The notes under the pieces are model-generated. The model was given only the letters and a program-made list of their open reading frames with translations, made no database searches and had not been told where the DNA came from. From positions 1 through 44,902 of the forward strand of contig CANQLH010000016.1 in NCBI GenBank assembly GCA_947624655.1: 44,902 bases of DNA, in the 5' to 3' direction. Made by a program: the position numbers and the translations under genes. The DNA comes from an uncultured Clostridia bacterium (GTDB lineage: Bacteria; Bacillota; Clostridia; TANB77; CAG-508). Position 1 is the first letter of the stretch. Every line of letters starts with the position of its first letter. Shown piece after piece: positions 1 through 44,902 of the stretch.

Positions 1-15241: not shown

Positions 15242-16774
15242 ATGGAAATTCTTATAAGTATGTTACCCTTCGTCCCCATTGTCGTGGTGGTAGTTGCTCT
15301 AATTATCCTGATTGCATCAGGATATGTAAAGGCCCCGCCTGACCAAGCATACATCATTTCCGGCTGGCACAAGAAGCCTCGTATCCTTGTAGGTAAAGCT
15401 GGTGTCAAGATTCCTTTCTTGGAACGTCTTGATAAGCTATCTCTTGGTGCCATTCAGATTGATGTAAAGACGCGTACCGCGGTTCCTACTGCGGAGTATA
15501 TCAATGTTAAAGTTGATTCTACTGTGTCCGTTAAGGTCAGCCAAGACCCAGAGGGTATTGTATTAGCGTCTCAAAACTTCTTAAACATCCCTCGTGACCA
15601 AATTGCCGCTAAGATTAATGACCTTCTTGAAGGTAACATCCGTGAGATTGTTGGCCAAATGAGACTAACCGAAATGGTTGGCGACCGTAAAGCATTCTCT
15701 GAAAAGGTTCAAGAAAATGCAGTACCCGATTTGAAGCGTTATGGCCTTGAACTCATTACCTTCAATGTTCAGAATTTCTCTGATGACAATGGCGTTATCA
15801 CCAACCTCGGTATTGATAACGTTGAGCAAATTCGTAAGGGCGCAGCCATCGCTAAGTCTAATGCCCAGCGTGAGATTGCAGTCGCAGAAGCAGCTAATGA
15901 TAAAGCAGCTAACGATGCTCGCGTACAGGCAGAAGAAGAGATTGCTAAGCGCAACAACGACCTCGCCATCCGCAAGGCTGCTTTAAAGCAGGAAGCTGAT
16001 ACCAAGCAAGCTCAGGCTAATGCCGCTATGGCGATTGAGGCTGAGAACCAGCGCAAGTTGCGTGACGTAGCCGCGGCCGATGCTGATATTGCTCGTCAGG
16101 AGAAGGAGATTGAACTCAAGGAGAGAGAAGTCTCTGTTAAGGAGCGTTCTCTTGAGGCTGAGGTTAAAAAGACCGCTGAGGCTAAGAAGTATGCCGTTCA
16201 GCAGCAAGCTGATGCAGAACTTTATGCCACTCAGAAGGCTTCTGAAGCCGAGCTGTTCGAGCGCCAGAGAAAGGCCGACGCTGAACTCTTTGAGCGCCAG
16301 AAGAACGGTGAAGCCGCCCAGTACGAGGCAGAGCGTAGAGCTGAAGCCGAGAAAGCTACTGCTGAGGCCGTCCGTGTAAAGGGCGAGGCTGAAGCGGCTG
16401 CTATTCGCGCCCGTGGTACCGCTGAGGCCGACGCTATCGCCGCCAAAGCGGCTGCTGAGGCCGAAGGTCTTATGAAGAAGGCCGAGGCTATGAAGCAGTA
16501 TGGTGAAGCCGCTCAGATGGACATGAAGTTACAGGCCATCAAGATTTACTTTGAGCAGTTGCCCGCAATCGCTGAAGCCGCTGGCAAAGCGTACACCAAC
16601 GTTGACAAGATTGTCATGTTTGGTGGAGAGAGTAGTAAACTCACCGAGGATGTTGTCAAAAACATCACTCAGCTTTCCGAGGGACTCAGTAACTCCCTTG
16701 GTGTTGACCTGAAGGATATTCTCAATTCCTTCATCGGTACAAAGATAGCTTTACCTGATAACCAGAAAGAGTAA
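15242..16774 (+). CDS. Flotillin-like SPFH/band-7 protein (N-terminal TM helix, SPFH domain, long EA-rich coiled coil)
   Basis: TM 'FVPIVVVVVALIILIASG'. The SPFH core 'AYIISGWHKKPRILVGKAGVKIPFLERLDKLSL' matches flotillin/YqiK starts. ~250 aa follow, with tandem repeats 'AELFERQRKADAELFERQKNGEA'. Confidence 0.65.
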   Translation: MEILISMLPFVPIVVVVVALIILIASGYVKAPPDQAYIISGWHKKPRILVGKAGVKIPFLERLDKLSLGAIQIDVKTRTAVPTAEYINVKVDSTVSVKVSQDPEGIVLASQNFLNIPRDQIAAKINDLLEGNIREIVGQMRLTEMVGDRKAFSEKVQENAVPDLKRYGLELITFNVQNFSDDNGVITNLGIDNVEQIRKGAAIAKSNAQREIAVAEAANDKAANDARVQAEEEIAKRNNDLAIRKAALKQEADTKQAQANAAMAIEAENQRKLRDVAAADADIARQEKEIELKEREVSVKERSLEAEVKKTAEAKKYAVQQQADAELYATQKASEAELFERQRKADAELFERQKNGEAAQYEAERRAEAEKATAEAVRVKGEAEAAAIRARGTAEADAIAAKAAAEAEGLMKKAEAMKQYGEAAQMDMKLQAIKIYFEQLPAIAEAAGKAYTNVDKIVMFGGESSKLTEDVVKNITQLSEGLSNSLGVDLKDILNSFIGTKIALPDNQKE

Positions 16775-16786
16775 AGGAGAATATAA

Positions 16787-17788
16787 ATGATTATTTGGCT
16801 GATTGTCCTCGCAATTATTGGGATTATTTCCTTTATTGTTTTGCACGTAATGGCAAAACGTAAAGTAACGGCTGAAAATGCTCGTTATTTAGACAAAAAT
16901 GTAGGTAGCTTTCAGTTTCCTATATGTAGATTGCTACGTTGGCTAATTCCTGGACTTATCGCCTGTATCATGGTTTTATCATTACTAATTGGTGGTATCC
17001 ATATTCTGGATACCACCGAGCGCGGCGTAGTTAAAACCTTTGGACGTATTTCTGATACAGTTCTTGAAGGCGGCTTACGCCTTGTCAATCCTATTTCAGA
17101 TACCGTCACAATTTATGATATGACGGCTAAAACCCATGAACTTGTCTTTGAATCATATACAGGTGATGCACAGGCTATTACAGTAACTGCGGATATCGAA
17201 TATCGACTCGACCCAGGCCGTATCCTTGAGGTTGCTAAAACATATGGCTCAGTTGATGTTCTTGATTCTCAATTTATGAAGGTATGTGAAGAGAGCATTA
17301 AATCTGTAATTTCTACATATAGTGCAATGCCGCTTCTTGAGGACCGAGCTAACATCTCACCAAAAGCACAAACAGCGAGTGCATCTCTTGAGGACGTATA
17401 TCCTGTTATTATTAACAAAGTTGTAATCCGTGATATTGTCTTCTCTGATGCTTTTGAGGCTTCAGTTGAAGCTAAAATGACTGCGGAGCAGGATGCCTTG
17501 CGAGCAGAAGAGGAAGCTCGTAAAGCGATTATTGAAGCCGAGCGTGACCGCGATGTAGCAAAAGTACAGGCCGAAGAGGCCAAGACTAAAGCTCAAGGCG
17601 AAGCAGATGCTAAAGTTATCGCCGCACAAGGTGAGGCTGACGCTCTTGAAATGACACGAGAAGCTCTGGAGAAAATGCCTGACACATGGATTATGCAGCT
17701 CTTTATCGAGCGTTGGGATGGCAAATTGCCAACTTATATGCTTGGTGAAGATACTGGAGTAATGATTTCTCCAGGCGCCGTACAGTAA
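16787..17788 (+). CDS. SPFH/band-7 protein, HflC/HflK/prohibitin-like (two TM regions)
   Basis: 'ERGVVKTFGRISDTVLEGGLRLVNPI' matches the HflKC/stomatin core (eRgVv.rfGr...pGlh...P). C-terminal EA-rich helix. Confidence 0.6.
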   Translation: MIIWLIVLAIIGIISFIVLHVMAKRKVTAENARYLDKNVGSFQFPICRLLRWLIPGLIACIMVLSLLIGGIHILDTTERGVVKTFGRISDTVLEGGLRLVNPISDTVTIYDMTAKTHELVFESYTGDAQAITVTADIEYRLDPGRILEVAKTYGSVDVLDSQFMKVCEESIKSVISTYSAMPLLEDRANISPKAQTASASLEDVYPVIINKVVIRDIVFSDAFEASVEAKMTAEQDALRAEEEARKAIIEAERDRDVAKVQAEEAKTKAQGEADAKVIAAQGEADALEMTREALEKMPDTWIMQLFIERWDGKLPTYMLGEDTGVMISPGAVQ

Positions 17789-17801
17789 AATATTTATTTC
17801 G

Positions 17802-17838
17802 CCCCTAGCTCTTTGAGCTAGGGGTTTTCTTTTTTTCG
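17802..17838 (+). terminator. Rho-independent terminator
   Basis: 9-bp stem cccctagct/agctagggg with loop ctttg, followed by ttttctttttttcg. Confidence 0.85.
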
Positions 17839-17929
17839 CTAGCCTCGATGCGCTTCGTTCTTCCGACCGCTCGCCCTATACAAAATTTTTAAGGTAAATA
17901 GTTAAAATTGGATTTTTCTCTAAAATTAT

Positions 17930-17950
17930 TGTATAATATCGGTAGATTTA
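17930..17950 (+). promoter_or_regulatory. Promoter (ttgTATAATatcggtag), copy 5
   Basis: TATAAT at 17932-17937 preceded by TG. RBS aaggag before ATG 17975. Confidence 0.5.
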
Positions 17951-17974
17951 AAAAACAATAAGGAGTTTAATACT

Positions 17975-18436
17975 ATGATAAAGACCATTTATGAACTTGA
18001 CCCAATATCTTATAATGTAGATGAAGAAACTGGGGAATGTTCTGTAATTCTCAAATATCAAAACAAAGAATATACTGGTATTGCTCATGCGCGGCCAGAA
18101 GATATGATATTATTTTCCGAAAAGGTAGGGCTCAATATCGCGCTAAGAAGAGCGAGAATTGCTATCTTCAAAGATAAATATTTAGAAGCACAGCAAATAG
18201 CTACCATCAAGAATCAAATGTATCAAGAGACAATAGACTTTGGGCATAGAGACACCGCGGAAGTGGACCCTACTGGCGCGTTCTTATCTAAAGTGGTAAA
18301 TGCGCAAAAACGCGCTTTGGCGCTAAAACAAGCTCTGATTATTGAGCGCGAATCTCTAAATACCTATTTGCAAGGATTAAGACAAGTATTTACGACCATT
18401 AAAGCTAAACGTGCGCAGGAGGACAAAAAAGAATAA
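17975..18436 (+). CDS. hypothetical protein (153 aa)
   Basis: ORF with promoter and RBS; no motif recognised. Confidence 0.5.
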   Translation: MIKTIYELDPISYNVDEETGECSVILKYQNKEYTGIAHARPEDMILFSEKVGLNIALRRARIAIFKDKYLEAQQIATIKNQMYQETIDFGHRDTAEVDPTGAFLSKVVNAQKRALALKQALIIERESLNTYLQGLRQVFTTIKAKRAQEDKKE

Positions 18437-18463
18437 ATTACCATCCCCTAAAATTATAAATAA

Positions 18464-18718
18464 ATGAGGAAGGTGATTATATTGTCTGATTTTACCAAAG
18501 GATTTATTTGTGCGACGGTTGGCATAACTATTGCCGCTTCTGTAAGTGATATAATTTCTACTGCAACCGAACTACTTAAAGCCTTTTTGGGTAGTAAGAT
18601 AGTGAAATATAATCAAGATATAGATAGCGCTATATCGCCACCGCCGCAAGAAACTCGTGCTATCGGTTTCAATACTACATTTGAACAAGAAGAGGATGAA
18701 GAATATGCTGATGACTAA
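18464..18718 (+). CDS. hypothetical small protein with one hydrophobic helix; start uncertain (possible TTG at 18482)
   Basis: ORF; 'FICATVGITIAASV' is TM-like; acidic C-terminus. Confidence 0.35.
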   Translation: MRKVIILSDFTKGFICATVGITIAASVSDIISTATELLKAFLGSKIVKYNQDIDSAISPPPQETRAIGFNTTFEQEEDEEYADD

Positions 18719-19982
18719 TCCAGATGTTAGATTTTATGATACTTGCTCTCTATTGATTGGCGGAGAGTCAATTTTTACAAAGGGAGAGCAATTCTTAATT
18801 TCTTCTATCACTTTACAAGAATTAGAGAGAATTAAAACGTCGTCTAATAAGGATAGCGAAACTAAATTCTCTGCTCGCCTCATACTTCATTTGTTGGAAT
18901 ATTATAAAGATATGTATAAAGTTGTTATACATAGAAATGATAACACTAATGCTATTGATATAGTTCCTTATACGGATGATTTACGTATCTTAAATGATGC
19001 TATATTATGCAATAATGGGACATATTATAATGGTATGTATACTGATCGAATCGTCTTCGTTACGAATGATTTAGCTCTTACTAATATTGCCAATCTCTAT
19101 TTCGGAGATGGTATGATAGAAAAAATTGATGAAGATGAAGTCGATGATTATACTGGGTTTAAAATAATTGAAGCAAGTGATAAAGAACTTGCCGATTTCT
19201 ATAGTGATACCACAGTTGATTGGTTTGAATTAATGATTGGCGAATATCTAATTCTTAAAGATAAGGAAGGTAAGGTCGTCGATGTTAGATGCTGGACAGG
19301 TAGCGACCATAGATATATCACTGTCAAGCCCTTCGATTCTACGTGGTTTGGGAAAATAACTCCTTTCCATGATGATATTTACCAAAAACTATTGTTCGAT
19401 AGTTTAATTAATAATAAAATTACTATGGTTAAAGGCCCTGCGGGCTCCGGTAAGACGCAAATTAGTTTAACCTTTTTGATGCATCAACTTGAGAAGGGGC
19501 GTATTGATAAGATAATTATTTTCTGCAACACAGTGGCAACCGCAAACTCTGCAAAGTTAGGTTTTTATCCAGGAACAAAAGATGAAAAGCTGTTAGACTC
19601 ATAGATTGGAAACTTGTTAGTAAGTAAATTCGGAAGTAAAGACTATGTAGACCGCATGATAAACGAAGGTAAACTTTTACTTCTACCCATGTCTGATATT
19701 CGTGGATATGATACAACTGGTATGAAAGCAGGAGTTTATATCTCTGAGGCTCAAAATCTCGACCGCACTTTAATTAAACTCGCTTTGCAACGTATTGGTG
19801 AAGATAGTATCTGTATTATAGATGGAGATTCAAAGACACAAGTAGACGATATTCACTTCTCAGGTAATAGTAATGGTATGAGACGAGTATCTAAGGTATA
19901 TCGTGGGCATGATATTTATGGAGAAGTCGAATTAAAGACTATATATCGTTCTAAAATAGCTGAAATAGCAGAAGAAATATAA
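18705..19982 (+). CDS. PIN-domain + PhoH-like ATPase (YlaK-type) containing one in-frame TAG at 19602-19604
   Basis: N-terminal PIN-like 'RFYDTCSLLIGGESIF...ITLQELERIK'. PhoH Walker A 'KGPAGSGKTQISL'. The two track ORFs (18657-19604 and 19614-19982) share a frame and are separated only by TAG. The PhoH core continues across it ('VYISEAQNLDRT...IIDGDSKTQVD'). Confidence 0.75.
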
Positions 19983-20009
19983 CGAGAGTAGCTTCTACTC
20001 TCGTTTTTC
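19982..20009 (+). terminator. Rho-independent terminator
   Basis: 9-bp stem acgagagta/tactctcgt with loop gcttc, followed by ttttt. Confidence 0.8.
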
Positions 20010-20032
20010 TATACCAAAAGGAGGGACATAGA

Positions 20033-21397
20033 ATGACCAATGAAGAATTTATATGGAGATTTCTTGCGGATGCAGGGTATAATAACTTCGGTATTGCTGG
20101 AGTTATGGGCAATCTTTATGCTGAGAGTTGTCTAAATCCGCAAAATCTTCAAAATTCCACAGAAAAGCGTCTCGGCATGAATGATGCCCAATATACTGCT
20201 GCTGTTGATAGTGGTACATATACTAACTTCGTACATGATAGTGGCGGTTACGGCTTGGCTCAATGGACTTATTGGAGTCGGAAAGAGGGTTTACTTAATT
20301 ACGCTAAATCAAAAGGTAAATCTATCGGTGATTTACAAATGTAGCTTGAATACTTCGTCAATGAGCTTGCTCGATATAAAGGTTCTAATGAGAATGTTAA
20401 AAATGCGAAATCTATTCAGCAGGCATCTGACTTTATTGTATTAAATTATGAACGTCCAGCGAGTGTAGGAGCATCCGCATCTGCGGAAACACGTGCTAAT
20501 ACTCTAAATAAACGAGCCGGTTATGGACAGCAGTACTATAATAAATATGCTACTACTGTAGTTGCTCCATCATCTACACCCGCTCCAACGGTTGTTACCA
20601 CAAAAAATCCTATTGATAGAGTAATTGCAATAGCCAAAGCAGAAGAAGGATATTTAGAGAAGAAAACAAATTCTCAATTAGACGATAAAACTGCCAATGC
20701 TGGTTCTAATAACTGGACAAAATATGCTCGTGACCTTGATGCACTTGGTAATTTTTATAATGGTAAAAAGAATGGATACGCTTGGTGTGATGTTTTCGTA
20801 GACTGGTGCTTTGTATAGGCATTTGGTCCAGATAAGGCACGTGAATTACTCTGCCAACCGATCGGGTCAGCCGGCGCAGGATGTACTTACTCTGCACGTT
20901 ACTATAAAGCAAAAGGTCAGTTGTATAAGACTCCGCAACCTGGTGACCAAATTTTCTTTGGAGATTCAAGCGGCAACTGCTCTCATACGGGTTTAGTAGT
21001 CGCGGTTGATAGCTCTAAGGTCTACACTGTTGAAGGAAACACATCGAGCGCCGCAGGCGTAGTAGCTAATGGTGGCTGCGTAAGAGCTAAAAGTTATGCT
21101 CTTAACTATAAAAATATATATGGCTATGGCCGTCCTAACTGGACGCTAGCACCACAAATAGAGGAGGAAGATGATGATATGATTACTCAAGAACAATTCA
21201 ATCAGATGATGGATAACTATCTAAAGGAACTCTCTAAACAACAAGCATATGCCTGGGAGCTTCCAGGATTAAACTGGGCTCAGACCAATGGTATCATGGT
21301 TGGTGACGACACTGGCAATTTGATGCCTCATAAATTCTTAACCCGTGGAGAAGCAGCGGCTGTCGTAATGAGACTGGCTGAAAAGTTAAATAAGTAA
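20033..21397 (+). CDS. Endolysin: lysozyme-like (phage tail lysozyme-type) N-domain + CHAP domain + C-terminal SLH-like cell-wall-binding motif; two in-frame TAGs (20342, 20816)
   Basis: 'GIAGVMGNLYAESCLNP...YGLAQWTYWSRKE' (lysozyme-like family pattern). CHAP 'WCDVFVDWCF...GDQIFFGDSSGNCSHTGLVVAV...VEGNTS' (Cys/His dyad). SLH-like 'WAQTNGIMVGDDTGNLMPHKFLTRGEAAAVVMRL'. Single frame with two TAGs and no TAA/TGA until 21395. Confidence 0.7.
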
Positions 21398-21591
21398 TGT
21401 ATAAAAGCTATATAAAGAAGAAAAGAGAGTTCTCTAAAATATTGTTAATTCAAGAATCAATTCTTATATGGATTACTACTCTTGCTTTATTAGGTTTGGC
21501 TTTCGTATGTATTATAAATGGCTATCTTGGTTCATTACCATGGTTAGCTGGCATGATAGGATTCCCTTGGAGTGCGTACGGAATTAGTTAG
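21397..21591 (+). CDS. holin-like small membrane protein
   Basis: 64 aa with a charged N-terminus and two hydrophobic segments. Immediately downstream of the endolysin (taATG overlap). Confidence 0.5.
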   Translation: MYKSYIKKKREFSKILLIQESILIWITTLALLGLAFVCIINGYLGSLPWLAGMIGFPWSAYGIS

Positions 21592-21700
21592 GCGTTTTAC
21601 TATAACAAGAGTAAAGCGGAGAACATATAGGGTGGTATTGTATATCAACAATACTAGAATACAACTGGGACAGTAGATGAATAGTATCATCTATAATACT

Positions 21701-21742
21701 AAGGGCTTAATAGTTTTCTATTAAGCCCTTTCTTCTTTTCTG
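21701..21742 (+). terminator. Rho-independent terminator
   Basis: 13-bp stem aagggcttaatag/ctattaagccctt with loop tttt, followed by a tcttcttttct T-rich tract. Confidence 0.8.
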
Positions 21743-21765
21743 TAGCTTGATTTTTTTGAAAAAAT

Positions 21766-21786
21766 ATGGTATTATATATTTGTAAA
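21766..21786 (+). promoter_or_regulatory. Extended -10 promoter (tggTATTATatatttgtaaat), copy 6
   Basis: TGgTATTAT at 21766-21774 plus leader, then RBS aaaggag before ATG 21809. Confidence 0.5.
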
Positions 21787-21808
21787 TAAAATAAAGGAGT
21801 TTAAATAA

Positions 21809-22087
21809 ATGCACTGTCCTTTTAAGAATAAAATGAAGAAAGTTAATGAGATTTACGGAGAGGATAAGGATCTCTCCGACGGATGGTCCTGCCTGGGAGA
21901 AGAGTGTCCGACAGAAGTATGGAACCAATGTCAAGGTTATGATTCACAATTTAATAAGTTTTGTGCAAATCAAATTAATCTACATGGAGACACGTTTTGT
22001 ATGATTACAGAAGAGACTTGTCATATCAATAAAGAAATAGCTCAATCGCAATGCCCACACTACGAAGAGGGGTCGGTCTTAGAATGA
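21809..22087 (+). CDS. Cys-rich small protein (92 aa), possible metal-binding
   Basis: 10 Cys/His in CxxxxK / C..C / CxxxC spacing; no family recognised. Confidence 0.4.
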   Translation: MHCPFKNKMKKVNEIYGEDKDLSDGWSCLGEECPTEVWNQCQGYDSQFNKFCANQINLHGDTFCMITEETCHINKEIAQSQCPHYEEGSVLE

Positions 22088-22614
22088 TTACTATATATAC
22101 AGATGGCAGTACCTGTAAAAATGGAAGAAAAGACGCCTCTGGAGGTTTTGGTGTAGTAGTTCTTGAATCCTGGGATGGAGTGGAAGAAACAGCTACAGTA
22201 ATTGACGCCAAACAGGAGCATACGGAGGGTACAACCAACAATAGAGAAGAGATGAAAGCGGTTATATGGGCGCTTGAACACTATGGAGATAAAGCTCACC
22301 GTGGCAATGGTTTTCTTATTCCTGTTGTTTATTGCGACTCAATGTATTGCGTTAATAGCTTTACAAACTGGATAAAAGGCTGGAAGGCTAATGGCTGGGT
22401 CAGAGCTGGCGGAAAGAAATTAGAAAATTTAGATTTGATACAACGATATGATGAGCTCTTAGAGCAAGGTCACCTTATTGATTTGCGTTGGGTGGCTGGA
22501 CATAGAGGGAATGAATGGAATGAGTTGGCAGACGCATTAGCAACTGGTAAGATAACAGTTGATTCCGTTCTAAATAAATGTCCTGGACAAGAAAGAGCGA
22601 ATGAACTATTATAG
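22084..22614 (+). CDS. rnhA: Ribonuclease H (RnhA-type)
   Basis: 'ITIYTDGST...GGFGVVV', 'TNNREEMKAVIWALE', 'VYCDSMYCVNSFTNWIKGWKANGW', 'GHRGNEWNELADALA' match the RNase HI catalytic D-E-D-D context. Confidence 0.8.
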   Translation: MITIYTDGSTCKNGRKDASGGFGVVVLESWDGVEETATVIDAKQEHTEGTTNNREEMKAVIWALEHYGDKAHRGNGFLIPVVYCDSMYCVNSFTNWIKGWKANGWVRAGGKKLENLDLIQRYDELLEQGHLIDLRWVAGHRGNEWNELADALATGKITVDSVLNKCPGQERANELL

Positions 22615-22625
22615 GAGTTGGATTA

Positions 22626-24524
22626 ATGAATACACAAGATAAGAATTTATATACCGAAGATAGTATCGAGTCATTAAGCCCATTAGAATTTACTCGTCTG
22701 CGGCCGGGGGTATATTGTGGCGATACATCTCACTCTACGCAGCTTCTTATCGAGATTGTTTCTAATGCAGTAGATGAAGCAAGACTCGGCCATGGTAACT
22801 TAATTGAAGTTTCAGTTAAAGAAGATGGCGCCATTAGAGTGAGAGACTATGGACAAGGCTTCCTCGTTAATTCCATGCGTGAAGATGGTAAAACTGTACT
22901 TGAAGCCGCTTTTAGTGTTCTAAATACCAGTGGTAAATATCGTGAAGATGGTACTTATGAAGGCACTTCTTTGGGTAGTTTTGGAATTGGCTCTAAAATT
23001 ACTACTTATCTCTCTCATTGGCTTGATGTTATTACTATACGTGACGGTATGATGGAACAAGTATCCTTCAAAGAGGGCGTTTTTGATAAAAGATATGTGG
23101 GGAAAAATGATAAACCATCTGGTACGATTGTAGAGTGGCTGCCAAGTGAAGAATTTTTTACAGACATTCATGTTGATTTAACCGCTATCCGCAAGTTATT
23201 TAAAGTAATTGCTTGCTTATGTCCTGGCCTCAAGATTTGTCTGGAAACAGAAGGTAATAGTGAAACTTTTTATTCTGAGCATGGTTTAAATGACCTAGTT
23301 GATGAAGCCGTTAAGGACAAAGAAATCTTAAAAAACCGTCTGATGACTAATTTTTCCGAAGGCAAAAATAAGTTGGATTTAGTTCTAACTTATACAACAG
23401 ATTATAGTACGGTCATTGTTCCGTATGTTAATACTGGCTTGACGCAGACAGGTCCGCATATTACACAAATTAAGACCATTATAACAAGAGAAATGAATAA
23501 ATTCTTCCGCGATAAAGGGTGGCTAAAAGAAAAGGATGAAAATCTTTCAGGAGATGACTGCCAGGAAGGAATGTATCTTGTTTTTAATATAACCGCTCCT
23601 AACGTCGCATATGATGCACAGGTAAAAACTCGTGTCACAAAAATCGACATGACTCCATTCACCAAAGCAATAGCAGAAGAATTGCAATACTGGATGGCAG
23701 CCAATGAGAAAGAAGTTAAAGGGATTGCGGACAAGGCGCTTAACGCGCGCAAAGCTAGAGAAGCCGCCCGGAAGGCTAGGGACGCCGCAAGAGGACTAAA
23801 AGACAAGAAAGAAACTGGTCTTAAAGCCAAGATGAAACTTAGTGATAAGTTTATAGACTGCACAAGTAAAAATCCTAAAGACCGTACTCTTTTGCTTGTA
23901 GAAGGTTTGTCTGCTGGCGCTTCAGCGGTAGAAGCTCGCAATCCTAAAAAAGATTGTATTTATATGTTAAGAGGTAAGATAATTAGCCCTCTGAAAACTG
24001 CGGTAGAAAAAATTCTTGCAAACCAAGAAATGAGTGATATTATTAAGGTAATTGGCGCAGGATTTAGAGATAACTTTGATATGTCTAAAATGAACTTTGA
24101 TAAGATTGTCATAACAACCGATGCAGACTCTGACGGTTATGATATTGAGCTACTACTTATCACGTTTTTCTACACATATATGCGTCCTCTTGTTGAGGCA
24201 GGTAAATTATATAGAGCAGTAACGCCCCTATATATAGTACGCCATAAAGACAAGGAATATTATTGCTATACAGATAATGAATTAGAGGAATGGAAAAAGA
24301 CTCATACTGGAAATTACGACATTTTACGCGCTAAGGGTCTTGGTGAATTGAATCCAGAAGATTTGCAGAAAGTTTGCTTTATGAATGAACATTATAAGCG
24401 TATTACAATTACAGATGCAGAAAAAACTACTCAACTTCTTGAAACATTAATGGGAAGTTCAGTAGAACTTCGTAAGCAGTATATTTATGATAATGCAAAA
24501 GAGCTTGGATTCAACTTTGATTAA
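22626..24524 (+). CDS. Type IIA DNA topoisomerase, ATPase/Toprim subunit (GyrB / T4 gp39-like)
   Basis: GHKL ATPase 'EIVSNAVDEA'. Toprim 'LLLVEGLSAGASAV', 'MLRGKIISPLKT', 'IVITTDADSDGYDIELLLITFF'. Confidence 0.85.
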   Translation: MNTQDKNLYTEDSIESLSPLEFTRLRPGVYCGDTSHSTQLLIEIVSNAVDEARLGHGNLIEVSVKEDGAIRVRDYGQGFLVNSMREDGKTVLEAAFSVLNTSGKYREDGTYEGTSLGSFGIGSKITTYLSHWLDVITIRDGMMEQVSFKEGVFDKRYVGKNDKPSGTIVEWLPSEEFFTDIHVDLTAIRKLFKVIACLCPGLKICLETEGNSETFYSEHGLNDLVDEAVKDKEILKNRLMTNFSEGKNKLDLVLTYTTDYSTVIVPYVNTGLTQTGPHITQIKTIITREMNKFFRDKGWLKEKDENLSGDDCQEGMYLVFNITAPNVAYDAQVKTRVTKIDMTPFTKAIAEELQYWMAANEKEVKGIADKALNARKAREAARKARDAARGLKDKKETGLKAKMKLSDKFIDCTSKNPKDRTLLLVEGLSAGASAVEARNPKKDCIYMLRGKIISPLKTAVEKILANQEMSDIIKVIGAGFRDNFDMSKMNFDKIVITTDADSDGYDIELLLITFFYTYMRPLVEAGKLYRAVTPLYIVRHKDKEYYCYTDNELEEWKKTHTGNYDILRAKGLGELNPEDLQKVCFMNEHYKRITITDAEKTTQLLETLMGSSVELRKQYIYDNAKELGFNFD

Positions 24525-24540
24525 GATGGAGGAAAATTGA

Positions 24541-26919
24541 ATGTCTGAACAAAACTTAATAACTGATGTAGACATTCTTGATGAAGCAAAAGAATGTTTT
24601 TTAGTATATAGTGAAGAAGTTCTTACTGACAGAGCTATTCCTGCCGCAGAAGATGGGCTTCTAAGCGCTCAACGAAAGATTCTTTGGACTATGGAAGATT
24701 ATCTCAAGATGGATAGCAAAAGTAAGACAAAAAAATGCAATGCTATAGTTGGTTCTACTCTTGCAACTTCTTATTTCCATGGTGACGCCGCTTGCTATGG
24801 TGTTCTTCGTAAGATGGCTCAAGAATTTTTAATGCGGTATCCTCTTGTTATCGGTCAAGGCCAGTTAGGCACTCAAGAAAATAATGATATGTTTTCTTCT
24901 TCTCGATATACTGAGGCTAAACCGTCCATATATACTGACCTTATGATGTTAGACTATAAGAAAAGTGTAGTACCAACAAAAGAAACATATAATGGTGAGT
25001 ATATGGAACCAGTTGTACTTCCATCTCTATTCCCCAATGCTCTATGTAATGGACGGCAAGCAATCGGGATAAGTATGAGCCATAATTCTGCCCCACACAA
25101 TCTAACAGAGATTTGTAATGCGCTTATAGCTACGATTGATAAAGGTGAACCATTAACAATAGATGAATTACTTACTTACGTACCTGGCCCCGATTTTCCA
25201 CTCGGTGGAACAGTATTAAACAGCAAAGATGTGCGTGCCGCCTTTGCGAACGGAAAATCTAGCGTCTCGCTTAAAATCCAAGGTGATTATGAAATTGATG
25301 GTCAAAAAATCATCTTTACCTCTATACCTTATAGAACATATAGAAATAAAATAAAAGAGCAAATAGAAAAGAATGTAGAGGTTTTAGGGGAAGTAATTAG
25401 TGATTTTGATGATGAATCCAATGTCGGCAAAAACAGACTTGTATTTCACGTTAAGCCTGGAGTGTCTATTTCTACCGCTCTGAATAAACTTTTCACATTA
25501 ACTGATTTACAAACCACTTTATCTTATAATATGAATTATATAGTCAATGGTACACCAGTTATGTGTTCTATGACAGATTTAATTCAAGCCTATTTGAATC
25601 ATCAAGAAGATGTAACTATAAAGGCTTTTACTTATGATATGGAAAAAGCTAAAGCTAGAGTTCATATTCTTAAAGGCTTAATTGCCGCAGTTGATAAGAT
25701 TGATGAAGTAATTAAACTTATTAAAGAATCTAACGGAAGAGCAGAAGCCAAAGAAAAATTAATAGCTTTCTTGTCTATTGATGATGTTCAAGCAACAGCT
25801 ATACTTGATATGAAGTTGGGTAAATTGACTCGTATTGATAAACAGGAACTTTGTGATGAGCTTAAAGAGAAAGAGGCATTTATTGTTAAGTGTGAAGATA
25901 TTATAAATAATAAGGCGTCTCGAATGGCGTATATTAAAGAACAAATTTCTAACCTTAAAAATAAATATGGAGATGCACGCCGCACTAAACTTCTTAATAT
26001 AGAAATCGCTAAAGACAAAAAAGAAAAACCAGTTATCGACTCCAAAGATTGCATAGTAATCATTAATAAAAATGGCGCTATTAAGCGAGTAGATAGCAAG
26101 GCGTTTAAACCTCAAAAACGCAATACCGCAGGCACAAAGACAAATGGTGATATTATAACGTTCTCTCAAAAGACTAATACTCAAGATACTCTTATGGTCT
26201 TTACATCAATAGGTAAGATGTATCGTCTCTTGATAGATAATATTCCAGAAGGGACAAATACAACTTCTGGTATGCCGTTAAGTACACTAATAGAATTTGA
26301 GAATAATGAAGTTCCTATGGCATATACTACATTAACAAGAGATACAGATAAGAAGTTTATATTCTTCGCTACAAAAAACGGAATCGTCAAGAAGGTTCCC
26401 CTTGATGAATACGACAAAATGAAGCGTACAGGCATTATAGCAATCTCATTAAAGGATGGAGACGAACTCGCGGCCGTCACCTTTATCAATGATGAACAAA
26501 TTATGCTTGTAACCGAGAATGGTATGACTATTAGATTTGAGACCAATGGTATGCCTATTTCTTCCAGAACGGCCCAAGGAGTTAAAGGTATGGCGATTGC
26601 TGATAACGACCATGTGATTGTGGCGCTCCCTATCTGCGAGACATCTCGTTATTTAGCGGTAGTAACCGAGAGTAACTATGGTAAAAAGATTGAGTTAAAA
26701 GAGTTTACTGTTCAGAATCGTGGAGGCAAAGGTCTATCTTGCTCGAAACTACCTATCGCGGGGGCCGCAATTATCAGTGATGACGATAACTTATTGGTTA
26801 GTGGAGAGAAAGCTTCAATCGTTATATCTAATTCTGATGTGCCTGTCTTAAATAGAACAAGTCAAGGTAATTTAATGTTAAAGACTAACATGAATATTAT
26901 CCATATGTCGAAAATATAA
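24541..26919 (+). CDS. Type IIA DNA topoisomerase, DNA breakage-reunion subunit (GyrA / T4 gp52-like)
   Basis: 'DRAIPAAEDGLLSAQRKILW' (GyrA N-terminal signature). Active-site context 'SSSRYTEAK' (catalytic Tyr). Confidence 0.85.
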   Translation: MSEQNLITDVDILDEAKECFLVYSEEVLTDRAIPAAEDGLLSAQRKILWTMEDYLKMDSKSKTKKCNAIVGSTLATSYFHGDAACYGVLRKMAQEFLMRYPLVIGQGQLGTQENNDMFSSSRYTEAKPSIYTDLMMLDYKKSVVPTKETYNGEYMEPVVLPSLFPNALCNGRQAIGISMSHNSAPHNLTEICNALIATIDKGEPLTIDELLTYVPGPDFPLGGTVLNSKDVRAAFANGKSSVSLKIQGDYEIDGQKIIFTSIPYRTYRNKIKEQIEKNVEVLGEVISDFDDESNVGKNRLVFHVKPGVSISTALNKLFTLTDLQTTLSYNMNYIVNGTPVMCSMTDLIQAYLNHQEDVTIKAFTYDMEKAKARVHILKGLIAAVDKIDEVIKLIKESNGRAEAKEKLIAFLSIDDVQATAILDMKLGKLTRIDKQELCDELKEKEAFIVKCEDIINNKASRMAYIKEQISNLKNKYGDARRTKLLNIEIAKDKKEKPVIDSKDCIVIINKNGAIKRVDSKAFKPQKRNTAGTKTNGDIITFSQKTNTQDTLMVFTSIGKMYRLLIDNIPEGTNTTSGMPLSTLIEFENNEVPMAYTTLTRDTDKKFIFFATKNGIVKKVPLDEYDKMKRTGIIAISLKDGDELAAVTFINDEQIMLVTENGMTIRFETNGMPISSRTAQGVKGMAIADNDHVIVALPICETSRYLAVVTESNYGKKIELKEFTVQNRGGKGLSCSKLPIAGAAIISDDDNLLVSGEKASIVISNSDVPVLNRTSQGNLMLKTNMNIIHMSKI

Positions 26920-26923
26920 ATAG

Positions 26924-26962
26924 GAGTGAGTAGTCAAACCTACTCACTCTTTTACTTGTTTT
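26924..26962 (+). terminator. Rho-independent terminator
   Basis: 10-bp stem gagtgagtag/ctactcactc with loop tcaaac, followed by ttttacttgtttt. Confidence 0.8.
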
Positions 26963-26975
26963 AATTTATTTATTT

Positions 26976-26997
26976 TGGTATAATATAATAAAGAAGA
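26976..26997 (+). promoter_or_regulatory. Extended -10 promoter (tggTATAATataataaagaag), copy 7
   Basis: TGgTATAAT at 26976-26984 plus leader, then RBS aaaaaggag before ATG 27020. Confidence 0.6.
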
Positions 26998-27019
26998 GAA
27001 GAAAAAGGAGCATAAATGA

Positions 27020-28138
27020 ATGTATCCAGAAGCAAAAATGATAGATGCTATGAAAGTTTGGAAGCTACCAGCAGGTAAAGAGTCCATGCTTTCTGAAATG
27101 TGCGAGAATGGTGAATACTTCTTAGAAGAAAAAATAGATGGATATTGGTATGAATACGAGAAAACTGATAACTATGCTTATCTATTCTCAAGAAATACAT
27201 CTGTAACAACAGGTACACTCTCTGAAAAGAGCGCCAACGTTCCCCATATTATGGAAGCTCTTGCTTGCCTTCCGCAGAATACAATTATAATTGGTGAGAT
27301 ATACTATCCTGGTGGTACTTCAAAGACAGTTACCTCTGTAATGGGTTGTCTACCAGCCGAGGCCATCAAGAGACAAAAAGATAATCCTATTCATTATTAT
27401 ATCCATGATATTATAGAATATGATGGAGTTAATCTTATGGACGAAGGAGCCGAGAGTCGATACTCTATTCTGGAAGCAGTATGGAATAAACATAATCTTG
27501 AACAATATGATTTCTTGCGGCTGGCGGTTAAAGTAGACACAGACCTTGAAGCAGAAATCTCACGTATCTTGAAATCTGGCGGCGAGGGCGCAGTTCTTAA
27601 AAAGAGAGACTATCCATATACCCCCGGTAAAAGACCAGCTTGGAGTACCATAAAAATTAAACAGATGGATTCTATTGATTTAGTCTGTATGGGTTTTTGT
27701 CCTCCTACTAAGGAGTATACTGGTAAAGAGCTTGAAACTTGGCCTTATTGGGAACACGCTTTAGAGGAATGGGAGAATGATATTGATGGTGAAGTAAAGA
27801 TTAAAATAGATGGTGTACAAACCGATGTTTGTCAATATGGGAAACCTGGCTGGTATCCTATTACTAAATATTATTATCTTGGCTGGTATACAGCGATAAA
27901 GATAGGAGCATATGATGATAATGGAAATCTCATAGAGCTTGGAACCGTAAGTTCTGGACTCACAGAAGTTATGAAAATGGATATGACTTGTCAGCCTGAC
28001 CATTATCTTGGAGAAGTTTGTTCATTGGATTGTATGAGCATTGATAAAAAAGAACATACTTTACGTCATCCAGCTTTTAAATCTTGGCGTCCAGATAAAG
28101 ATGCTAAAGACTGCGTTATTTCAGAGATATTCACTTAA
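27020..28138 (+). CDS. ATP-dependent DNA ligase
   Basis: Motif I 'EEKIDGYW' (KxDG). Motif V 'EGAVLKKRDYPYTPGKRPAWSTIKIK'. Size typical of compact phage ligases. Confidence 0.75.
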   Translation: MYPEAKMIDAMKVWKLPAGKESMLSEMCENGEYFLEEKIDGYWYEYEKTDNYAYLFSRNTSVTTGTLSEKSANVPHIMEALACLPQNTIIIGEIYYPGGTSKTVTSVMGCLPAEAIKRQKDNPIHYYIHDIIEYDGVNLMDEGAESRYSILEAVWNKHNLEQYDFLRLAVKVDTDLEAEISRILKSGGEGAVLKKRDYPYTPGKRPAWSTIKIKQMDSIDLVCMGFCPPTKEYTGKELETWPYWEHALEEWENDIDGEVKIKIDGVQTDVCQYGKPGWYPITKYYYLGWYTAIKIGAYDDNGNLIELGTVSSGLTEVMKMDMTCQPDHYLGEVCSLDCMSIDKKEHTLRHPAFKSWRPDKDAKDCVISEIFT

Positions 28139-28144
28139 AAAATT

Positions 28145-28174
28145 TTTGACTATTAAAAAATTTTATGCTATACT
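28145..28174 (+). promoter_or_regulatory. Sigma-70-like promoter: -35 TTGACT, 18-nt spacer, extended -10 tgcTATACT; copy 8
   Basis: ttgact at 28145-28150, tgctatact at 28166-28174. Confidence 0.6.
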
Positions 28175-28210
28175 AGTATTGTAATTCAAAAATAGAGGAT
28201 AGAGAATTAA

Positions 28211-28417
28211 ATGACCCGTAAGGAAATCCGTAAATGGGCTCAGTAGCTCGCTGAGCTCGAAACAATCCACCAAAATTCTTCCTCTTAGGAAGAAAAACTT
28301 AATGCAGAAAAACGCATTATGGAAATCACGAGTCAGATTATGTCTGACCCAAAAAATTTTGAAGCTATGTGTGACATAGACGAATTAGTACAAACTTTAT
28401 TAAACAAGGAGAAATAA
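28211..28417 (+). CDS. hypothetical small protein (68 codons) with two in-frame TAGs
   Basis: RBS agaggatagag before ATG 28211. Single open frame to TAA 28415-28417 reading through TAG at 28244 and 28289. Confidence 0.45.
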
Positions 28418-28422
28418 TTATT

Positions 28423-28689
28423 ATGGCTGCTATGAAAGAAAATACTCGTAAGATTTTTGATTACCTTAAAGAGCATGATGGAGAGGATATGACTGCCGCT
28501 GATGTCGGCGAGGCTCTTGGCCTTGACCCTAAATCCGTAAATGGTAGTTTCACTTCCTTCTAGAAGAAAGGCTGGGGTGTCCGTGAGGATGCTGAAATTG
28601 AGCTTGATGACAAGACTCATAAGAAGGTTAAGTTCCTTCGTCTCACTCCTGAAGGCCGCGCATACGACCCTGATACTGCGGTCGAGTGA
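28423..28689 (+). CDS. hypothetical winged-helix-like DNA-binding protein (88 codons) with one in-frame TAG
   Basis: RBS aaggag before ATG 28423. 'MTAADVGEALGLDPKSVNGSFTSF(TAG)KKGWGV' is HTH-like. Ends TGA 28687-28689. Confidence 0.45.
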
Positions 28690-28697
28690 TTTAATAA

Positions 28698-28730
28698 CCG
28701 GAAGGAATAACGCCTTCCGGCTACTTTATT
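28698..28730 (+). terminator. Hairpin terminator (ccggaagg-aataacg-ccttccgg) with a weak U tract
   Basis: Perfect 8-bp GC-rich stem seen directly, followed by ctactttatt. Confidence 0.55.
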
Positions 28731-28735
28731 AAATA

Positions 28736-29673
28736 TGAATGTAGCATTGATAGTAGTTAGTCTAGTGCTTATCATTGTTAGTATTTGTTTATTATCAATT
28801 AGTTATAAATATCGTAAACTTAATCGGGATAACTTATAGATAATTGAAATAAATGGTAAACGACAAGAATAGAATAAGTAGCTAGATATTGAAAATAAAT
28901 AGTTAGAAACGACCAATCAAGGATTAAAAGACTAGTATAATGAAATAGTTGAACAAATAGAAGGTCTTTCTGCTTCTGCGGAAAGAATGAAATAGAACTC
29001 TGAATAGAGAGCTTAGGAGCAGTTTCAAGCTAAATATGATTAGCTTATGAACTAGTTATCTAAAGACCATGAAGCGGCGGTCGCCGCATATCAATTAGAA
29101 CTTTCTGCTCTTGCTAAGAAGAAAGAGTTTGAGCAATCTAAATTACAAGATATTGAAAATAAATAGCTTGCTTATTTAGAGGCGCAAAAACGGCAAGAAG
29201 AAATGAAAAATAATCAAGACTTTTATCGTCTTGTAATTAATGATATAGATTTAGAAGACGTTAAGATGCTACGAGAATTATAGGTTCGTTTCTCTCATAA
29301 AGATAGTATTGATAAACTTATCTGGGAGAATTACTACAAACCAGCTTATGACGCTTTAATGGCGAGATTATTCGGGCAGAAAACAAAAGTATGCGGTATC
29401 TATAAGATTACTGATACTACAACGGAGCTATCTTACATTGGGCAGTCTGTTGATATTAAAGAGCGTTTCCGCCAGCATATTAAAACGTCATTAACTTATG
29501 GTGTAGCAACCAATAAACTATATCAAGCATTACAACGTTCTGGACAATCCAACTTTACATTTGAGATATTAGAAGAAGTCGATAGAAGCAAACTGAATGA
29601 ACGAGAAATATATTGGATAGATTTTTATAAAACGAAGGAGTTCGGCCTCAATAAGACTATAGGAGGATCCTAA
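28736..29673 (+). CDS. Membrane-anchored coiled-coil protein with a C-terminal GIY-YIG nuclease domain; 13 in-frame TAG codons
   Basis: One frame from ATG 28736 to TAA 29671-29673 contains 13 TAG and no TAA/TGA. N-terminal TM 'VALIVVSLVLIIVSICLLSI'. ~200 aa heptad-like region. C-terminal 'GIYKITDTTTELSYIGQSVDIKERFRQH...EREIYWIDFY...LNKTIGG' (GIY-YIG). No RBS before the internal ATG at 29359. Confidence 0.6.
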
Positions 29674-29972
29674 TGAAGAGAATCATCGCAGATAGATGTA
29701 TGGGTAAGACAAGTTCACTATTAACCTTTGCAATGAATCTTGCTCTTGCTAATCCGGAGAAGACAGTCGTGTTTGTGACTTCTTCTCCAGCATCAAAAGA
29801 ACTGAATATGAAAGAATTTACAAATGAAACGCCAAATCTCATCTTTAAGAGTTATTCATATCTCCATAGCGGAGCAGAGCTAGGAAAGAATGATTTGGTT
29901 ATTATTGACGAAATTGATACTTATTTAATGGGATTGAATGTTGTAGGATATACTGCAACAATAGGAGATTAA
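29673..29972 (+). CDS. hypothetical small P-loop-like protein (99 aa)
   Basis: 'DRCMGKTSSLL' (Walker-A-like) and 'LVIIDEID' (Walker-B-like); too short for a complete ATPase. Confidence 0.35.
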   Translation: MKRIIADRCMGKTSSLLTFAMNLALANPEKTVVFVTSSPASKELNMKEFTNETPNLIFKSYSYLHSGAELGKNDLVIIDEIDTYLMGLNVVGYTATIGD

Positions 29973-29973
29973 T

Positions 29974-30600
29974 ATGAAAATAATTGAGCCTAAAGTAGAA
30001 TTTATGATACCTATTGATGGGGAAAAAATTCTTAAATAGATAGAGCAAGCTGGACGCGTTTGCTATAAGAGTGAAGATAAGATTACCGAAGATAGCGCAC
30101 ATAGATTTGTAGCAAATATTATCAAAAGAGGGCATGAAGCAGTCCTTGAACACGCATCTTTTACTGTAAAATTTACTTGCGATAGAGGTGTAAGCCATGA
30201 GATAGTGCGGCACCGCCTAGCAGCGTATTGTCAAGAATCTACGCGGTATTGCAACTATAGTGGAGATAAGTTCGGGGATGAGATTACAGTTATTCGACCT
30301 TGCTTCTGGGAGGAAGGAAGTCCTGAATATACTACTTGGAAGACTTTATGCCAGATAACTGAAAATGCTTATTTTACTTTGCTTAATACTGGTGCGACTC
30401 CTCAAGAAGCTCGAAGTATTCTTCCAAACAGCCTTAAAACCGAGATAGTTATGACAGCTAATATTCGCGAATGGCGTCATTTCTTCAAGCTAAGATGCTC
30501 TCCAGCCGCGCATCCGCAAATGAGGCAAGTTGCTTGTATGTTGTTGCGTATGTGCAAGGAACAAATCCCCATACTATTTGATGATATTCCTTGCGATTGA
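29974..30600 (+). CDS. thyX: Flavin-dependent thymidylate synthase ThyX, with one in-frame TAG (30037-30039)
   Basis: ThyX signature 'RHRLAAYCQESTRY' (RHR-x7-S). Contiguous frame from ATG 29974 through the TAG into track ORF 30205-30600. Confidence 0.8.
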
Positions 30601-30616
30601 CAAAATCTTTTATTTT

Positions 30617-30638
30617 TGGTATAATATGTATATAAAAT
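30617..30638 (+). promoter_or_regulatory. Extended -10 promoter (tggTATAATatgtatataaaat), copy 9
   Basis: TGgTATAAT at 30617-30625 plus leader. RBS aaaggaaag before GTG 30658. Confidence 0.55.
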
Positions 30639-30657
30639 GATAAAGGAAAGAATTACA

Positions 30658-31053
30658 GTGAATAAGATTACAGAATTTTTAGATTTTTTCAATTACTTGG
30701 TAAAGAATTGTAAAGAACCAGTGGCATTATCAGATGATGTTAATGAAGTTCTTGAAATGCTGAAGGCACAAGAGACAAGTCTTGATAACAAGCCTATATT
30801 TACTGAATCTGGCTTCCAAATCCTTGAATATCTACAATCTATTGATAACAAGAACTTGAAAGCTAAAGACATCGCAGATGGAATGGGAATTTCTTCAAGA
30901 AAAGTTTCTGGCGCCATGCGTAAACTCGTTTCAGACGGCTTTGTAGATAAGTTTGGACAGAATCCAGTCATTTACAGCTTAACTGAAAAAGGAAAAAGTT
31001 TTGATATTATGAATTATAAGGAGAAAATGAACAATGAAGAAGACAATGATTAA
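30658..31053 (+). CDS. hypothetical protein, likely GTG start; possible winged-helix
   Basis: The conserved leader places the RBS aaaggaaag 7 nt before GTG 30658. The track ATG 30637 lies inside the leader. 'ILEYLQSIDNKNLKAKDIADGMGISSRKVSGAMRKL' is HTH-like. Confidence 0.4.
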   Translation: MNKITEFLDFFNYLVKNCKEPVALSDDVNEVLEMLKAQETSLDNKPIFTESGFQILEYLQSIDNKNLKAKDIADGMGISSRKVSGAMRKLVSDGFVDKFGQNPVIYSLTEKGKSFDIMNYKEKMNNEEDND

Positions 31054-31981
31054 TAACACCCATATTGAAGGTTATGTATACGAGCATAAACTTGAGCTCA
31101 AGACATCTGGCGCAAACTCCAAGCATCCTGGAACTGAGTTTATCAATGGCACTTTAAGCATTGCTACCGATGACGACTGCCTCAATGTTATCTCCGTACA
31201 TTACACCTATGTAACTGCGGTTACTAATAGCGGTAAGCCTAATGCAACCTTTAATATTCTAAAGGCTATTATCGACGAGAAGATTGGCACAGTGATGAAG
31301 CATGGTAAGGAAAATGCTGGTAAAGTCCGCATTGACTCTGCTATTGATTTGAATGAGTGGTACGATTCTCGTACTCCTGGCAATCCTCTCGTATCCAACA
31401 AGAGAAATGAGGGCGGATTTGTGCATCAGGTAAGTGACCTCTGCAATCCTGAGAATCGCTCTACCTTTGAGACAGATATGATTATCACTAATGTTAAGAG
31501 AGTTGAAGCTAATGAAGAGCGTCAGACTCCTGAGAAGGTTATTGTTAAGGGCTATGTCTTTAACTTCCGTAATGACGTACTTCCTGTTGATTTCTCTGTA
31601 ACATTCCCCCCTGCTATGGATTATTTTGAGGGTCTTGATGCTTCTGAGAAAACTCCTGTGTTCACCAAGGTTCGTGGAGTTCAGGTTTCTCAGACTTCTA
31701 TTCGTACAGTTGAGGAGACAGGTGCTTGGGGCACAAGCGTAAAGCAGGTTCCTACTTCTTATCGTGATTTCGTAATCACTTGGGCGCAGAATGAGCCTTA
31801 TGCTTGGGATGATGAATCTACTATTCTCGCTTCTGAGCTTTCTGAGAAGCTCGCAAAGCGTGAGCTCTACCTTGCTGATATTAAGAAGCGTCAGGATGAA
31901 TATCAGGCAAGTAAGGGTGCGGCGGTCGCTGCTCCGGCCGGTTCCACGGTTCCTAAGAAGTCTTCTGACTATAACTTTTAA
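31034..31981 (+). CDS. hypothetical protein; possible ssDNA-binding / recombination accessory protein (position next to a Sak4-like ATPase; acidic aromatic C-terminus ...SSDYNF)
   Basis: Context only: it precedes the AAA_24 ATPase, and the C-terminal tail resembles the SSB DIPF-type tail. No firm motif. Confidence 0.3.
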   Translation: MKKTMINNTHIEGYVYEHKLELKTSGANSKHPGTEFINGTLSIATDDDCLNVISVHYTYVTAVTNSGKPNATFNILKAIIDEKIGTVMKHGKENAGKVRIDSAIDLNEWYDSRTPGNPLVSNKRNEGGFVHQVSDLCNPENRSTFETDMIITNVKRVEANEERQTPEKVIVKGYVFNFRNDVLPVDFSVTFPPAMDYFEGLDASEKTPVFTKVRGVQVSQTSIRTVEETGAWGTSVKQVPTSYRDFVITWAQNEPYAWDDESTILASELSEKLAKRELYLADIKKRQDEYQASKGAAVAAPAGSTVPKKSSDYNF

Positions 31982-31996
31982 TAGGAGGGCTAACTG

Positions 31997-32974
31997 ATGG
32001 GTCTTCTTGACATTAAACCCCATGAGGTCTCACGAGACCTCAGGGGATATTCAGTTTTCTTTTATGGCGAACCAAAGAGTGGTAAAACCACAATCGCCAG
32101 TAAATTCCCTGGAGCTTTGCTCCTCGCCTTTGAAAAAGGTTACAACGCATTGCCTGGTGTCTATGCCCAGCCAATTAACAGCTGGGGCGAGTTCAAGAAA
32201 CTCTTTAACGAGTTGAAACTTCCTGAAGTACAAGAGAAGTTCCAGACAATCGTAATTGATACCGCAGATATTGCATATGCTTATTGTGAGAAGTATATCT
32301 GCAATCGTGAGGGTGTTGATACAGTTGGAGATATCCCCTACGGTAAGGGTTATAACCTAATCAGCACTGAATTTGATGAGAGCATCCGCAAGATTCTTCA
32401 ACTTAACTATGGTCTTGTTCTTATCTCACACGCCAAGAGTCAAACCAGCAAGAACGCTAAGGGTGAAGATATTGCATCCCAGATTGTTCCCACCCTCGAC
32501 TCTCGCGGCCGCCGCATTTGCGAAAGAACCTGTGATATTATTGGTTACTCTGCTATGGTAACTGATGAAAATGGCGATGTCACAACTCGTTTATTCATGC
32601 GCGGTACTCCTCAGTATGTTGCTGGTTCTCGTTTTAAGTACATGGTTAATTCCATTCCATTCAATTACGAAAGCCTTGTGAAAGCAATTACTGATGCTAT
32701 TGATATGCAGAGCCAGGAAACTGGTGGTCAATATATTACAGATAGAGCTACTCAAGTTATTACTGAAGAAGTGACATACGACTTTGATGCTCTGATGGCA
32801 GAGTTCCAAGATTTAGTTGGCAATCTAATGTCAGCGAACCAATCTAATGCCACTAAGATTACTGCTATTGTTGATAAGTACCTCGGAAAAGGTAAAAAAG
32901 TTTCCGATTGTACTCCAGACCAGGCAGAGCAAATAGATTTGATAAATACCGATTTAAAGGGCCTTCTAGTCTAA
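31997..32974 (+). CDS. AAA_24-family ATPase (Sak4-like phage recombination/replication ATPase)
   Basis: 'YSVFFYGEPKSGKTTIASKFPGALLLAFEKG' Walker A in the AAA_24 pattern; 'TIVIDTADIAY' Walker B. Confidence 0.65.
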   Translation: MGLLDIKPHEVSRDLRGYSVFFYGEPKSGKTTIASKFPGALLLAFEKGYNALPGVYAQPINSWGEFKKLFNELKLPEVQEKFQTIVIDTADIAYAYCEKYICNREGVDTVGDIPYGKGYNLISTEFDESIRKILQLNYGLVLISHAKSQTSKNAKGEDIASQIVPTLDSRGRRICERTCDIIGYSAMVTDENGDVTTRLFMRGTPQYVAGSRFKYMVNSIPFNYESLVKAITDAIDMQSQETGGQYITDRATQVITEEVTYDFDALMAEFQDLVGNLMSANQSNATKITAIVDKYLGKGKKVSDCTPDQAEQIDLINTDLKGLLV

Positions 32975-32978
32975 AAGC

Positions 32979-33015
32979 AGCCGGATATTACGTTGTTAAT
33001 ATCCGGCTATTGATT
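32979..33015 (+). terminator. Hairpin terminator after the Sak4-like gene
   Basis: 12-bp stem agccggatatta/taatatccggct with loop cgttgt, followed by attgatttatt. Confidence 0.6.
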
Positions 33016-33029
33016 TATTAAAATAAATA

Positions 33030-33051
33030 TGTTATAATATTTATAGAAATA
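33030..33051 (+). promoter_or_regulatory. Extended -10 promoter (tgtTATAATatttatagaaata), copy 10
   Basis: TGtTATAAT at 33030-33038 plus conserved ATTTATAGAAA leader. RBS aaaaggagag before ATG 33077. Confidence 0.6.
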
Positions 33052-33076
33052 ATGATTACCAAAAGGAGAGCGTAAT

Positions 33077-33598
33077 ATGGCAAAACACATGGTTAAATGC
33101 CCAATATGTAACGAGACCTTTGACGCCAATCAAGAAGAATATGTTATGATTGGTCGAAGATACGCTCATTTAAGATGTAAACAATCAGCTCAAGAACGAG
33201 AAGAGTAGACAAAAAGAGATAAGGCCGAATTAGAAACTTATATTAAAGAATTATTTAAATATCAACAGCTACCAGAAAAAGTAAAGAGACAAATTAAACA
33301 ATATACAACAGAAAATGGATATACATATTCTGGCATATTAAAGACTTTGAAATATTGGTTTGACATAAAGAATAACAATATCGAAAAAGCAAATGGAGGT
33401 ATAGGTATCGTACCTTGGGTATATAATGATGCTTATAACTATTGGAGAAGCATTTGGGAAGCAAGAGAACGTAATAAAGATATAGAAGAAGTTATCATTC
33501 CAGTAAGAGAGATACATATTCTTCCACCTAAACGAGAACCGATGAAACATTTACGAAAAAAATTTACTTTCTTGGAGGATGATAGCAATGAGTAGTAA
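33077..33598 (+). CDS. hypothetical protein with N-terminal zinc-ribbon; in-frame TAG at 33203-33205 and a TAG immediately before the terminal TAA
   Basis: 'CPICNETF...HLRC' zinc-ribbon. Contiguous frame through the TAG into track ORF 33347-33595. The frame ends ...gag TAG TAA (33593-33598). Confidence 0.5.
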
Positions 33599-35129
33599 AT
33601 ATGTAGATGTCGCCGCGATTACTCAAGTTATTGGATGTGTATTTAATGACCCGTCTATCCTTGATGAAAATGATAAATATACAATCAGTGAGCAAGATTT
33701 TACAGAGGATTTCCACAAGATAGTATTTGGTAGTATTTATAATATACATTTAACTGGTAGTAAAGTCAGTATTGATGCAATTATAGATTATCTTGCTAAT
33801 CGTCCGAAATTCAATAAGATATTTCAATCAAATAAGGGCGTAGAATATCTTGCTGATGCGTCACAAAATGCAAGACAATTAGAATTTAATTATTACTATG
33901 GTAGATTAAAGAAGTTCTCATTATTAAGAGCTTATAATGATTTAGCAGGAATGGATGTCTCTTTCTTGTATGACCCTATGAATGTCATTGACTTAAAGAA
34001 GAAACAGAATCAGGAAGACTGGTTAGATGCGGCTTCTTTAACGGATATAGCAAGAGAAATAGATAAAAAGATAGAAGAAATTAAAGCAAGCTATGTAGAC
34101 GACGATGATGCTGACGGATATCAAGCTGGTGATGGGATACTTGAACTGATTGATAAATTAAAGTTACATCCTGAAGCTGGTATTCCACTATATGGTCAAT
34201 TAATTAATACAGTAACAAGAGGAGCAAGATTACGCAAGTATTATTTGCGGTCGGCCGCTACAGGAACCGGTAAAACTAGGTCTATGATTGCGGATGCCTG
34301 CAACTTTGCGTGTAGTCGTATCTACCATGAACAGTTTGGATGGATTAAGAATGGTGGGAAAGAACCAACATTATTTATTGCTACAGAACAAGATAAAGAA
34401 GAAGTCCAGACTATGATGTTAGCATTCTTAGCTAATGTTAATGAGGAGCATATTTTAACTGGCCAATATCTTGGAGACGAAGAAAGTAGAGTAAGAGAGG
34501 CAGGTAAGATTATTGCCGAAAGTCCAATTTGGATAGAAGAATTGCCAGACTTCTCACTTCAAGATGTTGAGAATAAGATTAAGAAACATATTAGAGAACA
34601 TGATGTTAAATATGTACTTTTTGACTACTTACAAACATCATTAAAAATTCTCGAAGAGATTAGTCGTCGGTCTGGTGGAATTCGATTGAGAGAAGACAAT
34701 ATCTTGTTTATGCTATCCGCCAGATTAAAAGATATAGCAAATAATTACGGCATTTTTGTGATGACTGCGACTTAGTTAAATGGTGACTATAAAGATAGTG
34801 AAACTCCTGACCAAAATCTACTACGTGGAGCTAAAAGTATAGCGGACCGTGCAGATGTAGGTATGATTTTACTTGAAGTCACAGATGAAGATTTAATAAA
34901 GTTAGAAAAGATTCTTGAAGCTAACTCTAATTTTATTCGTCCTAACCTTAAACTCTCGGTTTATAAAAACAGACGAGGGGCTTATAAGGGCGTATTTTTA
35001 TGGTGTGCGGCGGACCTGAGCACTTGCCGCATCCAACCTCAATTTTGTACCACATGGCATCATGAGTTAGTGGGTATAGAAGATATAAAGATTATAATGG
35101 ATGAAGGCCCAGCAGCATGGGAAAATTAA
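33588..35129 (+). CDS. DnaB-like replicative DNA helicase with one in-frame TAG (34773-34775) inside the conserved SQLNR motif
   Basis: Walker A 'AATGTGKTRSMIA'. At the H4 motif the sequence reads 'IFVMTAT(TAG)LNGDY', and DnaB has 'SQLNR' there, so TAG = Gln. The frame continues into track ORF 34863-35129. Start set at the second ATG (33588), 9 nt after ggagg. Confidence 0.8.
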
Positions 35130-35142
35130 TGGAGGAATTAAA

Positions 35143-35325
35143 ATGGCTAATAATGCAAGACCTATCGAGTATTCTATGACCAAGAAAATGTTTAATAGTA
35201 TTCTTGAAACTAAAAGCGACAGTGACAAGAGTAGTAATCCTTATGAGTATGTTATGAAGGTATTAAATGATAGCTATACTCTAAGAGGCACTGTAACTAA
35301 ACTTCATATTACAACTGATAACTAA
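35143..35325 (+). CDS. hypothetical small protein (60 aa)
   Basis: RBS ggagg before ATG 35143; no motif. Confidence 0.4.
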   Translation: MANNARPIEYSMTKKMFNSILETKSDSDKSSNPYEYVMKVLNDSYTLRGTVTKLHITTDN

Positions 35326-36419
35326 TGTCTCGTTATTATAATAAAGATGCTCTAAAGGAACAATTAGAGATAGAACAAATTTATGATTTAATAGAGTTAT
35401 GGGGTGGTGAGCCCGAATATTCCGAGAAAGGTCTCGTCTCCCAAACTATCTGTCATAATCTTCCAGGCGAGGGTTCCCGCAAACTTTATTATTATGAGAA
35501 TACAAAACTATTCAGATGCTATACTGGATGTTTAGAGCCATCTTTTGATATTTTTGAACTTTGTATTAAAGTAATGAAAAATCAAAAGTCATTACAGTGG
35601 GAACTCTATGATGCAATGGATTACATAGCAAGTTATTTCGGATTTAATGGCGAAGAAGCTGATAACGATAAAACTAACGAGTTAGAAGATTGGGAAATAT
35701 TTAAGCGCCACGATTACCAACTGCCGCAAATTCTTCAAATCCCAATCTTAAAGGAATATAATCCAGTTATTCTTACTCGCTTTGCTTATCCAAGAATAGC
35801 CTCCTGGGAACAGGAAGGTATCACCACAGAAGTGTGCCATCAAAATTTTATAGGCTATTATCCAGGTGGCGAGCAAATTGTCATTCCGCATTTCGATATT
35901 AACAATAGATTGGTAGGCATTAGAGGTCGTTATCTTGCCGACGATTTAGCTGAGAGATATGGTAAGTATAGACCTTTAATGGTTAATCAACAACTCTATA
36001 ATCATCCTTTGAGTATGAATCTTTATAACCTCAATCACAGTAAGGATAATATCTCTAAATATCATACTGCTATTGTTTTTGAAGGAGAGAAGTCATGTCT
36101 CCAATATTAGAGTTATTACGATACAGACATATCAGTTGCTTGTTGCGGAAGTAGTATTTCAAACTATCAAATTAATCTACTCAGAAGTGTAGGAGCCACC
36201 GAGATAGTTATAGCATTTGATAGACAATTCCAAGAGATTGGTGACGAAGAATATGTTCGCCTAAAAACTAAACTTATTCATCTATATAACAAATATAAAA
36301 ACGTATTAAAGGTAACTATTATCTTTGATAAGAATATGATAACACCATATAAGGCAAGTCCAACAGACGAAGGACATGAGATATTTGAAAAATTATTAGG
36401 AGAAAGAATTGTATTATGA
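35325..36419 (+). CDS. DnaG-like DNA primase (CHC2 zinc finger + Toprim) with one in-frame TAG (36108-36110)
   Basis: Zinc finger 'CHNLPGEGSRKLYYYENTKLFRCYTGC'. Toprim 'VFEGEKSCLQY(TAG)SYYDTDISVACCGSS...IVIAFDRQFQEIGDEE' continues across the TAG to TGA 36417-36419. Confidence 0.75.
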
Positions 36420-36679
36420 TTAATTTAATAGAAGCTATGCAAACAGTTGGTAAACTTGAAACAGAAAAGCGAACAGAATTTAATAGAGAGATAGCAAAGT
36501 ATGAAAATGCTTTTGCCTTATTGAAGCAATTAAATGAAGCGTGCTTAGCGTGCAATGGTAAAGGAAAAATATTAAAAACACGCGCTTGCGCGGAAGATGA
36601 TAGACCGGACCCTAATGACCCCTCAGATTGGAGGGTATGCCCCGCGTGTAATGGAACAGGATATGAGAAGAAGGAATGA
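36416..36679 (+). CDS. small zinc-ribbon protein (87 aa)
   Basis: 'CLACNGKG...CPACNGTG' paired CxxC motifs. Confidence 0.5.
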   Translation: MINLIEAMQTVGKLETEKRTEFNREIAKYENAFALLKQLNEACLACNGKGKILKTRACAEDDRPDPNDPSDWRVCPACNGTGYEKKE

Positions 36680-36682
36680 TAA

Positions 36683-37311
36683 ATGCAATATACGTTAATA
36701 AATCCAATTAATGAAGAATATTCACCTATTGAGCAAGTATTGACAAATAGAGGGATGTAGATATAGGAAATAGCTCATTATCTCCATCTTACTGAAGATG
36801 ATGTTCTATCTCCTGAGCTGTTGATGAATGTTAAAGAAGCAGCTAAACTAATAGTAAAACACTTATCAGATGATAAGGGCAAGATATTTATATAGGTAGA
36901 TTCTGATTGTGACGGATATACTTCGTCAGCTTTACTACTAAATTATCTGCATGATATATGGCCCACTTGTATTAATAAAATTAGTTATAATTTTCATAAT
37001 GGCAAAATACATGGTATTAACTTAGATTTAGTACCATCAGATACTACTTTAGTAATAGCACCAGATTCAGCAAGTAATGACTATGAGCAGCATCAAATCT
37101 TATCAGAGCGAGGTGTTGATGTTTTGGTAATAGACCACCACTTGGCTGATAAGATTTCTCCATATGCTTGCATTGTGAACAATCAACTTTGTGATTATCC
37201 TAATAAAACTTTATCTGGTGTTGGTGTTGTCTATAAGGTATGTTAGGAGATTGATAGTCTCTTAGAAGAAGACCACGCTCATAACTTTATTGACCTTGTT
37301 ATGTTAGGCTT
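36683..37311 (+). CDS. RecJ-like DHH-family ssDNA exonuclease, exon 1 (three in-frame TAGs)
   Basis: 'ILTNRGM(TAG)I(TAG)E...', 'IFI(TAG)VDSDCDGYTSSALL' (DHH motif I/II), 'VLVIDHHLADK' (DHH motif III), 'LSGVGVVYKVC(TAG)EIDSLL', 'IDLVMLGL'. The frame then hits multiple TGA/TAA stops. Confidence 0.75.
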
Positions 37312-38374
37312 AGATTGAACTGAGCGAATATCTCTTTTCCGATTTTTGTTAATCGGGGTCATTTTTAATTAAATGGCTAACGAGGAAACCTAAATACTAA
37401 TGAAGACATGATGATATGTTGGAAATAGTACAAGGTAATCTCGTGGGAATCATACAACATATCATTATAAAACTATAAAGGAGTGTTTATAATGATTATA
37501 AAACTAGAAGATTTGAAACCAAGAACCCAGGGTATCTATAAAATTAATTACCCTAATGGAAAGATTTATATCGGCCTTAGTGTTGATATAAAGAGACGTA
37601 TGCAGGAGCATAATAACATTAATAAGGCAAAAAGCCCCTGCGACTTAGCCATTAAGAAGTATGGTAAGGTAACTGAAGTAGAAATATTAGAGTTGATTTA
37701 TGATATTGAATTACTAACTGAGCGTGAAGAATATTGGATAAACTATTACCAATCTTGGGACCCATCTATAGGCTATAATCTAACTATTGGCGGAGATGGA
37801 TCAGGATTAGCCAATGAAGATAGTCCTGTTGCAATTTTCACAAATGATTAGGTATTAGACATCAGAAAGCGTAGATTCCTTGGAGAGCGCAAGAAAGACG
37901 TCTATAAAGATTACAAGAATATTAGTTTTTCCACCTTTGAGCACGTTTGGTTAGGACGTGGCTATCCAGAGATAGGCGCGGAATATATCATACCGGCAAA
38001 TTCTATCAGTAGATAGGAGTATTCTTCTAAAGCAAATGCTGGATTAAAGAACGGCAGAGCAAAGTGCTCTCGTGATGATATTCTTGAGATAAGAAGGCTT
38101 TATGAAGAAGAGCATATGACTTTTACCGATATAGCTAAGCGATTTCCTAATATTTCTAGAAGTACAGTACGTCGTATCGCATTAAGAGAATCTTATGGTA
38201 GTGTTGTATGAAGCCTGTATCGACTATCCCTAAGGTTGAAATGCTGGGGAGTAGGGCTACTATTAACACGTAGCGATGTTTTAGGAAACGACGCATCTGA
38301 AAACCGAAAGAGAGATACCTATATTTTTATAGGTAAAAAATAGTCAACGCCTTATGGAAACATAAGGAATTGTG
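37312..38374 (+). mobile_element. Putative group I intron (1063 nt) carrying a GIY-YIG homing endonuclease ORF, inserted in the RecJ-like gene
   Basis: Non-coding flanks with stops in all frames. The proposed 5' splice site follows U (ggctt|agattgaact) and the 3' splice site follows G (aattgtg|agtcgg). Joining restores the RecJ motif DLVMLGL-VGDMMDI (RecJ: DLVALGTVADVVPL). Confidence 0.55.
37483..38211 (+). CDS. GIY-YIG homing endonuclease (I-TevI-like: N-terminal GIY-YIG, C-terminal HTH DNA-binding region) with two in-frame TAGs
   Basis: 'GIYKINYPNGKIYIGLSVDIKRRMQEH...EREEYWINYY...GYNLTIGG'. C-terminal 'ILEIRRLYEEEHMTFTDIAKRFPNISRSTVRRIAL' HTH. TAGs at 37849 and 38014 in one frame to TGA 38209-38211. 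Confidence 0.7.
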
Positions 38375-39488
38375 AGTCGGAGATATGATGGATATACGAA
38401 ACACGGAAACACGCTATCTTATTCAAGATGGTATGAAGAATGTTAGAAATCCATTTATTAAAGGTATGGTAGAGAAGAATAGCTATTCTCTTAAAGGAGA
38501 AGTAACTCCTATTGGAGTAGCATTTTATATTGTACCTTTTGTCAATGCAATAACAAGAGTCGGAACTTAGGAAGAAAAAGAATTGTTATTTAAGAGTATG
38601 CTGCCTTGGGAAGCAAATACTTTAATTCCTTCTACCAAGCGCGGTTGTAAAGGACAAATGGAGACATTACTCGAACAAGCACTCCGTACTTGTACTAATG
38701 TTAAAAACCGACAAACTAAAACAAGAGATGCAGGAGTTGAAGCTATCTATGAGATTATAGAAAGAGATAGACTTCTTGAAAATAAACTGCTAATAATTAG
38801 ACTTGCGGCCGGCGCTTTAGACCCAGGTGTCACGGGCTTAATAGCCAATGAGTTAATGAGTGAATTTCAACGTCCTGTGGCTATACTTCAAGAGAGAGAA
38901 TACGAAGGAAAGAAGGCATGGATGGGGTCTGCAAGAGGTTATGAGAAGAGTCAGTTAAATAACTTCCGCCAATTCTGCATTGACTCAGGATTTGTATTCC
39001 AGGCCGCTGGACACGCAAACGCTTTTGGCCTTGGAATTTATGACGAAAATATTGACGACTTCATTAGATGGTCTAATGATGAATTGGAAGATATAGATTT
39101 CTCACCATCTTATAAAGTAGACTTTATATATCAGGCGAATACCGCCCGCCCGCAAACTATATTAGATTTAGGCGACCATCACGAATTATGGGGACAAAAT
39201 ATTGATGAACCTCTAATCGCTATTGAGCATATCTTAGTAACCAAAGATATGCTAACCTTGATGTCGCGTGATAAGAACCCAACAATCAAAATTACTCTTC
39301 CTAATGGTATATCTTGTATTAAGTTTAAGGCAAGTGAAGACGAGTATAATAAATTATATAGTGAGACTGGTTGCGTAACTATTAATATAGTTGGCAGACC
39401 AGAAGTAAATAGATATTATGGTTCGGTAACTCCTCAGCTTCTAATAACAGATTATGAGATTGTAAATAAGCAGGCTTATTACTTCTGA
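38375..39488 (+). CDS. RecJ-like exonuclease, exon 2 (one in-frame TAG at 38568-38570)
   Basis: 'IRNTETRYLIQDGMKNV...IGVAFYIVPFVNAITRVGT(TAG)EEKELL' matches RecJ 'ENR.lv..GL...igf.iaPRlNAaGRlg'. Continues through the DHHA1-like region to TGA. Confidence 0.7.
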
Positions 39489-39564
39489 TAGCTGGCCGGA
39501 GCGATGATGGGCGTCACACCGAGACCAAAAGGCGATTAACTAATTTTAGGAGCAAAAGTAAGAA

Positions 39565-40731
39565 ATGGAACTTAATCGTAAACAAGAGGAAGGATTACGT
39601 ATCGCGGTAGAGCGATATAAACTTGGAGAACCTTATACTGTGATAGCTGGCTACGCAGGAACAGGTAAATCAACGCTTATTCAATTCATTGTATCTGCGC
39701 TTAACCTTGACCCAGATAGAGTTGCATATATCGCATATACTGGCAAGGCTGCACAGGTACTTAGAAATAAGGGCTGTCCTAATGCGATGACAGCCCACAG
39801 ATTACTATATAAATCTATTCAAAAGAATGATGGCACATTCATTCATATTCCATTATCAGTAGGCGCATTAAGTGGATATGATATGATAGTAGTAGATGAA
39901 ATTTCAATGCTTCCAAAACCCATGTGGGATTTGCTGTTAGAGCATCATATTTATACTTTAGCCTGCGGCGACCCCGGTCAGTTGCCGCCAATAGGCGAGA
40001 GTACAGACGTCTTAAATAGTCCGCATATATTCCTCGACGAGATTATGCGTCAGGCGGAAGATAGCGAGATTATACGCCTCTCCGCAGACATCCGCGCGGG
40101 CAAGAAACTTTATCCCTATCGTGGAGAGTCTATTAATATCGTATCTGCTGAAGATTTCTCAGAGGGTATGCTATCATGGGCAGACCAGGTCATATGTGGC
40201 AAAAACGCTACTCGTTTTTATCTTAACGACTATATTAGAACAATGACATGGGGAGAGGCTTGTATCAATGGGCCTATTGTTGGTGACAAGATTATATGCC
40301 TCAAGAATAATTGGAACAAAATTACTCAAGCTGGTGACGCTTTAGTAAATGGTACAATAGGAACGCTAACAAGTCTTGATACTCTACCGAACTAGTTCCT
40401 CGGCACCCGCGCAATTATTTCATTTGCACCTGAAGGATATGATGACCATGATTTAATTGATACTGAGTTCCACAATCTCTTGATAGATTGGAAGCTCATC
40501 ACCACACATGAACCTACATTAAATAAGACAAACTTTATGACCTTTCCTAAGTTTTTACGCCCTGAACAATTTGATTATGGGTATTGTATAACTTGTCATA
40601 AATCCCAAGGCAGTGAATATGAGAAGGTTCTTGTTATTGAGGAAATATTGAAATCTACAGAACACGCAAGATGGCTTTACACAGCTGTTACGAGAGCGTC
40701 TGATAAATTAACTTTAGTATTAAAGGATTGA
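39565..40731 (+). CDS. SF1 helicase of the RecD/Dda family with one in-frame TAG (40393-40395)
   Basis: 'YAGTGKSTLI' Walker A. 'IVVDEISMLPK' motif II. 'LACGDPGQLPPIG' motif III. C-terminal 'CITCHKSQGSEYEKVLVIEE...TAVTRASDKLTLV' motifs V/VI. Track ORFs 39565-40395 and 40480-40731 are in the same frame. Confidence 0.75.
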
Positions 40732-40739
40732 TAATATTT

Positions 40740-40973
40740 ATGATAAAGGTAATTAAAGACAAAAGACCTAGATTTAATGTAGTATGTCCTTCTTGCACTT
40801 CAGAATTAGAATATATGAATGAAGATATATAGGTGAAAAAAACTGGACAATCCAGACAACGTTATTCTATTAAATTTTGTGGGGATATTTTTGAGTAGCA
40901 AGTAATTAAATACATAATTTGTCCAGTATGCGGAGAAATAATAATAGTAGATAAGAAGTGGTTATTAGATTAA
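40740..40973 (+). CDS. small zinc-ribbon protein with two in-frame TAGs
   Basis: 'VVCPSCTSE' ... 'ICPVCGE' CxxC pairs. Single frame from ATG 40740 to TAA 40971-40973 through two TAGs. Confidence 0.4.
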
Positions 40974-40985
40974 AGGAGGATTCTT

Positions 40986-41627
40986 ATGGGACAATATAAT
41001 TCAAAAGGATTATACGCTGGTTATAAAAAGAACAATAAAGAGCGAGAAGCGCTTGATTATTATGCAACACCTCCCAAAGAGGTATTAAATATTCTTGAAA
41101 CGATAGCTCCAGACTTCACGGATAAAACTATACTAGAGCCATGTGTTGGTGGCGGTCATATGCTTGATGGTATCAAGCAATATCTAGAGTTAAATCATCA
41201 AACACCTAGTTAGATTTATATTTCCGATGTAAGAAATCGAGCTAATTGGCCAGAGAATGAGTATTCAGCATTTAATGAAGCAGGAGATTTCTTAAAAGAC
41301 GATTATCCCTTTTCAGAAGCCGATTATGTAATTATGAATCCGCCTTTTGCTACGATTGAGCCATTTACTATTAGAGCTCTTGACATCGCAAAAGAAAAAT
41401 TAATTATGTTTGGTAGATTGCAATTTTTAGAAGGACAAAGTAGATATGAAAAGATATTTAAGGACAATCCACCTAATGATATTTATGTCTATGTGGATAG
41501 GGTCCAATGCGGTAAGAATGGAGTGTTTGTTAGTGGCAGTTCAGTGCAAGCATATGCGTGGTATGTATGGGATCGAACTGGAAACAATCAAGAATACTGC
41601 AAATTACATTGGATTAAGAGGAAATGA
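40986..41627 (+). CDS. DNA methyltransferase (amino-MTase with NPPF motif IV; N6-adenine or N4-cytosine) with one in-frame TAG (41214-41216)
   Basis: 'YYATPPKEV', 'EPCVGGGHMLDGI' (AdoMet motif I-like), 'DYVIMNPPFATIE' (motif IV (D/N)PP(F/Y)). Track ORFs 40986-41213 and 41334-41627 are in the same frame. Confidence 0.65.
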
Positions 41628-41630
41628 GAT

Positions 41631-42335
41631 ATGGTCTATTTAGGTAGTAAAACTAAATATGCTAAATATATAGTTCCACTTTTACAGTAGGTCATTGATA
41701 ACAATAATATTACAACCTTTATAGATGGCTGCTGCGGAGGTTGTAATATTATTGACAAGATAAAATGTGAAAATCGTATTGCCATAGATAAAAATGCTTC
41801 ATTAATAGATTTATATAATCATGCTGTTACGCATGGTACAGAGGATTTTCCAGCTTTTATTACGAAAGAAGATTGGGATTATCGTAAAGAGCATCAAGAC
41901 GAAGAACCACTATATTTAACAGCACTAGCTTCAATATTTTGTAGCTATTCTGCTAGAGGATTTAGAGGAGGATATGCTTGTAATGGTTCTCGTAATTTCT
42001 ATCAAGAACGATTAAATAATTTCAACAAGCAACTACCAAATTTACAAGATATTAAATTTATATGTGCTGACATTAATGATTTAGAAGTCGAAGGCGCCGT
42101 TATCTATATCGACCCACCATATAAGGGCACAAAGACCTATGATGTAAAAGATTTTAACTATGAAACTTTTTGGAATACCGTGCGAAGATTAAGTCAAAAT
42201 AATTTAGTATTTGTATCTGAACAACAAGCCCCAGAAGACTTCTTACCAATTTGGTCATTACCAGTCAAACGTAATTGCTTTGGCACTGGTCGAACCGAAG
42301 CAATAGAGAATCTATTTGTTTATAAGTTTATTTAA
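41631..42335 (+). CDS. Dam-like N6-adenine DNA methyltransferase (DPPY motif) with one in-frame TAG (41688-41690)
   Basis: 'VYLGSKTKYAKYIVPLLQ(TAG)VID...' Dam-family N-terminus. 'FIDGCCGGCNI' AdoMet loop. 'AVIYIDPPYKGT' motif IV. Single frame to TAA 42333-42335. Confidence 0.65.
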
Positions 42336-42375
42336 ACTTATTCAATAAAAAGATTTGCGATAATTAAATAGTTAT

Positions 42376-42397
42376 GGTATAATATAAGTATAAAGAA
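42376..42397 (+). promoter_or_regulatory. Extended -10 promoter (tggTATAATataagtataaag), copy 11
   Basis: TGgTATAAT at 42376-42384 plus leader. RBS gcggagg before ATG 42417. Confidence 0.6.
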
Positions 42398-42416
42398 TAA
42401 AGCGGAGGAACGATAA

Positions 42417-44902: not shown

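Follow-up and report, generated by a model that had tools for sequence, protein, structure and literature searches.

Organization of the locus

Two adjacent genes encoding SPFH proteins lie on a 44,902-nucleotide contig filed under an uncultured Clostridia bacterium; this whole stretch of DNA is the window analysed here. We call the genes A and B (Table 1). A first-pass annotation of the sequence had called two neighbouring SPFH reading frames between 15242 and 17788 on the forward strand, and that is exactly where both are found. It comes from a phage, not yet cultured, of Clostridia in the gut or rumen, and covers the part of that genome concerned with replication, repair and lysis.

Table 1. 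Coordinates of genes and signals at and near the SPFH locus (positions in the window)
Feature	Position	Strand	Remarks
MVP homologue	582-3011		
PNK-like AAA_33 protein (polynucleotide-kinase-like)	14095-14619	+	Pfam; phrog_505/phrog_547 matches for this gene and the phosphoesterase
Phosphoesterase	14744-15214	+	Pfam; PHROG; with the PNK-like gene, left slot border (14095..15214)
Ribosome-binding region of A	15225..15241	+	AAGGAG 7 nt 5' of ATG; read from sequence
ORF A	15242-16774	+	510 aa; flotillin/FloT-type SPFH protein
A-B junction	16775..16786	+	12 nt; read directly from sequence
ORF B	16787-17788	+	333 aa; prohibitin/HflK-like SPFH protein; phage family phrog_200
Intrinsic terminator	17801..17835	+	11-bp stem with 7 G-C pairs, then T run; terminator scan and sequence
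153-aa protein, function not assigned	17975-18436	+	right slot border; own promoter-like TGTATAAT; no Pfam match
84-aa ORF	18464-18718		PHROGs scan only: no match
PIN-PhoH	~18705-19982	+	right slot border (17975..19982); in-frame TAG at 19602 read as Gln
Endolysin	20033-21397		

How are the two genes expressed? The 27-nt gap that separates A from the upstream phosphoesterase gene contains the ribosome-binding region of A. At its other end, A stops with TAA (16772-16774); AAGGAG follows, and the ATG of B lies 12 nt past the stop. Because there is no terminator between A and B, we read them as separate cistrons on a single transcript. Together they end a pre-late operon, the upstream part of which includes the PNK-like and phosphoesterase genes and which the strong hairpin downstream of B closes. 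Fusion of A to B by stop-codon read-through was ruled out, given that the stop is TAA and not a recoded TAG, that a strong ribosome-binding site and an ATG come after it, and that B starts with its own transmembrane segment.

The borders of the locus are shared with related phages. The order of the PNK-like and phosphoesterase genes is kept in relatives, marking the left border. An identical hairpin sequence lies 3' of the B-type gene in one relative (L008), so this terminator travels with the B cassette; each cassette type carries a terminator of its own. On the right, the gene for the 153-aa protein is retained in relatives that have neither SPFH gene (L072-L084) and is therefore independent of them.

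The phage and its genetic code

That the SPFH genes are encoded by a phage, as first proposed, is borne out by an endolysin with Phage_lysozyme2, CHAP and SLH domains, by a full replication module in the window and by a gene order common to IMG/VR viral contigs of 130-197 kb. A megablast search of positions 14000-19000 against 50,697 phage records gave no match, so the phage is without a close cultured relative. A Clostridia species able to bind SLH-domain proteins is its probable host. No integrase was found among the ORFs scanned, and the phage looks lytic.

The relatives, 130-197 kb in size, come from gut and rumen samples and read TAG as glutamine. By these traits alone they resemble the Agate-type gut phages of Borges et al., which also read TAG as glutamine and measure 154 +/- 27 kb. 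For phages that use a reassigned stop codon, Borges et al. report in-frame copies of it mainly in structural and lysis genes. Neither A nor B contains an in-frame TAG; recoding that alters their reading frames was accordingly rejected, and the standard code suffices to translate both, ahead of any code switch. TAG is rare across the early region, so the lack of it in A and B says little about timing. The window holds no suppressor tRNA.

ORF A encodes a flotillin

The first protein had been described as flotillin-type, and the searches confirm it. A scores above the Pfam gathering thresholds for Band_7 (E 5e-11; 43.4 bits against a cut-off of 23.6; residues 30-209) and Flot (1.4e-6; 28.8 bits against 27). 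With phmmer, nearly the whole protein aligns to human flotillin-1 (5e-49), residues 32-326 with flotillin-1 6-301 and residues 361-494 with flotillin-1 292-420. The domain order is that of FloT (YuaG) of Bacillus subtilis and of flotillin-1/2: a hydrophobic anchor (7-25), an SPFH domain (about 30-190), an Ala/Glu-rich helix (about 191-390) and a C-terminal flotillin region (about 393-494). FloT of B. subtilis is 509 aa long, the same length class. Against the NCBIfam FloT model NF058507, A reaches 233.4 bits, short of the curated cut-off of 700; although it is a flotillin, the NCBI rule excludes it as an orthologue of FloT. It also differs from FloT and flotillin-1/2 in being phage-encoded, within an accessory cassette.

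The long helix had been described as an EA-rich coiled coil of about 250 residues with tandem AELFERQ(R/K) repeats. The repeats are there, at residues 336 and 347, and so is the coiled coil, at a lesser length: a single helix across 191-388 in the AF2 model and the composition of residues 196-420 (28% Ala, 16% Glu) indicate about 200-230 residues. The coiled coil of A is about 35 residues longer than that of flotillin-1, the tandem repeat being part of this excess. In a Foldseek search the model returned flotillin-1/2 as top matches (7.5e-12), with a TM score of 0.73 to the flotillin-2 Band 7 domain; as the model is poor (pLDDT 61, shallow alignment, low confidence), we count this as weak support only.

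Topology was predicted for both proteins by a hydropathy scan and the positive-inside rule. A has a single N-terminal hydrophobic segment, residues 7-25 (mean hydropathy 3.14), with no Lys or Arg before it and four within the 25 residues after it. Its SPFH domain is predicted to face the cytoplasm.

Where does this gene come from? Matches at 57-69% identity are contigs of about 148 kb that have been binned into MAGs and look like phages of the same family. The best true bacterial flotillins, chromosomal genes of Acetobacterium, Eubacteriaceae and Streptococcus, are only 46-50% identical, a level that does not support recent capture from a host. The third-position GC content of A (GC3 0.49, against about 0.28-0.30 in core genes) was likewise rejected as a mark of recent insertion; GC3 is raised throughout the upstream operon, and in relatives too. 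Among PHROGs no flotillin family was matched, the sole match being a weak one to phrog_200, and tblastn found flotillins in only eight cultured-phage records. A 566-aa 'major head-like protein' encoded upstream of PIN-PhoH in Geobacillus virus E3 was considered and rejected as a flotillin, since it is absent from the tblastn matches. No NfeD partner, as in SPFH-NfeD operons of the YuaF-FloT or QmcA-YbbJ type, was found among the Pfam-scanned neighbours of A and B (the 84-aa ORF was scanned against PHROGs only), nor next to the closest bacterial flotillins.

ORF B resembles prohibitin and HflK

B matches Pfam Band_7 (4.5e-23) and, over nearly its full length, phrog_200 (1.8e-42; residues 6-324 against profile positions 47-352 of 379). 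By sequence it resembles prohibitin-2 (5e-13) and HflK (1e-6). Its AF2 model (pLDDT 79) retrieves prohibitin, HflC, HflK, stomatin and erlin in Foldseek (E 1e-15 to 1e-12), the first three being best at 1e-15 to 1e-14. The first-pass annotation had called this protein HflK/C-type. As a resemblance the description stands; as membership it does not, for B falls below every cut-off of the HflK and HflC models (TIGR01933, TIGR01932 and NF008181), with 49.9 of 159.4 bits for hflK, 33 of 134.4 for hflC and 33.9 of 660 for PRK10930. The broader claim that A and B are both membrane-anchored SPFH-fold proteins survives the searches that were proposed to check it: Band_7 is found in both and Flot in A, the fold is backed by AF2 and Foldseek, and each has predicted N-terminal hydrophobic segments.

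The B protein is built from a first transmembrane segment (1-19), a Lys/Arg-rich loop, a second transmembrane segment (53-71), the SPFH domain (about 71-220), a helix (221-295) and a conserved C-terminal motif, MPDTW..W.G.LP. Two transmembrane segments occur in 118 of 120 homologues, and across the family the N-terminus has on average 0 Lys plus Arg, the loop 6.5 and the stretch after the second segment 1.6. This pattern predicts an N-terminus outside, a loop inside and an SPFH domain outside the membrane. Like HflK/HflC of E. coli and the prohibitins PHB1/PHB2, then, B has, besides its SPFH domain, a helix of coiled-coil type and a cap-like segment at the C-terminus, and its predicted orientation is away from the cytoplasm. 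Unlike them it is a single gene with no K/C or PHB1/2 partner, has two N-terminal transmembrane segments and a cytoplasmic Lys/Arg-rich loop instead of one segment, and ends in a motif specific to its family.

B-like genes were found by tblastn in 176 phage records. The phrog_200 family, labelled 'lipoprotein', includes proteins of Vi01-like phages, Rak2/GAP32/CBB-like jumbo phages, Rhizobium phages and Schitoviridae, and B is 25-31% identical to members from cultured phages. It differs from them in having a two-segment anchor in place of a lipoprotein signal. Such a signal was looked for in B and rejected: the sole lipobox-like string, LIAC, sits in the second transmembrane segment and is not conserved. 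A further difference is that B-type genes here alternate with, or adjoin, a flotillin, an arrangement of which we found no earlier report in the literature.

These distant relatives raise the question of whether B, or both proteins, might travel in the virion and act at entry after delivery with the DNA. In Pectobacterium phage CBB the Band_7 protein gp029 carries the annotation 'structural protein', three peptides of the SPFH lipoprotein were detected in a preparation of a Vi01-like phage (PMC10892097), and a 2026 paper speculates on a role in adsorption or DNA entry (PMC13239085). These homologues are, however, only about 27% identical to B, and three peptides are compatible with membrane contamination of the preparation. 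A and B are encoded among early genes for repair and replication, well away from any structural module and free of in-frame TAG, and integral membrane proteins with two transmembrane segments are unlikely capsid cargo. We consider delivery in the virion scarcely credible.

One slot with A, B, both or neither

Related viral contigs were gathered through alignment of PIN-PhoH; the 153-aa protein as sole anchor gave nothing. We defined the slot as the position between the phosphoesterase gene and the 153-aa and PIN-PhoH genes and tallied its content, and that alone, in 59 related phage loci. A flotillin fills it in 40 and a B-type gene in five; it is empty in 14, which suggests that its function is dispensable. 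A full-length flotillin is thus conserved across a large phage family while being nearly absent from cultured-phage databases. Clean replacements of one cassette by the other are seen in three comparisons (L004 with L008, L015 with L016 and L021 with L019), with flanks 80-97% identical, and they include swaps between phages that match at 90-97% in the flanks. No locus holds both types, either among the 59 or, within 6 kb, among 46 genome loci.

The tandem of the window is nonetheless real, although lineage-specific. It is seen in seven contigs from several samples, and for this reason we rejected an assembly chimera. The nearest relatives of A and of B, at 75-80% identity, each occur alone. 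In BLASTP the two proteins match one another only at E 0.002, within their Ala/Glu-rich helices, and so are not paralogues. A and B are unrelated members of two SPFH subfamilies that occupy a conserved accessory slot and are interchangeable between related phages.

Do they nevertheless work as a pair, as first supposed? Their adjacency and apparent co-transcription stand. With a 12-nt spacer, a recurring arrangement and the precedent that many SPFH systems are hetero-oligomeric (HflK/C, PHB1/2 and Flot1/2), an obligate two-component complex would be a natural reading. It conflicts with nearly everything else: the proteins are not paralogues, they are predicted on opposite faces of the membrane, they replace each other cleanly and they are otherwise solitary. 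Nor is this the two-paralogue arrangement of HflK and HflC, for the one B-type gene has a flotillin as its neighbour and relatives carry B by itself. We regard an obligate complex as most improbable.

Presence, absence and type that vary among near-identical genomes are typical of conflict genes, and the conflict might be with other phages. Scaffolds predicted to lie in the membrane and to be expressed before the late genes could alter it such that DNA injection by later phages fails; in Salmonella phage PhiSH19 an SPFH gene adjoins an annotated superinfection-exclusion gene (PMC3220722). That adjacency is a single anecdote, A and B show no homology to known Sie or Imm proteins, and known exclusion proteins are mostly small, not cage-formers of 333-510 aa. 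We give superinfection exclusion little credence.

Genes around the slot

The window contains a PRPS-like gene (phrog_619) adjoining a NAMPT-like gene (phrog_448); PRPS- and NAMPT-type enzymes are those of NARP1 (bioRxiv 10.1101/2024.02.11.579819; PMC13586617). It also contains isochorismatase and NAD synthase genes, an RNA ligase, the PNK-like kinase and three phosphoesterases, while loci of relatives add Thg1 and RtcB. In a second phage lineage a B-type gene is found again amid RtcB, NAMPT, NadE, RNA ligase and Thg1. From this company we infer that the cassette is part of an island of genes of counter-defence type, for NARP1-like rebuilding of NAD+ and for RNA repair. Ordinary replication genes are carried in the same region, and inference from neighbourhood in large phage genomes is loose. 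Neither A nor B matched a defence family in PADLOC-DB.

The slot is flanked by repair and replication genes, and the endolysin and a holin-like ORF with two transmembrane segments follow about 2.2 kb downstream. This position would also suit a membrane platform for the phage's own replication or assembly, or for timing lysis through holin organization; flotillins do serve complexes of membrane proteins as platforms (PMC11775717; PMC8581546). Conservation would be expected of a core platform, yet the slot is empty in 14 of 59 loci and proteins predicted to face opposite ways interchange within it. A terminator, a promoter-like element and PIN-PhoH moreover stand between the cassette and the lysis genes. 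Such a platform is, in our judgement, quite improbable.

A possible role at the host membrane

SPFH proteins form membrane-attached cages (PMC11260169, PMC13000311, PMC12624060; PDB 7vhp, 7wi3, 8rrh): the solved complexes include a 44-mer flotillin dome, a 24-mer HflK/C cage and the rings of prohibitin and stomatin. A B. subtilis SPFH protein brings PspA to the membrane (PMC8581546). The best explanation we can offer, which we put forward tentatively from homology, predicted topology and gene neighbourhood, is that A and B are two stand-alone, swappable cassettes for self-assembling cages that, ahead of lysis, guard the host membrane or bring it under control. Each would act alone, probably as a homo-oligomeric ring or dome which, by analogy with the solved complexes, encloses a patch of the cytoplasmic membrane of the host, A from the cytoplasmic face and B from the outer face. 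That the two types substitute for each other despite opposite predicted faces points to a shared target: the membrane as such, or else a membrane-spanning client. The cages might keep the membrane of the infected cell intact and energized until programmed lysis, giving resistance to membrane-disrupting abortive-infection effectors or to premature holin firing. The cassette would work beside the modules that repair damage by host defences, through rebuilding of NAD+ and through RNA kinase, phosphatase and ligase. Where both cassettes are stacked, as in this lineage, both faces of the membrane may be covered.

Which client might span the membrane? Prohibitins pair with m-AAA proteases, and flotillins of B. 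subtilis associate with FtsH. FtsH, or its m-AAA relatives, is the one client documented for both subfamilies, and HflK/C cages enclose it (PDB 7vhp, 7wi3, 9cz2). Both cassettes might then serve to corral host FtsH from opposite sides, the cytoplasmic for A and the outer for B, stabilizing phage proteins or reshaping the turnover of membrane proteins much as in the lambda CII/HflKC case. With a client of this kind, the exchange of a scaffold that faces inward for one that faces outward would make sense, and the top structural matches of B are the prohibitins and HflC/HflK. The sequence of B, however, falls far below the HflK and HflC cut-offs, the single B-type gene lacks a K/C pair, and in the window of this apparently lytic phage no FtsH, lysogeny or CII/CIII-like genes were seen. 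We think it unlikely that FtsH capture is the function as such; corralling of FtsH may perhaps be part of the membrane guard proposed above.

The gene neighbourhood lends mild support to an earlier suggestion that the SPFH proteins protect against pore-formers. In its boldest form, which we consider a long shot, the membrane-guard proposal makes SPFH cages a new type of counter-defence, shielding the host membrane on either face from abortive-infection effectors or premature collapse. They would be the third arm of an island that undoes the three chief kinds of suicide damage: NAD+ depletion would be answered by the NARP1-like genes, cleavage of tRNA and other RNA by the ligase, kinase and phosphatase (with Thg1 and RtcB in relatives), and membrane permeabilization by the flotillin or B-type protein. 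Under this reading, whether a phage carries A, B or an empty slot would follow the effectors of its local hosts.

Annotated SPFH proteins occur in hundreds of phage genomes, and we found no experimentally tested role for them in the literature. The slot amounts to a natural experiment, in which near-identical and very abundant gut phages differ only in carrying a flotillin, a prohibitin-like protein predicted to face outward, both or neither. Comparison of such variants in host range, membrane potential, lysis timing and sensitivity to membrane-targeting effectors could reveal what an SPFH cage does. If the cages do protect or commandeer the membrane, a structural, non-enzymatic class joins the counter-defence repertoire of phages; if they do neither, A and B stay ordinary accessory scaffold genes.

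An MVP homologue had also been noted in this genome, and profile matches to MVP_shoulder (1.2e-16) and Vault_3 (1e-9) identify the gene near the left end of the window.

Two SPFH genes close one transcription unit

The first-pass annotation described a phage-encoded pair of SPFH genes, one flotillin-type and one HflK/C-type, at coordinates that match two forward-strand open reading frames exactly (see the table). ORF A, the flotillin-type gene, stops at TAA; the following 12 nucleotides hold AAGGAG and lead into the ATG of ORF B, a prohibitin/HflK-like gene. AAGGAG also lies 5' of the ATG of A. A lacks a separate terminator in the window and runs directly into B. Directly 3' of B is the strongest intrinsic terminator that a terminator scan found in the 12-20 kb region of the window, and a TGTATAAT-type promoter element lies 5' of the next gene. 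From the spacing, the AAGGAG, the terminator and the promoter element, A and B appear to be transcribed together with genes for a polynucleotide kinase (PNK)-like kinase and a phosphoesterase, as the last two cistrons of that unit. Because neither frame contains an in-frame TAG and both stop at TAA, their reading is independent of the genetic code.

Third-position GC is 0.49 in A, against about 0.28-0.30 in the downstream core genes of the window, and the operon upstream of A is also raised relative to these. The same offset recurs in relatives of very different base composition (the viral loci L004, L008 and L011). The raised values in A and its upstream operon may be due to expression level or to the origin of the genes.

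Features of the window discussed in the text
Feature	Position	Strand	Details
DUF7788 protein	108-524		Left contig end; 2.3e-20
MVP-like protein	582-3011		809 aa; MVP shoulder 1.2e-16, Vault_3 repeat 1e-9
Radical SAM enzyme	6370-7269		4.9e-7
RNA-repair-like set	7876-9150, 13215-13931, 14095-15214, 4553-5374
Isochorismatase/nicotinamidase-like	9153-9845		NAD+ metabolism block, 9153-13212
PRPS-like	9846-10712		NAD+ metabolism block; phrog_619
NAMPT-like	10709-12460		NAD+ metabolism block; phrog_448
NAD synthase	12454-13212		NAD+ metabolism block
ORF A	15242-16774	+	510 aa
ORF B	16787-17788	+	333 aa
Intrinsic terminator	17801-17835	+	Directly 3' of B; 11-bp stem, 7 G-C pairs, T run
153-aa protein	17975-18436		Always follows the slot, even an empty one; no family match
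84-aa ORF	18464-18718		One hydrophobic segment; overlaps PhoH start
Endolysin	20033-21397		454 aa, intact with TAG as Gln; Phage_lysozyme2, CHAP, SLH; two TAGs
ORF after endolysin	21397-21696		99 aa; four TAGs, two hydrophobic segments
In-frame TAGs	19602-19604; 20342-20344, 20816-20818; ~34773, ~36108, ~40393		PhoH; endolysin (two); others

A and B belong to different SPFH families

The flotillin-type assignment of A holds. Both Pfam Band_7 (5e-11) and Flot (1.4e-6) exceed their gathering scores, and a comparison with solved structures matches A to human flotillin-1 (5e-49). Residues 32-326 of A align with flotillin-1 6-301 and residues 361-494 with 292-420, covering nearly the whole protein. 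The roughly 35 additional residues between these stretches hold, at residues 336 and 347, the tandem AELFERQ repeat that had been noted at first reading. Against the NCBIfam FloT model A scores 233 bits, far under the 700-bit cut-off. Residues 196-420 are rich in Ala (28%) and Glu (16%), and the AlphaFold2 (AF2) model places a single helix across 191-388. Built on a shallow alignment, the model is of poor overall quality (pLDDT 61), although its top Foldseek matches are flotillin-1 and flotillin-2. Because the model is weak, support for the SPFH fold of A comes mainly from the solved flotillin-1, with which A aligns over nearly its whole length. A single N-terminal hydrophobic segment (7-25) has no Lys or Arg before it and four in the next 25 residues. 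Flotillins usually have this layout, which predicts a cytoplasmic SPFH domain.

B carries Pfam Band_7 (4.5e-23) and matches phrog_200, labelled 'lipoprotein', across nearly its full length (1.8e-42). By sequence prohibitin-2 is nearest (5e-13), followed by stomatin, QmcA and HflK. Its description as HflK/C-type does not stand as family membership, since B scores far short of the cut-offs of both the HflK and the HflC model. The first-pass annotation had left the SPFH fold to be judged by structure prediction, and for B the fold is well supported. In an AF2 model from 54 homologues (pLDDT 79), transmembrane (TM) helices and an SPFH domain are accompanied by a helix of 75 residues and a short one at the C terminus; Foldseek matches this model to prohibitin, HflC, HflK, stomatin, erlin and QmcA (E 1e-15 to 1e-12). 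The C-terminal motif MPDTW..W.G.LP is invariant in the family. Two N-terminal TM segments occur in 118 of 120 homologues, in which Lys plus Arg average 0 ahead of TM1 and 1.6 past TM2, against 6.5 in the loop between the segments, whose mean length is 26 residues. The positive-inside rule predicts a cytoplasmic loop and would place the SPFH domain on the outer side of the membrane, the arrangement of HflK/C and the prohibitins.

One slot, alternative cassettes

Are A and B then a pair? Their only BLASTP similarity (E 0.002) falls within Ala/Glu-rich helices, and HMMs built from each family give no cross-matches with the other. A and B are not paralogues. We surveyed the slot, the position between the phosphoesterase gene and the 153-aa gene, using PIN-PhoH as anchor and scoring SPFH genes by tblastn and family HMMs. 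The family keeps the order PNK-like kinase, phosphoesterase, slot, 153-aa gene, PIN-PhoH. Among the 59 IMG/VR loci with enough upstream sequence, the slot holds a flotillin-type gene only in 40 and a B-type gene only in five; in 14 it is empty, the phosphoesterase being followed directly by the 153-aa gene. None has both. Likewise, no B-type gene lies within 6 kb of a flotillin homologue in any of 46 genome loci. The proposed pair dissolves on these counts: A and B are independent accessory cassettes able to substitute for each other, and in all likelihood not subunits of one complex. An obligate A-B complex is accordingly very improbable. Gene calls in the sister contigs L139 and L140 likewise include the 84-aa ORF that follows the 153-aa gene.

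Comparison of related loci indicates precise, recent cassette exchange. The flotillin locus L004 and the B-type locus L008 share homology as far as the stop codon of the phosphoesterase gene, and homology resumes about 35 nucleotides past the SPFH stop. Flanks are 90-97% identical at the nucleotide level between L015 and L016 and 93-94.5% between L021 and L019, and each time the only large block at the slot without homology is the SPFH cassette. Each cassette type brings its own terminator. The hairpin CCCCTAGCTC...GAGCTAGGGG stands 3' of B in the window and, nearly identical, in L008 (10975-11005). The two B proteins share only 48% identity, less than the conservation of their non-coding hairpin. 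A different hairpin accompanies the flotillin cassette in L004.

How did the tandem arise? As A lacks its own terminator and runs into B, the tandem looks like a flotillin ORF inserted upstream of a resident B cassette. In the nearest relatives of the window's B (75-78% identity), B stands alone after the phosphoesterase; beyond the near-identical homologue P0001, the nearest flotillins to A (~80% identity) also stand alone. The tandem recurs in seven contigs from several samples, which rules out an assembly artefact.

Presence, absence and type thus vary among near-identical genomes, which is typical of genes in phage-host or phage-phage conflict and not of core genes. That the proteins form a platform for replication, assembly or lysis is unlikely, a reading weakened by the dispensability of the slot. 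Superinfection exclusion by A or B is about equally doubtful.

The neighbouring genes

The NAD+ metabolism block is kept in relatives. Its adjacent PRPS-like and NAMPT-like genes match the enzyme types of NARP1 (Adps and Namat), whose NAD+ reconstitution is a proven counter to NAD+-depleting defences (bioRxiv 10.1101/2024.02.11.579819; PMC13586617). The window also encodes an RNA ligase, a PNK-like AAA_33 kinase (phrog_505) and three calcineurin-like phosphoesterases, and relatives (L001-L009, L149-L152) add Thg1-like and RtcB genes. Together these probably form an RNA-repair set that may counteract tRNA-cleaving defences. A second phage lineage also has a B-type gene amid RtcB, NAMPT, NadE, ligases and Thg1. 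This is an association only, yet a recurrent one.

The MVP-like protein has homologues (57-65% identity) on seven IMG/VR viral contigs that span 13-240 kb in length, with four at 168-240 kb, and no convincing PHROG family match. The DUF7788 protein and the radical SAM enzyme lie in the same accessory region.

A possible role at the membrane

Solved SPFH assemblies include the flotillin dome, the HflK/C cage and the prohibitin, stomatin and erlin rings (PMC11260169, PMC13000311, PMC12624060). By analogy, A and B would each self-assemble into a membrane-attached ring or dome enclosing a patch of membrane. If the topology predictions hold, the two would act from opposite faces, so that the element they share would be the membrane itself or a client spanning it. 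The analysis establishes what A and B are, how their domains and operon are organised, and that they are accessory and interchangeable. As to function, we tentatively favour a role as membrane guard. The SPFH protein would keep the infected-cell membrane intact and energised until programmed lysis, resisting membrane-disrupting suicide effectors or premature holin action. The main rival, capture of host FtsH, is less probable and is compatible with membrane guarding; FtsH spans the membrane and is the one client linked to both SPFH subfamilies. Association with the virion has two points in its favour, the annotation of phage CBB gp029 as structural and three peptides in a Vi01-like phage preparation, and we consider it highly unlikely.

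Phage Band 7/SPFH genes are well known as annotations: tblastn finds them in 176 phage records, and the genes make up phrog_200. The searchable literature yielded no tested function for them. Flotillin-type genes match only eight records of catalogued phages, mostly unannotated faecal contigs, and have no PHROG family, yet flotillin is the majority slot state in this uncultured phage family. A and B are thus fresh members of known families. We found no earlier description in the literature of a conserved slot with alternating SPFH classes, of two such classes predicted to face opposite ways or of their lineage-specific stacking. Natural variants with A, B, both or neither make the long-open question of the phage SPFH role directly testable.

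The phage family and its genetic code

The phage origin proposed for A and B is borne out by the endolysin, the replication genes and IMG/VR relatives of 130-197 kb. The window is the entire public contig (44,902 bp), with all genes on one strand. Upstream of the SPFH genes lie those for the MVP-like protein, radical SAM enzyme, RNA ligase, isochorismatase, PRPS-like and NAMPT-like proteins, NAD synthase, three phosphoesterases and the PNK-like kinase; downstream follow PIN-PhoH, endolysin, RNase H, GyrB, GyrA, DNA ligase, an AAA_24 protein, DnaB, SF1 helicase, a RecJ-like protein and Pol III alpha. Megablast of positions 14000-19000 against 50,697 phage records found no close cultured relative. 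The nearest PIN-PhoH proteins (34-42% identity) are in the large Firmicutes phages Alicyclobacillus KKP_3916, Geobacillus E3 and Bacillus vB_BanS. Metagenomic relatives are abundant: IMG/VR and assemblies from gut and rumen contain them as contigs of 130-197 kb, some binned into Oscillospiraceae, Eubacterium or Clostridia MAGs. The strong AAGGAG ribosome-binding sites fit a Firmicutes host. Endolysins of the window and its relatives carry SLH domains, which points to a host binding SLH-domain proteins through an S-layer or secondary cell-wall polymer. The ORF after the endolysin may encode a holin.

Alignments indicate that this family decodes TAG as glutamine (genetic code 15). The in-frame TAG in PhoH aligns with Gln of relatives, and the reverse is also seen. 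Six in-frame TAGs in the window join long ORF segments; read with the standard code, the genes for PhoH, endolysin, DnaB and SF1 helicase and a primase-like gene each look split. No tRNA, suppressor tRNA included, was found in the window. The family resembles the Agate clade of Borges et al. in two features, code and genome size. Relatives also carry homing-endonuclease insertions (L001 15661-18595; L002 1735-2439; L009 11653-14597): in L001 a GIY-YIG gene splits gyrB, in L002 an I-HmuI-like gene lies between kinase and phosphoesterase, and in L009 the PhoH and lysozyme calls are fragmented.

Follow-up and report, generated by a model that had tools for sequence, protein, structure and literature searches.

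Within the window (the whole stretch of 44.9 kb analysed here), the reading frame of a RecJ/YorK-like exonuclease breaks off inside its DHH domain and resumes 1063 nt downstream, which raises the question of what the intervening DNA is and whether the gene can still yield a single protein. With a probability of about 0.88, the insert belongs to the mobile group I introns of T4 td type (IA2-like, P7.1 and P7.2 being present) and resides in a phage RecJ/YorK-like gene. This assignment draws on what can be read from the DNA itself: the junction is exact, the core helices covary and are homologous to those of td, the endonuclease gene is intact and the TAG codons fall at Gln positions. Ever since T4 td, mobile group I introns that encode GIY-YIG endonucleases have belonged to textbook phage biology. 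The present case is a known kind of mobile element whose host gene is new and whose phage reads TAG as Gln; it leaves current understanding in place and adds the RecJ/YorK-like exonuclease to those replication and repair genes of phages that homing introns target. The gene is arranged as follows.

36683–37311, plus strand: RecJ/YorK-like DHH exonuclease, exon 1 (translation, Pfam DHH, intronless allele P0001/L002)
37312–38374, plus strand: probable group I intron, T4 td type (boundaries from the intronless allele, structure from covariation and a covariance model)
38375–39488, plus strand: exon 2 of the RecJ-like gene (DHHA1 and RecJ_OB domains; one in-frame TAG)

Exon 1 encodes DHH motifs I–III and has four TAG (Gln) codons in frame; its translation closes with ...DLVMLGL, and its last base is U37311; translation resumes in exon 2 at VGDMMDIRN.... 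Joining the exons resulted in a product of 580 aa in which DHH (53.8 bits) and RecJ_OB (30.9 bits) scored above the Pfam cut-offs and DHHA1 slightly below (22.8 bits, cut-off 25.9). PHROG 2484 was matched over the full length (E 7e-156, with a 99%-identical intronless allele as query), and the spliced product is about 35–37% identical to YorK of SPbeta. All deposited phage homologs of YorK/PHROG 2484, among the matches listed, were single uninterrupted matches.

The boundaries of the insert were obtained from the intronless allele, which comes from another metagenome. Its protein (P0001, 580 aa) shows 99% identity across 100% of its length and reads DLVMLGLVGDMMDIRN unbroken, and its DNA (L002) reads ...gttgggctt/agtcggagat. 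Because this allele fixes both ends of the insert, the junction is GGCTT/AGTCGG, precisely the one that the sequence-only reading had proposed. The insert lies in phase 2 of a Leu codon (TT/A). As had been noted before, it follows a U (U37311) and has G as its last base (G38374); its flanks on either side of a single ORF are non-coding, as also claimed, with 180 nt located 5' of the ORF and 163 nt located 3' of it. Single-base differences between the window allele and the intronless allele were densest close to the insertion site, and both exons are without other defects. RecJ homologs are mostly uninterrupted, and the resulting patchy distribution of the intron is that expected of a mobile intron.

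Other types of intervening element were considered. That the gene is interrupted is all that speaks for a group II intron, for an intein or for an IStron-like composite, and we regard this explanation as having next to no probability. The insert encodes no reverse transcriptase and matched no Rfam group II model at E up to 10. Its shift of frame and many stop codons exclude an intein, and it carries no transposase, its sole ORF being a GIY-YIG endonuclease. An endonuclease cassette might also divide the gene without any splicing, the halves being translated apart and then assembling, as two pieces do for some split genes of T4-like phages. The pieces would be an N-terminal one at 36683–37318, ending in TGA, and a C-terminal one starting at ATG 38385 or 38388. 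The frame of exon 1 indeed stops after 7 nt of insert, GGAG followed by ATG ATG in exon 2 resembles an internal start (ATG 38388), and a public gene call (P0101) corresponds to a 366-aa C-terminal fragment of the intron-bearing allele, recorded on five contigs. However, GGAG-ATG-ATG is conserved coding sequence for G-D-M-M that is also present in intronless alleles, and the break falls inside the DHH domain. The structure of the cassette flanks, in which the following parts were recognised, also bears on this explanation.

37308–37325, plus strand: P1, in which GCUU/AG (37308–37313) pairs with the internal guide sequence (IGS) CUGAGC (37320–37325) in the minimum-free-energy fold
37330–37335, plus strand: P3 5' strand AUCUCU, pairing with AGAGAU (38311–38316)
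37339–37356, plus strand: hpA, CCGAUU/AAUCGG (fold and covariation)
37358–37377, plus strand: hpB, GUCAUUU/AAAUGGC (fold and covariation)
37380–37444, plus strand: P4, ACGAG (37380–37384) pairing with CUCGU (37440–37444)
Within P4, plus strand: P5, 37389–37391 pairing with 37433–37435
Within P4, plus strand: P5a, 37395–37399 pairing with 37426–37430
37445–37447 (GGG) and 38214–38216 (CCU), plus strand: P6, changing to GCG/CGU in L004
37451–37459 and 38202–38210, plus strand: P6a, with the endonuclease ORF in its loop
38214–38374, plus strand: ribozyme 3' half (R1 match, fold z −3.2, covariation)
38217–38221, plus strand: J6/7
38222–38227 and 38340–38345, plus strand: P7, GACUAU/AUAGUC, identical to T4 td
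38228–38249, plus strand: P7.1, which covaries
38254–38305, plus strand: P7.2, which covaries and contains branch hairpin X (38275–38297)
38311–38316, plus strand: P3'
38317–38334, plus strand: P8
38350–38367, plus strand: P9
38374, plus strand: terminal G, directly before the junction set by the intronless allele

At least 120 related phage introns were found in IMG/VR. For the covariance model R1, 32 family members were used, with the window sequence and the other RecJ introns left out; searched against both strands of the 44.9 kb, R1 gave a sole match at 38214–38378 (64.7 bits, E 1e-14), and it also matched T4 td in the 3' half of that intron (40.4 bits, E 1.6e-8). Covariation among 41 family members covered P3, P4, P5, P6, P7, P7.1, P7.2, P9 and two extra hairpins, P4', P6 and P7 carrying no covariation information of their own because the sequence patterns by which the alignment was collected fix these helices. 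In this alignment 95.7% of cells were able to pair, compared with 80% for shuffled columns and about 40% for slid partners; both sides had changed in 34 of 56 pairs, and the covariation score was 0.409 vs 0.142, with none of 500 shuffles as high. In P3, three of the five pairs have both partners changed, and pairing is kept in 86.8% of cells despite slips in alignment register. A separate check of P3 by the longest helix against mismatched intron pairs (mean 6.5 vs 6.1) was uninformative, as the regions compared cut off the real strand. Minimum-free-energy folds of each intron half recovered the helices (z −4.4 and −3.2), and all core helices are intact in the window copy. The group I core anticipated from the sequence alone is thus present, covaries and is homologous to that of T4 td.

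The Rfam group I search suggested earlier as a check was negative on the window: RF00028 (Intron_gpI) gave no match, whether the gathering threshold or a limit of E 10 was applied, and the Rfam scans at both settings returned chance snoRNA-like matches only. Rfam likewise found nothing at the locus of the related intron in Enterococcus phage EF1. Relatives lacking an ORF in L006 did match Intron_gpI, at 24 bits (E 6.5e-4 and 8e-4), which speaks for a group I intron. Since the proven T4 td intron itself scores 40.3 bits, below the gathering score of 50 bits, the negative result weighs little and cannot refute an intron; the 50-bit criterion of RF00028 is too strict for ORF-bearing phage introns. 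Similar introns are probably under-annotated in phage metagenomes, and counts of truncated genes inflated, because Rfam misses the family and gene callers split RecJ.

The same RecJ codon carries the same intron in three other phages (L057, L077 and L102), which allowed the splice-site helices to be compared. In the window P1 has 6 bp, including the splice-site wobble U37311·G37322, and P10 is formed by ACU (37319–37321) pairing with AGU (38375–38377) of exon 2. Across the four RecJ introns, P1 shows compensatory changes (GCUU/GAGC, GGCCU/GGGCU, GGCAU/GUGCU) in which the IGS tracks the exon codon (UU/GA, CU/GG, AU/GU), and P10, of 3–5 bp, covaries as well. The U before the insert and the G at its end, on which the first assignment had relied, are therefore accompanied by P1 and P10 changing in step in four phages. 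Helices that follow the exon codons, together with cassette flanks whose ribozyme core is conserved, covaries and has its homolog in T4 td, argue against a gene divided without splicing, and we consider the two-piece explanation very unlikely.

A group I intron spliced by the usual pathway would account for these features. Once transcribed, the RNA would fold into the group I core; an external guanosine would attack 3' of U37311, positioned by the U·G pair of P1, and the released exon 1 would attack after the terminal G38374, with P10 aligning exon 2. Ligation of the exons (GGCUU-AGUCGG) would join ...GUUAGGCUU to AGUCGGAGAU, giving a continuous RecJ-like protein of 580 aa, and we infer that the RecJ intron is spliced in this way.

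The insert could alternatively be a decayed group I intron that does not splice, or does so only with a helper protein, leaving RecJ inactive or poorly expressed. In the window copy P1 is short, with only four exon–IGS pairs, J8/7 reads AAAAA compared with AAGAU or AAGAG in the family, and the P7.2 loop is UAUUAACAC where the family consensus is UAUUGAUAC. Rfam was empty, and decay does occur in the lineage, the endonuclease of L102 being truncated at its N-terminus. Every core helix is nevertheless intact and the exons are undamaged, the match to the family model reaches 64.7 bits, the endonuclease ORF is complete and retains the residues aligning with I-TevI (GIY, YIG, R, E, N), and P0101, which derives from the window allele, recurs on five contigs. 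Decay is accordingly given only a slim chance, and the reading as a mobile group I intron is retained in what follows.

Among the closest known systems is the T4 td intron of subgroup IA2 with its endonuclease I-TevI. Like the window intron, T4 td has P7.1 and P7.2 in its core and a GIY-YIG ORF in the P6a loop, which holds the endonuclease ORF in every ORF-bearing relative examined. The two introns share near-identical core strings, namely CGACUAUCCCU, GGGGAGUAGGG, CGAAA before P3' and AUAGUC, and T4 td and the window family have in common the motif CUAACGRGGAA...AAUCYCGUGGGAA; beyond these short strings, pairwise alignment of the window intron halves with T4 td gave nothing useful. Their host genes differ, thymidylate synthase in T4 and a RecJ-like exonuclease here. 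In T4 td, P2 lies between P1 and P3, and P3 (UCUAUC) adjoins UAAACGGGG (J3/4), whereas the window family has the order P1, P3, hpA, hpB, J3/4, P4, with the canonical P2 position empty. The two hairpins hpA and hpB are located between the P3 5' strand and J3/4, and both covary in the family. The strand order P1-P2-P3-J3/4-P4 of subgroup IA2 was found neither in the window nor in the family, and we could not assign the hpA/hpB layout to any subgroup described so far. The intron would function as an IA2 intron does and is homologous to this subgroup, but has a different periphery; branch hairpin X in P7.2 is a further addition relative to T4 td.

Relatives occur in phages using the standard code. 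The DNA polymerase intron of phage EF1 (86.9 bits with R1) is 82% identical to the window intron over 102 nt of the 3' core, has a homologous GIY-YIG and HTH endonuclease in the same loop and has the same hpA/hpB arrangement; further matches to the window intron family come from Lactococcus phages, namely LW81, AM1 and P1048. Introns of the EF1 type reside in host genes other than RecJ, among them DNA polymerase. A literature search, over a limited set of papers and hence no proof of novelty, found no report of an intron in RecJ or of hairpins between P3 and J3/4. We raise tentatively, and on balance doubt, that the window intron stands for a large, structurally distinct and unrecognised branch among the td-like group I introns that occur in phages of Firmicutes and of the gut, a branch whose RecJ lineage would have dual control of the I-TevI kind. 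In such a branch two hairpins between P3 and J3/4 would replace the canonical P2, operator autorepression would be combined with a translational block on the endonuclease, and TAG recoding would add a third layer; its members would have stayed unannotated in metagenomes because the Rfam model scores the family far below threshold.

The endonuclease and the elements that may control it are located as follows.

37492–38211, plus strand: GIY-YIG homing endonuclease with C-terminal HTH, 239 aa (Pfam, 1LN0/1MK0 and PHROG homing endonuclease families)
37461–37496, plus strand: start-codon hairpin of 14 bp, covering AUG 37492–37494 and part of the ribosome-binding site
37405–37426, plus strand: look-alike of exon 2 in L5, GAUAUGUUGGAAAU (37413–37426) matching exon 2 GAUAUGAUGGAUAU (38382–38395) at 12/14 positions

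An I-TevI-like endonuclease with its own ribosome-binding site had been predicted from the sequence alone, and its identity was upheld by Pfam (GIY-YIG PF01541, 38.8 bits, cut-off 22.6; HTH_7 at residues 191–229, 28.2 bits, cut-off 23.8) and by a match to the catalytic domain of I-TevI (1LN0/1MK0, E 2.6e-6). The start given for it, GTG 37483, had to be revised, as it lies inside the ribosome-binding site (AAAGGAG, 37477–37483); the likely start is ATG 37492, 8 nt 3' of that site. The N-terminal domain aligns with the I-TevI catalytic domain and keeps GIY, YIG, the Arg, the Glu (ERE) and the Asn (GYN), and a long linker joins the catalytic domain to the C-terminal HTH. The linker of I-TevI contains a zinc finger, which sets the cleavage distance; the window endonuclease has no such finger, a Cys4 zinc finger being impossible because the protein has only two Cys. 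The enzyme would cut intronless alleles in co-infecting relatives, and repair would copy the intron in, so that it would spread by homing. If it behaves like I-TevI, the cut is predicted to lie a set distance upstream of where the enzyme binds exon 2, and CTTAG, which bridges the insertion site, is a candidate CNNNG motif for cleavage.

Three layers of control over this endonuclease look likely from the DNA. In the first, the start-codon hairpin would hide the start codon. Its 5' strand overlaps 37455–37468, an alternative partner of L5 (37408–37421), and L057 and L077 have analogous hairpins of other sequence. For I-TevI, a hairpin covering the start of the gene and a homing-site-like sequence 5' of the ORF have both been described (PMC2988022), and T4 td and the window intron have these two features in common.

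In the second layer, the intron copy of the exon 2 target lying 5' of the ORF would act as an autorepression operator, as in I-TevI. A partial first copy of exon 2 is present in L5 at 37405–37414, and copies occur in the same place in the RecJ introns L057, L077 and L102, with exact matches of 16, 12 and 11 nt, respectively; in control pairings, matches of at least 11 nt arose in 15/4000 and of at least 12 nt in 1/4000. The same look-alike comparison found no exon 2 copy in the EF1 and Lactococcus phage intron lineages. The copy in L5 is a candidate operator of the I-TevI type, and its changing with each phage's own exon 2 offers a lead on how general autorepression of this kind may be. A scan for sigma-70-type promoters around the intron gave 12 compared with 11.6 expected, a chance result that leaves a promoter at the exon 2 copy unsupported. 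In three of the four RecJ introns a stretch close to the P6a 5' strand is also complementary to exon 2; where it lies and how strongly it pairs differ between introns, and no riboswitch-like role is claimed for it.

In the third layer, the two in-frame TAG codons of the endonuclease would require the TAG-to-Gln decoding of the phage. Reading TAG as sense raised the plus-strand ORF content from 10,423 to 13,473 aa. TAG sense codons had been noted earlier in exons and endonuclease alike, and all of them held up: the five in the RecJ gene correspond to Q in the public protein call P0001, and the two in the endonuclease align with Q in homologs using the standard code (L077, L102 and EF1). I-TevI has no such codons in its ORF. 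The window, which is part of a phage genome (RecJ contigs of relatives reach about 145 kb), contained no tRNA genes in its 44.9 kb, and hence no suppressor tRNA with anticodon CUA. As judged by these positions, the TAG codons show adaptation to, or an origin in, TAG-recoded phages, which bears out in part the earlier view of an intron that is resident and no recent import; the intron may still have been imported from another recoded phage.

For 'Agate' gut phages, which read TGA as Trp and in which recoding falls preferentially on the endonuclease of a group I intron, the authors proposed that the recoding delays production of this enzyme (10.1101/2021.08.26.457843). In the window, where TAG is read as Gln, there was no sign of preferential recoding, the TAG density of the endonuclease (2 in 239 codons) being equal to that of the RecJ gene (5 in 580). 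The window intron also shows one and the same lineage moving between standard-code and TAG-recoded phages, its endonuclease ORF gaining TAG codons for Gln.

Translation of the window identified two separated exons of a RecJ-like exonuclease gene:

36683-37311, + strand: exon 1, N-terminal DHH domain, with DSDCDG, APDSASND and VIDHH motifs
38375-39488, + strand: exon 2, translated from VGDMMDIRN through the stop codon, with one in-frame TAG

Exon 1 contains four in-frame TAG codons and ends in DLVMLGL. Joining the exons in silico, with TAG read as Gln, resulted in a polypeptide of 580 amino acids with DHH and RecJ_OB domains above the Pfam cut-offs and DHHA1 scoring slightly below its cut-off. 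A database search identified P0001, the product of an intron-free allele from a different sample (Logan SRR27728193), which is also 580 amino acids long, is 99% identical across 100% of the length and spans the junction uninterrupted (DLVMLGLVGDMMDIRN). Because the P0001 DNA is continuous at this position (...gttatgttgggctt|agtcggagat), the insert comprises 1063 nt (37312-38374) and interrupts a Leu codon in phase 2. The sequence-only reading had arrived at exactly these coordinates and this junction, and had correctly given U as the final base of exon 1 (37311) and G as that of the insert (38374). The majority of RecJ homologs in the database search lacked an interruption; among the matches listed, the closest deposited ones were of the SPbeta YorK type (at most 37% identity) and were uninterrupted single matches.

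In three phages from IMG/VR (L057, L077 and L102), this intron occupies the RecJ codon that is interrupted in the window, in the contexts ...ALGL|IADMMD, ...ALGM|VADMMD and ...AIGL|VADMMS. All four phages with the RecJ intron have the exon-final U and the intron-final G. The exon and the internal guide sequence changed together (GCUU/GAGC, GGCCU/GGGCU, GGCAU/GUGCU and GGCCU/GGGCU), as did the strands of P10 (AGU/ACU, AAUU/AAUU, GGUGG/UUAUC and AGU/ACU), so that comparison of the four phages gives direct support to both predicted splice sites.

The Rfam group I models, put forward with the sequence-only reading as a check, gave no match to the insert, and none was obtained anywhere in the window at gathering thresholds or at E up to 10. 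This was not counted as a refutation, because the proven T4 td intron, included as a control, also remained below the cut-off (40.3 bits versus 50) and two ORF-less relatives of the window intron reached only 24 bits (E 6.5e-4 and 8e-4). Given these Intron_gpI scores, for which the family was represented by the relatives L006, L001 and L127 and the window, standard annotation will miss introns of this family in phage metagenomes. Pattern scans of IMG/VR for core strings identified at least 120 loci; among the matches listed, about 13 lacked an ORF and about 70 contained one, always between ...CYCGUGGGAA and CCUGUAUCGACUAU..., the majority of these ORFs encoding GIY-YIG proteins homologous to that of the window. 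In a BLAST search the 3' non-coding part (38211-38312) matched Enterococcus phage EF1 with 82% identity, in a segment downstream of a GIY-YIG-like ORF that is flanked by two pieces of the DNA polymerase gene.

Side-by-side comparison of sequences indicated a single layout for the whole family, predicted in the window as follows, hpA and hpB being two hairpins between the P3 5' strand and J3/4:

37308-37313 with 37320-37325: P1, containing the wobble pair U37311·G37322
37330-37335 with 38311-38316: P3, AUCUCU / AGAGAU
37339-37356: hairpin hpA
37358-37377: hairpin hpB
37378-37379: J3/4, UA
37380-37384 with 37440-37444: P4, ACGAG / CUCGU
37389-37435: P5 and P5a
37445-37447 with 38214-38216: P6, GGG / CCU
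37451-37459 with 38202-38210: P6a, enclosing the ORF, its 3' strand overlapping the stop codon
38222-38227 with 38340-38345: P7, GACUAU / AUAGUC
38228-38249: P7.1
38254-38305: P7.2, with branch hairpin X at 38275-38297
38317-38334: P8
38350-38367: P9, with a GAAA loop
38374: terminal G

Unconstrained minimum-free-energy folding recovered P1, hpA, hpB, P4, P5 and P5a in the 5' half (z -4.4) and P7.1, P7.2, X, P8 and P9 in the 3' half (z -3.2). Covariation was assessed in an alignment of 41 family members, in which linkers replaced only the hpB interior and the P6a/ORF segment, with cuts set by sequence anchors independently of complementarity. In the proposed structure 95.7% of cells pair, versus 80.0% with shuffled columns and 35-43% with partners slid by 1-3 columns; 34 of the 56 pairs changed on both sides, and the covariation score was 0.409 versus 0.142, with none of 500 shuffles as high. 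Compensatory changes were seen in P3, hpA, hpB, P5, P7.1, P7.2, X and P9, while P4', P6 and P7 were invariant, partly since the search patterns fixed them, and are uninformative on covariation either way.

A covariance model of the 3' half (R1), built from 32 family members with the window and the other RecJ introns left out, gave a single match in the 44.9-kb window (38214-38378, + strand, 64.7 bits, E about 1e-14). Outside the window, R1 matched T4 td in the 3' half of its intron (40.4 bits, E 1.6e-8), and it matched the two polymerase introns of EF1. These matches, together with core strings common to td and the window family (CGACUAUCCCU, GGGGAGUAGGG, CGAAA before P3' and AUAGUC), assign the element to the phage introns of the td-like, IA2 type, and the covarying core bears out the group-I-like intron first proposed. 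In td the P3 5' strand (UCUAUC) comes after P2 and adjoins UAAA-CGGGG, whereas in the window family it directly follows P1 and two conserved, covarying hairpins precede J3/4. No description of this arrangement was found in a non-exhaustive literature search; we regard it as a family feature and do not claim novelty.

The ORF of the insert contained GIY-YIG and C-terminal HTH_7 domains, each above the Pfam cut-off, and matched homing-endonuclease families in PHROG. Its N-terminal 85 residues align with the catalytic domain of I-TevI, the td endonuclease (PDB 1LN0/1MK0, E 2.6e-6), with the GIY, YIG, Arg, Glu and Asn positions retained, in agreement with the earlier assignment as an I-TevI-like GIY-YIG endonuclease. 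The ribosome-binding site ascribed to it is present (AAAGGAG), but the start given at 37483 is a GTG inside that site; the likely start is ATG 37492, 8 nt past AAAGGAG. TAG sense codons occur in the endonuclease as in the exons, as had been claimed: it has two, aligned with Gln in standard-code homologs, and these need TAG-to-Gln decoding. Recoded stops have been proposed to delay production of intron endonucleases in TGA-recoded phages (Borges et al., bioRxiv 10.1101/2021.08.26.457843); no special TAG enrichment was seen in the window endonuclease (TAG density 0.84% versus 0.86% in RecJ).

As judged by sequence comparison, the element belongs to a well-known kind, the td-like mobile group I introns that carry an I-TevI-like endonuclease, and the original interpretation was right. 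What differs is the host gene, not previously noted, and the TAG-recoded phage; some family- and lineage-specific twists also merit a short follow-up. In group I introns an external G and then exon 1 act as successive attackers. Here, the external G would attack after U37311 and exon 1 would then attack past the terminal G, yielding the 580-amino-acid RecJ-like protein, and the endonuclease would cut intron-free alleles and so drive homing. This picture fits the prevalence of uninterrupted RecJ homologs and the clustering of allele differences around the insertion site. The window exons and the intron-free locus (L002, 4001-5743) are 98.7% identical, differing at 23 of 1743 positions, most densely within about 200 nt of the insertion site (12 of 23 at gene positions 600-1000, with the insertion at 629), and two silent differences lie at -17 and -5. 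The cluster may reflect either co-conversion or a diverged target site.

The endonuclease start codon is buried in a 14-bp hairpin (37461-37474 with 37482-37496), and equivalent hairpins of different sequence are present in L057 and L077; in T4, such a hairpin restricts I-TevI translation (PMC2988022). In addition, the beginning of exon 2 recurs in the P5 loop (37413-37426 versus 38382-38395, 12 of 14 matching), with exact matches of 16 nt in L057, 12 nt in L077 and 11 nt in L102. In each phage the copy has the synonymous codon (GAT or GAC) of that phage's exon; mismatched controls gave matches of at least 11 nt in 15 of 4000 pairings and of at least 12 nt in one of 4000, and introns in other host genes yielded no such copy. 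As a precedent, the I-TevI operator comes closest: it is a homing-site look-alike within the td intron upstream of the ORF, to which I-TevI binds without cleavage, repressing its own transcription (PMC2988022). The copy is a candidate operator of this type, at somewhat less than even odds. A role at the RNA level, for example as an RNA switch, is possible: the reverse complement of the copy lies directly upstream of the endonuclease ribosome-binding site (37455-37468) and can pair with 37408-37421 (14 bp, -17.6 kcal/mol), which would compete with P6a (-14.5 kcal/mol) and the start-codon hairpin. The placement of this pairing was inconsistent among the relatives.

The endonucleases of the RecJ introns in L057, L077 and L102 were 57-58% identical to that of the window. 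In L102 (about 224-1290), a standard-code relative, the endonuclease ORF of the RecJ intron lacks the N-terminal GIY motif and is preceded by a short ATG...TAA frame, which fits a decay stage of the homing-endonuclease life cycle. Two ORF-less family introns were present in one GyrB-like gene of the IMG/VR phage L006 (about 5762-6105 and 6331-6570), at the DADVDG and KGLGEM motifs; the window GyrB gene (22626-24524) is uninterrupted. A 44-nt segment across P7.2 and X (38248-38291) was 86-89% identical to unannotated sequence of Prevotella Lak megaphages (MK250015-MK250028, 540-550 kb), which suggests that related introns are present in these phages.

The window is part of a phage genome, and contigs of relatives with homologous RecJ reach about 145 kb. 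It encodes a vault-like protein, RNA ligase, NAMPT, a flotillin-like protein, GyrB, GyrA, DNA ligase, a PhoH/PIN protein, DnaB, a primase-like protein, RecJ and a RecD-like helicase. Reading TAG as sense increased plus-strand ORF content from 10,423 to 13,473 amino acids; no tRNA genes were found in these 44.9 kb of the phage genome. An endolysin-like protein (20033-21397, + strand) contains phage lysozyme, CHAP and S-layer-homology (SLH) domains, which suggests an S-layer-bearing host, probably one of the Firmicutes; the YorK-like RecJ and the related introns of Lactococcus and Enterococcus phages agree with this. Plus-strand ORFs in 1-18436, including the vault-like protein, RNA ligase, radical SAM protein, NAMPT and flotillin-like genes, contain no in-frame TAG, and most genes in 18696-42335 contain one to five; the pattern resembles an early block compatible with the standard code and a recoded block after it, an arrangement that has been proposed for recoded phages. 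The highest TAG density by far (12 in 312 codons) was in an ORF at 28735-29673 (+ strand), whose product has a hydrophobic segment near the N terminus, then a long region rich in Q, E and K, and a GIY-YIG domain at the C terminus (Pfam 34 bits). It may be a free-standing GIY-YIG nuclease that relies heavily on TAG suppression for its production. The product of the ORF at 582-3011 (+ strand, 809 amino acids) matches the shoulder (Pfam E 1e-16) and repeat (1e-9) domains of the Major Vault Protein, a domain family unusual for a phage.
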